From an archaeon (GTDB taxonomy: Archaea; Asgardarchaeota; Thorarchaeia; Thorarchaeales; Thorarchaeaceae): a stretch of DNA of 29,679 nt. Position numbers and translations under genes: made by a program. This document shows, one piece after another, positions 1 to 29,679 of this stretch. Numbering within the stretch: the stretch's first letter is position 1; each line of letters opens with the position of its first letter. The notes under the pieces were generated by a model. That model saw only the letters and a program-made list of their open reading frames with translations. It was not told the DNA's origin and did no database searches. Location: contig JAJRWI010000039.1 in the NCBI GenBank assembly GCA_024276825.1, positions 1 through 29,679 of the forward strand, in the 5' to 3' direction.

Positions 1-344
1 AGAATTGGCAGGTTTGGCAGGGGTTCGATGAGAACTTCTTTATCTTGATTCCAGTCATCAGGAGTGTTCAGAAGTGCTGCAAATGGCTTCAGTGTAATCT
101 CCTCCTCTTTTAGGAGTAAGACCTGGCTTCTGCAGGCCAGGCGCGGAACCTTGTTAATCAACAGGGAACAGCTCCCACACACTGCACCGCGACAGGAGTA
201 TCTAAATGAGAGGGAGGGATCAACTTCATCTTGAATCTTGAACAGAACATCAAGGACAGTCATTCCCTTTTTCACTTCAATATCATACACATCATAGTGA
301 GTGATTGCTCCATCTTCCCGACTTCTTGCGATTCTGAACTTCAT
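1..344 (-). CDS. sdhB: Succinate dehydrogenase/fumarate reductase iron-sulfur subunit (N-terminal part, runs off the window)
   Basis: Not in the ORF track. Manual translation from the ATG at 344 (TGATG overlap with the sdhA stop) gives MKFRIARSREDG...GMTVLDVLFKIQDEVDPSLSFRYSCRGAVCGSCSLLINKVPRLAC...IEPLPNLP, which has the [2Fe-2S] motif SCRxxxCGSC...C. Confidence 0.93.
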   Translation of the reverse strand, partial: MKFRIARSREDGAITHYDVYDIEVKKGMTVLDVLFKIQDEVDPSLSFRYSCRGAVCGSCSLLINKVPRLACRSQVLLLKEEEITLKPFAALLNTPDDWNQDKEVLIEPLPNLPI

Positions 345-2023
345 CAGTAGGTCCTCTCCTTTACCTCAAAAAGTCCGAGTGTCACATCCAAATAGCTGAT
401 CCGCATCCTTTCACCATCTAACGAGATTAGTGTATGTTTCAGAAAGTTCTTGTCATCACGGACAGGATAGTCTGTTCGCCAGTGCGCCCCTCTACTCTCT
501 TTTCGTTCCAGAGCACCGAGAGTAATTGCTTCAGCAAGGTACAGCATGTTCTCCAATTCTAATGTCCTAATCAAAGCATAATCGAATTTGGAGTCGGTAT
601 CGCCTATTGCAACATTCTTGAATCTCTCGCGTAGTTCACGTATCTTGTGGAGAGCGATCTCAAGTTCTCTAGCATTTCTGAAAACGCCCACAGAGCGATC
701 CATTGTTTCCCCCAGCTCCCGTCTGATATTCGCTGGACTCTCACCGACCTCTTGAAAAATCATCTCTTGAATTCTCGTACGGACTTTGAATACCTCTTCC
801 TCCACGTGCTTTTCAGAAGGAGATGATACTACTTTAACGTAGTTTAGAATTTCCTTACCAACGATTGCACCAAAGACCAAGGTCTCAAGCAATGAGTTGC
901 CTCCAAGTCGATTGGCACCATGTACACTCATGCAGGCACATTCTCCCACAGCATAGAGCCCTTTCACTGAAGTTCTGCCATAGCCATCACAATGAACTCC
1001 GCCCATTGAGTAATGCTGACCTGGAACAATAGGTATTGGCTCATCAATTGGGTCAACGCCAGCAAAATGGATTGCGATCTCTCTGATCCCAGGCAGACGT
1101 TCCATGATCTTTTCCTTGCCCAGATGTGTCAGGTCAAGATGCACATATGCATCCTCAATTCCCCTGCCCTCGAGAATCTCAGTCTGAATGCCACGAGCCA
1201 CAATGTCTCTCGGTGCAAGTTCCATCTTCTCGGGAGCATACTTGTTCATGAAGCGCTCGCCATTCTTATTTAACAAGAAACCACCCTCACCACGAGCACC
1301 TTCAGTGATAAGAATACTTGAACCATAGAGAGTAGTTGGATGAAACTGGACAAACTCCATGTCTTTCAAAGGCACGCCTATACGAAGGGCGAGAGAGCAC
1401 CCGTCCCCAGTGTTAATGAGAGCGTTTGTTGATTTACTGTAGACACGACCAAACCCACCCGTTGCTAGAACAACTGCCTTTGCCGCAAAGCCCTCAATCT
1501 GACCTGTCCGAATATCTAAGGCAGTGAAACCAACCACTCTGTCATTATCACAAACAAGTGATGTAACGAACCACTCATCATAGATCTTTATTCCCATTCT
1601 CAATGTTTGCTCAAAAGTTGTATGAAGCAGATTATGGCCCGTTCTGTCGGCAGCATAGCAAGTCCTTGGAAAAGCAGCACCACCAAACGGTCTCTGTGCA
1701 ATCTTCCCGTCTTCAGTTCTTGAAAATGCCGTGCCCCATCGCTCATTCTCATAGACAGCTGCGTGTGCGTTCTTTGTGAGCATTTCAACTACGTCTTGAT
1801 CCGCCAGATAATCCGATCCCTTTATCGTATCAAAGGCGTGTTGCTCCCATGAGTCATTCTCGCCAATGGCTGCGTTTATCCCGCCTTGCGCAGCAACCGA
1901 GTGTGAGCGTAGCGGATGCACCTTTGTTAGAATAGCAACATCAAATTCCAGTGCAATTTCCAGAGCAGTCCTAAGTCCTGCAAGACCCGCACCAATAATC
2001 AATACATCATGCTTGTAAAGCAT
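344..2023 (-). CDS. sdhA: Succinate dehydrogenase/fumarate reductase flavoprotein subunit
   Basis: GAGLAG FAD motif, SHSVAAQGG (covalent-FAD His), QFHPT, TEGARGEGG, HYSMGG, HGANRLGGNSL and ESRGAH. Directly upstream of sdhB. Confidence 0.95.
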   Translation of the reverse strand: MLYKHDVLIIGAGLAGLRTALEIALEFDVAILTKVHPLRSHSVAAQGGINAAIGENDSWEQHAFDTIKGSDYLADQDVVEMLTKNAHAAVYENERWGTAFSRTEDGKIAQRPFGGAAFPRTCYAADRTGHNLLHTTFEQTLRMGIKIYDEWFVTSLVCDNDRVVGFTALDIRTGQIEGFAAKAVVLATGGFGRVYSKSTNALINTGDGCSLALRIGVPLKDMEFVQFHPTTLYGSSILITEGARGEGGFLLNKNGERFMNKYAPEKMELAPRDIVARGIQTEILEGRGIEDAYVHLDLTHLGKEKIMERLPGIREIAIHFAGVDPIDEPIPIVPGQHYSMGGVHCDGYGRTSVKGLYAVGECACMSVHGANRLGGNSLLETLVFGAIVGKEILNYVKVVSSPSEKHVEEEVFKVRTRIQEMIFQEVGESPANIRRELGETMDRSVGVFRNARELEIALHKIRELRERFKNVAIGDTDSKFDYALIRTLELENMLYLAEAITLGALERKESRGAHWRTDYPVRDDKNFLKHTLISLDGERMRISYLDVTLGLFEVKERTY

Positions 2024-2098
2024 TAATACAGTCTCCCAATTCGACTCGCATCACTCCTCTATAATCACGAACCATGACTTATGACATTTGTTCTATAA

Positions 2099-3487
2099 CT
2101 ATACCATTCTTTTTGGATCTAAAATGTCATTGAGGTCACCATCAATCTTCAACTTCATCTCAGTGATTACCTCACGAATTGTCCTTCCTGTGCGAAGTGC
2201 GGTCATGGCAATCTCGGAGGCCTTGTCATATCCAATGTAAGGCACAAGTCGGGTGACCAGCATAAGGCTGCTCTCAAGATGCTGATTAATCTGTTCGAGA
2301 TTTGGAGTAATGTCAGCAAGACAATGTGTCACAAAAGATGTGATCCCATTAGTCAAGAGTCTAATAGCATCAAGCAGGTTCACAATCATCACTGGCTTTG
2401 CAACATTTAGATCAAGCACACTGCCATGGGTTTCCGCTGCGACAATTGATGCATCATGACCCAAGACCTGAATGCAGACCTGTATTAGCATTTCAGACTG
2501 AGTTGGGTTGATCTTTCCTGGCATTATACTACTCCCAGGCTCATTGACAGGGAGGTTCAACTCCCCAAGACCTGCTCTAGGTCCGCTTGCCATCCATCGA
2601 ATGTCATTTGCCATCTTTATTAGGGCCAACGCAAGAAGTCGGAGGTATGAGCTGGTTCTCACAATGACACTGTGCGAGGCAATTCCCTCAGCCTTGACTG
2701 GATTCACTCTAAGGGGAAAGCCAGTCATCTTTGATAATTTTTCTACCACATTCTCACCAAAATCAGGAGGTGCATTAATTCCAGTTCCAAGTGCAGTACC
2801 ACCAATTGGCAGAACTGCAAGATCTTCGCGAACACTCTGGAGTTGCGAGTACACATTCACAAACTGCTGTTTGTAAACAGAGAACTCCATTGAGAGAGGT
2901 ATTGGAACTGCATCCTGAAGGTGAGTGCGACCAACTTTGATAATGTCCTTAAACTCGCTAATCTTTTTGTAGAGGGTTTCTATTATGAGATCAATGGCAG
3001 GCAATAGATCCTCTGACAAGGTTTCAAGAGCTGCAAGATGCATCGCAGTGGGAATCACATCATTTGATGATTGTCCCTTATTCACATGGTCATTAGGATG
3101 AACTGGATACTTTTTGCCCATTTCATGCCCCAGTATCTCATTCGCCCTATTGGCTATCACTTCATTCATATTCATGTTAATCTGTGTTCCAGAACCAGTC
3201 TGAAATACATCCACAGGAAATTGATCTAGAAACTTGTCATCTTCCAGTATTTCTTGAAGAGCCTGATGCATAGCCCCACCGATCTCAGGCCCGATGTCAC
3301 CATTATCCATGTTCACCTGCAAACAAGCGAGCTTTACCTGAGCGAGGGACTTGATGAATAAAACTGGGAATGTGCGTCCACTGATCTTGAAGTTCTTCAA
3401 TGTACGTTGGGTATTGACACCCCAGTAAACGTTTACTGGGACTTCCACTTCCCCAAGTGCATCTTTTTCGGTCCTAGTTCTCTTCAA
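2099..3487 (-). CDS. fumC: Class II fumarate hydratase
   Basis: QTGSGT..NMN.NEVIAN, HPNDHVN..QSSND, GRTHLQDA (His as in fumarase; aspartase has Gln) and the GSSIMPGKINP signature. TTG start. Confidence 0.92.
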   Translation of the reverse strand: MKRTRTEKDALGEVEVPVNVYWGVNTQRTLKNFKISGRTFPVLFIKSLAQVKLACLQVNMDNGDIGPEIGGAMHQALQEILEDDKFLDQFPVDVFQTGSGTQINMNMNEVIANRANEILGHEMGKKYPVHPNDHVNKGQSSNDVIPTAMHLAALETLSEDLLPAIDLIIETLYKKISEFKDIIKVGRTHLQDAVPIPLSMEFSVYKQQFVNVYSQLQSVREDLAVLPIGGTALGTGINAPPDFGENVVEKLSKMTGFPLRVNPVKAEGIASHSVIVRTSSYLRLLALALIKMANDIRWMASGPRAGLGELNLPVNEPGSSIMPGKINPTQSEMLIQVCIQVLGHDASIVAAETHGSVLDLNVAKPVMIVNLLDAIRLLTNGITSFVTHCLADITPNLEQINQHLESSLMLVTRLVPYIGYDKASEIAMTALRTGRTIREVITEMKLKIDGDLNDILDPKRMV

Positions 3488-3510
3488 CAGATATTACCCT
3501 CAGTAAACGT

Positions 3511-4377
3511 TTACTCTAGGACAAACCGGTCAATTATATCTTGCAGTCGTGAGAGGCTTGTCTGATGGTCCTTCAACTTGCCATCGATGGGTATTGAAAG
3601 GCCTGATGCAAGATCGGGCTTCTCTGCCTGAAAGAAAACGCCAAGGGGAATCCTTTCATTGGACTCCATGACTTTCTCAATCGCCGCAATCTTGTCCGAT
3701 GGTTCATATTCATCTTCGATCAGATAGACTTTATCGTTGTAATAGTCCCAAGTGAGTTGGCGGTTCCATGTCACACAGGGCTGTAGAATGTCAACAATAG
3801 CAAAGCCTTTGTGCTGGATTGCCTTTGACATTATTTCAACAAGATGCTTTGTCTTTCCAGAAAATGCCCTGGCCACAAAGGTTGCACCGCTGGCTATTGC
3901 CATTGCCAAGTAGCTCACCGGCTCCATTGGAACTCCAGGTGGTGGAGGAGAGGTCACAGAAATATAACCGCGTGGTGACAGTGGTGAATATTGTCCCTTT
4001 GTTAGTCCCATGACACCGTTATTATGGACAAACACTGCTATGTTGACATTTCGTCTTGCTGCATGTAGCATGTGTCCAAGACCCTCACCAAGCATATCAC
4101 CGTCACCCGCATGCACTATGACTTTCAAGTCCTGATTGACCAGGTGTGCGCCTGTGGCAACTGGAATAGCTCTGCCATGAAGAGTATGGATGCTATTCAC
4201 ATTGATGTAGTGCGGAAGCTTGCCCGAACAACCAATTCCTGAAACCAGTAAAATTTCATGATGGGGAATCTCAAGACTCACAAGTGCCTTTTTCAATGAT
4301 GAAAGAATTCCAAAATTCCCGCATCCAGAACACCATGTCACTTTTTGCGGCGCGGTCAGGTCTTTCAATGTGATCAT
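3511..4377 (-). CDS. korB: 2-oxoacid:ferredoxin oxidoreductase beta subunit (TPP-binding)
   Basis: WCSGCG, SGIGCS, HTLHGRA, GDGD...NNGVMGLTKGQ.SP and QPCVTWN. 4-nt overlap with korA. Substrate specificity is inferred from the TCA context. Confidence 0.88.
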   Translation of the reverse strand: MITLKDLTAPQKVTWCSGCGNFGILSSLKKALVSLEIPHHEILLVSGIGCSGKLPHYINVNSIHTLHGRAIPVATGAHLVNQDLKVIVHAGDGDMLGEGLGHMLHAARRNVNIAVFVHNNGVMGLTKGQYSPLSPRGYISVTSPPPPGVPMEPVSYLAMAIASGATFVARAFSGKTKHLVEIMSKAIQHKGFAIVDILQPCVTWNRQLTWDYYNDKVYLIEDEYEPSDKIAAIEKVMESNERIPLGVFFQAEKPDLASGLSIPIDGKLKDHQTSLSRLQDIIDRFVLE

Positions 4378-6113
4378 TGGACACCCACCTCCTTAAGACG
4401 AGTAATGACCCAGCCTGCAGTCATAGGCCTCCCATCGTATTTGTTTATCATTTTATCAACATTCAGACCGGTTTCCATACGAACGAGCCTTGCAAACTGA
4501 GAGGTTGCATTCTGTTCGATTGATATCACACGCTTTGCCTGAGCGAATATGGCCATCAGTCTTTCAGTCTTGAGAGGAAAGACATCACTAAAATGCAGTT
4601 GATTGATTGAAACCCCATCAGCAGCTAAAATATTGACAGCTTCAAAGACAGGGCCCCATACAGTCCCCCAAGTCAGAAGAGTAGTTTCGGCATCGGGAGG
4701 ACCTTCAAGAGTTGGTGGGTTCAGAGCATCAAGAATCTGAGGAGTCTTCTTCATAAACTTCTCAACCATTTCGTTTCTCACATTTGGATCTTCGCTAATA
4801 TGACCGTCTTCGCGGTGAGTATTGCCCGCAGCTACAACTATCTTGCCAACATCACCAGGAAACGCCCTTGGTGAGATGCCATCTTCAGTCAGCTGAAACC
4901 TCTTGTATTCCCGATCAGATCCTCTTGGCGCAAGCTTTCCCCGATCAATCTTAATGCCAGTCACATCGATTCTTGGAATGTTCATGACAGAGTCAGCAAA
5001 GTACTGATCACCAAGAATCATTACAGGGACCTGGAATTTTTCGGCCAAATCAAATGCGCGCACAGTGATATTGAAACCCTCTAGTGGGTCCTTGGGTGCT
5101 AGTAGTATTCTAGGAAATTCGCCCTGACTTGCATGGGCCATAAAGAGAAGGTCTGACTGCTCGGTGCGAGTGGGAAGTCCTGTTGCAGGACCTGGTCGTT
5201 GAGCATTATATATTACAACTGGGGTTTCAGTCATTGCAGCAAGGCCCAGACCTTCGACCATCAGTGAGAATCCACCGCCAGAAGTGGTGACCATACTCCG
5301 AGCACCTGCAAATGATGCACCTATTGCCATTGTGAGTGAGGCTAACTCATCTTCGGTCTGAAAGGCACCGATTCTAAGAGTATGAGCAACTGAAACAATG
5401 TCTTGGAATGCACTTGTAGATGGGCTCATCGGATACGAGGATATCCATTTGACATTAGCAGCAAGTGCCCCAAATGCAATGGCACGGTTGCCACTAAGGA
5501 CCAGCTTGTCTTCTGATGGCCCACCACGTAGAGTGCTCAGGTCATGACTGCATTCACCCTGAAAATGATCTCGTGCAATATCGTAGATCGCACGTGCAAC
5601 CTTGATATTGGGCTGAATCACCTTCTCGCCCTTTTTCTGAAATATTGCTTCCAATGCTTCAGAGGCCATCTCAAAGGGATACTTCAGGACAGAGAGCACA
5701 GCCCCCAATGCTGCAGAGTTCGTCATTCGAGTGTCCCCGCCAACTTCCTTGGCAGTCTTCTCCAAAGGCAGCGGCAGATGACATTGCTCCAACTCGGTGA
5801 AGTCTATTGAGTCATCAAATATTATGACACCATTCTCAACCAGCTGGTCCCTCTTGCCTACTATAGCTGCTCTTGTGAGAGCAACAATCACATCAATCTC
5901 ATCATTTGAAGCATAGACAGGAATGTCTGAAACTCGTATTTGGGTGAAGTTATAGCCCCCCCTGATTCGAGACTCAAAGTCCTTTATGGTGAATGTATAA
6001 AACCCAGCCTTGACAAAAATCTGAGTGAGTAAGTCGCCAATTTTATCAATACCTTGACCAGCTGCGCCGCCAACATTGAAAGTGATGTCCATTGTCAATA
6101 TCTCTCCATTCAT
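4374..6113 (-). CDS. korA: 2-oxoacid:ferredoxin oxidoreductase alpha subunit (fused gamma-alpha)
   Basis: N-terminal gamma domain (GGAAGQGI, ESRIRGG), then YPMSPST, QTEDE, TTSGGGFSLM.E and QRPGPATGLPT.TEQSD. Alternative start ATG at 6092. Confidence 0.88.
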   Translation of the reverse strand: MNGEILTMDITFNVGGAAGQGIDKIGDLLTQIFVKAGFYTFTIKDFESRIRGGYNFTQIRVSDIPVYASNDEIDVIVALTRAAIVGKRDQLVENGVIIFDDSIDFTELEQCHLPLPLEKTAKEVGGDTRMTNSAALGAVLSVLKYPFEMASEALEAIFQKKGEKVIQPNIKVARAIYDIARDHFQGECSHDLSTLRGGPSEDKLVLSGNRAIAFGALAANVKWISSYPMSPSTSAFQDIVSVAHTLRIGAFQTEDELASLTMAIGASFAGARSMVTTSGGGFSLMVEGLGLAAMTETPVVIYNAQRPGPATGLPTRTEQSDLLFMAHASQGEFPRILLAPKDPLEGFNITVRAFDLAEKFQVPVMILGDQYFADSVMNIPRIDVTGIKIDRGKLAPRGSDREYKRFQLTEDGISPRAFPGDVGKIVVAAGNTHREDGHISEDPNVRNEMVEKFMKKTPQILDALNPPTLEGPPDAETTLLTWGTVWGPVFEAVNILAADGVSINQLHFSDVFPLKTERLMAIFAQAKRVISIEQNATSQFARLVRMETGLNVDKMINKYDGRPMTAGWVITRLKEVGVQ

Positions 6114-6132
6114 TATAGTTAAGTGTTGATGC

Positions 6133-6149
6133 GCTTATTAACTCCTTCG
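6133..6149 (-). promoter_or_regulatory. Putative BRE/TATA promoter of the kor-fum-sdh operon
   Basis: The minus strand reads CGAAGGAG-TTAATAA-GC, with the TATA-like box ending about 22 nt before ATG 6113. This fits a leaderless or short-leader archaeal transcript. Confidence 0.45.
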
Positions 6150-6169
6150 ATTGCTGAGTCAATCTGGGA

Positions 6170-7795
6170 TCATTCAAGCAATCCCGGATCGTGAGTGAAA
6201 CCTTTACGTTCCAAGAATTTCAGTCTCTTCTTGATTGGATGGCCCATGTAAGGAGTTGCAAACCCAGCATCGAGCAATTTATACAGCATATTTACATGTT
6301 GAGGAAATCTTCTTGCCAACTCCAGATCAAGACTAAATGACTTGAGTCTAAATAGAACATATCCAACTGTAGCCACTAGAAATATCCATGCAAAATAGCA
6401 GCCAAAAGCCGCTAGGATATCACCGCCAGAGAAAATATTTTGGAACATATAGATGATGTAAAACGGAAGTGCGCCGAACATCAGAATTGCAGGATATTTT
6501 TGGTATTTCGAAGTCAGCTTGGAGTATTTGATCTCATATACAATATAGGGGGTCAACATGTCGGGAGTCTTTAGCAATTCCATAATTGATGATGGAACTG
6601 AGAAGACAACATTTGAAGGAACGAGAATTCGAGAGTTGAAAATTGCAAGATAATCATGACCATGGCTAGTTTCTATCAATCTGACATAGTAACCATCGAG
6701 CCTTGCTACGTGATGCATCATATCCTCAATAACAGATGACAAGGACCCATGATAGGTCCGTTCATCAGTTTCTTCATCATTGTCCTTTCGGGGTCGCCAG
6801 ATATCTCGCATACTGTAGAAAATGATGGTGAAAAGAAAGGCAATACCTCCAAATAATAGAGCAAACATTAATGACATCACTGTCCTAATCGGCGATCCAA
6901 AAACCCCAATCACTAGCATGAATAGTATCACTGACACCAATGTTATGATTGAAATCACGGCTGCATTTCTAAATCGGTTCGTCTTCTCCTGGGATAGTTC
7001 ATCCTTTATTTTGGGTTTGGCTATCTCGAAGTATTCTGTCAGCTTCTCCTCACTGACTGTATCCTTACCAAAGACACGCATAAAAGCAACAACTGGGGGG
7101 ATATTGTAGAGTGATTCTACTGCCTCAAATTCTTCATCCTTATAGCTTCTGGACAATATGAACACGCCAAAAATCACAATTGCTGCTGCAAGTCCTCCAA
7201 TCATTAATGCCATGAAAACGGTTGCATTTGAAATGGGAGAGATTACATCAGTTATGTCAATGAACATGAATGCAGCCCAGATAACGCCAATCATGAAGTA
7301 AACTCCAGATTCCATGAACTGCTTGAAAGGAGTGTTTTTTCTAATTTTAGCAAGTTTGTAAGCAACGATGATTTCACTGCTTTCAGGATTGACCATCATG
7401 TCTTGGACTGCAATATTTGATAGTAATAACGAAGTAAATAATGGGGTCTTTGCCGCCATACATATCAATTTGTCAGACTTTCTAAGCCAGATCTGCACTT
7501 CATCTCTAAACCCAATTTTCGCCCTGGCGCGCTCCACAATCTCAGCAATTTCGGGGTCATCCAAGGGATTACCATATCTGATCTTGAGAATGGACAACCA
7601 GACAATGTAGAGAAGCATCCCTGCTGCAAGACTTGTAGTCGTCCAGATTAAAAAGAATGGTCGTATGTCCATAAGGAAGACCCATATTTGAGTCCAAATC
7701 ATTCCAATTATCCAGTTTCCACCGGAAGAGTTCATCTTGAAAAGAGGTGCTGATTCTTCAGCTCCTAAGTAGTATCCCCTCATCAGTGGTGACAT
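6170..7795 (-). CDS. Polytopic membrane protein, two degenerate M48 (HtpX/Ste24-like) peptidase-like repeats, probably inactive
   Basis: Multiple hydrophobic helices and two repeats of the M48-like layout ending in EIIVAYKLAKIR and TPYIVYEIKYSK, where HExxH is expected. C-terminal GHPIKKRL resembles the M48 THP...R motif. The start is uncertain. Confidence 0.5.
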   Translation of the reverse strand: MSPLMRGYYLGAEESAPLFKMNSSGGNWIIGMIWTQIWVFLMDIRPFFLIWTTTSLAAGMLLYIVWLSILKIRYGNPLDDPEIAEIVERARAKIGFRDEVQIWLRKSDKLICMAAKTPLFTSLLLSNIAVQDMMVNPESSEIIVAYKLAKIRKNTPFKQFMESGVYFMIGVIWAAFMFIDITDVISPISNATVFMALMIGGLAAAIVIFGVFILSRSYKDEEFEAVESLYNIPPVVAFMRVFGKDTVSEEKLTEYFEIAKPKIKDELSQEKTNRFRNAAVISIITLVSVILFMLVIGVFGSPIRTVMSLMFALLFGGIAFLFTIIFYSMRDIWRPRKDNDEETDERTYHGSLSSVIEDMMHHVARLDGYYVRLIETSHGHDYLAIFNSRILVPSNVVFSVPSSIMELLKTPDMLTPYIVYEIKYSKLTSKYQKYPAILMFGALPFYIIYMFQNIFSGGDILAAFGCYFAWIFLVATVGYVLFRLKSFSLDLELARRFPQHVNMLYKLLDAGFATPYMGHPIKKRLKFLERKGFTHDPGLLE

Positions 7796-7913
7796 AAAAG
7801 GGCCTCAAAACTAGTTCGCGCTGCAGCGAATAAAAATATTGAGTTGAAAGTTACATACGAGACTGGTTTCGATGAAACAGGCAGAAAATACTACCTTTCG
7901 ACAATTTTTTAAG

Positions 7914-7967
7914 TGAAGTGCATGCACAGTTTTCTTGGAGTACATGCTGAAGTGCATGTACAGTTTT
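7914..7967. repeat. 20-bp direct repeat pair with palindromic cores upstream of the thermosome (candidate operator array)
   Basis: TGAAGTGCATGCACAGTTTT (7914-7933) and TGAAGTGCATGTACAGTTTT (7948-7967) are 19/20 identical. There is also an inverted repeat GTACATGC-N6-GCATGTAC (7940-7961). Confidence 0.8.
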
Positions 7968-8036
7968 ATCGTAATGATAAGATAGAGTCCACAGTGAATT
8001 CGTGGGCCAAATAAAAATGAAAAAGGGGAATAAAAA

Positions 8037-9704
8037 ATGGCACAACTATCAGGTACACCCGTGCTGATCCTGAAGGAAGGTACCTCAAGAACACGAGGCA
8101 GAACAGCTCAGGAAAACAATATCATGGCAGGTATTGTTATTGCTGACGCTGTGAAATCCACTCTTGGTCCTCGTGGAATGGACAAGATGCTGGTTGATAG
8201 CTTGGGTGATGTCACTATCACAAACGATGGTGCATCAATTCTCAAAGAGATTGATGTTCAGCACCCAGCTGCAAAGATGCTTGTTGAGGTCGCTAAGAGT
8301 CAGGACCAAGAAACTGGTGATGGAACCACAAGTTCAGTCATCATTGCAGGAGAACTACTGAAGAAGGCAAGAGACCTTCTCGAGAAAAAGATTCATCCAA
8401 CCATCATTGTTGGAGGTTATCAGAAAGCTGCGGAGAAAGCTACTGAGATTCTTGATGAGATTGCAATCAAGATGGAGGGTCTTGACAAAAAGCTACTCAA
8501 TAAAATTGCATGCACATCAATGAACAGCAAATCAGTCATTGGAGCAAAGAATCACTTTGCGGACATTGCTGTAGATGCAATCCTTCAGATTATTGAGGAT
8601 GTTGAGGGAAAGCGAAAGGCTGACATTGACATGATTGAGATAATCAAAAAGCAGGGCAAGAGCCTCACTGAAACCGAACTGATCAAAGGCATGGTCGTTG
8701 ACAAAGAGGTTGTTCATGCGGCTATGCCGAGGAGAGTCGAGAGTCCAAAGATTGCTCTTGTCAATGCTGCCATTGAGGTCGAAAAGACCGAGTTCGATGC
8801 AGAGATCAAGATTGACAGCCCAGAGCAGATCAAAGCATTCCTCGATGAAGAAGAGCGCATGCTAAAGGCTATGGTTGATAAGATCATCAACACCGGTGCC
8901 AACGTTCTGATTTGCCAGAAAGGCATTGATGATGTTGCTCAGCACTACTTAGCTAAAGCAGGTATTCTGGCTGTTAGAAGAGCCAAGAAGAGTACATTGG
9001 AGAAACTTGCCAAAGCAACAGGCGGAAAGATTGCTTCAAGCCTTGATGAACTCGACGAGAGCTACCTCGGTGAGGCAGGCCTTGTTGAAGAGATCAAGCT
9101 CGGCGATGACAAGCTCGTTTACATCCGCGAGTGCAAGGATCCAAAGGCCGTTTCAATTGTCATACGCGGCGGAACCGAGCACGTAGTTGATGAGGCAGAC
9201 AGAGCACTGCACGATGCCCTCTGCGTTGTGAGAAATGTCATTGAAGATAGCACCTATGTTGCTGGTGGAGGAGCTGTTGAAGCAGAGATCGCCAAACGAC
9301 TTGAAACCTATGCAAACAAGGTTGGCGGTCGCGAGCAGCTCGCTATTGAGGCATTCGCAGAGGCCCTACGTGTGATACCGAAGACACTGGCAGAAAACGG
9401 TGGCCATGATCCCATTGATATCATGACAGAGCTCAATAAGGAGCACGCCAAGGAAGAGGGTATCTGGTATGGTGTTGATGTCATGAAGGGCAAAGTCACC
9501 GACATGTTGAAGGGCGGTATCATTGAGCCAGCTCGTGTCAAGCTACAAGCAATCCGTTCCGCATCAGAGGCTGCACAGATGATCCTCAGAATTGATGATG
9601 TGATTGCAGCTAAAGCATCCCCACCAAGCCAATCCGGCGGTGAAGGTGGCATGGGTGGTATGGGTGGCATGGGCGGAATGGGCGGCATGCCTGGCATGAT
9701 GTAA
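8037..9704 (+). CDS. ths: Thermosome subunit (group II chaperonin)
   Basis: [54 protein letters not shown] and a C-terminal GGM repeat tail. Confidence 0.97.
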
Positions 9705-9716
9705 TAGAACAACAAT

Positions 9717-9749
9717 AAGGAGCCTTTGAGCTCCTTTTCAATTTCTTTT
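9717..9749 (+). terminator. Putative terminator after the thermosome (hairpin plus T-rich tract)
   Basis: AAGGAGC-CTTTGA-GCTCCTT is a perfect 7-bp stem 12 nt after the stop, followed by TTCAATTTCTTTT. Confidence 0.6.
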
Positions 9750-9761
9750 GTGGTGTGTAAA

Positions 9762-10640
9762 TTGACAAGACGTATTCTTATCACAGGGGCTAATCCGTTT
9801 GACTCTGGCAAAACAACAGTAGCAAGAACTATTGCTCTGAATCTGAAGGAGTCAGGTTACTCTGTAGAATACTTCAAGCCACTCAGTGGGCATAACTATT
9901 GGTACAGGCATGAACACACAATGAGATGTATTGAATCAGGTCAGATATTCTCATATGATGCCTGGATGATAAAGAACGATATTCAGTCCAGTCACCCAAT
10001 AACTATGATCAATCCAATTCACAACCTTTTCGTACCAGCAAGAATAGAACGACCAGGCCAAGTCATTCCAAGTACACTCTCAATCTCTGGATGGGACTCG
10101 GTCTTGGTCATGAAGAGAATCACTCAAGTGATGGGGGGCAGGACAAAAGACCGTTTGCTAGTAGCTATTGATCTTGTTCAAGATGGAAGGGTAATCATGT
10201 CAATTGATGAGATGATGCGTCTTATCAACAGTCATGAATACATACCTATCAAGAGTATTGAGGAGGCTCAAGCTTTTCAGGATGCAGTGTATGAGGGAGT
10301 CTTGAATGAGGCGTTTCATGAGATGGAGAAGAATAGAGAAATTGTAATAATTGAATCTTTTAATGATTCAGTCTGGCCGTGGGAGGGTCTCGACACGGTT
10401 GACACACTCGTTGTTGTGGGACCTGGCCAAATGTTCTTGTATGATCCTGCAAAAATGCACAGGGCAATAGAGTATGTCAAGAAGCATCATGAACCCATTC
10501 GGTCAGTGTCAGTAAGTAATGTAAGCGACTTACTAAGACCAATTCATAGGGTTGAGTTGACTCCAAAGAGTGGGTTTGATGTAGACATTTTGGACAAGTT
10601 AATTATTAAGGAACCAGATATTGAAGAGATCGTAAATTGA
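9762..10640 (+). CDS. Archaeal predicted P-loop ATPase/GTPase (COG4028-like, dethiobiotin-synthetase-like SIMIBI fold)
   Basis: ILITGANPFDSGKTT, FKPLSGHNYWY, MINP and IVIIESFND. Start moved from 9726 (inside the terminator hairpin) to TTG 9762, which has GGTGTG upstream. Confidence 0.7.
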   Translation: MTRRILITGANPFDSGKTTVARTIALNLKESGYSVEYFKPLSGHNYWYRHEHTMRCIESGQIFSYDAWMIKNDIQSSHPITMINPIHNLFVPARIERPGQVIPSTLSISGWDSVLVMKRITQVMGGRTKDRLLVAIDLVQDGRVIMSIDEMMRLINSHEYIPIKSIEEAQAFQDAVYEGVLNEAFHEMEKNREIVIIESFNDSVWPWEGLDTVDTLVVVGPGQMFLYDPAKMHRAIEYVKKHHEPIRSVSVSNVSDLLRPIHRVELTPKSGFDVDILDKLIIKEPDIEEIVN

Positions 10641-10660
10641 GAAGGAAGATGGGATTTACA

Positions 10661-11602
10661 ATGAGCGATGATTTTGATTGGGAGCTAGTCATCATTGGCG
10701 GTGGTCCGGCAGGAATGACTTCTGCAATTTATGGTGCAAGATATGGGTTGAGAACTCTATTACTGGATGAGATGGTGCTAGGTGGCGCCCAGGCAACAAG
10801 TCCTGCTATCGAGAATTATCCCGGATTTACATTCATCCCAGGTATGGAACTTGCAGAGCGAATGAAGGAACAAGTAAAACGAAATGGTGCAACCATAAAA
10901 GAGATCACTGGAGTTGAGAATATAGAGATTGATATGAGCGGGGAGTTTAATCTCAAAACCCGACGTGGCGTTTACCATGCTAAAGCAATCATTATTGCAA
11001 CTGGAGGGGGACATAGAAAATTAGGTGTTCAGGGAGAAGAGGATCTAACTGGTCGTGGCATCTCATATTGTGCAACATGTGATGCCCCACTTTACAGAAA
11101 TAAGGAAGTAGCAGTCGTCGGTGGGGGAAACACTGCCGTCACAGAAGCACTGTACTTGAAGGATGTGACCAATAAAGTCTATCTTATCCATCGCCGCGAT
11201 CAGCTGCGGGCTGAGCAGGCACTTCAGAATCTTCTCTTTAAAAGCAATGTTGAGATTAAATGGAGTCATGTTGTTAAGGAGTTCAAGAATGTCAACAATC
11301 GAATAGAAGGCATCCTTGAGAATGTAAAGACAGGGGAGAAGAGTACACTTGTTGTTGATGCATACTTCATAGCTCTTGGTTCAGATCCAAAGAGCGATTT
11401 AGCAAAGGCCATTGGTGTTAAGACAAACGAGAAGGGAGAAATACTGATAGATCAACACCAAGCGACCAATATTGAGGGCGTATATGCAGCGGGCGATGTG
11501 ACTGCTTCATTAAAGCAGATCTCAGTTGCTGTTGGTCAAGGAGCAATCGCTGCGAATTCTGCTTATGAGTATATCAGACAGAAAAAGGCAGGGTCATATT
11601 AA
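10661..11602 (+). CDS. trxB: Thioredoxin-disulfide reductase
   Basis: GGGPAG, IENYPG, redox-active GISYCATCD, GGGNTA, HRRD (NADPH) and GVYAAGD. Start could be 10637, 10649 or 10661. Confidence 0.92.
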   Translation: MSDDFDWELVIIGGGPAGMTSAIYGARYGLRTLLLDEMVLGGAQATSPAIENYPGFTFIPGMELAERMKEQVKRNGATIKEITGVENIEIDMSGEFNLKTRRGVYHAKAIIIATGGGHRKLGVQGEEDLTGRGISYCATCDAPLYRNKEVAVVGGGNTAVTEALYLKDVTNKVYLIHRRDQLRAEQALQNLLFKSNVEIKWSHVVKEFKNVNNRIEGILENVKTGEKSTLVVDAYFIALGSDPKSDLAKAIGVKTNEKGEILIDQHQATNIEGVYAAGDVTASLKQISVAVGQGAIAANSAYEYIRQKKAGSY

Positions 11603-11655
11603 TTCGATATGGCCCGTTCCTCCATCTTTCTTCATCTTGCACTTGCTGCAGAGGA

Positions 11656-12561
11656 CTATATTTTAAGTCCAGCATCGTTCAGTAAATACTCGTAGATACT
11701 CTGCCAGATTCTGTTGTCAGACCGCATTTTATTCTCAAAATTGTTTATGTTCACATACTTTTGGAGAGCGGTTTGGGCGGATTTAGAGAATGAGGATTCG
11801 TTCACATGATCCAGATATCCAAGTTTGACAAGGGCTTGCTGTATTCGTTTTGAGATGTTGCCCTGAATTGGCAATAGGCGGCTGATGTCCTCACGACTCA
11901 AGAGAGTCATGTCATAGATTTTGAATATCCTTTCGAGCTCCTCTATCGGGTTGGGATGATCATCCACACGCACATCAACATAGCGGTCGCTACCACCCTC
12001 ATAGCCACCAGCTTCACGAACAACGAGTATCGCAGCAGACTGCATTCCACGTCTGTCGCCGCCCGCATCCTGACCAGCCTTTAATGCAGCAAAGAGCTTG
12101 TCTATCAGGTCCCCCTCAGTCTTTTCGTACGTTTCAGCCATCGAGTTTACAACATTTTCGCTGGCGAGGATGTTTCCCTGACAGGTATATCCATCACCTA
12201 TCAGATGACCAGCCCACTCCATGCACTCCTTCCCCGTATAGGCTACTGCCCGTCCCTTGTAATCGACAATACCCACTTGTCTGTGCTGAACCCCCTCATC
12301 ACTAGAAATGAGCTTCTTCAACACTTTTGACGCAGACATTCCCTTGGAGAGCATCTCCAGTCCACGAGGTCCATATGAAACATTTGCCCATGCCTGCGTA
12401 GCAATCGCTCCAACATTAGCCTTAGCCCATGGGACCAGTGATCCAACTGCAGGAAACTTGCTTTGAACAATGATTCCGAGGTCTCCAGATTCAGGATCGC
12501 AAGCCACAATGGAAAATGTAGAGGGGACAGAAAATTGGACTGCCTCTTGAGAATGGGCCAT
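11656..12561 (-). CDS. DUF1028 (Ntn-hydrolase-like) protein with C-terminal putative peptidoglycan-binding-like domain
   Basis: TFSIVACD, VGAIATQA, RQVGIVD, QGNIL, GGDRRG.QSAA and DVRVDDHP. The C-terminus IQQALVKLGY...INNFENK is typical of the appended PG-binding-like module. The ORF is open to 12585. Confidence 0.82.
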   Translation of the reverse strand: MAHSQEAVQFSVPSTFSIVACDPESGDLGIIVQSKFPAVGSLVPWAKANVGAIATQAWANVSYGPRGLEMLSKGMSASKVLKKLISSDEGVQHRQVGIVDYKGRAVAYTGKECMEWAGHLIGDGYTCQGNILASENVVNSMAETYEKTEGDLIDKLFAALKAGQDAGGDRRGMQSAAILVVREAGGYEGGSDRYVDVRVDDHPNPIEELERIFKIYDMTLLSREDISRLLPIQGNISKRIQQALVKLGYLDHVNESSFSKSAQTALQKYVNINNFENKMRSDNRIWQSIYEYLLNDAGLKI

Positions 12562-12708
12562 ATAGCAATTTCCACTGAGATTCATTCATATCAGACTCCA
12601 TTGGTAGGTAGACAAACAGGATTTGTAAGAATACAAACATGAATGCTTCGCTTCCAACTTAGCTTAACAGAGCAAAGAAGTCATCACTAAAGAGTCAAGT
12701 TAAATCTT

Positions 12709-13653
12709 TTAGGCCCAGTATGGCTTTCTGATATACTTGTATGCGTTATGAGCCGCAAGGGCCCCCTGTGCTGCAGCTATTGTTGCCAACTGATAAACTG
12801 ATACAACATCGCCAGCAGCAAACACACCCTCGATATTGGTCCTCATCTGCGAGTCCACATTGACAAATTTGCCATTCATCTTTAGACCCAACTCAGAGAA
12901 TATCTCAGTGTTTGGAACAAGGCCCACAGCTAACACCACGGTGTCGGTTTCTAGCTTCTCCCTCTTCCCAGTTTCCTTGTTTTCTAATACAACCCAAGAC
13001 ACCTCCGATTCGCCGCCAATCTCGATCAGTTCTGTGTTTAGGATAATCTGTGCGAGATTATCATTGCGGATGCGCTGCAATGTGGACTCTGCTCCTCGGA
13101 ATGCTGATCTTCGATGAACAAGCCAGATACTGTCAGTGACTGCACTTGCATCAATGACTGCGTCGAGAGCCGTGTCACCGCCGCCAACAATTAGAACTCG
13201 CTTGTCCCTGAATAAAGCAGGTTCAGTAACATATGGATAGACACCACGATTCTGTGTGGAAAACTTTCGCTCTCCTGGAATGCCAAGAGTGTTAGGTTTC
13301 ATTCCTGTTGCTAGAATGATCACCTGTGCTGAGTACTCAGCCTCCTCGGTTATGACAACTCTATCAGGAGTGACCTTTAAAACACGCTCGGGAATCAGAT
13401 AGGCGCCCTGCTCGACAGTCTGGCGGACCCATTCTGAGACCAAATGCGACGCAAGAATTTTTGGCACGCCAGGATAGTTCGTTATATGCTTGTAGGGATA
13501 GATTGTGGACATCAGGCCGCCCCAAGTGCCTCCCTCAAACACAGCCGTGCGAAGACCTTTATACGCACAAATTATGCCTGCAGAGAGACCTGCAGGACCA
13601 CCACCCACAACAATCACATCGAAGTGTGATGAGTTTTCAACCATGATACTCAC
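12709..13653 (-). CDS. TrxR-type ferredoxin--NADP(+) reductase (YumC-like)
   Basis: TrxB fold (GGGPAG, GGGDTA, HRR, GVFAAGD), but CxxC is replaced by GVYPYVTE. GGLMSTIYPYKHI matches the YumC-type GGxLxxLYPxKxI motif. Confidence 0.72.
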   Translation of the reverse strand: MSIMVENSSHFDVIVVGGGPAGLSAGIICAYKGLRTAVFEGGTWGGLMSTIYPYKHITNYPGVPKILASHLVSEWVRQTVEQGAYLIPERVLKVTPDRVVITEEAEYSAQVIILATGMKPNTLGIPGERKFSTQNRGVYPYVTEPALFRDKRVLIVGGGDTALDAVIDASAVTDSIWLVHRRSAFRGAESTLQRIRNDNLAQIILNTELIEIGGESEVSWVVLENKETGKREKLETDTVVLAVGLVPNTEIFSELGLKMNGKFVNVDSQMRTNIEGVFAAGDVVSVYQLATIAAAQGALAAHNAYKYIRKPYWA

Positions 13654-13662
13654 TATGACTGA

Positions 13663-13674
13663 TAACTATAGTTA
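13663..13674. promoter_or_regulatory. Perfect 12-bp palindrome TAACTATAGTTA upstream of the FNR-like gene
   Basis: The palindrome lies between an AT-rich TATA-like stretch and the start codon. Confidence 0.4.
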
Positions 13675-13854
13675 AATAAATAAATACTAACATATAGACG
13701 AAAGTAGGAAGATAATACCGCTAGTCAGTAAAATCAGCATGTAGAGTGCAATTTGAGATTTTGCAGATGGTTTTTGGCGGATGACATTGAAGAGTTCACC
13801 ATCAGCTGAAGATATGAGGTGTTCTGAAGTCAAATGAGTACATTAATGCAAATG

Positions 13855-13870
13855 GAGAAACGTTAATAAC
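13855..13870 (+). promoter_or_regulatory. Putative BRE/TATA promoter
   Basis: GAGAAACG-TTAATAA-C has the same GTTAATAA core as the element upstream of korA. Confidence 0.4.
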
Positions 13871-13940
13871 TATGCCTTAGCCCGTGCACAACACACGGAG
13901 CAGTGAGCTCCAGAACAACAAAAACCACCGTGATGTCCTA

Positions 13941-15140
13941 ATGAAGCATATCAAAACTGCTGGCCTAATGATTGCGTGCACCCTTGTAGTTCTTTATATA
14001 GTCGTTCAACCAACTATGGCAAGCCCGGGTACAAGATGGGATTCGCTCTGGGGTTTCATGACTGAGAATTATGACGATGTTGAAGGTGGCTATCATCTTG
14101 TTGGACTAAAGGCCTCGAATGTCAGGGCCACCTATCCCGCTGCACTCATCCTAGATGACATGGGTCTGCTGGATGATAGGCCCCCAATCATTGATCTGGT
14201 CAAGATGAAGAACTTCACATACAAGATTCAGTGGAACACTGGAGGAGAGGAGTCCAGTCGATACGGTGGTTTTGCATCATACATTGCAGGACCAACCACA
14301 ATGGACACAACATTCTATGGCATGCATTTATGGGAACTGCTGAAGCCACACACGGACATTCCAAACATCAATAAGGTGAAGGATGTCAATGTGACTGCAA
14401 TGCTGTTCTGGGTGAACAGGAGCCAGACTGTGAGTGGTGGTTTTGCAATTGACCAGGACAGGTCACCAGACATGATATCAACATATCAAGCATTGTACCT
14501 CATCACAAACTATGCTTCTGAAACAAACTGGACCGTTGATGATATACTCCTTAATAGGACCACAACAATTCAATGGATTCTGGACTGTCGCGATGGAGGG
14601 GGGTTCAAGCTCAATCCCGCATCAGCTCTTCCAAGCGTATCTGCGACAGCAGCCGCTCTGATGGCACTTGATTCTCTTGGAGCACTCACAGAGATAAGTG
14701 ATGACCTACAGACCATACGCGATTGGATTCTTGATAGACAGACTAACATCTCCATCCCATCTCATTACTATGGTGGTTATGAGGAGGGAGAATTGACAAA
14801 TGACACTAATATTGTCAGCACATATTATGCATTACTCGCTCTAGAGCTTCTGGGTTCAACTCCTAGAAACATAGATGCTGTTGTGGACTTTATCCTTAAC
14901 TGTCAGACTGCAAATGATGGAGGTTTTGCCATCGTTCCGAATACTGATGTTGGAAACATGATGTATTCTGCAATGGCAATTCATTCACTCAAGCTTCTTG
15001 GGTCTGAATACCTAGCAAGGATCTATGAGGCAGACCCTAATAACCCAGAACCGCCACTGATTGATTGGAGGACACTATTTGTTGTATCCATCATAGTAAT
15101 GGCCGCTGTAGTTGCAATTGCTGCATTACGACGTGATTAA
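13941..15140 (+). CDS. Exported, membrane-anchored prenyltransferase/squalene-oxidase-repeat (alpha-alpha barrel) protein
   Basis: Repeats EGGY, YGGF, SQTVSGGF, CRDGGGF, RQ...YGGY and CQTANDGGF, each followed by STYxAL-like helices. N-terminal signal peptide (MKHIKTAGLMIACTLVVLYIVVQPTMA) and C-terminal TM plus RRD. The ORF is open from 13884. Confidence 0.75.
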   Translation: MKHIKTAGLMIACTLVVLYIVVQPTMASPGTRWDSLWGFMTENYDDVEGGYHLVGLKASNVRATYPAALILDDMGLLDDRPPIIDLVKMKNFTYKIQWNTGGEESSRYGGFASYIAGPTTMDTTFYGMHLWELLKPHTDIPNINKVKDVNVTAMLFWVNRSQTVSGGFAIDQDRSPDMISTYQALYLITNYASETNWTVDDILLNRTTTIQWILDCRDGGGFKLNPASALPSVSATAAALMALDSLGALTEISDDLQTIRDWILDRQTNISIPSHYYGGYEEGELTNDTNIVSTYYALLALELLGSTPRNIDAVVDFILNCQTANDGGFAIVPNTDVGNMMYSAMAIHSLKLLGSEYLARIYEADPNNPEPPLIDWRTLFVVSIIVMAAVVAIAALRRD

Positions 15141-15223
15141 GTGATTATTCCAATTGCAATAGCTTTATCATCATTTCATTGGAAACCCATCATGGGCAAT
15201 TTACTGGCCAGTGGGTGTAAGAT

Positions 15224-16786
15224 ATGCCAAAACAACCAGAAGATGAGAACATTCCAAGATATCAGAGAGGTGTTGAATGGTTTCAATACATTGTTGACAA
15301 GCAAATGGCAAATCGGCCCTGGCAGCGTCTTGGAATAATCTCATTTTATGATGCCCCGTTTGTTGCTAGTGAGAAGCTATACCTATCACCAAAACAAGTA
15401 ATGGTTGTGATGGCAAGACAGGCGAAGACAAAAGACACAGGACTTGTATTTGTAGCAGATGCGCTTGAAAAGGCTGAGATGGGACTAAGCACAAAGAAGG
15501 GCTTTGATCAATTCATGCATGTGTTCGACTCACTTTTTCCAGATGCGGAGAAATTCTATTTTGGACCAAAGGACTCAGATAGAACATTTTTGCATGAGTA
15601 TCCAACACTAAAGATCCCTCTCCAGTGGTTGATTAAGCGGCCCAATAAGTTTGCAGAGGTGCTGTCAGATGCTTCGCCTGTTGGGGAAGATATTGGTCCC
15701 GGTGATGCAGCATTTGAGGACCTCGCAGGAATGAAAGAAGTACTTGTTGAAAAGCTTGGACCTCCATCTTTAACTGAGGAAGTGCTTGGAAAGATCAAGA
15801 GCACTGAGGCCAGCGAGTATGCTGGGGAGGCAGTTGGCCTAATGACCGTCTTTATCAGTCCAGCATCTGCTGTCACCAGAGGTGTGAGGTATCTTGGTAA
15901 GTTTGCTTCTCTTATAAAAGAACGCCGTAAACAGGAGGTCAAGGAAGTATATCAAGAATGGGAGGAGAGAGTTAACAAGGCATATTCTGAGGAGAATCTC
16001 TTAAAATTCTTTGACACAGATCCAAATAGTGATTATGTTCTCAGTAGAGCAGTTTCCGAGAGAAAACCTGTTCTAATCATAACTGAAACACGGGGTACAC
16101 TATATGACCTATTTCTCCCATTGGTCTTGCAGCACCTTGTTGAAGAGATTGGGTATCTATTGCCACATCTCAGACCAAGAATGAAAGGTGAAGAAAAGAA
16201 AACCAAGAGCAAGGGAACCGAAGAAAAGACTGGAGAAGCACAAGTCGACATTTCTCAACTCACTGAGGCAGACTTACCACCAGTGACGGGAACTCTTGTC
16301 AAGCAGGTCTTTGAGAGTCATGAAAGTGAGGGCGGGCAGGAAGATGCCACTGAAGAGTTTGAAGGCAAGCCAAGAGTAATTCTATGTCTTGATGCAGCCA
16401 CACACCTTTCTAAATTTAGGAGGTCATTCAGATTTGCATTGAACCTTCCAGAAAAGTATCCCAATGTTTCAGTAGCCGCTTCATTCTTCACTGACAGAGA
16501 AACGATAAGTAGCACACTTCAAGATGGCATTCTTGACTATATGAGTGAACGTGCAATAGTGTTTGATCTTCACCCCATGATGTTCGATCTTGCGACTGCA
16601 AAGATCCCCATCACAAAGAAGGCGTGGTTGCAGGGCAGGCTTCAGGAGATGGAACGGATACATACCGAAGGTGGCGTTGCATTTCTTGAGTTTTATAAGC
16701 ACGCAAGACAACAGTGGACACTTAGAATTGTTGAAGAACCTGACCGTGGTGCCATCGAAACAATACGAAGATGGTTCAAGAGATAA
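15224..16786 (+). CDS. Hypothetical protein; degenerate HerA/FtsK/VirB4-like P-loop fold
   Basis: Long ORF with eroded motifs in HerA order: VMVVMARQAKTKDT (Walker A position), FYFGPKD, VILCLDAATHL (Walker B hhhDEAH position) and EKYPNVSV (RKxG position). Confidence 0.5.
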   Translation: MPKQPEDENIPRYQRGVEWFQYIVDKQMANRPWQRLGIISFYDAPFVASEKLYLSPKQVMVVMARQAKTKDTGLVFVADALEKAEMGLSTKKGFDQFMHVFDSLFPDAEKFYFGPKDSDRTFLHEYPTLKIPLQWLIKRPNKFAEVLSDASPVGEDIGPGDAAFEDLAGMKEVLVEKLGPPSLTEEVLGKIKSTEASEYAGEAVGLMTVFISPASAVTRGVRYLGKFASLIKERRKQEVKEVYQEWEERVNKAYSEENLLKFFDTDPNSDYVLSRAVSERKPVLIITETRGTLYDLFLPLVLQHLVEEIGYLLPHLRPRMKGEEKKTKSKGTEEKTGEAQVDISQLTEADLPPVTGTLVKQVFESHESEGGQEDATEEFEGKPRVILCLDAATHLSKFRRSFRFALNLPEKYPNVSVAASFFTDRETISSTLQDGILDYMSERAIVFDLHPMMFDLATAKIPITKKAWLQGRLQEMERIHTEGGVAFLEFYKHARQQWTLRIVEEPDRGAIETIRRWFKR

Positions 16787-16930
16787 TCGTGGCATATGTT
16801 TACTTGTAGGATTATAGCACATTATGATTATTAACGGTATGTTTCAGAAACCGCACTTATTCATGTTGTCCATAAGAAATATAATATAGTCTCGACACTC
16901 GTATATGCGGAAGTGCGGAGGAAGACCTTA

Positions 16931-17341
16931 TTGACGAACGGAGAAACCACACGAGCGAGAGTATTAGCCATAGAAAAAGGTGATAAAATCACCTTGCCCA
17001 GTGAATTCTTTGAAGAGATAGGCAAATCGCATGGACTTGCAATCCTCATACTCAAGGACAAGAATGTAAAGATATACCCGGTTGACAGCAAAAGGGTGCT
17101 CTATCTCAAGCTAGAGATAGAAAAACTGAGCAAGAGCTTCCTAGAGGAACTGACTCTGATATTTGAAGAATCTCATCTTGAAGACATTCTTTTCACGAGT
17201 GGAATTTGTCAATCCACGAACAAGTGCTATTATGAGTGCTATTTCACACCGGATCAATTGAACATCTCAGAAACGGAATTTGAAGATAAGCTAAAAGGAA
17301 TCACCGGAATTCAAAAAGTCATTTTAAAAGCTGTTGAGTAA
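16931..17341 (+). CDS. Putative AbrB/MazE-like DNA-binding plus ACT-like domain regulator
   Basis: N-terminal IEKGDKITLPSEFFEEIG resembles the AbrB swapped hairpin. The C-terminal beta-alpha-beta-beta-alpha-beta pattern ends LKGITGIQKVIL. TTG start with a GGAGG SD; the ORF is open from 16913. Confidence 0.5.
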   Translation: MTNGETTRARVLAIEKGDKITLPSEFFEEIGKSHGLAILILKDKNVKIYPVDSKRVLYLKLEIEKLSKSFLEELTLIFEESHLEDILFTSGICQSTNKCYYECYFTPDQLNISETEFEDKLKGITGIQKVILKAVE

Positions 17342-17411
17342 TAGTACTGCATAGTCTGCAATACGTGGAGAACAATTGATTTTTCAGTATTAGTTTCTCC
17401 AATCATCTGAA

Positions 17412-18785
17412 ATGACAGCACTATTACTTTATGCAAGCGCCAAATTGATGAGTGCCCCTCTTGAGTTTCTAGCTTCTTCTTCGAAATCTCTTGAACACCG
17501 AGGACCAGAAACTGCATATTCATTGATTGATCAGGAAGGTCAAGTGAGCTCTTTCATTATAATTAGAAGTAATGAGGACTGGTCGGTGAGTCAGGATGAT
17601 GGACTGAACATTCTGATTAATGCAACTGGACCCAAAAAGTGCATTCTGGACACATTGAATGATGACTCATTAGGTGCCTTGCTCTTGCGAATAGATAGTG
17701 AAGGAGTTTCAATGCAGAGGTCTCTTGATGGCTCGAAGCCGGTCTATTATCATATGGATAAGGGATCGTTACTTATTGCGACTGAAAAGAAAGCGATATG
17801 GGCTGTAGGAATATCGGATATCAAGTCTTTGCAACCAGGGCATCAACTAATATTTAATGGTAAGAGTGCGGAGATAACGCGATATATTAGTCCAAGCAAG
17901 ATTAGTATTCGAAGAAATGTGTCCAGGGAGGGGTTTATTCGGACACTGAGTGAAACACTAGTGCACTCTTTTGAACGACTTCAGGATATTAGTGAGTGTG
18001 GAGTGCTGTTTTCGGGAGGAGTGGATAGCTCTCTTGCAGCACTACTTACGAAACAGTTCTGCGATGAAACATATTTAATCTCGGTTTTTGCAGAGGACTC
18101 TCATGATAGTGTAGCATCCAGAAACGCAGCAGAGAGATTGGGTGTTCCAATCCAAAAACTGGTTTTGAATCCAGACATTGTCTGGGACTGCCTTGGGGAT
18201 GTGATCTACGCCATTGAAACAACCAATAGAATGGATGTGGAGATAGCAATTCCGTTCTATCTTGCAGGAAAAGTCGCCAGTCAGTTGGGCATCAAACTTG
18301 TAGTGTCTGGTCAGGGACCCGATGAGCTGTTTGCGGGTTATGTCAGACATGTCAGAATCTATGAAGAGAGAGGGGCAGAAGCGCTAGAGCAACAATTAAT
18401 GCAGGACATTTCAATCACGCATGAGGCAAACCTTGAGAGAGATGAGAAGGCAATTGGGTATAATGGGGTAAGTACGATATTTCCCTATTTAGACCAACAC
18501 TTTGCAAGAATTGCTCTGTCAATCCCTGCCGAATTCAAAATCAATCCTGATGAAACCCCTAATAGAAAGATAATATTCAGAGAACTTGCGATGAAACTGG
18601 GACTTGATCCTGTCCTTGCCATGAGACCCAAACGTGCTACACAGTACAGCTCGGGAACAAGGAAAGTCTTGCTAAATGCGATATCAGACAATATTGAAGA
18701 GTATCAAAATTGCAGTCGCAAAAGGCTAGAAACTGTGGTTCAAAAGGTTCTTGATAAGATTGGCAGTGATGTTGGCGTGTTTTGA
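17412..18785 (+). CDS. Asparagine synthetase B-like protein lacking the N-terminal catalytic Cys
   Basis: HRGPE, DGSKPVYY, ATEKKA, PP-loop FSGGVDSS, SGQGPDELFAGY, FPYLD and RPKRATQY. The N-terminus MTALLL has no Cys. Confidence 0.8.
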   Translation: MTALLLYASAKLMSAPLEFLASSSKSLEHRGPETAYSLIDQEGQVSSFIIIRSNEDWSVSQDDGLNILINATGPKKCILDTLNDDSLGALLLRIDSEGVSMQRSLDGSKPVYYHMDKGSLLIATEKKAIWAVGISDIKSLQPGHQLIFNGKSAEITRYISPSKISIRRNVSREGFIRTLSETLVHSFERLQDISECGVLFSGGVDSSLAALLTKQFCDETYLISVFAEDSHDSVASRNAAERLGVPIQKLVLNPDIVWDCLGDVIYAIETTNRMDVEIAIPFYLAGKVASQLGIKLVVSGQGPDELFAGYVRHVRIYEERGAEALEQQLMQDISITHEANLERDEKAIGYNGVSTIFPYLDQHFARIALSIPAEFKINPDETPNRKIIFRELAMKLGLDPVLAMRPKRATQYSSGTRKVLLNAISDNIEEYQNCSRKRLETVVQKVLDKIGSDVGVF

Positions 18786-18790
18786 GTTGC

Positions 18791-19027
18791 TCATCCGCCT
18801 TCAATTAGTGGCAGAATGACTACGGTGTCATTTTCATGCACCATATAATCGAGCCCAACACGTTTTCCATTCAATAGTACTACATGATCTTCGGACATGT
18901 TTAGTTCTTTCAGTAAATCTGCCACTGTCTTTGTTTCAGTGACCAAAATGCTCTGGACACCGATTTTCTCTATAGTCTTGGCCAATGGTTGTTGCACCAC
19001 CTGATAAAAGTGACTCACCATTGCCAT
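18791..19027 (-). CDS. MoaD/ThiS/SAMP-family ubiquitin-like protein
   Basis: TVADLLKEL, VLLNG and DTVVILPLIEGG with C-terminal diglycine. Start is 19027 or 19021. Confidence 0.85.
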   Translation of the reverse strand: MAMVSHFYQVVQQPLAKTIEKIGVQSILVTETKTVADLLKELNMSEDHVVLLNGKRVGLDYMVHENDTVVILPLIEGG

Positions 19028-19130
19028 ATAGATTTAATGCAAACATACAATTATTGCATTTTTAAACAGGCCGCGCATAATTTAGTCATTCAATCCAAAC
19101 GCATATAGGAAACCATCACATCATCGAAGT

Positions 19131-20381
19131 ATGGGACTTCAAGTTGTTCTTTTCATTTCACCAATATCACATAGCAGAATAAAAGAGGAGATAATGGAAA
19201 GAGCCAAGGTTCTCAATCTATGTGTGGTCTCGCCAGAAGAGTTCAGGAAGAATGCGTTTCTTGAGCAAACATTGGAAAGCAAGATAGTACCGATATTTGT
19301 TGGTACTGGAGGGACGGAGAATCTAATTATTGATTTTATTCGATATAATGATATTCATGAGAGAGTTCTTTTAATAACTATCGAGGACAACAACTCTCTG
19401 CCCGCTGCACTTGAGACTCGTTCATATCTTGAAAGGCACGGATATGATGTCAATATTATTCACCTTTCAGAAAACGCACTGAATTCATTGCAAGATGAGA
19501 GTATCAAAACTGTTTTACAAAAGATTGCAAAAGCCCGAATCGGTGTCGTGGGGAATCCCTCATCATGGCTTGTGGCTTTGGAAGTGGACTATCAAGCAAT
19601 AGCCAAAATGTGGGGGCTGGAGTTGGTCAATTACGATATTAGCAGTCTTATGGCCCGAATGGCTGCAAGGCCATCTGAGGAGTTTACACCAAACTATGAG
19701 AGATTTCTATCTCAAGCAAGGACTGTTAATGTTTCTTCAGACTCTGTTTCTCAGGCAGTATCGTTTACCGAGGTTCTGGACAGGTTTGTGAGAAGCGAGT
19801 GCTTGGATGCTGTGACTATGGAGTGCTTTAGGCTCTTGATGGAAACAGGCGTTTCAGGTTGCCATGCTCTTTCATATATCAACTCAACTGGTCTTACTGC
19901 GGGTTGTGAGGGAGACATCCCTTCAACATTCACAATGCTCTTAGCAAGAATGATCACGGGTCAGGATTCATTCATGGCAAATGTTGTATCTCTAGATATT
20001 GATCAAAACACGGTCGTTTTTGCACATTGCACCGTTCCGACTTCAATTGTTAAAGAGTATGATATCATGACTCACTTTGAAACTGGACAGAGTGTAGCTA
20101 TTCGTGGGCGTTTCAGCAATGAAGATGTCACTGTGTTCAAAGTCTTTGGGCGTGATCTCTCAAAATGGTGGGTGGCAGAAGGCAAGATTATTGACAACCT
20201 GTCAAATGAGAGAGCTTGCAGGACTCAGATCAAAGTATTGCTAGAAGAGTCTGTTGAATATTTCCTTTCGAGATCACTGGCAAATCATCACGTTATAATT
20301 CCGGGAAGGCACAAGAAGGATATCATTAGAGTGATGAGTGTCAACAAGATTGCCAGATCTCTCAATCTATTCAAAAGATAG
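19131..20381 (+). CDS. L-fucose/L-arabinose isomerase-like protein
   Basis: GTGGTE, NSLPAALE, AGCEGD, FAHCTVP, THFETG, CRTQ and NHHVI match the uncharacterised FucI-C-like family. Substrate unknown. Confidence 0.72.
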   Translation: MGLQVVLFISPISHSRIKEEIMERAKVLNLCVVSPEEFRKNAFLEQTLESKIVPIFVGTGGTENLIIDFIRYNDIHERVLLITIEDNNSLPAALETRSYLERHGYDVNIIHLSENALNSLQDESIKTVLQKIAKARIGVVGNPSSWLVALEVDYQAIAKMWGLELVNYDISSLMARMAARPSEEFTPNYERFLSQARTVNVSSDSVSQAVSFTEVLDRFVRSECLDAVTMECFRLLMETGVSGCHALSYINSTGLTAGCEGDIPSTFTMLLARMITGQDSFMANVVSLDIDQNTVVFAHCTVPTSIVKEYDIMTHFETGQSVAIRGRFSNEDVTVFKVFGRDLSKWWVAEGKIIDNLSNERACRTQIKVLLEESVEYFLSRSLANHHVIIPGRHKKDIIRVMSVNKIARSLNLFKR

Positions 20382-20485
20382 CATTTCTCAATAGTAATGT
20401 CGATACCGCGAAATCTTCGAATGGTGACAACACATTAATGTCAATATATGAATTGAAATGCAACCAATTATGAGGGAGAGAGATC

Positions 20486-22102
20486 ATGGAGCCAGATGAA
20501 CAGGGTTCTGGACCCAAGTCTAGTTTTGATAGAGAGATGTACATGGAGATCTTGCGTGATGAACCACCACTCAGAAGATATGTATCGAGAGGCGACACTC
20601 CCGATCAGGTTGATATTCCAGGTCCTCATCTTGTTGCTGACAGAGCAATCTTCAGAGCTGTGAGGTTCACTATGCAAGATGGAACACCACGACTACAGCC
20701 TGTACTTGGCAGTGCGGGGATGGGCAAGACTCACCTTTACTGGGTAATTAAGGAGCATGAAGAGATTTTTTCCAAAGGAAAATTCACTGCAATTTACGTG
20801 CCATCACCACCAGCTCCAGTAAGAATCCCACTGCATTTTCATGCCTGCATAGTTGATGAGATGGGTGAAGAACTGTTTGAGCAGACGGTGGACTATCTAA
20901 TCACAAGATTTGGTGGATTAAAGGGTGTCACCCATGAGATATATGATTATACTTATGCTTTGGAGCGTCTGTTAGTGGACTACCCAGGCATCTCGTCAGA
21001 TGTGGTCAAGGTTCTTCTCAGATATCGCCTTGATCCGCCAACAAGAGAGCTTGCAAGACGTTGGCTTCTGGGAGATGCACTTAGCGATGATGAAACCGCC
21101 AAGTTAGAGGTGAGGACTGTCCTTGAGGATGATGATGTTGTTCTTGCAACATTGAAGTTGCTTGCTGAGGGGTCAGAGCGTCCAATGGTTCTCTTTATCG
21201 ATGAAATGGAGGGTCCCTATAATAGTCATGGAGAGGAAGGAGAGAGATACTTTCTGGAGGTTCTCAAGAGGATATACAATGAGTGCAAAAATATTGTGAT
21301 CATTGCCTCTTGCTTGACAGAAATCTGGGACAGAATATACGAGATTGCAGATGCACCCATGAAATCACGAATGGAGCCTCCAGTTGCACTCAGACATTTT
21401 ACAAAAGAAGACATTGCATCATTCGTCAAGGAAACTATGATCAGATATTGGAAATCACAGAATATTGAGGCACCGCCAGACCCTCTATTTCCATTTACAG
21501 AGTCGGACATAGAGGACGCATTCAATCATTCTCAAGGAGTGCCAAGAGAAGCCATTCGTTTCTTGATTCCTCGTTTGGATAACATTCTATTCGAAACTCC
21601 AGTCAAAGAGGTTGAAGCTCAGGCAGATTATGTGATCAAGCTCACACCAACAGTAGTTCTGGGTGCTGTTGTGTCTGCTCTAACAATAATGGCGGGAACG
21701 ATGAGTATGGAGGCAAATCTACTGATGGCATCTGGAGGGACTCAAAAGCAGAGCGCAGCAATTATTGTGCTTAACAAGGCTGATTCCTCTTTCAACATTG
21801 GAATTGATGTTCCAAATGTCAAGGACTGGAATAGAAGTGGGGGTGTTGCCGCATATTATTCTGCAAAACGCCTTAAGAAAGCAATAGAGTCAGGTGAAGT
21901 AGCATTCTCAGTGATAGCAGTCCCAGAGAATACTAAAGGAACGAAATTTGAAGTAATAAGAAAAGACATGAAGGACAAATTGGCAGTCCTTCAATTGAAT
22001 GAGAAGACAGCCACAACACTTGTTGAAGCAACAAACAGTGGTACTGTTCCAGATGAACTGAGGGAGTTCTTCAAGGAACTCTTGATACTAGCATCAAGCT
22101 GA
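20486..22102 (+). CDS. AAA+ family P-loop ATPase with an extra C-terminal domain
   Basis: Walker A GSAGMGKT, Walker B VLFIDEME, putative Arg finger KSRM, lid motif GVPRE and ARRWLLG (a WLxG helix as in BrxD-like ATPases). Confidence 0.75.
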   Translation: MEPDEQGSGPKSSFDREMYMEILRDEPPLRRYVSRGDTPDQVDIPGPHLVADRAIFRAVRFTMQDGTPRLQPVLGSAGMGKTHLYWVIKEHEEIFSKGKFTAIYVPSPPAPVRIPLHFHACIVDEMGEELFEQTVDYLITRFGGLKGVTHEIYDYTYALERLLVDYPGISSDVVKVLLRYRLDPPTRELARRWLLGDALSDDETAKLEVRTVLEDDDVVLATLKLLAEGSERPMVLFIDEMEGPYNSHGEEGERYFLEVLKRIYNECKNIVIIASCLTEIWDRIYEIADAPMKSRMEPPVALRHFTKEDIASFVKETMIRYWKSQNIEAPPDPLFPFTESDIEDAFNHSQGVPREAIRFLIPRLDNILFETPVKEVEAQADYVIKLTPTVVLGAVVSALTIMAGTMSMEANLLMASGGTQKQSAAIIVLNKADSSFNIGIDVPNVKDWNRSGGVAAYYSAKRLKKAIESGEVAFSVIAVPENTKGTKFEVIRKDMKDKLAVLQLNEKTATTLVEATNSGTVPDELREFFKELLILASS

Positions 22103-22114
22103 GTGTGACAAATG

Positions 22115-23209
22115 TCAGACTGGTGAGAATTCCTTCTCTTCAATAACAACAGGCATCAGAGGTTTCATTTCTGCATCATTAAAGCAGGCCTCTATTCTAC
22201 TAATCCTAATTCGCTTGGCAGAAAAAGGCTCAGTTGGCTCCAGCCATAGATCAATCATCTGAGAGTCCTGACCAGGAGCAACGATGCTATCAAATGACCA
22301 GAGCATGCCAGCAAGCAAATTGGTTTCAGTTTCGGGAATTTCTATGGTTATCTTCAGATTTGTTGCAGGTCCTTTGCCCGCATTGTGAGCCCAGATCTTG
22401 ACATGAAAGCGGCAGTTCTCTCGTTCGATTTCGTCAGCATTCATCATTACTTTGATGTCAGGGGGCATTGTTCTCACGGTCAAAGGGACCGAAATGCTGT
22501 GAGTTATTGCTCGTTCATCGCTATGTCGAACTAGGTATTCTATTGTGATAGAGTGCTTGCCGGGATCCTTCGGCGTCAGAAAGGTCTCAACTGACACAGT
22601 ACTGTTCGAGTCCACATTCAAAATAGGCTCTATCCTTTCGCAATAGCATGCACTTGCTCGAATCCGGGGTTCTATGCTTCTTACTGGTTTGTTCAGTCTA
22701 TTGTGGAACTCAAGTCTGAAAGGTGTCCTGACCAGTGTGGGGGTTATTTCAGGGGAAACCACATGAAGTGTTACTTCAGGCGTTTTCGACCTTGCAGTTA
22801 CACGCAGCTTGTTGGACCGAATTGTCTGAATTTTATCATCATCGAAACGAGCATCTAATTCAAGAGGTCCAATGACATAATCTCCTGGGCTTTTCACCCT
22901 CAGCATGTAAAGCATTTTCAAACGTTGTGCGGCAATTAGACCACTAGGGGGCTCATCTGGAATCACCCGCTCAATCTCAATATTCTTGGGAATCAGAAGT
23001 CTCATGTCAACAATCTCAAAACTCTCGTAAGGAATGATCAGAGCCCGAATGAACAAAGGACTATCACTGAGTTCAATTGTGCCGATTTCAGGTAGGATAA
23101 TATTACAAACGGGAGGCCCTTTACATGAAACTACATGCTGTTGGTAAGCAGTTGAAGAGAATAGCCTACCACATTTTCTACATCGGATTACATGCTGTGA
23201 GTTAGGCAT
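22115..23209 (-). CDS. Hypothetical protein: C2HC zinc finger plus about three Ig-like beta-sandwich domains
   Basis: CRKC-X11-H-X3-C, then beta-rich repeats (PGDYVIGPLEL, PGKHSITIEY, NAGKGPATNLKITI) like BatD/CARDB Ig folds. No signal peptide. ATG 23209 has an AGGTG SD. Confidence 0.55.
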   Translation of the reverse strand: MPNSQHVIRCRKCGRLFSSTAYQQHVVSCKGPPVCNIILPEIGTIELSDSPLFIRALIIPYESFEIVDMRLLIPKNIEIERVIPDEPPSGLIAAQRLKMLYMLRVKSPGDYVIGPLELDARFDDDKIQTIRSNKLRVTARSKTPEVTLHVVSPEITPTLVRTPFRLEFHNRLNKPVRSIEPRIRASACYCERIEPILNVDSNSTVSVETFLTPKDPGKHSITIEYLVRHSDERAITHSISVPLTVRTMPPDIKVMMNADEIERENCRFHVKIWAHNAGKGPATNLKITIEIPETETNLLAGMLWSFDSIVAPGQDSQMIDLWLEPTEPFSAKRIRISRIEACFNDAEMKPLMPVVIEEKEFSPV

Positions 23210-23351
23210 TCTTTGCACCTATGAGGCAGATTGTAAACTATCTTTTACTTAAGTTATTACTGTATTCAGCAGCAAGCCTGCAGAAAAATGTAAATGTGTA
23301 GAAAGTTCACCTGAAACTTGCTGTTATAGCCTATGAGAGGTGAAGCCGAAG

Positions 23352-23522
23352 ATGACAGTTACAATTAAGATGCTCAGGGACAAAGAAACGAAGAATTATG
23401 TAAAGTTTAAGATTGAAGAGAATGAACACATTGAGGATTTCCAGAAAGGCATCTATATCAAGAAGGGTAGTGAGCTAGCAAGTGCGAGATCAATTATTCT
23501 CACATTGGAGATTGAAGAATGA
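23352..23522 (+). CDS. Small beta-rich hypothetical protein
   Basis: Strong GAGGTG SD before ATG 23352. Sequence pattern KETKNYVKF...GIYIKK...IILTLE. Confidence 0.6.
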   Translation: MTVTIKMLRDKETKNYVKFKIEENEHIEDFQKGIYIKKGSELASARSIILTLEIEE

Positions 23523-23622
23523 TGACTTGTTTTTGAATGCTCGTCTGCTTATTTTTTACGAGTTTAAGTACCAGAATGGCGCATATGTTGTTGAACCAAC
23601 TCAAGGGAGGGCCGAAAGAATT

Positions 23623-23898
23623 ATGCAAGTTGAAGTCGTTCGAGAGTGTTTTCCTGCATCGGTCATTGAACATGATTTGAGGATACGTCTTGCAGCCTTT
23701 CCATTTGATGCGCACTCGTGGTATTTGCTTGGTTGCCATCTGATGAAGGAACATCGATTAGAAGACGCCCGTACTGCGCTTGAGACCGCGGTTGATTTGC
23801 GGCCAAGCATAACAGTGTTCAGGATGAGACTTGCTCTGCTCTATGAGATACTTAGCTTGAATAAGCGGGCCAAGCAGCAACATGAGAAGTGCAATTGA
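23623..23898 (+). CDS. Small tetratricopeptide-repeat protein
   Basis: PFDAHSWYLLGCHLMKEHRLEDARTALETAVDLRP is a canonical TPR, followed by a second partial repeat. The ORF is open from 23482; ATG 23623 has GGGAGG upstream. Confidence 0.65.
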   Translation: MQVEVVRECFPASVIEHDLRIRLAAFPFDAHSWYLLGCHLMKEHRLEDARTALETAVDLRPSITVFRMRLALLYEILSLNKRAKQQHEKCN

Positions 23899-24597
23899 TT
23901 AAAACTTGAGGATATCATCTAGTAATGTTTCACTAAGAGAACTTGCATCAATACCGCCGTTTTCATGAAGTAGTTCAACTGAGTGGAATGTGTACTTTAC
24001 TTTTCTCTTCTTAATAAAACCAAGAGTTTCTGGAATGACTCCTGACACATTTAGGCCCAAAGCATGGTCATTGAAGCCAGTCTTTCTTGCATTGGGGGCA
24101 ATGAAAATGATCTTCTTGACCTTCTTAAAGAACTTCCACCAAGGCTTAAACCATTTAATCAGCGGCAGAGCAATTGTCTTTAATGAAGACTCAAAGGCCT
24201 TTTGATTGAATCCAGGCAAATCGCTTTCAGGTGCGCCTAGAAGTTTTAGCTGTTTAGGAATTTCTGACACTCGCAAAAAAATCACTGCACGATCAGATTT
24301 GGCAATGCATCTACCGACATCATTGGATTGAGTGAGAAAGTGATTGTGGGTATAAACCGATTCTATCAAGCGGATTTTTTTCTTTTTATAGTGGACGGTT
24401 GCAAAGTAATCTCTTGACAGGTTCCTGATTGCCTGGGGTTTCTCTGCCAGCGCTGCATCAATAATATGACCATAGAGTGGATGCAGTGGATCGATCTGCC
24501 CCAGATCACTTTTCTCAAGAGCTATTGTCATTGCTGCGATAAAGAGTGATCGTGTGCTACCATCCTGTCCTACAAACACCAGTTCCTTTGGCATCAA
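23899..24597 (-). CDS. Inactive (pseudo-)GTPase, paralogue of the two adjacent GTPases
   Basis: Colinear with the 25598 protein (VFVGQDGSTRSLFIAA vs ALIGNPGVGKTTFLIAA; PLYGHIIDAALAEKP vs PEYGTLVDLLISGKP; matching C-terminus), but lacks GKT, DxxG and TK. Confidence 0.68.
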   Translation of the reverse strand: MMPKELVFVGQDGSTRSLFIAAMTIALEKSDLGQIDPLHPLYGHIIDAALAEKPQAIRNLSRDYFATVHYKKKKIRLIESVYTHNHFLTQSNDVGRCIAKSDRAVIFLRVSEIPKQLKLLGAPESDLPGFNQKAFESSLKTIALPLIKWFKPWWKFFKKVKKIIFIAPNARKTGFNDHALGLNVSGVIPETLGFIKKRKVKYTFHSVELLHENGGIDASSLSETLLDDILKF

Positions 24598-24627
24598 TAT
24601 TCTACTCCAACAATGCGAAATTCAAGA

Positions 24628-25578
24628 CTAGTCATCTTTCAGATTCTTCAGCTTCTCAATTCTCTCAAAAGCATCTACGAGTGCGCGTGTGTAGTCATTT
24701 ATGTCCTCAATCTTCTTCTTCCCATGCAATCGAAGTAATTGGTGAATAGTCACTACATGATCATGTTTGTTTAACCCAATCCATGGTTCATCTAATAGTT
24801 CATTGAATATGGTTTCAACAGAATCTAACACTTTATTCTTGGTGAGCAATTCCTCCTTTCGTAGATTAATGAGTGCAGCCTTCTGTTTCTTCAATTGATT
24901 CTTGTCATCCTTGTCAAGCTCCAGCCCATCATGTGGAACTGGAAAGCCGCGGATTCTTGTCCATACCTCGGATGGATCAAAGCTATCAACAGAGGATACA
25001 AAGGTGAGTTTGTCCTTCAAACGTGGGCCAATAACCATGTAGGTCACTTTTAGAAAGTCCAGAAACTCCTGTATATTTCCCTTCTCATAGAAAATGTATG
25101 TCACTGGACTTTTTATGACGGCAGACACGCCTTCTAGGATAAAGTCACGATCATACTTGTTTATTCTCTTCACCCATGATTTCCAAATAGTATCATCAGC
25201 AAGCATCATGAAGGAAGCATTGACAATTGATTCCAGTGCAATCTGGTTGATGTTAGACCCAGCCTTCACCATGTTGCTAAGTGCTTCCAATGAGCTGATG
25301 GGGTTTGCAAGAAAGCCTAGTTCATCACTAAGGATAACATGAGATAATGTGTTTTCTCTTCCTTCATGATCCCTCTCGCCGCGAACAGTTATTGCTATTG
25401 CAAAATGATCCTCGTCGGCCCAGAATCCAGAGAAGACTTTGAGCAGGGGGTCACGAAACCAGCCAGATGGCAAGTCCTTGGGTGTCGACTTCATAGCGAT
25501 AATACTTCTGAGCTCATCACTCACTTCGCCCAAGACCGCAGGGTTCTGCTGGAATGGAACATAGAGGTATGCTTTCAT
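24628..25578 (-). CDS. GTPase-associated protein (GAP1-N2/GAP1-M-like, possibly DENN-like architecture)
   Basis: N-terminal beta-rich domain with RDHEGRENTLSHVIL, resembling the D-x-x-G-R...H motif of GAP1-N2. Middle alpha/beta domain ends in PRLKDKLTFVS. It sits between GTPase genes with 19- and 30-nt gaps. Confidence 0.55.
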   Translation of the reverse strand: MKAYLYVPFQQNPAVLGEVSDELRSIIAMKSTPKDLPSGWFRDPLLKVFSGFWADEDHFAIAITVRGERDHEGRENTLSHVILSDELGFLANPISSLEALSNMVKAGSNINQIALESIVNASFMMLADDTIWKSWVKRINKYDRDFILEGVSAVIKSPVTYIFYEKGNIQEFLDFLKVTYMVIGPRLKDKLTFVSSVDSFDPSEVWTRIRGFPVPHDGLELDKDDKNQLKKQKAALINLRKEELLTKNKVLDSVETIFNELLDEPWIGLNKHDHVVTIHQLLRLHGKKKIEDINDYTRALVDAFERIEKLKNLKDD

Positions 25579-25597
25579 AGATTTATCATCTCCATCA

Positions 25598-26311
25598 TTA
25601 TTTCTTCACCTTGCAGACAACAGATAATGCATCGAAAAAGATGGGCTCAAACCCCTCTGGGTCAAGCTTTCCATCTTTTCCTCTACTGTCTATCTCAAAC
25701 ATGTTAATCATAACACCCCTCTCTTTGGCCATATTCAGAAGAGGTGTTAGCTGTTCTTCAAAGAGAGTGATCATGTCGTCAAAATAATGACTATGAAGAT
25801 TACTTTTTGTGAACACAAAACCAAAATATTTGATATCACGTTCATTTCGGAGGATGTATCTGATTGCCCTGTCAATAGGTTCTATCTGTCCAGCAAGAGA
25901 GTGTGCGAAATTTTCACTCAATGATGGATCTAGAAGAAATAGGGCTGCAAATGCGTCTTTCACTGCTTCCTGAAAGTTATAGGTTGCTGCGCGATAGTCC
26001 TGTCCAGACATGTCAATGATCTTGAAAGTAATCTTTCCAAAGACCCCAGTCTTCAACTCAACTCCTTTATAGGAAACATTGCTAAACTCCAATGCATATT
26101 CAGCAATTCTAAGAGTTGGAGAGAGGGGTTTTCCAGAGATCAAGAGATCAACAAGGGTGCCATATTCTGGGGGGAGCTCCTTGAACTTTATTCGTGCCCA
26201 CCCTATTTTGTCAAGATAGTGAATAGCAGCAATGAGGAATGTAGTCTTGCCTACTCCAGGGTTTCCAATGAGGGCAATCCCCTTGCCAGAAGCTGTTAGA
26301 CTAGAGATCAT
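25598..26311 (-). CDS. TRAFAC-clade GTPase (paralogue A)
   Basis: G1 GNPGVGKT, G2 SPT, G3 DMSG, G4-like TKSN and G5-like DSRG. Confidence 0.8.
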   Translation of the reverse strand: MISSLTASGKGIALIGNPGVGKTTFLIAAIHYLDKIGWARIKFKELPPEYGTLVDLLISGKPLSPTLRIAEYALEFSNVSYKGVELKTGVFGKITFKIIDMSGQDYRAATYNFQEAVKDAFAALFLLDPSLSENFAHSLAGQIEPIDRAIRYILRNERDIKYFGFVFTKSNLHSHYFDDMITLFEEQLTPLLNMAKERGVMINMFEIDSRGKDGKLDPEGFEPIFFDALSVVCKVKK

Positions 26312-26428
26312 TTATTGCACCATGCGCTGTTGTCTGACTGTTTCCCCTTCTAATCAGTCGCTGCTTATTGGAATCTGATTCCATAAACTCGATTCTCACC
26401 CAAGCAAATAAAGGTTACTTGAACAATT

Positions 26429-26487
26429 CAATAATGGCGATATTCATGAGTTTGAATGAAATCAAGCTGCAATAATCTCGATATTAT
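26429..26487. promoter_or_regulatory. Repeated, semi-palindromic motif in the divergent GTPase promoter region
   Basis: CAATAATGGCGATATT (26429-26444) and CAATAATCTCGATATT (26470-26485) are 14/16 identical. ATAATCTCGATATTAT (26472-26487) is a 14/16 palindrome. Confidence 0.5.
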
Positions 26488-26551
26488 CTATATGGAGAAA
26501 TCTTAAATTCATGAAAAAGAAACTGAGCCTGAACATGGGGTGCATTAGAAC

Positions 26552-27520
26552 TTGGGCAAGACAATCTCATTCATTGGAAATCCAGGCACAGGAAAGACCA
26601 CTTTTCTGGTGGCATCTATACATAGGTTATCGGAGATTGGTTGGATTAAGATCAATTTGAAAAAGCTTCCAAAGGATTATGGCCTGTGGGTGGATGCACT
26701 CATCTCTGGTGAAGCAATACCTCCTACTGTTAAAGACTATGAGTACCCCTTGGAGTTTAACAGAACAGTAACCTACAAGGGATCTACAATCAAACTTGGT
26801 AGGTTCTTTGGAGTAACTATGAAGGTTAGAGACCTTCGTGGTGAAGACTATCGGCGAACAACAAAGGCATTCAAAGATTCTGTGAGCGGCGCTTCTGCAG
26901 TGCTTGTGACAATTGATGCCTCAAGATCAATAGATTTGGGCGAGGCACTCGGTGGACAGATTCAGCCTCTAATTGATGGAATTAGGTATATGGTTGAGAC
27001 CCAGAGCTCGTTAAAATACATTGGCCTAATCTTCACCAAGCGTTCATTCCATAATCATACAATATCAGACATAAGGGAGTGGGTCCACATTCCGCTGGGC
27101 CCGATAATTCGTTATCTTAAAGAGGAAGAAATTGAGTTCAGAGTTTTGGAAGTGGACAGCAGAGGGGCAGAGAACAAATTCAATCCATGGGGAATAGAGG
27201 CAGTGTACTATGATGTACTCTCCACATTAGGCAAAGTCACTGGTACAAAGATCGATGTGACGATGGACCCAGATAACATCTGGATTGACACCAGTATTAC
27301 GCCCCCAATTGACGCGAAACCACAGACCCCAGAACCACAGACCGAAGAGCAAGCTCCTGTCTACAAGCTGGGGTATAGGGTGAAGCAAAAGAAGTCACCA
27401 AAACCAAAGCCAAAAGAGGGTGGACAGGTTGGGGTAATGTATCTGGTCATCTGTCCATCATGTGGATACAAGAACCCTCAAGGACTCACTAAATGCAAGA
27501 ATTGTGGTGGGCCTCTATAA
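26552..27520 (+). CDS. TRAFAC-clade GTPase (paralogue B) with Pro/Lys-rich linker and C-terminal zinc ribbon
   Basis: G1 GNPGTGKT, G2 PPT, G3 DLRG, G4-like TKRS and DSRG. Tail PPIDAKPQTPEPQT...KQKKSPKPKPK...CPSC-X10-CKNC. TTG start with a GGGGTG SD. Confidence 0.8.
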   Translation: MGKTISFIGNPGTGKTTFLVASIHRLSEIGWIKINLKKLPKDYGLWVDALISGEAIPPTVKDYEYPLEFNRTVTYKGSTIKLGRFFGVTMKVRDLRGEDYRRTTKAFKDSVSGASAVLVTIDASRSIDLGEALGGQIQPLIDGIRYMVETQSSLKYIGLIFTKRSFHNHTISDIREWVHIPLGPIIRYLKEEEIEFRVLEVDSRGAENKFNPWGIEAVYYDVLSTLGKVTGTKIDVTMDPDNIWIDTSITPPIDAKPQTPEPQTEEQAPVYKLGYRVKQKKSPKPKPKEGGQVGVMYLVICPSCGYKNPQGLTKCKNCGGPL

Positions 27521-27584
27521 TTGCCTGTCAATGGCAGAAAAGAGCTTCTTTTATTATCAACATGTGAAATCCAGGTTTGATAAT

Positions 27585-29558
27585 ATGGCCGAATTCAATC
27601 TGGTATCGCCCTTTGAGCCGACAGGAGATCAGCCGCAGGCAATAGAGAAACTTGTTGAAGGCCTAAGGAGCGGTCTCAATCATCAGACATTGTTGGGTGT
27701 CACAGGTTCAGGAAAGACCTTCACAATGGCCAATGTGATAGCCAGATATGGTCGTCCAACACTCGTGATCTCTCATAACAAGACACTTGCAGCACAACTG
27801 ACCTCCGAATACAGTCAGTTCTTTCCTGATAATGCAGTCCATTACTATGTTTCCCATTTTGACTATTATCAGCCTGAGGCATATCTACCAAGCAAGGACA
27901 TGTATATCGAGAAGGAGGTTGACATCAATGCAGAAATTGAGCGCCTTCGACAAGCAGCAACACATGCCCTGATGACCCGTGAGGATGTAATCATTGTTGC
28001 ATCAGTCTCATGCATCTATGGGATTGGCGATCCCGAGGAGTACGATGCGCTCACATTGATTCTGCATGTGGGCCAAAGGATAGAACGTAGGGAACTCTTA
28101 GAGAAATTGGTCGCAATGCAATATGATAGGAATGACATGGAGATCAAGCCTGGCATCTTTCGCGTCCGTGGTGATGTTATTGACATCCATCCAGCATACT
28201 CAATGAACTCGGTCAGAGTTGAACTTGATGGAGAGGTGGTAGACAGAATATCAACACTGCAGCCCTTGACAAACAGACGCCTTTTCGATGAGCAATGGAT
28301 TACTATCAGTCCTGCAAGACATCATGTTGCCAGGCATGAAAAGATCCTCAGGGCACTGGAAACCATTGAACAGGAACTTAGGGAAAGGATCGAATGGTTC
28401 AGGAGGCAGGGAAAGCTTGTTGAGGCTGATCGTTTGAAACGTAGGACACTATATGATCTGGAGATGCTCCGTGAAACTGGCTATTGCAAGGGAATAGAAA
28501 ATTATTCACGCCATATTGATGGTCGGGCGCCGGGTCAGCCGCCATTCACTCTAATGGACTTCTTTCCAGATGACTTTCTCATGATTATTGATGAGAGTCA
28601 CATGACAATCCCACAGATTCGCGGAATGTACCATGGGGACCGTGCGAGAAAGGAGAACTTGGTGGAGTACGGATTTAGACTACCTTCGGCTTTTGACAAT
28701 CGGCCATTGACATTTGATGAGTTTCAGAATTATATGCGTCATGTGATATATACAAGTGCCACACCTGGACCATGGGAGAAGAGTGTGAGCAAGCAGATTG
28801 TTGAACAGCTCATCAGGCCCACGGGACTGGTTGATCCAGAGATAGTCATACGACCCGTTAATAACCAGGTAGATGATCTTCTGGTGGAGATTCAGAAAAC
28901 CGTGAAGAGTGGGGACAGAGTGCTTGTGACTACGCTTACAAAGAAAATGGCTGAGATGCTTGCTGAGTTCTTGGTTGATTCGGGGCTGAGGGCACGCTAT
29001 CTACATTCAGACATCGGAACAGTTGAGAGAATTGAGATAATAAGAGAATTGAGACTTGGAAAGTTTGATGTCCTTGTGGGTATTAACCTGTTGAGAGAAG
29101 GGCTTGACATTCCAGAAGTGGCCCTAGTGGCTATTTTGGATGCTGATAAAGAGGGCTTCCTACGTTCCGAGTGGTCATTGATTCAGACCATGGGTCGTGC
29201 TGCTAGAAATGTCAGAGGTCGAGTGATTCTGTATGCAGACCATATCTCTCAAGCCATGGAAGCCGCAATAAACGAAGTCAACAGGCGACGACGTTATCAG
29301 TTGAGTTACAACGAGGAGCATGGAATAACTCCTCGATCCATTGAGAAGACGATTCAGGATATTGCCCAGAGCATGCATCGAGAAGTAGAGCAGGCAAAAC
29401 TGGATGATTTTGGTCTTGAGGACTGGACTGACATTGCTGAGCGAATTGTTGAACTTGAGGCCTTAATGAAAGAGGCTGCGAATAATCTTGAGTTTGAGAG
29501 GGCTGCTGCTTTACGTGATGAGATAGTTGAGTTAAGGAGTAGATTGCCAGATGAGTAG
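27585..29558 (+). CDS. uvrB: Excinuclease ABC subunit B
   Basis: PTGDQPQAI, GVTGSGKT, HNKTLAAQL, DYYQPEAY, DESH, GFRLPSA.DNRPL, GINLLREGLD, QTMGRAARN and a C-terminal UVR domain (LEFERAAALRD). Start moved to ATG 27585 because the 27462 extension overlaps the upstream gene. Confidence 0.96.
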   Translation: MAEFNLVSPFEPTGDQPQAIEKLVEGLRSGLNHQTLLGVTGSGKTFTMANVIARYGRPTLVISHNKTLAAQLTSEYSQFFPDNAVHYYVSHFDYYQPEAYLPSKDMYIEKEVDINAEIERLRQAATHALMTREDVIIVASVSCIYGIGDPEEYDALTLILHVGQRIERRELLEKLVAMQYDRNDMEIKPGIFRVRGDVIDIHPAYSMNSVRVELDGEVVDRISTLQPLTNRRLFDEQWITISPARHHVARHEKILRALETIEQELRERIEWFRRQGKLVEADRLKRRTLYDLEMLRETGYCKGIENYSRHIDGRAPGQPPFTLMDFFPDDFLMIIDESHMTIPQIRGMYHGDRARKENLVEYGFRLPSAFDNRPLTFDEFQNYMRHVIYTSATPGPWEKSVSKQIVEQLIRPTGLVDPEIVIRPVNNQVDDLLVEIQKTVKSGDRVLVTTLTKKMAEMLAEFLVDSGLRARYLHSDIGTVERIEIIRELRLGKFDVLVGINLLREGLDIPEVALVAILDADKEGFLRSEWSLIQTMGRAARNVRGRVILYADHISQAMEAAINEVNRRRRYQLSYNEEHGITPRSIEKTIQDIAQSMHREVEQAKLDDFGLEDWTDIAERIVELEALMKEAANNLEFERAAALRDEIVELRSRLPDE

Positions 29559-29679
29559 TTTTGAAGACATGGTTATTGCGAAGAATTCTTAACCAAGTTG
29601 GGATGTTATTCTACTATCTTTGTTTAATGCAGTTCCGGGAGGGCTCAGTGGAGATTAGATTGAGCCGATTTCCGGTGTG

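Follow-up and report, generated by a model that had tools for sequence, protein, structure and literature searches.

What kind of device is encoded by a cluster of four genes, three of them GTPase paralogues, in the DNA of an Asgard archaeon? The question is raised by positions 23899-27520 of a 29,679-nucleotide stretch of Thorarchaeaceae DNA (hereafter the window), for which an initial annotation proposed a triple-GTPase module with a GAP1/DENN-like partner. Building on observed homology, fold assignments, gene-order conservation and co-occurrence, we favor, with a probability of roughly 0.6, the reading that the cluster represents a pared-down Asgard (Thorarchaeota-lineage) form, without an effector, of the DO ("double") GTPase/GAP1 type of module, the "GTPase-centric" systems described by Kaur, Burroughs, Iyer and Aravind (2020, eLife, PMC7159879).

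Layout and distribution of the locus

All four ORFs are intact, with the coordinates given by the initial annotation. On the minus strand, GTPase A (25598-26311; 237 aa) is followed by the GAP1-like partner (24628-25578; 316 aa) and then by paralogue C, the putative pseudo-GTPase (23899-24597; 232 aa), separated by gaps of 19 and 30 nt, respectively. GTPase B (26552-27520, plus strand; 322 aa) lies head-to-head with this operon across an AT-rich spacer of 240 nt (26312-26551), presumably the site of both promoters. The operon, its spacing and its divergent neighbor are therefore as originally described.

The module genes recur in the same order amid unrelated flanks at loci L001-L006 and in genomes G321, G362 and G387-G389, and the layout is found in at least six Asgard genomes, all of one family. 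Wherever a contig spans all three genes (L001/L002, L004, L006, G362, G387 and G389) the order A-partner-C is constant; the contigs of L003 and L005 stop short of C. B is divergent in the compared loci bar G362 (L001, L003, L004, L006, G387, G389), and the A and partner frames share a 4-nt overlap in L003, L004 and G387. Failure of the genes to keep company elsewhere had been proposed as grounds for abandoning the module; instead, GTPase matches and strong partner matches coincide in the same six of 400 genomes searched. The partner family reaches seven of 400 when a single marginal match, on an unrelated contig of G289, is included. This conserved arrangement far exceeds chance. The distribution is patchy nonetheless: the module occurs in 5 of 85 other genomes of the family and is absent from a near-closed genome belonging to the window's own genus, a pattern no less expected of an accessory or conflict gene set than of core cell biology.

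The three GTPase paralogues

A and B are close paralogues (43% identity across 228 residues, E 5e-69), and all eight of the shared motifs listed in the initial annotation are found in their translations. GTPase A carries G1 (GNPGVGKT), G2 (P65-T66), G3 (D100-x-x-G103) and G5 (E206-x-D-S-R-G211), while its G4 is reduced to T168-K169 without the aspartate (TKSN-L-H173); B has the same set, with G1 GNPGTGKT, G3 DLRGED and G4 TKRS-F-H. Because the missing G4 aspartate is the residue that specifies guanine, base specificity may be relaxed in both proteins. The AF2 model of A (pLDDT 84.8, pTM 0.87) resembles Arl2, SR-beta, Rag, Arf and Rab at Z 15-17 in VIA, led by Arl2 (17.0), SR-beta (16.8), a Loki RagA-like protein (16.8) and RagD (16.6), and A and B are accordingly modeled as Arf/SR-beta/Rag-like in fold and predicted to be active small TRAFAC NTPases. 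Between G1 and G2 there is indeed an insert, of about 25 residues, which refines the long helical element first proposed: the model shows a short strand plus one helix (36-60). An additional beta-hairpin is modeled between beta2 and beta3 in A/B.

GTPase B extends beyond its G domain (residues 1 to ~235; 26552-27256), the part that is 43% identical to A. A low-complexity linker (residues ~236-298; 27257-27445), proline- and charge-rich in translation and variable in both length and sequence among B orthologues, leads to a C-terminal CxxC...CxxC zinc ribbon (residues 299-322; 27446-27520 including the stop codon). The ribbon motif is kept in five of five B orthologues, and its Pfam matches—Zn_ribbon_RanBP at 20.7 bits, Zn_Ribbon_1 and DZR—are sub-threshold.

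No Pfam, NCBIfam or PADLOC model matched any of the four proteins above cut-off, the HMMs for DO-GTPase1/2, GAP1-N1/N2/M/C, DENN and Folliculin included, and a profile search with A/B found just 34 proteins among 1.8 billion representatives. Among the 27 distant relatives that were aligned, 17 matched Pfam DO-GTPase2 (best E 1.6e-11) and six DO-GTPase1, and no other GTPase family matched repeatedly. The language-model clusters nearest to GTPase A are likewise DO-GTPase2 (0.95). Together, these sequence comparisons point to the DO GTPases as the closest described family, and bear out the choice of comparator in the initial annotation.

A further link is provided by another Asgard family, f26, whose GTPases align with A/B in hhalign (97.5%, E 5e-12) and are encoded directly upstream of GAP1-N2 proteins of about 330 aa that pass the Pfam threshold. 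These genes belong to a triplet (G288, G289, G291) in which a third, co-oriented gene for a 279-aa protein lies downstream. In contrast to the window's cluster, the f26 GTPase keeps a canonical TKND, the downstream gene encodes no GTPase paralogue, and the stretch examined showed no second, divergent GTPase.

Paralogue C is a full-length relative of A/B (hhalign 97.7%, E 1.5e-12, 210 columns) in which Walker A/G1 has degenerated to GQDGSTRS, only hhhE (E79) is left of Walker B, and the DxxG motif with its G3 glycine, G4 and G5 are all absent. A comparison of motifs across seven C orthologues refines its designation as a pseudo-GTPase. The other G motifs are missing from every C compared, whereas the degenerate P-loop is confined to the window's own sub-lineage (the window, P0016, L001 and G321); GxxxxGKT is retained in L004, L006, G387, G389 and G362, so that P-loop decay is graded across lineages. 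C also has a cationic, Trp/Phe-rich amphipathic helix (146-165; hydrophobic moment 0.69, net charge +7), and its invariant residues include K148, K151 and W154.

The partner and its relatives

The AF2 model of the partner (pLDDT 77.9, pTM 0.82) predicts a longin domain (1-126), an alpha/beta DENN-like domain (~131-265) and a helical tail. Foldseek retrieved DENND10, C9orf72, FLCN and DENND1B (E 2e-5 to 6e-4), and PDB matches also included TagF and DENND1A/B. In VIA, the longin of Lst4 scored Z 9.0, DENND1A Z 8.5 (223 aligned) and the FLCN DENN domain Z 8.3, a value barely exceeding the 7.5 of PilB/VirB11-type alpha/beta domains. The predicted fold is thus longin-DENN, like that of FLCN, C9orf72 and DENND1. 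Within the atlas, bacterial GAP1-N2/M/C clusters came first (TM 0.59-0.65 over 250-278 residues), with Avl9, SPA and DENN behind them (0.48-0.53), and the language-model search returned GAP1-N2/N1/M clusters at 0.95. On these predicted structures and features the partner appears closest to GAP1-N2/M proteins, and the GAP1/DENN comparators originally suggested are borne out. Profile-profile comparison with the Pfam-passing Asgard GAP1-N2 proteins was non-significant (E 0.13), so the GAP1 link rests on language-model features, predicted structure, gene context and a 55% hhalign match (E 1.2e-4, 231 columns) between the partner profile and a 289-aa protein whose gene lies downstream of that for a Pfam-passing DO-GTPase2 (P0026). 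The partner and the Asgard GAP1-N2 proteins have the loop motif D-x-x-G-R-(5-6)-H in common.

Eukaryotic longin-DENN proteins also act with small GTPases of Arf/Rag/Rab-like fold—DENND1A/B with Rab35, FLCN-FNIP with RagC/D, C9orf72-SMCR8 with Arf/Rab—and, with DENND10 and Avl9, share the predicted domain order of the partner. The partner, by contrast, has no detectable sequence similarity to them and matches none of the Pfam models DENN, uDENN and Folliculin; it is one protein, not a longin-DENN heterodimer, the GP motif of longin GAPs as such is absent, and its would-be clients have neither Rag roadblock domains nor lipid anchors. The initial annotation had drawn an analogy to Rag and DENN. 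The DENN half is supported by the predicted fold; paralogous GTPases that may pair under longin-containing regulators, with fold scores of Z 16-17, recall Rag/Gtr, yet the likeness is weak, for each of A, B and C has a G domain but no C-terminal roadblock dimerization domain (Pfam Gtr1_RagA scores 13 bits).

The DO-GTPase/GAP1 systems (PF19975, PF19993, PF20012, PF20013, PF20014, PF20052), published as including "a few archaea" (PMC7159879), offer the better match. Not only are the distant relatives of A/B DO-GTPase2/1 and the nearest clusters of the partner GAP1-N2/M/C, but both settings place paralogous TRAFAC GTPases in one neighborhood, one with a fused zinc ribbon, and a multi-domain GAP1-type gene directly downstream of a GTPase gene. 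What differs from the systems of Kaur et al. is the presence of three paralogues, one degenerate; a zinc ribbon that is C-terminal on a proline-rich tether rather than N-terminal; loss of the G4 aspartate, where relatives retain TKxD; and the absence of GASH, FNIII, effector or TM protein genes. The Asgard host, the housekeeping context and Pfam scores below cut-off also set the cluster apart.

Proposed mechanism and competing explanations

We infer a mechanism in which the GAP1-like regulator, its longin followed by a DENN-like alpha/beta domain, would dock on a GTPase via the longin face. Nearly all invariant partner residues lie on that face, among them the hairpin-loop residues G67, D70-x-x-G73-R74, N76 and H80. 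Docking could then control nucleotide hydrolysis or exchange, as a GAP or a GEF. C would be a non-catalytic scaffold paired with an active GTPase, its cationic aromatic helix may anchor the complex at a membrane, and the tethered zinc ribbon of B may serve as a handle for input or output. A single self-contained complex of all four proteins, as the initial annotation had it, is a candidate arrangement.

The same components might instead form an anti-virus or conflict system, as in bacterial DO-GTPase/GAP1 relatives, with the GTPase pair as threshold switch, the zinc ribbon or partner as invader sensor, and an effector either encoded elsewhere or embodied in the complex itself—for example, the helix of C perturbing a membrane. 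We consider this possible but doubtful. A conflict role has been put forward for the closest published family, though that role too is a computational prediction (PMC7159879); genus-level patchiness and flanks that change between lineages also fit, as does L008, a distant relative close to a RAMP gene. Against it, no effector, FNIII, GASH, EAD or TM component is conserved beside the core genes in the compared loci, PADLOC found nothing among the four proteins and ten neighbors, and the window is otherwise housekeeping (TCA and POR enzymes, thermosome, thioredoxin reductases, UvrB). Given the missing adjacent effector and these neighbors, we lean toward a cellular regulatory switch over an abortive-infection device.

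Alternatively, the cluster could be a lineage-specific form of the Asgard operon joining a Roadblock (LAMTOR1-like) protein, a Rab-like GTPase and a DENN protein, predicted by Liu et al. (2020, bioRxiv 10.1101/2020.10.19.343400), which would make it a specific relative of the eukaryotic FLCN/DENN-Rag/Rab axis and not of bacterial GAP1 systems. [quoted passage not shown] A non-Rag small GTPase beside a DENN-fold protein, the fold of A and the solved structures matched by the partner, which are DENN proteins of eukaryotes and subunits of longin GAPs, speak for the idea; one A orthologue is also named "Rab family GTPase" by NCBI. It is improbable, however, since the cluster has no Roadblock gene and two extra GTPase paralogues, is rare rather than widespread, ranks GAP1 above eukaryotic DENN clusters by shape and language-model features, and has GTPases related in sequence to DO-GTPases, not to Ras, Rab or Arf. 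The partner may nevertheless overlap with a family listed by Liu et al. as "other DENN". With DO-GTPase/GAP1 systems and Asgard DENN-GTPase operons already in the literature, the originally claimed novelty may be smaller in degree.

That the genes are adjacent by descent only, or decaying, without joint action, is scarcely credible: C has lost its catalytic motifs, but the four ORFs are intact in each long-enough locus despite partner identity down to 24-36%, the genes for A, partner and C overlap or are closely spaced, co-occurrence is perfect across six genomes, and C retains invariant residues of its own.

Layout and inheritance of the module

The module has two divergent arms. GTPase A (25598-26311, 237 aa), the partner (24628-25578, 316 aa) and the pseudo-GTPase C (23899-24597, 232 aa) follow one another on the minus strand, with intergenic gaps of 19 nt between A and the partner and 30 nt between the partner and C, and GTPase B (26552-27520, 322 aa) is read from the plus strand beyond an AT-rich spacer of 240 nt. 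ORF calling reproduced these boundaries exactly as the initial annotation had placed them, and all of the motifs it had listed as shared by A and B were recovered in both translations. Aligned over 228 residues, the two GTPases share 43% identity (E 5e-69), and the neighborhood as a whole holds three paralogous GTPase genes: A, B, and C.

Homologues are scarce. Among 5.8 billion proteins, A falls into seven clusters, the partner into three and C into two, all of them drawn solely from Asgard metagenome-assembled genomes. The arrangement in which B diverges from A, followed by the partner and then C, is kept in the related loci L001/L002, L003, L004/L005, and L006 (each contig being counted as far as it reaches), and the flanks of the module are unrelated between these loci. 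The partner gene follows A directly, at a distance of 19 nt in the window; in L003, L004, and genome G387 the two genes share 4 nt.

In a survey of neighborhoods across Asgard genomes, as suggested in the initial annotation, the genes co-occur. Strong partner matches were confined to six of 400 genomes of the phylum, all from one family and including that of the window, and strong matches to the A/B profile appeared in exactly the same six. A seventh genome, from another family, gave a single marginal partner match (E 5.6e-4 in the scan of 400), and G320, a near-closed genome belonging to the window's own genus, matched neither the partner nor the A/B profile. Because the same six genomes match both profiles and a congeneric genome matches neither, the module is an accessory-like unit, patchily distributed but tightly co-inherited. 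Synteny against G320 gave no boundary for an insertion or deletion, since the flanks of the module are scattered over its chromosome.

A divergent, three-gene form is found in genome G362 (locus L038, G362:C15, 6882-9312), where it comprises one B-like GTPase that lacks the zinc ribbon, a partner of 24% identity, and a copy of C with an intact P-loop, GWPGSGKT; no second GTPase was found adjoining it. In a tree of the A, B, C, and f26 GTPases (f26 being another Asgard family, discussed below), the single active GTPase of G362 groups with clade B (support 93/88), a placement that is the only usable result of this tree, given the very long branches of C and f26. The G362 form may represent an ancestral state of two GTPases flanking GAP1.

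Two GTPases and a degenerate paralogue

The AF2 model of A (pLDDT 84.8) adopts a small-GTPase fold of the TRAFAC type, complete with G1-G3. Its closest structural neighbors are Arl2 (Z 17.0, rmsd 2.5, 162 residues aligned) and SR-beta (Z 16.8), followed by a Lokiarchaeal RagA-like protein (Z 16.8) and RagD (Z 16.6); Arl2, SR-beta, Rag, and Arf span Z 15-17, and Rab and Ras fall approximately 1-2 Z units below Arl2, SR-beta, and Rag. A Rag-like identity can be dismissed, since A, at 237 aa, comprises the G domain alone and is devoid of the C-terminal roadblock dimerization domain; the Gtr1_RagA HMM scored 13.1 bits, its cut-off being 22.

Sequence models offered little purchase. Scans of all four proteins against Pfam, NCBIfam, and PADLOC returned only sub-threshold P-loop and zinc-ribbon matches, and a PDB sequence search with the A/B profile (A1) yielded nothing significant. 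Against PF19975 and PF19993, A scored 15.5 and 12.2 bits and B 18.3 and 21.7 bits, short of the 27-bit cut-off, with the matches confined to the P-loop, and a PF19993 scan of the window's whole genome gave only P-loop-level DO-GTPase2 matches. An exhaustive search of 1.8 billion representatives with the A/B profile retrieved only 34 proteins. Among 27 aligned distant relatives, 17 matched DO-GTPase2 (best E 1.6e-11) and six DO-GTPase1, and no further GTPase family recurred; one distant relative, P0026, exceeds the Pfam cut-off for DO-GTPase2 at 28.9 bits. A language-model search likewise placed A beside DO-GTPase2 clusters at 0.95. Judged by sequence comparison, A and B are homologous to recognized DO-GTPases, to which they are linked via intermediates.

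In another of the distant relatives, P0029 (455 aa), a DO-GTPase2-like G domain is fused to a C-terminal, ESCRT-II-like domain of the EAP30/Vps36 type (E 1.4e-5; 25.4 bits, with the cut-off at 26.8), a fusion through which the family could be tied to winged-helix modules of the ESCRT kind.

Several features set A and B apart. Besides the invariant GxxGxGKT, P-T, and DxxG residues, both carry a family-specific insert of approximately 25 residues, a single helix, between alpha1 and G2, and beta2 and beta3 are separated by an additional hairpin. Their G4 motif reads T-K-x-x-x-H and is devoid of the aspartate: at the position occupied by Asp in the TKxD of DO-GTPase relatives, the A protein of the window has Asn (TKSN, residue 171), other A proteins have Leu, and B has Ser. 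In classical GTPases, exchange of the G4 Asp for Asn confers specificity for xanthine nucleotides. Alignment with the distant relatives, which keep TKxD, indicates that the guanine-specifying Asp was lost secondarily from A and B, and because the residue at this position is not conserved among A/B orthologues, relaxed base specificity appears more likely than a switch to xanthine. The Walker B motif of A and B is an invariant hhhhD100-x-x-G, and hhhE79 occurs in C only; in the accessible text of Kaur et al. 2020, a conserved Walker B glutamate is given as a trait of DO-GTPases, its position unspecified (PMC7159879). Beyond its G domain, B continues through a proline-rich linker into a C-terminal CxxC...CxxC zinc ribbon.

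C resembles A only weakly in pairwise comparison, but profile-profile comparison identifies it as a full-length paralogue of A and B (97.7%, E 1.5e-12, 210 columns). In all C orthologues, the glycine of DxxG is missing, as are G4 and G5, and hhhE replaces hhhD. The P-loop, GxxxxGKT, is intact in L004, L006, G387, G389, and G362, and is degenerate in P0016, L001, G321, and the window itself. C carries a variable insert of its own, and its residues 146-165 form a conserved amphipathic helix that is cationic (net charge +7), rich in Trp and Phe, and of hydrophobic moment 0.69, from which we infer that C might bind membranes.

A predicted longin-DENN partner and its probable relation to GAP1

The partner matched no Pfam family at E up to 1, no PDB sequence with its own profile (A2), and none of the DENN, uDENN, Folliculin, C9orf72-like, and Avl9 models. 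The best of five AF2 models, the only good one among them, has a pLDDT of 77.9 and a pTM of 0.82. In it, residues 1-126 form a longin domain resembling that of Lst4 (Z 9.0, rmsd 3.6, 114 aligned), a Loki Roadblock-Longin protein (Z 7.7), and NPRL2 (Z 6.2-6.4). Residues 131-294 form an alpha/beta domain close to the DENN domain of FLCN (Z 8.3) and to C9orf72 (Z 8.4), with PilB-type domains reaching Z 7.5, and the two domains together match DENND1A (Z 8.5, 223 aligned), DENND1B, DENND10, and TagF. Where a helical d-DENN domain would be expected, at the C-terminus, helices are modeled at residues 271-284 and 295-311, in part within a poorly modeled tail (pLDDT <50 from residue 288). Arg74, in a hairpin loop of the longin domain, is invariant. 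Longin-domain GAPs of the FLCN, NPRL2, and SMCR8 class carry a GP motif before beta2 and, in the longin domain, a catalytic arginine finger (PMC12290439); the corresponding loop of the partner reads [NSKT]-P-A-V-L-G, not G-P.

Fold searches point toward GAP1. GAP1-N2/M/C clusters headed an ESM Atlas search with the partner (TM 0.59-0.65, 250-278 aligned), the best of them (TM 0.65, 278 aligned) being annotated as GAP1-N2 in 79%, GAP1-M in 78%, and GAP1-C in 26%; eukaryotic Avl9, SPA, DENND11, and DENN clusters ranked below at TM 0.48-0.53. GAP1-N2/N1/M clusters were also the best among the matches listed by a language-model search (0.89-0.95). None of the GAP1-N1, -N2, -M, and -C HMMs (PF20012, PF20013, PF20014, PF20052) scored above its cut-off on the partner, and a PF20013 search relaxed to E 10 returned nothing across the window's whole genome. 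Comparison by hhalign with the Asgard GAP1-N2 proteins that pass the Pfam threshold (A4) was not significant (E 0.13, probability 0.5%), and despite this E value the alignment is collinear over 188 columns.

Family f26 (L028/G291, L030/G288, and L035/G289) provides a useful comparison. There, a GTPase of approximately 230 aa lies directly upstream of a 327-341-aa protein that passes the Pfam GAP1-N2 cut-off in two of three genomes and falls just below it in the third. The f26 GTPases are homologous to A and B (97.5%, E 5e-12) and keep the canonical TKND; the third gene of the triplet encodes a conserved protein of approximately 279 aa that has no Pfam match and is not a GTPase paralogue. A D-x-x-G-R-(5-6)-H motif in a hairpin loop is common to the partner and the f26 GAP1 proteins, and it is this loop that the initial annotation had picked out as a GAP1-N2-like motif.

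A second comparison comes from P0026, the distant relative above the DO-GTPase2 cut-off. Downstream of it is encoded a 289-aa protein for which comparison with the partner profile gives 55% (E 1.2e-4, 231 columns). Genes adjoining the distant GTPases of L007 and L009 produced nothing convincing by hhalign against the partner and C profiles, a 318-aa protein of L009 being a weak match (E 0.034 over 262 columns). At L026 (4816-7943), a 670-aa orphan is followed by P0026, the overlapping 289-aa GAP1-like gene, and a Ser/Thr protein kinase, an order reminiscent of the association with kinases described in GAP1-N2 systems of actinobacteria.

A candidate switch and its surroundings

We favor, with a probability of roughly 0.6, a reading of the cluster as an effector-less switch of the DO-GTPase/GAP1 type. 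A and B would be active NTPases of relaxed base specificity, with hydrolysis or exchange controlled by the longin-DENN partner via its conserved longin face; C would act as a noncatalytic pairing or anchoring subunit, and the zinc ribbon of B may provide an input or output handle. As set out by Kaur et al., the bacterial double-GTPase systems encode a three-domain GAP1 downstream of the GTPase, include a GASH or FNIII component and variable effectors, carry an N-terminal zinc ribbon in 60% of described DO-GTPase members, and count "a few archaea" among their hosts (PMC7159879). In common with them, the cluster has a pair of GTPases, a zinc ribbon, and a GAP1-like gene downstream, but it differs in that the zinc ribbon of B is C-terminal, behind a proline-rich linker, that GASH/FNIII component and effectors are lacking, and that a third, degenerate GTPase paralogue is added. 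The operon of Liu et al., predicted as a Roadblock/Rab-like GTPase/DENN arrangement in most Asgard archaea alongside further DENN paralogue families (bioRxiv 10.1101/2020.10.19.343400), has the predicted DENN fold of the partner in common with the cluster. The cluster, however, has no Roadblock gene, its third gene is a GTPase paralogue, and its partner profile is met in seven of 400 Asgard genomes rather than in most.

In terms of output, we lean toward cell biology rather than conflict, as effectors are missing and the context is one of housekeeping genes; the patchy distribution argues against this leaning. Asgard archaea encode many small GTPases and longin/roadblock proteins, seldom in shared operons, and clients and regulators are thus left unmatched by genome layout (Tran et al. 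2024, PMC10933270). The cluster is a matched set of two predicted active GTPases, one pseudo-GTPase, and one regulator of predicted longin-DENN fold, and is small enough to reconstitute in vitro.

The cluster also joins work on bacterial DO-GTPase/GAP1 "conflict" systems with that on eukaryotic DENN, FLCN, and C9orf72, two bodies of research that are unconnected in the literature we found. Neither term, longin or DENN, appears in Kaur et al. 2020 (PMC7159879), and DENN folds in Archaea and Bacteria were mentioned in passing in 2026 (PMC13392464). A bolder proposal, which we consider unlikely, is that bacterial GAP1 and eukaryotic DENN form one ancient longin-DENN family that co-evolved with paired GTPases, the cluster being its non-immune, cell-biological descendant. 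On this view, a single longin-DENN protein would control a heterodimer of GTPases, either A and B or C and an active GTPase, as a prokaryotic counterpart of Rag/FLCN or Arf/C9orf72-SMCR8 logic, and the cluster would be the first genomically matched GTPase-regulator set of Asgard archaea amenable to reconstitution. Should GAP1 prove to be a DENN module, DENN proteins would trace back not to a "eukaryote/Asgard invention" but to a GTPase-regulator pair widespread among prokaryotes, and the effector-less, housekeeping-embedded Asgard form would be useful for testing cell biology against immunity.

A defence-island reading of the window is rejected on account of its neighbors, which are housekeeping genes: TCA-cycle enzymes, 2-oxoacid oxidoreductase, thermosome, thioredoxin reductases, a prenyltransferase, and UvrB. 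PADLOC matched neither the module proteins nor their neighbors in the window. Across loci, the conserved set is the four module genes only, flanked variously by UvrB, PALP, a methyltransferase, a TPR protein, and orphans, and in the loci compared the core has no conserved neighbor of the effector, FNIII, GASH, or TM kind.

Several of the surrounding genes deserve mention. Just downstream of C lies a 367-aa orphan without Pfam or PADLOC match (22115-23218, minus strand), and beside C a small TPR protein (23482-23898, plus strand); as they recur beside the module only in its closest relative, L001, both are probably outside it. Three large proteins at lower coordinates, all on the plus strand and all of weak or no family assignment, are unmatched in PADLOC: one has a sub-threshold AAA_16 match only (20486-22102), one lies at 19131-20381, and one was considered an eroded HerA-like ATPase in the initial annotation (15224-16786). 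On the other side, UvrB (27462-29558, plus strand) has a mechanical ORF start, GTG at 27462, that places its first 59 nt within the end of B. Judging by the L001 orthologue, which is 657 aa long, the true start probably lies approximately 40 codons further downstream; in L001, two UvrA-like genes follow UvrB.

Follow-up and report, generated by a model that had tools for sequence, protein, structure and literature searches.

The window, the whole 29,679-nt stretch of DNA that was analysed, contains a module of G-domain genes in which a degenerate G-domain protein (the window protein, P0001) is encoded last in a same-strand trio of GTPase A, a partner protein and the degenerate paralogue. The genes of the module and the features of the degenerate protein are:

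23899 to 24594, minus strand: coding sequence of the degenerate G-domain protein, 231 aa plus stop, starting at the ATG at 24592 to 24594 and not at the TTG at 24595 to 24597
24547 to 24570, minus strand: eroded Walker A (G1) motif, residues 9 to 16, GQDGSTRS instead of GxxxxGK[ST]
24415 to 24489, minus strand: helix inserted after alpha1, residues 36 to 60, PLHPLYGHIIDAALAEKP..., shared with GTPases A and B (LPxEYGxxVD)
24349 to 24372, minus strand: Walker B (G3) place, residues 75 to 82, RLIESVYT, without DxxG; Glu78 is invariant in 13 of 13 family members
24115 to 24165, minus strand: basic/aromatic segment, residues about 144 to 160, LIKWFKPWWKFFKKVKK / PLIKWFKPWWKFFKKVK, conserved family-wide
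24085 to 24114, minus strand: G4 place, residues 161 to 170, KIIFIAPNAR; GTPases A and B have TK here
23902 to 24009, minus strand: conserved C-terminal block, residues 196 to 231, KR.V.YSFH..EL...GGI...L..IL
24628 to 25578, minus strand: partner, 316 aa, no Pfam match; predicted longin domain (residues 1 to 127) and DENN-like alpha/beta domain
25598 to 26311, minus strand: GTPase A, 237 aa, with intact G1, PT, DxxG, TK and DSRG
26552 to 27520, plus strand: GTPase B, 322 aa, 43% identical to GTPase A, with a C-terminal zinc ribbon; divergently transcribed

The open reading frame of the degenerate protein spans 23899–24597 on the minus strand (232 codons), and its translation shows codon 1 to be TTG, directly followed by ATG. 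Since MPK or MAK forms the N terminus in all orthologues and the database copy of the window protein has 231 aa, the coding sequence was set at 23899–24594. The minus-strand frame, trimmed to the ATG start at 24594, is open, as the first-pass annotation had claimed, and the motifs quoted there are present: GQDGSTRS at residues 9–16, LIESVYT at the Walker B/G3 place and FIAPNA at the G4 place. A motif table shows that, with G1 reading GQDGSTRS, the window protein lacks DxxG, PT, TK/NKxD and DSRG altogether. The PT (G2-like) motif, which follows next after the insert helix in GTPases A and B and in basal orthologues, is gone; the C-terminal block (residues 196–231) pairs with the block that bears DSRG in GTPases A and B, and DSRG itself is missing. 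An antisense ORF at 23990–24205 on the plus strand, opposite conserved coding sequence, is open in relatives too.

The order GTPase, partner, degenerate paralogue recurs wherever a contig is long enough to reveal it, and the stop and start codons of module genes abut or overlap in several loci. GTPases A and B keep G1, PT, DxxG and DSRG and have a TK without the guanine-reading Asp; GTPase B also has a low-complexity linker before its zinc ribbon. The partner was modeled at pLDDT 83.8. Its residues 1–127 match longin domains (FNIP2/FLCN, Z 10.0; Lst4, Z 9.5; a Lokiarchaeota longin, Z 9.2) and include an invariant motif, G..D..GR.N..SH, whereas residues 121–316 resemble the DENN domains of SMCR8 and FLCN (Z 7.8–8.7, with SMCR8 at 8.7). 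Matches to TagF (Z 8.3) and DENND1B (Z 8.0) span both domains.

Downstream of the degenerate gene lie genes for a TPR protein (23482–23898, plus strand) and for a protein with a zinc finger and a beta-sandwich (DUF7490/BatD-like; 22115–23218, minus strand). An equivalent TPR gene is present in both close relatives (L007 and L013), and L013 has a 368-aa gene in the second position; no BLASTP match to the downstream TPR and zinc-finger proteins was found in the fetched flanks of more distant orthologous loci. These two genes are probably shared synteny outside the module. A 538-aa ORF at 20486–22102 (plus strand) has a weak AAA_16 match (E 2e-4) and could encode a STAND-like NTPase. Thermosome, POR, SDH and UvrB genes are found elsewhere in the window.

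Paralogy with GTPases A and B and predicted fold

Pairwise, the window protein resembles GTPase A weakly, with a BLASTP E of 5e-4 over the N-terminal 78 aa only. A profile of seven orthologues (A1) aligned with a profile of ten A/B proteins (A3) at an hhalign probability of 98.4% and E 6.9e-15; the alignment comprises 208 columns from residue 1 to 231, C-terminal pairing included. This bears out the end-to-end match to GTPase A that had been proposed by eye. An orthologue of intermediate sequence, from genome G052, matched GTPase A by BLASTP with an E of 1.8e-10 over 215 aa, and a genome-wide search put the number of paralogues in the window's genome at exactly three, every one within this locus. 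On profile comparison, the window protein is a true paralogue of GTPases A and B.

We predicted the structure of the window protein with AlphaFold2 from a seven-sequence alignment. The model has a pLDDT of 82.8 and a pTM of 0.83, and only residues 113–127 are disordered. Nearly all of the top PDB matches listed by Foldseek were G-domains, all with probability 1.0; they include EF-Tu, Arl1, Asgard ArfR, RagA-like proteins, SR-beta and G-alpha. Re-alignment to solved small GTPases gave Z 15.1 for Arl8 (rmsd 2.8, 161 aa) and Z 14.8 for LokiRagO. In a shape search of the ESM Atlas, the best matches had TM 0.72–0.74 and covered 208–216 of the 231 residues; clusters of the DO-GTPase1/2 Pfam families made up four of the top five. 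DO-GTPase2 clusters were also found, at 0.92, among the language-model look-alikes of the protein. AlphaFold2, superposition and Foldseek thus describe one six-stranded fold that superposes on small GTPases, as in TRAFAC-class G-domains. A fold other than a G-domain had been set beforehand as the result that would speak against the first-pass reading; the predicted protein has a G-domain fold and over its full length is most DO-GTPase-like.

We also considered whether the likeness to GTPase A reflects chance or a generic P-loop resemblance in a protein that is no G-domain. The pairwise BLASTP match is weak, Pfam gave nothing above cut-off for P0001 or any of its orthologues, and PDB sequence searches with the A1 and A3 profiles returned no meaningful match. 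The profiles nevertheless align end to end at 98.4% although the window copy has no P-loop, and the fold matches reach Z 15 and TM 0.73. We give this explanation practically no weight.

The degenerate gene had been described as a third paralogue, and here the picture has to be redrawn. Three basal-clade contexts contain a GTPase, the partner and the degenerate paralogue, with no GTPase B seen; these are the G052 genome (97% complete), in which a whole-genome search found one A/B-type GTPase only, and two contigs with about 5–6 kb of upstream flank. Because the basal trio is seen without GTPase B, the degenerate gene, the second member of the paralogous pair, is old, and GTPase B is a later duplicate of GTPase A.

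Motif loss and selection in a small family

About 13 orthologues were found in total, all from metagenome assemblies, and those that could be placed in genomes or that carry source names belong to Thorarchaeota/Promethearchaeia MAGs. An exhaustive profile search of 1.84 billion representatives returned 11 proteins, including one GTPase B and one 72-aa fragment; another of the 11, P0016 (768 aa), is a HEAT-repeat protein and was rejected as a spurious repeat match. Of 400 genomes searched across the phylum, six carry the family; all six belong to one GTDB family, a family of Thorarchaeota in which the module is present in 6 of 86 genomes with the window's own counted. The A/B family comprises 17 clusters, and each source name given is Thorarchaeota or Promethearchaeia. 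G010, a genome of the same genus that consists of a single, apparently closed contig, contains none of the three paralogues (GTPases A and B and the degenerate one), and the module is therefore accessory. Peptide patterns searched against JGI/ENA metagenome contigs revealed no further orthologues or decayed copies; a degenerate DNA pattern for FKPWWKF hit 81 loci in these contigs, none related by tblastn.

A canonical Walker A motif (GxxxSGKT) is retained in 8 of the 13 orthologues. In all 13, DxxG is replaced by the invariant Glu and SFH stands at the DSRG (G5-like) place. The state of the motifs in GTPases A and B and across the family is:

GTPases A and B: G1 GxxGxGK[ST]; G2-like PPT/SPT; G3 D..G; G4-like FTK; G5-like DSRG (ESRG in one)
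Basal clade (five members): G1 kept (one GKP); PT kept in 3 of 5; G4 place TK in 3 of 5 and TR in 1
P0009: G1 kept; PT kept; TK at the G4 place lost
Three g15 genomes: G1 kept; PT lost; G4 lost
G011: G1 is GKA; PT lost; G4 lost
P0011: G1 is GPDGSGRS; PT lost; G4 lost
P0007: G1 is GPDIGSRS; PT lost; G4 lost
Window copy: G1 is GQDGSTRS; PT lost; G4 lost

In the maximum-likelihood tree the window protein and P0007 are sisters (support 100/99), joined by P0011 (98/96). Since these three form one clade, Lys changed to Arg once, on their stem, and the loop eroded afterwards; the GKA and GKP variants of Walker A are independent events on the tree. Read from the aligned motifs, the losses are real and derived within the family, and the window copy is its most degenerate member, in a family that is already non-canonical.

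We examined selection on the gene with P0007, to which the window protein is 72% identical in amino acids and 73% in nucleotides, with no indels. The dN/dS of this pair was 0.10–0.15 by four methods, an approximate figure that rests on one close pair with dS near saturation (1.1–1.7). For comparison, dN/dS was 0.07–0.11 for the P-loop-intact g15 orthologues, 0.06–0.07 for GTPase A and 0.07–0.22 for the partner. When we simulated neutral evolution to the divergence of this pair, 0.33% of 20,000 replicates kept an open frame, and amino-acid identity averaged 0.50 with a maximum of 0.59 (observed, 0.72). The eroded Walker A state occurs in intact form in three independent assemblies. The window gene is kept by purifying selection; neutral decay, which the first-pass annotation had named as an outcome that would refute its reading, is rejected.

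It is accordingly very improbable that the gene is a decaying pseudogene still open by chance. Such a gene would be expected to look as this one does in two respects: its catalytic motifs are gone, and it is the fastest-evolving gene of the operon, with 25–37% identity where GTPase A keeps 48–57%. Against this stand an omega of 0.10–0.14 and the absence of indels at 27% nucleotide divergence, the small share of neutral replicates that remain open, none reaching 72% identity, and the three intact assemblies.

The differences between the window protein and P0007 are unevenly spread. Residues 41–60 (the insert helix, with 1 of 20 positions changed), 141–160 (KPWWKF) and 201–231 are near-invariant, and the changes fall mostly in residues 11–30, 61–90 and 101–130. 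The P-loop and alpha1 region (residues 11–30) alone has eight differences between these two closest orthologues. This block pattern, which is descriptive, fits selection on binding surfaces and not on the nucleotide site. Variability of the P-loop octet was set aside as evidence of relaxed constraint, as 4 changes in 8 positions against 28% divergence overall is not significant.

Proposed role of the degenerate subunit

We favor, with a probability of roughly 0.6, the reading that the window gene is the degenerate half of an old paralogous G-domain pair and encodes a non-catalytic subunit of a rare Thorarchaeota module. A degenerate subunit within a paralogous NTPase pair is a familiar concept. 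The two paralogous G-domain proteins flank the longin/DENN-like partner, in the order GTPase, partner, degenerate gene. Across the whole orthologous group, DxxG has been swapped for the invariant Glu and the DSRG block has been lost. On the branch to the window, the PT (G2-like) and TK (G4-like) motifs went before Walker A, which changed last, from Lys to Arg on the three-member stem and then from the second Gly to Thr or Ser. The protein is under purifying selection all the same, and its conserved positions cluster in three blocks off the nucleotide site, namely the insert helix, the KPWWKF segment and the C-terminal strand–helix. We infer from these sequences that the window protein neither binds nor hydrolyses nucleotide any longer. 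It may instead be a constitutive, nucleotide-independent structural subunit that pairs with GTPase A and/or docks on the partner, and its basic/aromatic segment may be the docking surface for the partner or for a membrane. P-loop-intact orthologues without G3 may bind nucleotide, yet would not switch normally.

The protein shows two marks of a pseudoGTPase, a G-domain fold that has lost the consensus G motifs and maintenance by selection; a third, the absence of nucleotide hydrolysis and/or binding, is predicted from its motifs. The first-pass proposal of a pseudo-GTPase therefore holds as regards fold, purifying selection and motif losses derived within the family, but two of its details were wrong: the gene is not a late third copy, and the basic/aromatic segment was not gained.

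In nucleotide binding, Arg can sometimes take the place of the Walker A Lys. The window protein could on that basis still bind nucleotide through a non-canonical P-loop, and possibly be a slow NTPase, making it an altered switch and not a dead one; Arg15 would then stand in for Lys, Ser16 would hold Mg2+ and the part of Walker B would fall to the invariant Glu78. The Lys-to-Arg change is conservative, Ser16 and Glu78 are kept, P0011 (GPDGSGRS) still has both glycines, and P-loop-intact orthologues have an equally low omega. The loop itself argues otherwise: for the second conserved Gly the window protein has Thr and P0007 has Ser, an Asp lies inside the loop, and four of the eight loop positions vary between close orthologues but none among the three g15 orthologues. 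The G2-like PT, G3 DxxG, TK and DSRG are all missing as well. We consider retained nucleotide binding unlikely.

The KPWWKF segment is present in 13 of 13 family members, P-loop-intact ones included, in forms such as FKPWWKF.RK and FRP.KFRRK, and is absent from GTPases A and B. Because P-loop-intact members have it, the segment is older than the degeneration; it is an ancestral feature of the family and not, as had been thought, one that the window protein gained. Its helical hydrophobic moment (0.78) exceeds that of any other part of the protein, in line with the amphipathic helix suggested for it. A confident free helix is, however, not what the AlphaFold2 model contains: the segment forms the end of helix 131–149 and the loop before strand 161–168, at a pLDDT of about 68.

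These properties bear on a further possibility, that KPWWKF is an amphipathic membrane-binding element and the protein mainly anchors the module to the membrane. Besides its hydrophobic moment, the segment is invariant between the two closest orthologues, and all family members keep its basic/aromatic character. No transmembrane segment was noticed on reading the translations and models of the module. Basic/aromatic patches of this kind form protein–protein interfaces equally often, a Pro lies mid-segment, and in the model the segment is no free terminal helix but is packed before strand 5, at moderate confidence (pLDDT about 68). For published DO-GTPase systems, a site of action near the membrane has been predicted (PMC7159879). 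Membrane anchoring as the main role is a real but minority possibility.

Comparison with known GTPase systems

The closest described system is the DO-GTPase/GAP1 class. DO-GTPases (double-GTPases; PF19975/PF19993) belong to GTPase-centric conflict systems (Kaur, Burroughs, Iyer, Aravind 2020, PMC7159879), and the class combines paralogous GTPases and zinc ribbons with a multi-domain partner downstream, the GAP1 protein with its N, M and C domains. The same paper describes a conserved Glu in the Walker B motif and no degenerate or inactive DO-GTPase paralogue (PMC7159879). Like these systems, the window operon has paralogous G-domains, one with a zinc ribbon, and a non-GTPase partner directly downstream; the window G-domain, inserts included, best matches DO-GTPase clusters over its full length (TM 0.72–0.74), and the module is sporadic and accessory, being absent from the single-contig G010. 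Unlike them, it has its zinc ribbon at the C terminus and not at the N terminus, the partner has no GAP1 Pfam match (E up to 1), and no variable effector gene is evident.

Sequence profiles gave a fainter picture. P0001 had no match to the DO-GTPase Pfam models; orthologues scored 11–15 bits and GTPases A and B up to 21.7, against a gathering score of 27, and these subthreshold matches of orthologues and A/B cover mostly the P-loop region. The weak PF19993 matches were discarded as evidence, as in a search of the own genome many unrelated P-loop genes scored alike and A/B did not come out on top. The A3 profile aligned with a bona fide Asgard DO-GTPase2 of genome G230 (hhalign 86.7%, E 4.4e-6), with PPT, D.SGED and LDP motifs in common; a profile of the 13-member family (A4) matched the same protein by hhalign at nothing beyond the P-loop. 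Glu78 lies at the end of strand 3 in the window family, where GTPases A and B have D..GE/Q/K. The link to DO-GTPases consists of fold and subthreshold profile signal, and membership is not established.

Other comparisons are with eukaryotic proteins. The eukaryotic pseudoGTPases CENP-M, p190RhoGAP pG1/pG2 and the Rnd proteins (reviewed in PMC10211241) resemble the window protein in being selected G-domains with eroded G motifs, presumed to act by binding. They show no sequence relationship to it, and the window protein differs in being archaeal, in sharing an operon with active paralogues and in belonging to an orthologous group that spans P-loop-intact and P-loop-lost states. The Rag/Gtr GTPases with FLCN–FNIP or GATOR1 are paralleled in the window by two different G-domain subunits with a longin/DENN-type protein, by the match of the window G-domain to LokiRagO (Z 14.8) and by the matches of the partner to FNIP2/FLCN, Lst4 and SMCR8. 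The three G proteins of the window, however, have no C-terminal roadblock domain, and there is no roadblock gene. Pfam yielded no Rag, Arf or Rab model at cut-off for the window protein or A/B, and a weak subthreshold Gtr1_RagA match for GTPase A only. The 231-aa model consists of a single G-domain, without the roadblock dimerisation domain of Rag/Gtr proteins, and P0001 had no Gtr1_RagA match. Its likeness to Arf/Arl proteins, which have an N-terminal amphipathic helix, is at the level of the fold, with no Arf match, a first strand that begins at residue 3 and no NKxD. A known Asgard DENN operon encodes a roadblock protein, a Rab-like GTPase and a DENN protein (bioRxiv 10.1101/2020.10.19.343400), and its gene content differs from that of the window module.

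The module is best described as combining known kinds, pseudoGTPases and DO-GTPase systems, with the window gene as the degenerate half of a double-GTPase-type pair. PseudoGTPases have been recorded almost only in eukaryotes, and a full-text literature search for archaeal pseudoGTPases found incidental mentions only; the window protein is an archaeal candidate, in an operon with active paralogues and a longin/DENN-like protein. Its orthologues, from P-loop-intact to P-loop-lost, form a natural series in which to see what role a G-domain has after nucleotide loss and which surfaces selection protects. It is a tentative and on balance rather unlikely proposition that this one Asgard orthologous group holds successive stages from a nucleotide-binding G-domain to a nucleotide-free pseudoGTPase, within a module where DO-GTPase-type G-domains are combined with a longin/DENN-type partner. 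The stages may run from G1, G2 and TK together to G1 only, then to Lys replaced by Arg and finally to a ruined loop. Should the partner be truly related both to bacterial GAP1 and to eukaryotic longin-DENN regulators of the FLCN/SMCR8 type, prokaryotic GTPase conflict systems and the Rag/Arf regulatory machinery of eukaryotes would be connected through this module. The significance is limited by the size of the family (about 13 proteins, all from metagenomes) and by its presence in 6 of the 86 genomes searched in one GTDB family.

The only bona fide DO-GTPase pair among the 400 Asgard genomes is at locus L030 (G230:C516:15000-30000), with ORFs on the minus strand at 8063–8923, 7057–8037 and 3821–7003. 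Downstream of the pair is a 1060-aa protein without a Pfam match, in which LDHVGRSILLTH at residues about 80–91 resembles RDHEGRENTLSH of the partner at the same N-terminal position. Profile comparison of the two proteins gave an hhalign probability of 4.6%, the DHxGRxxxL[ST]H motif being all that they have in common. Through the 1060-aa protein, GAP1-type partners might be connected with those of the longin/DENN type.
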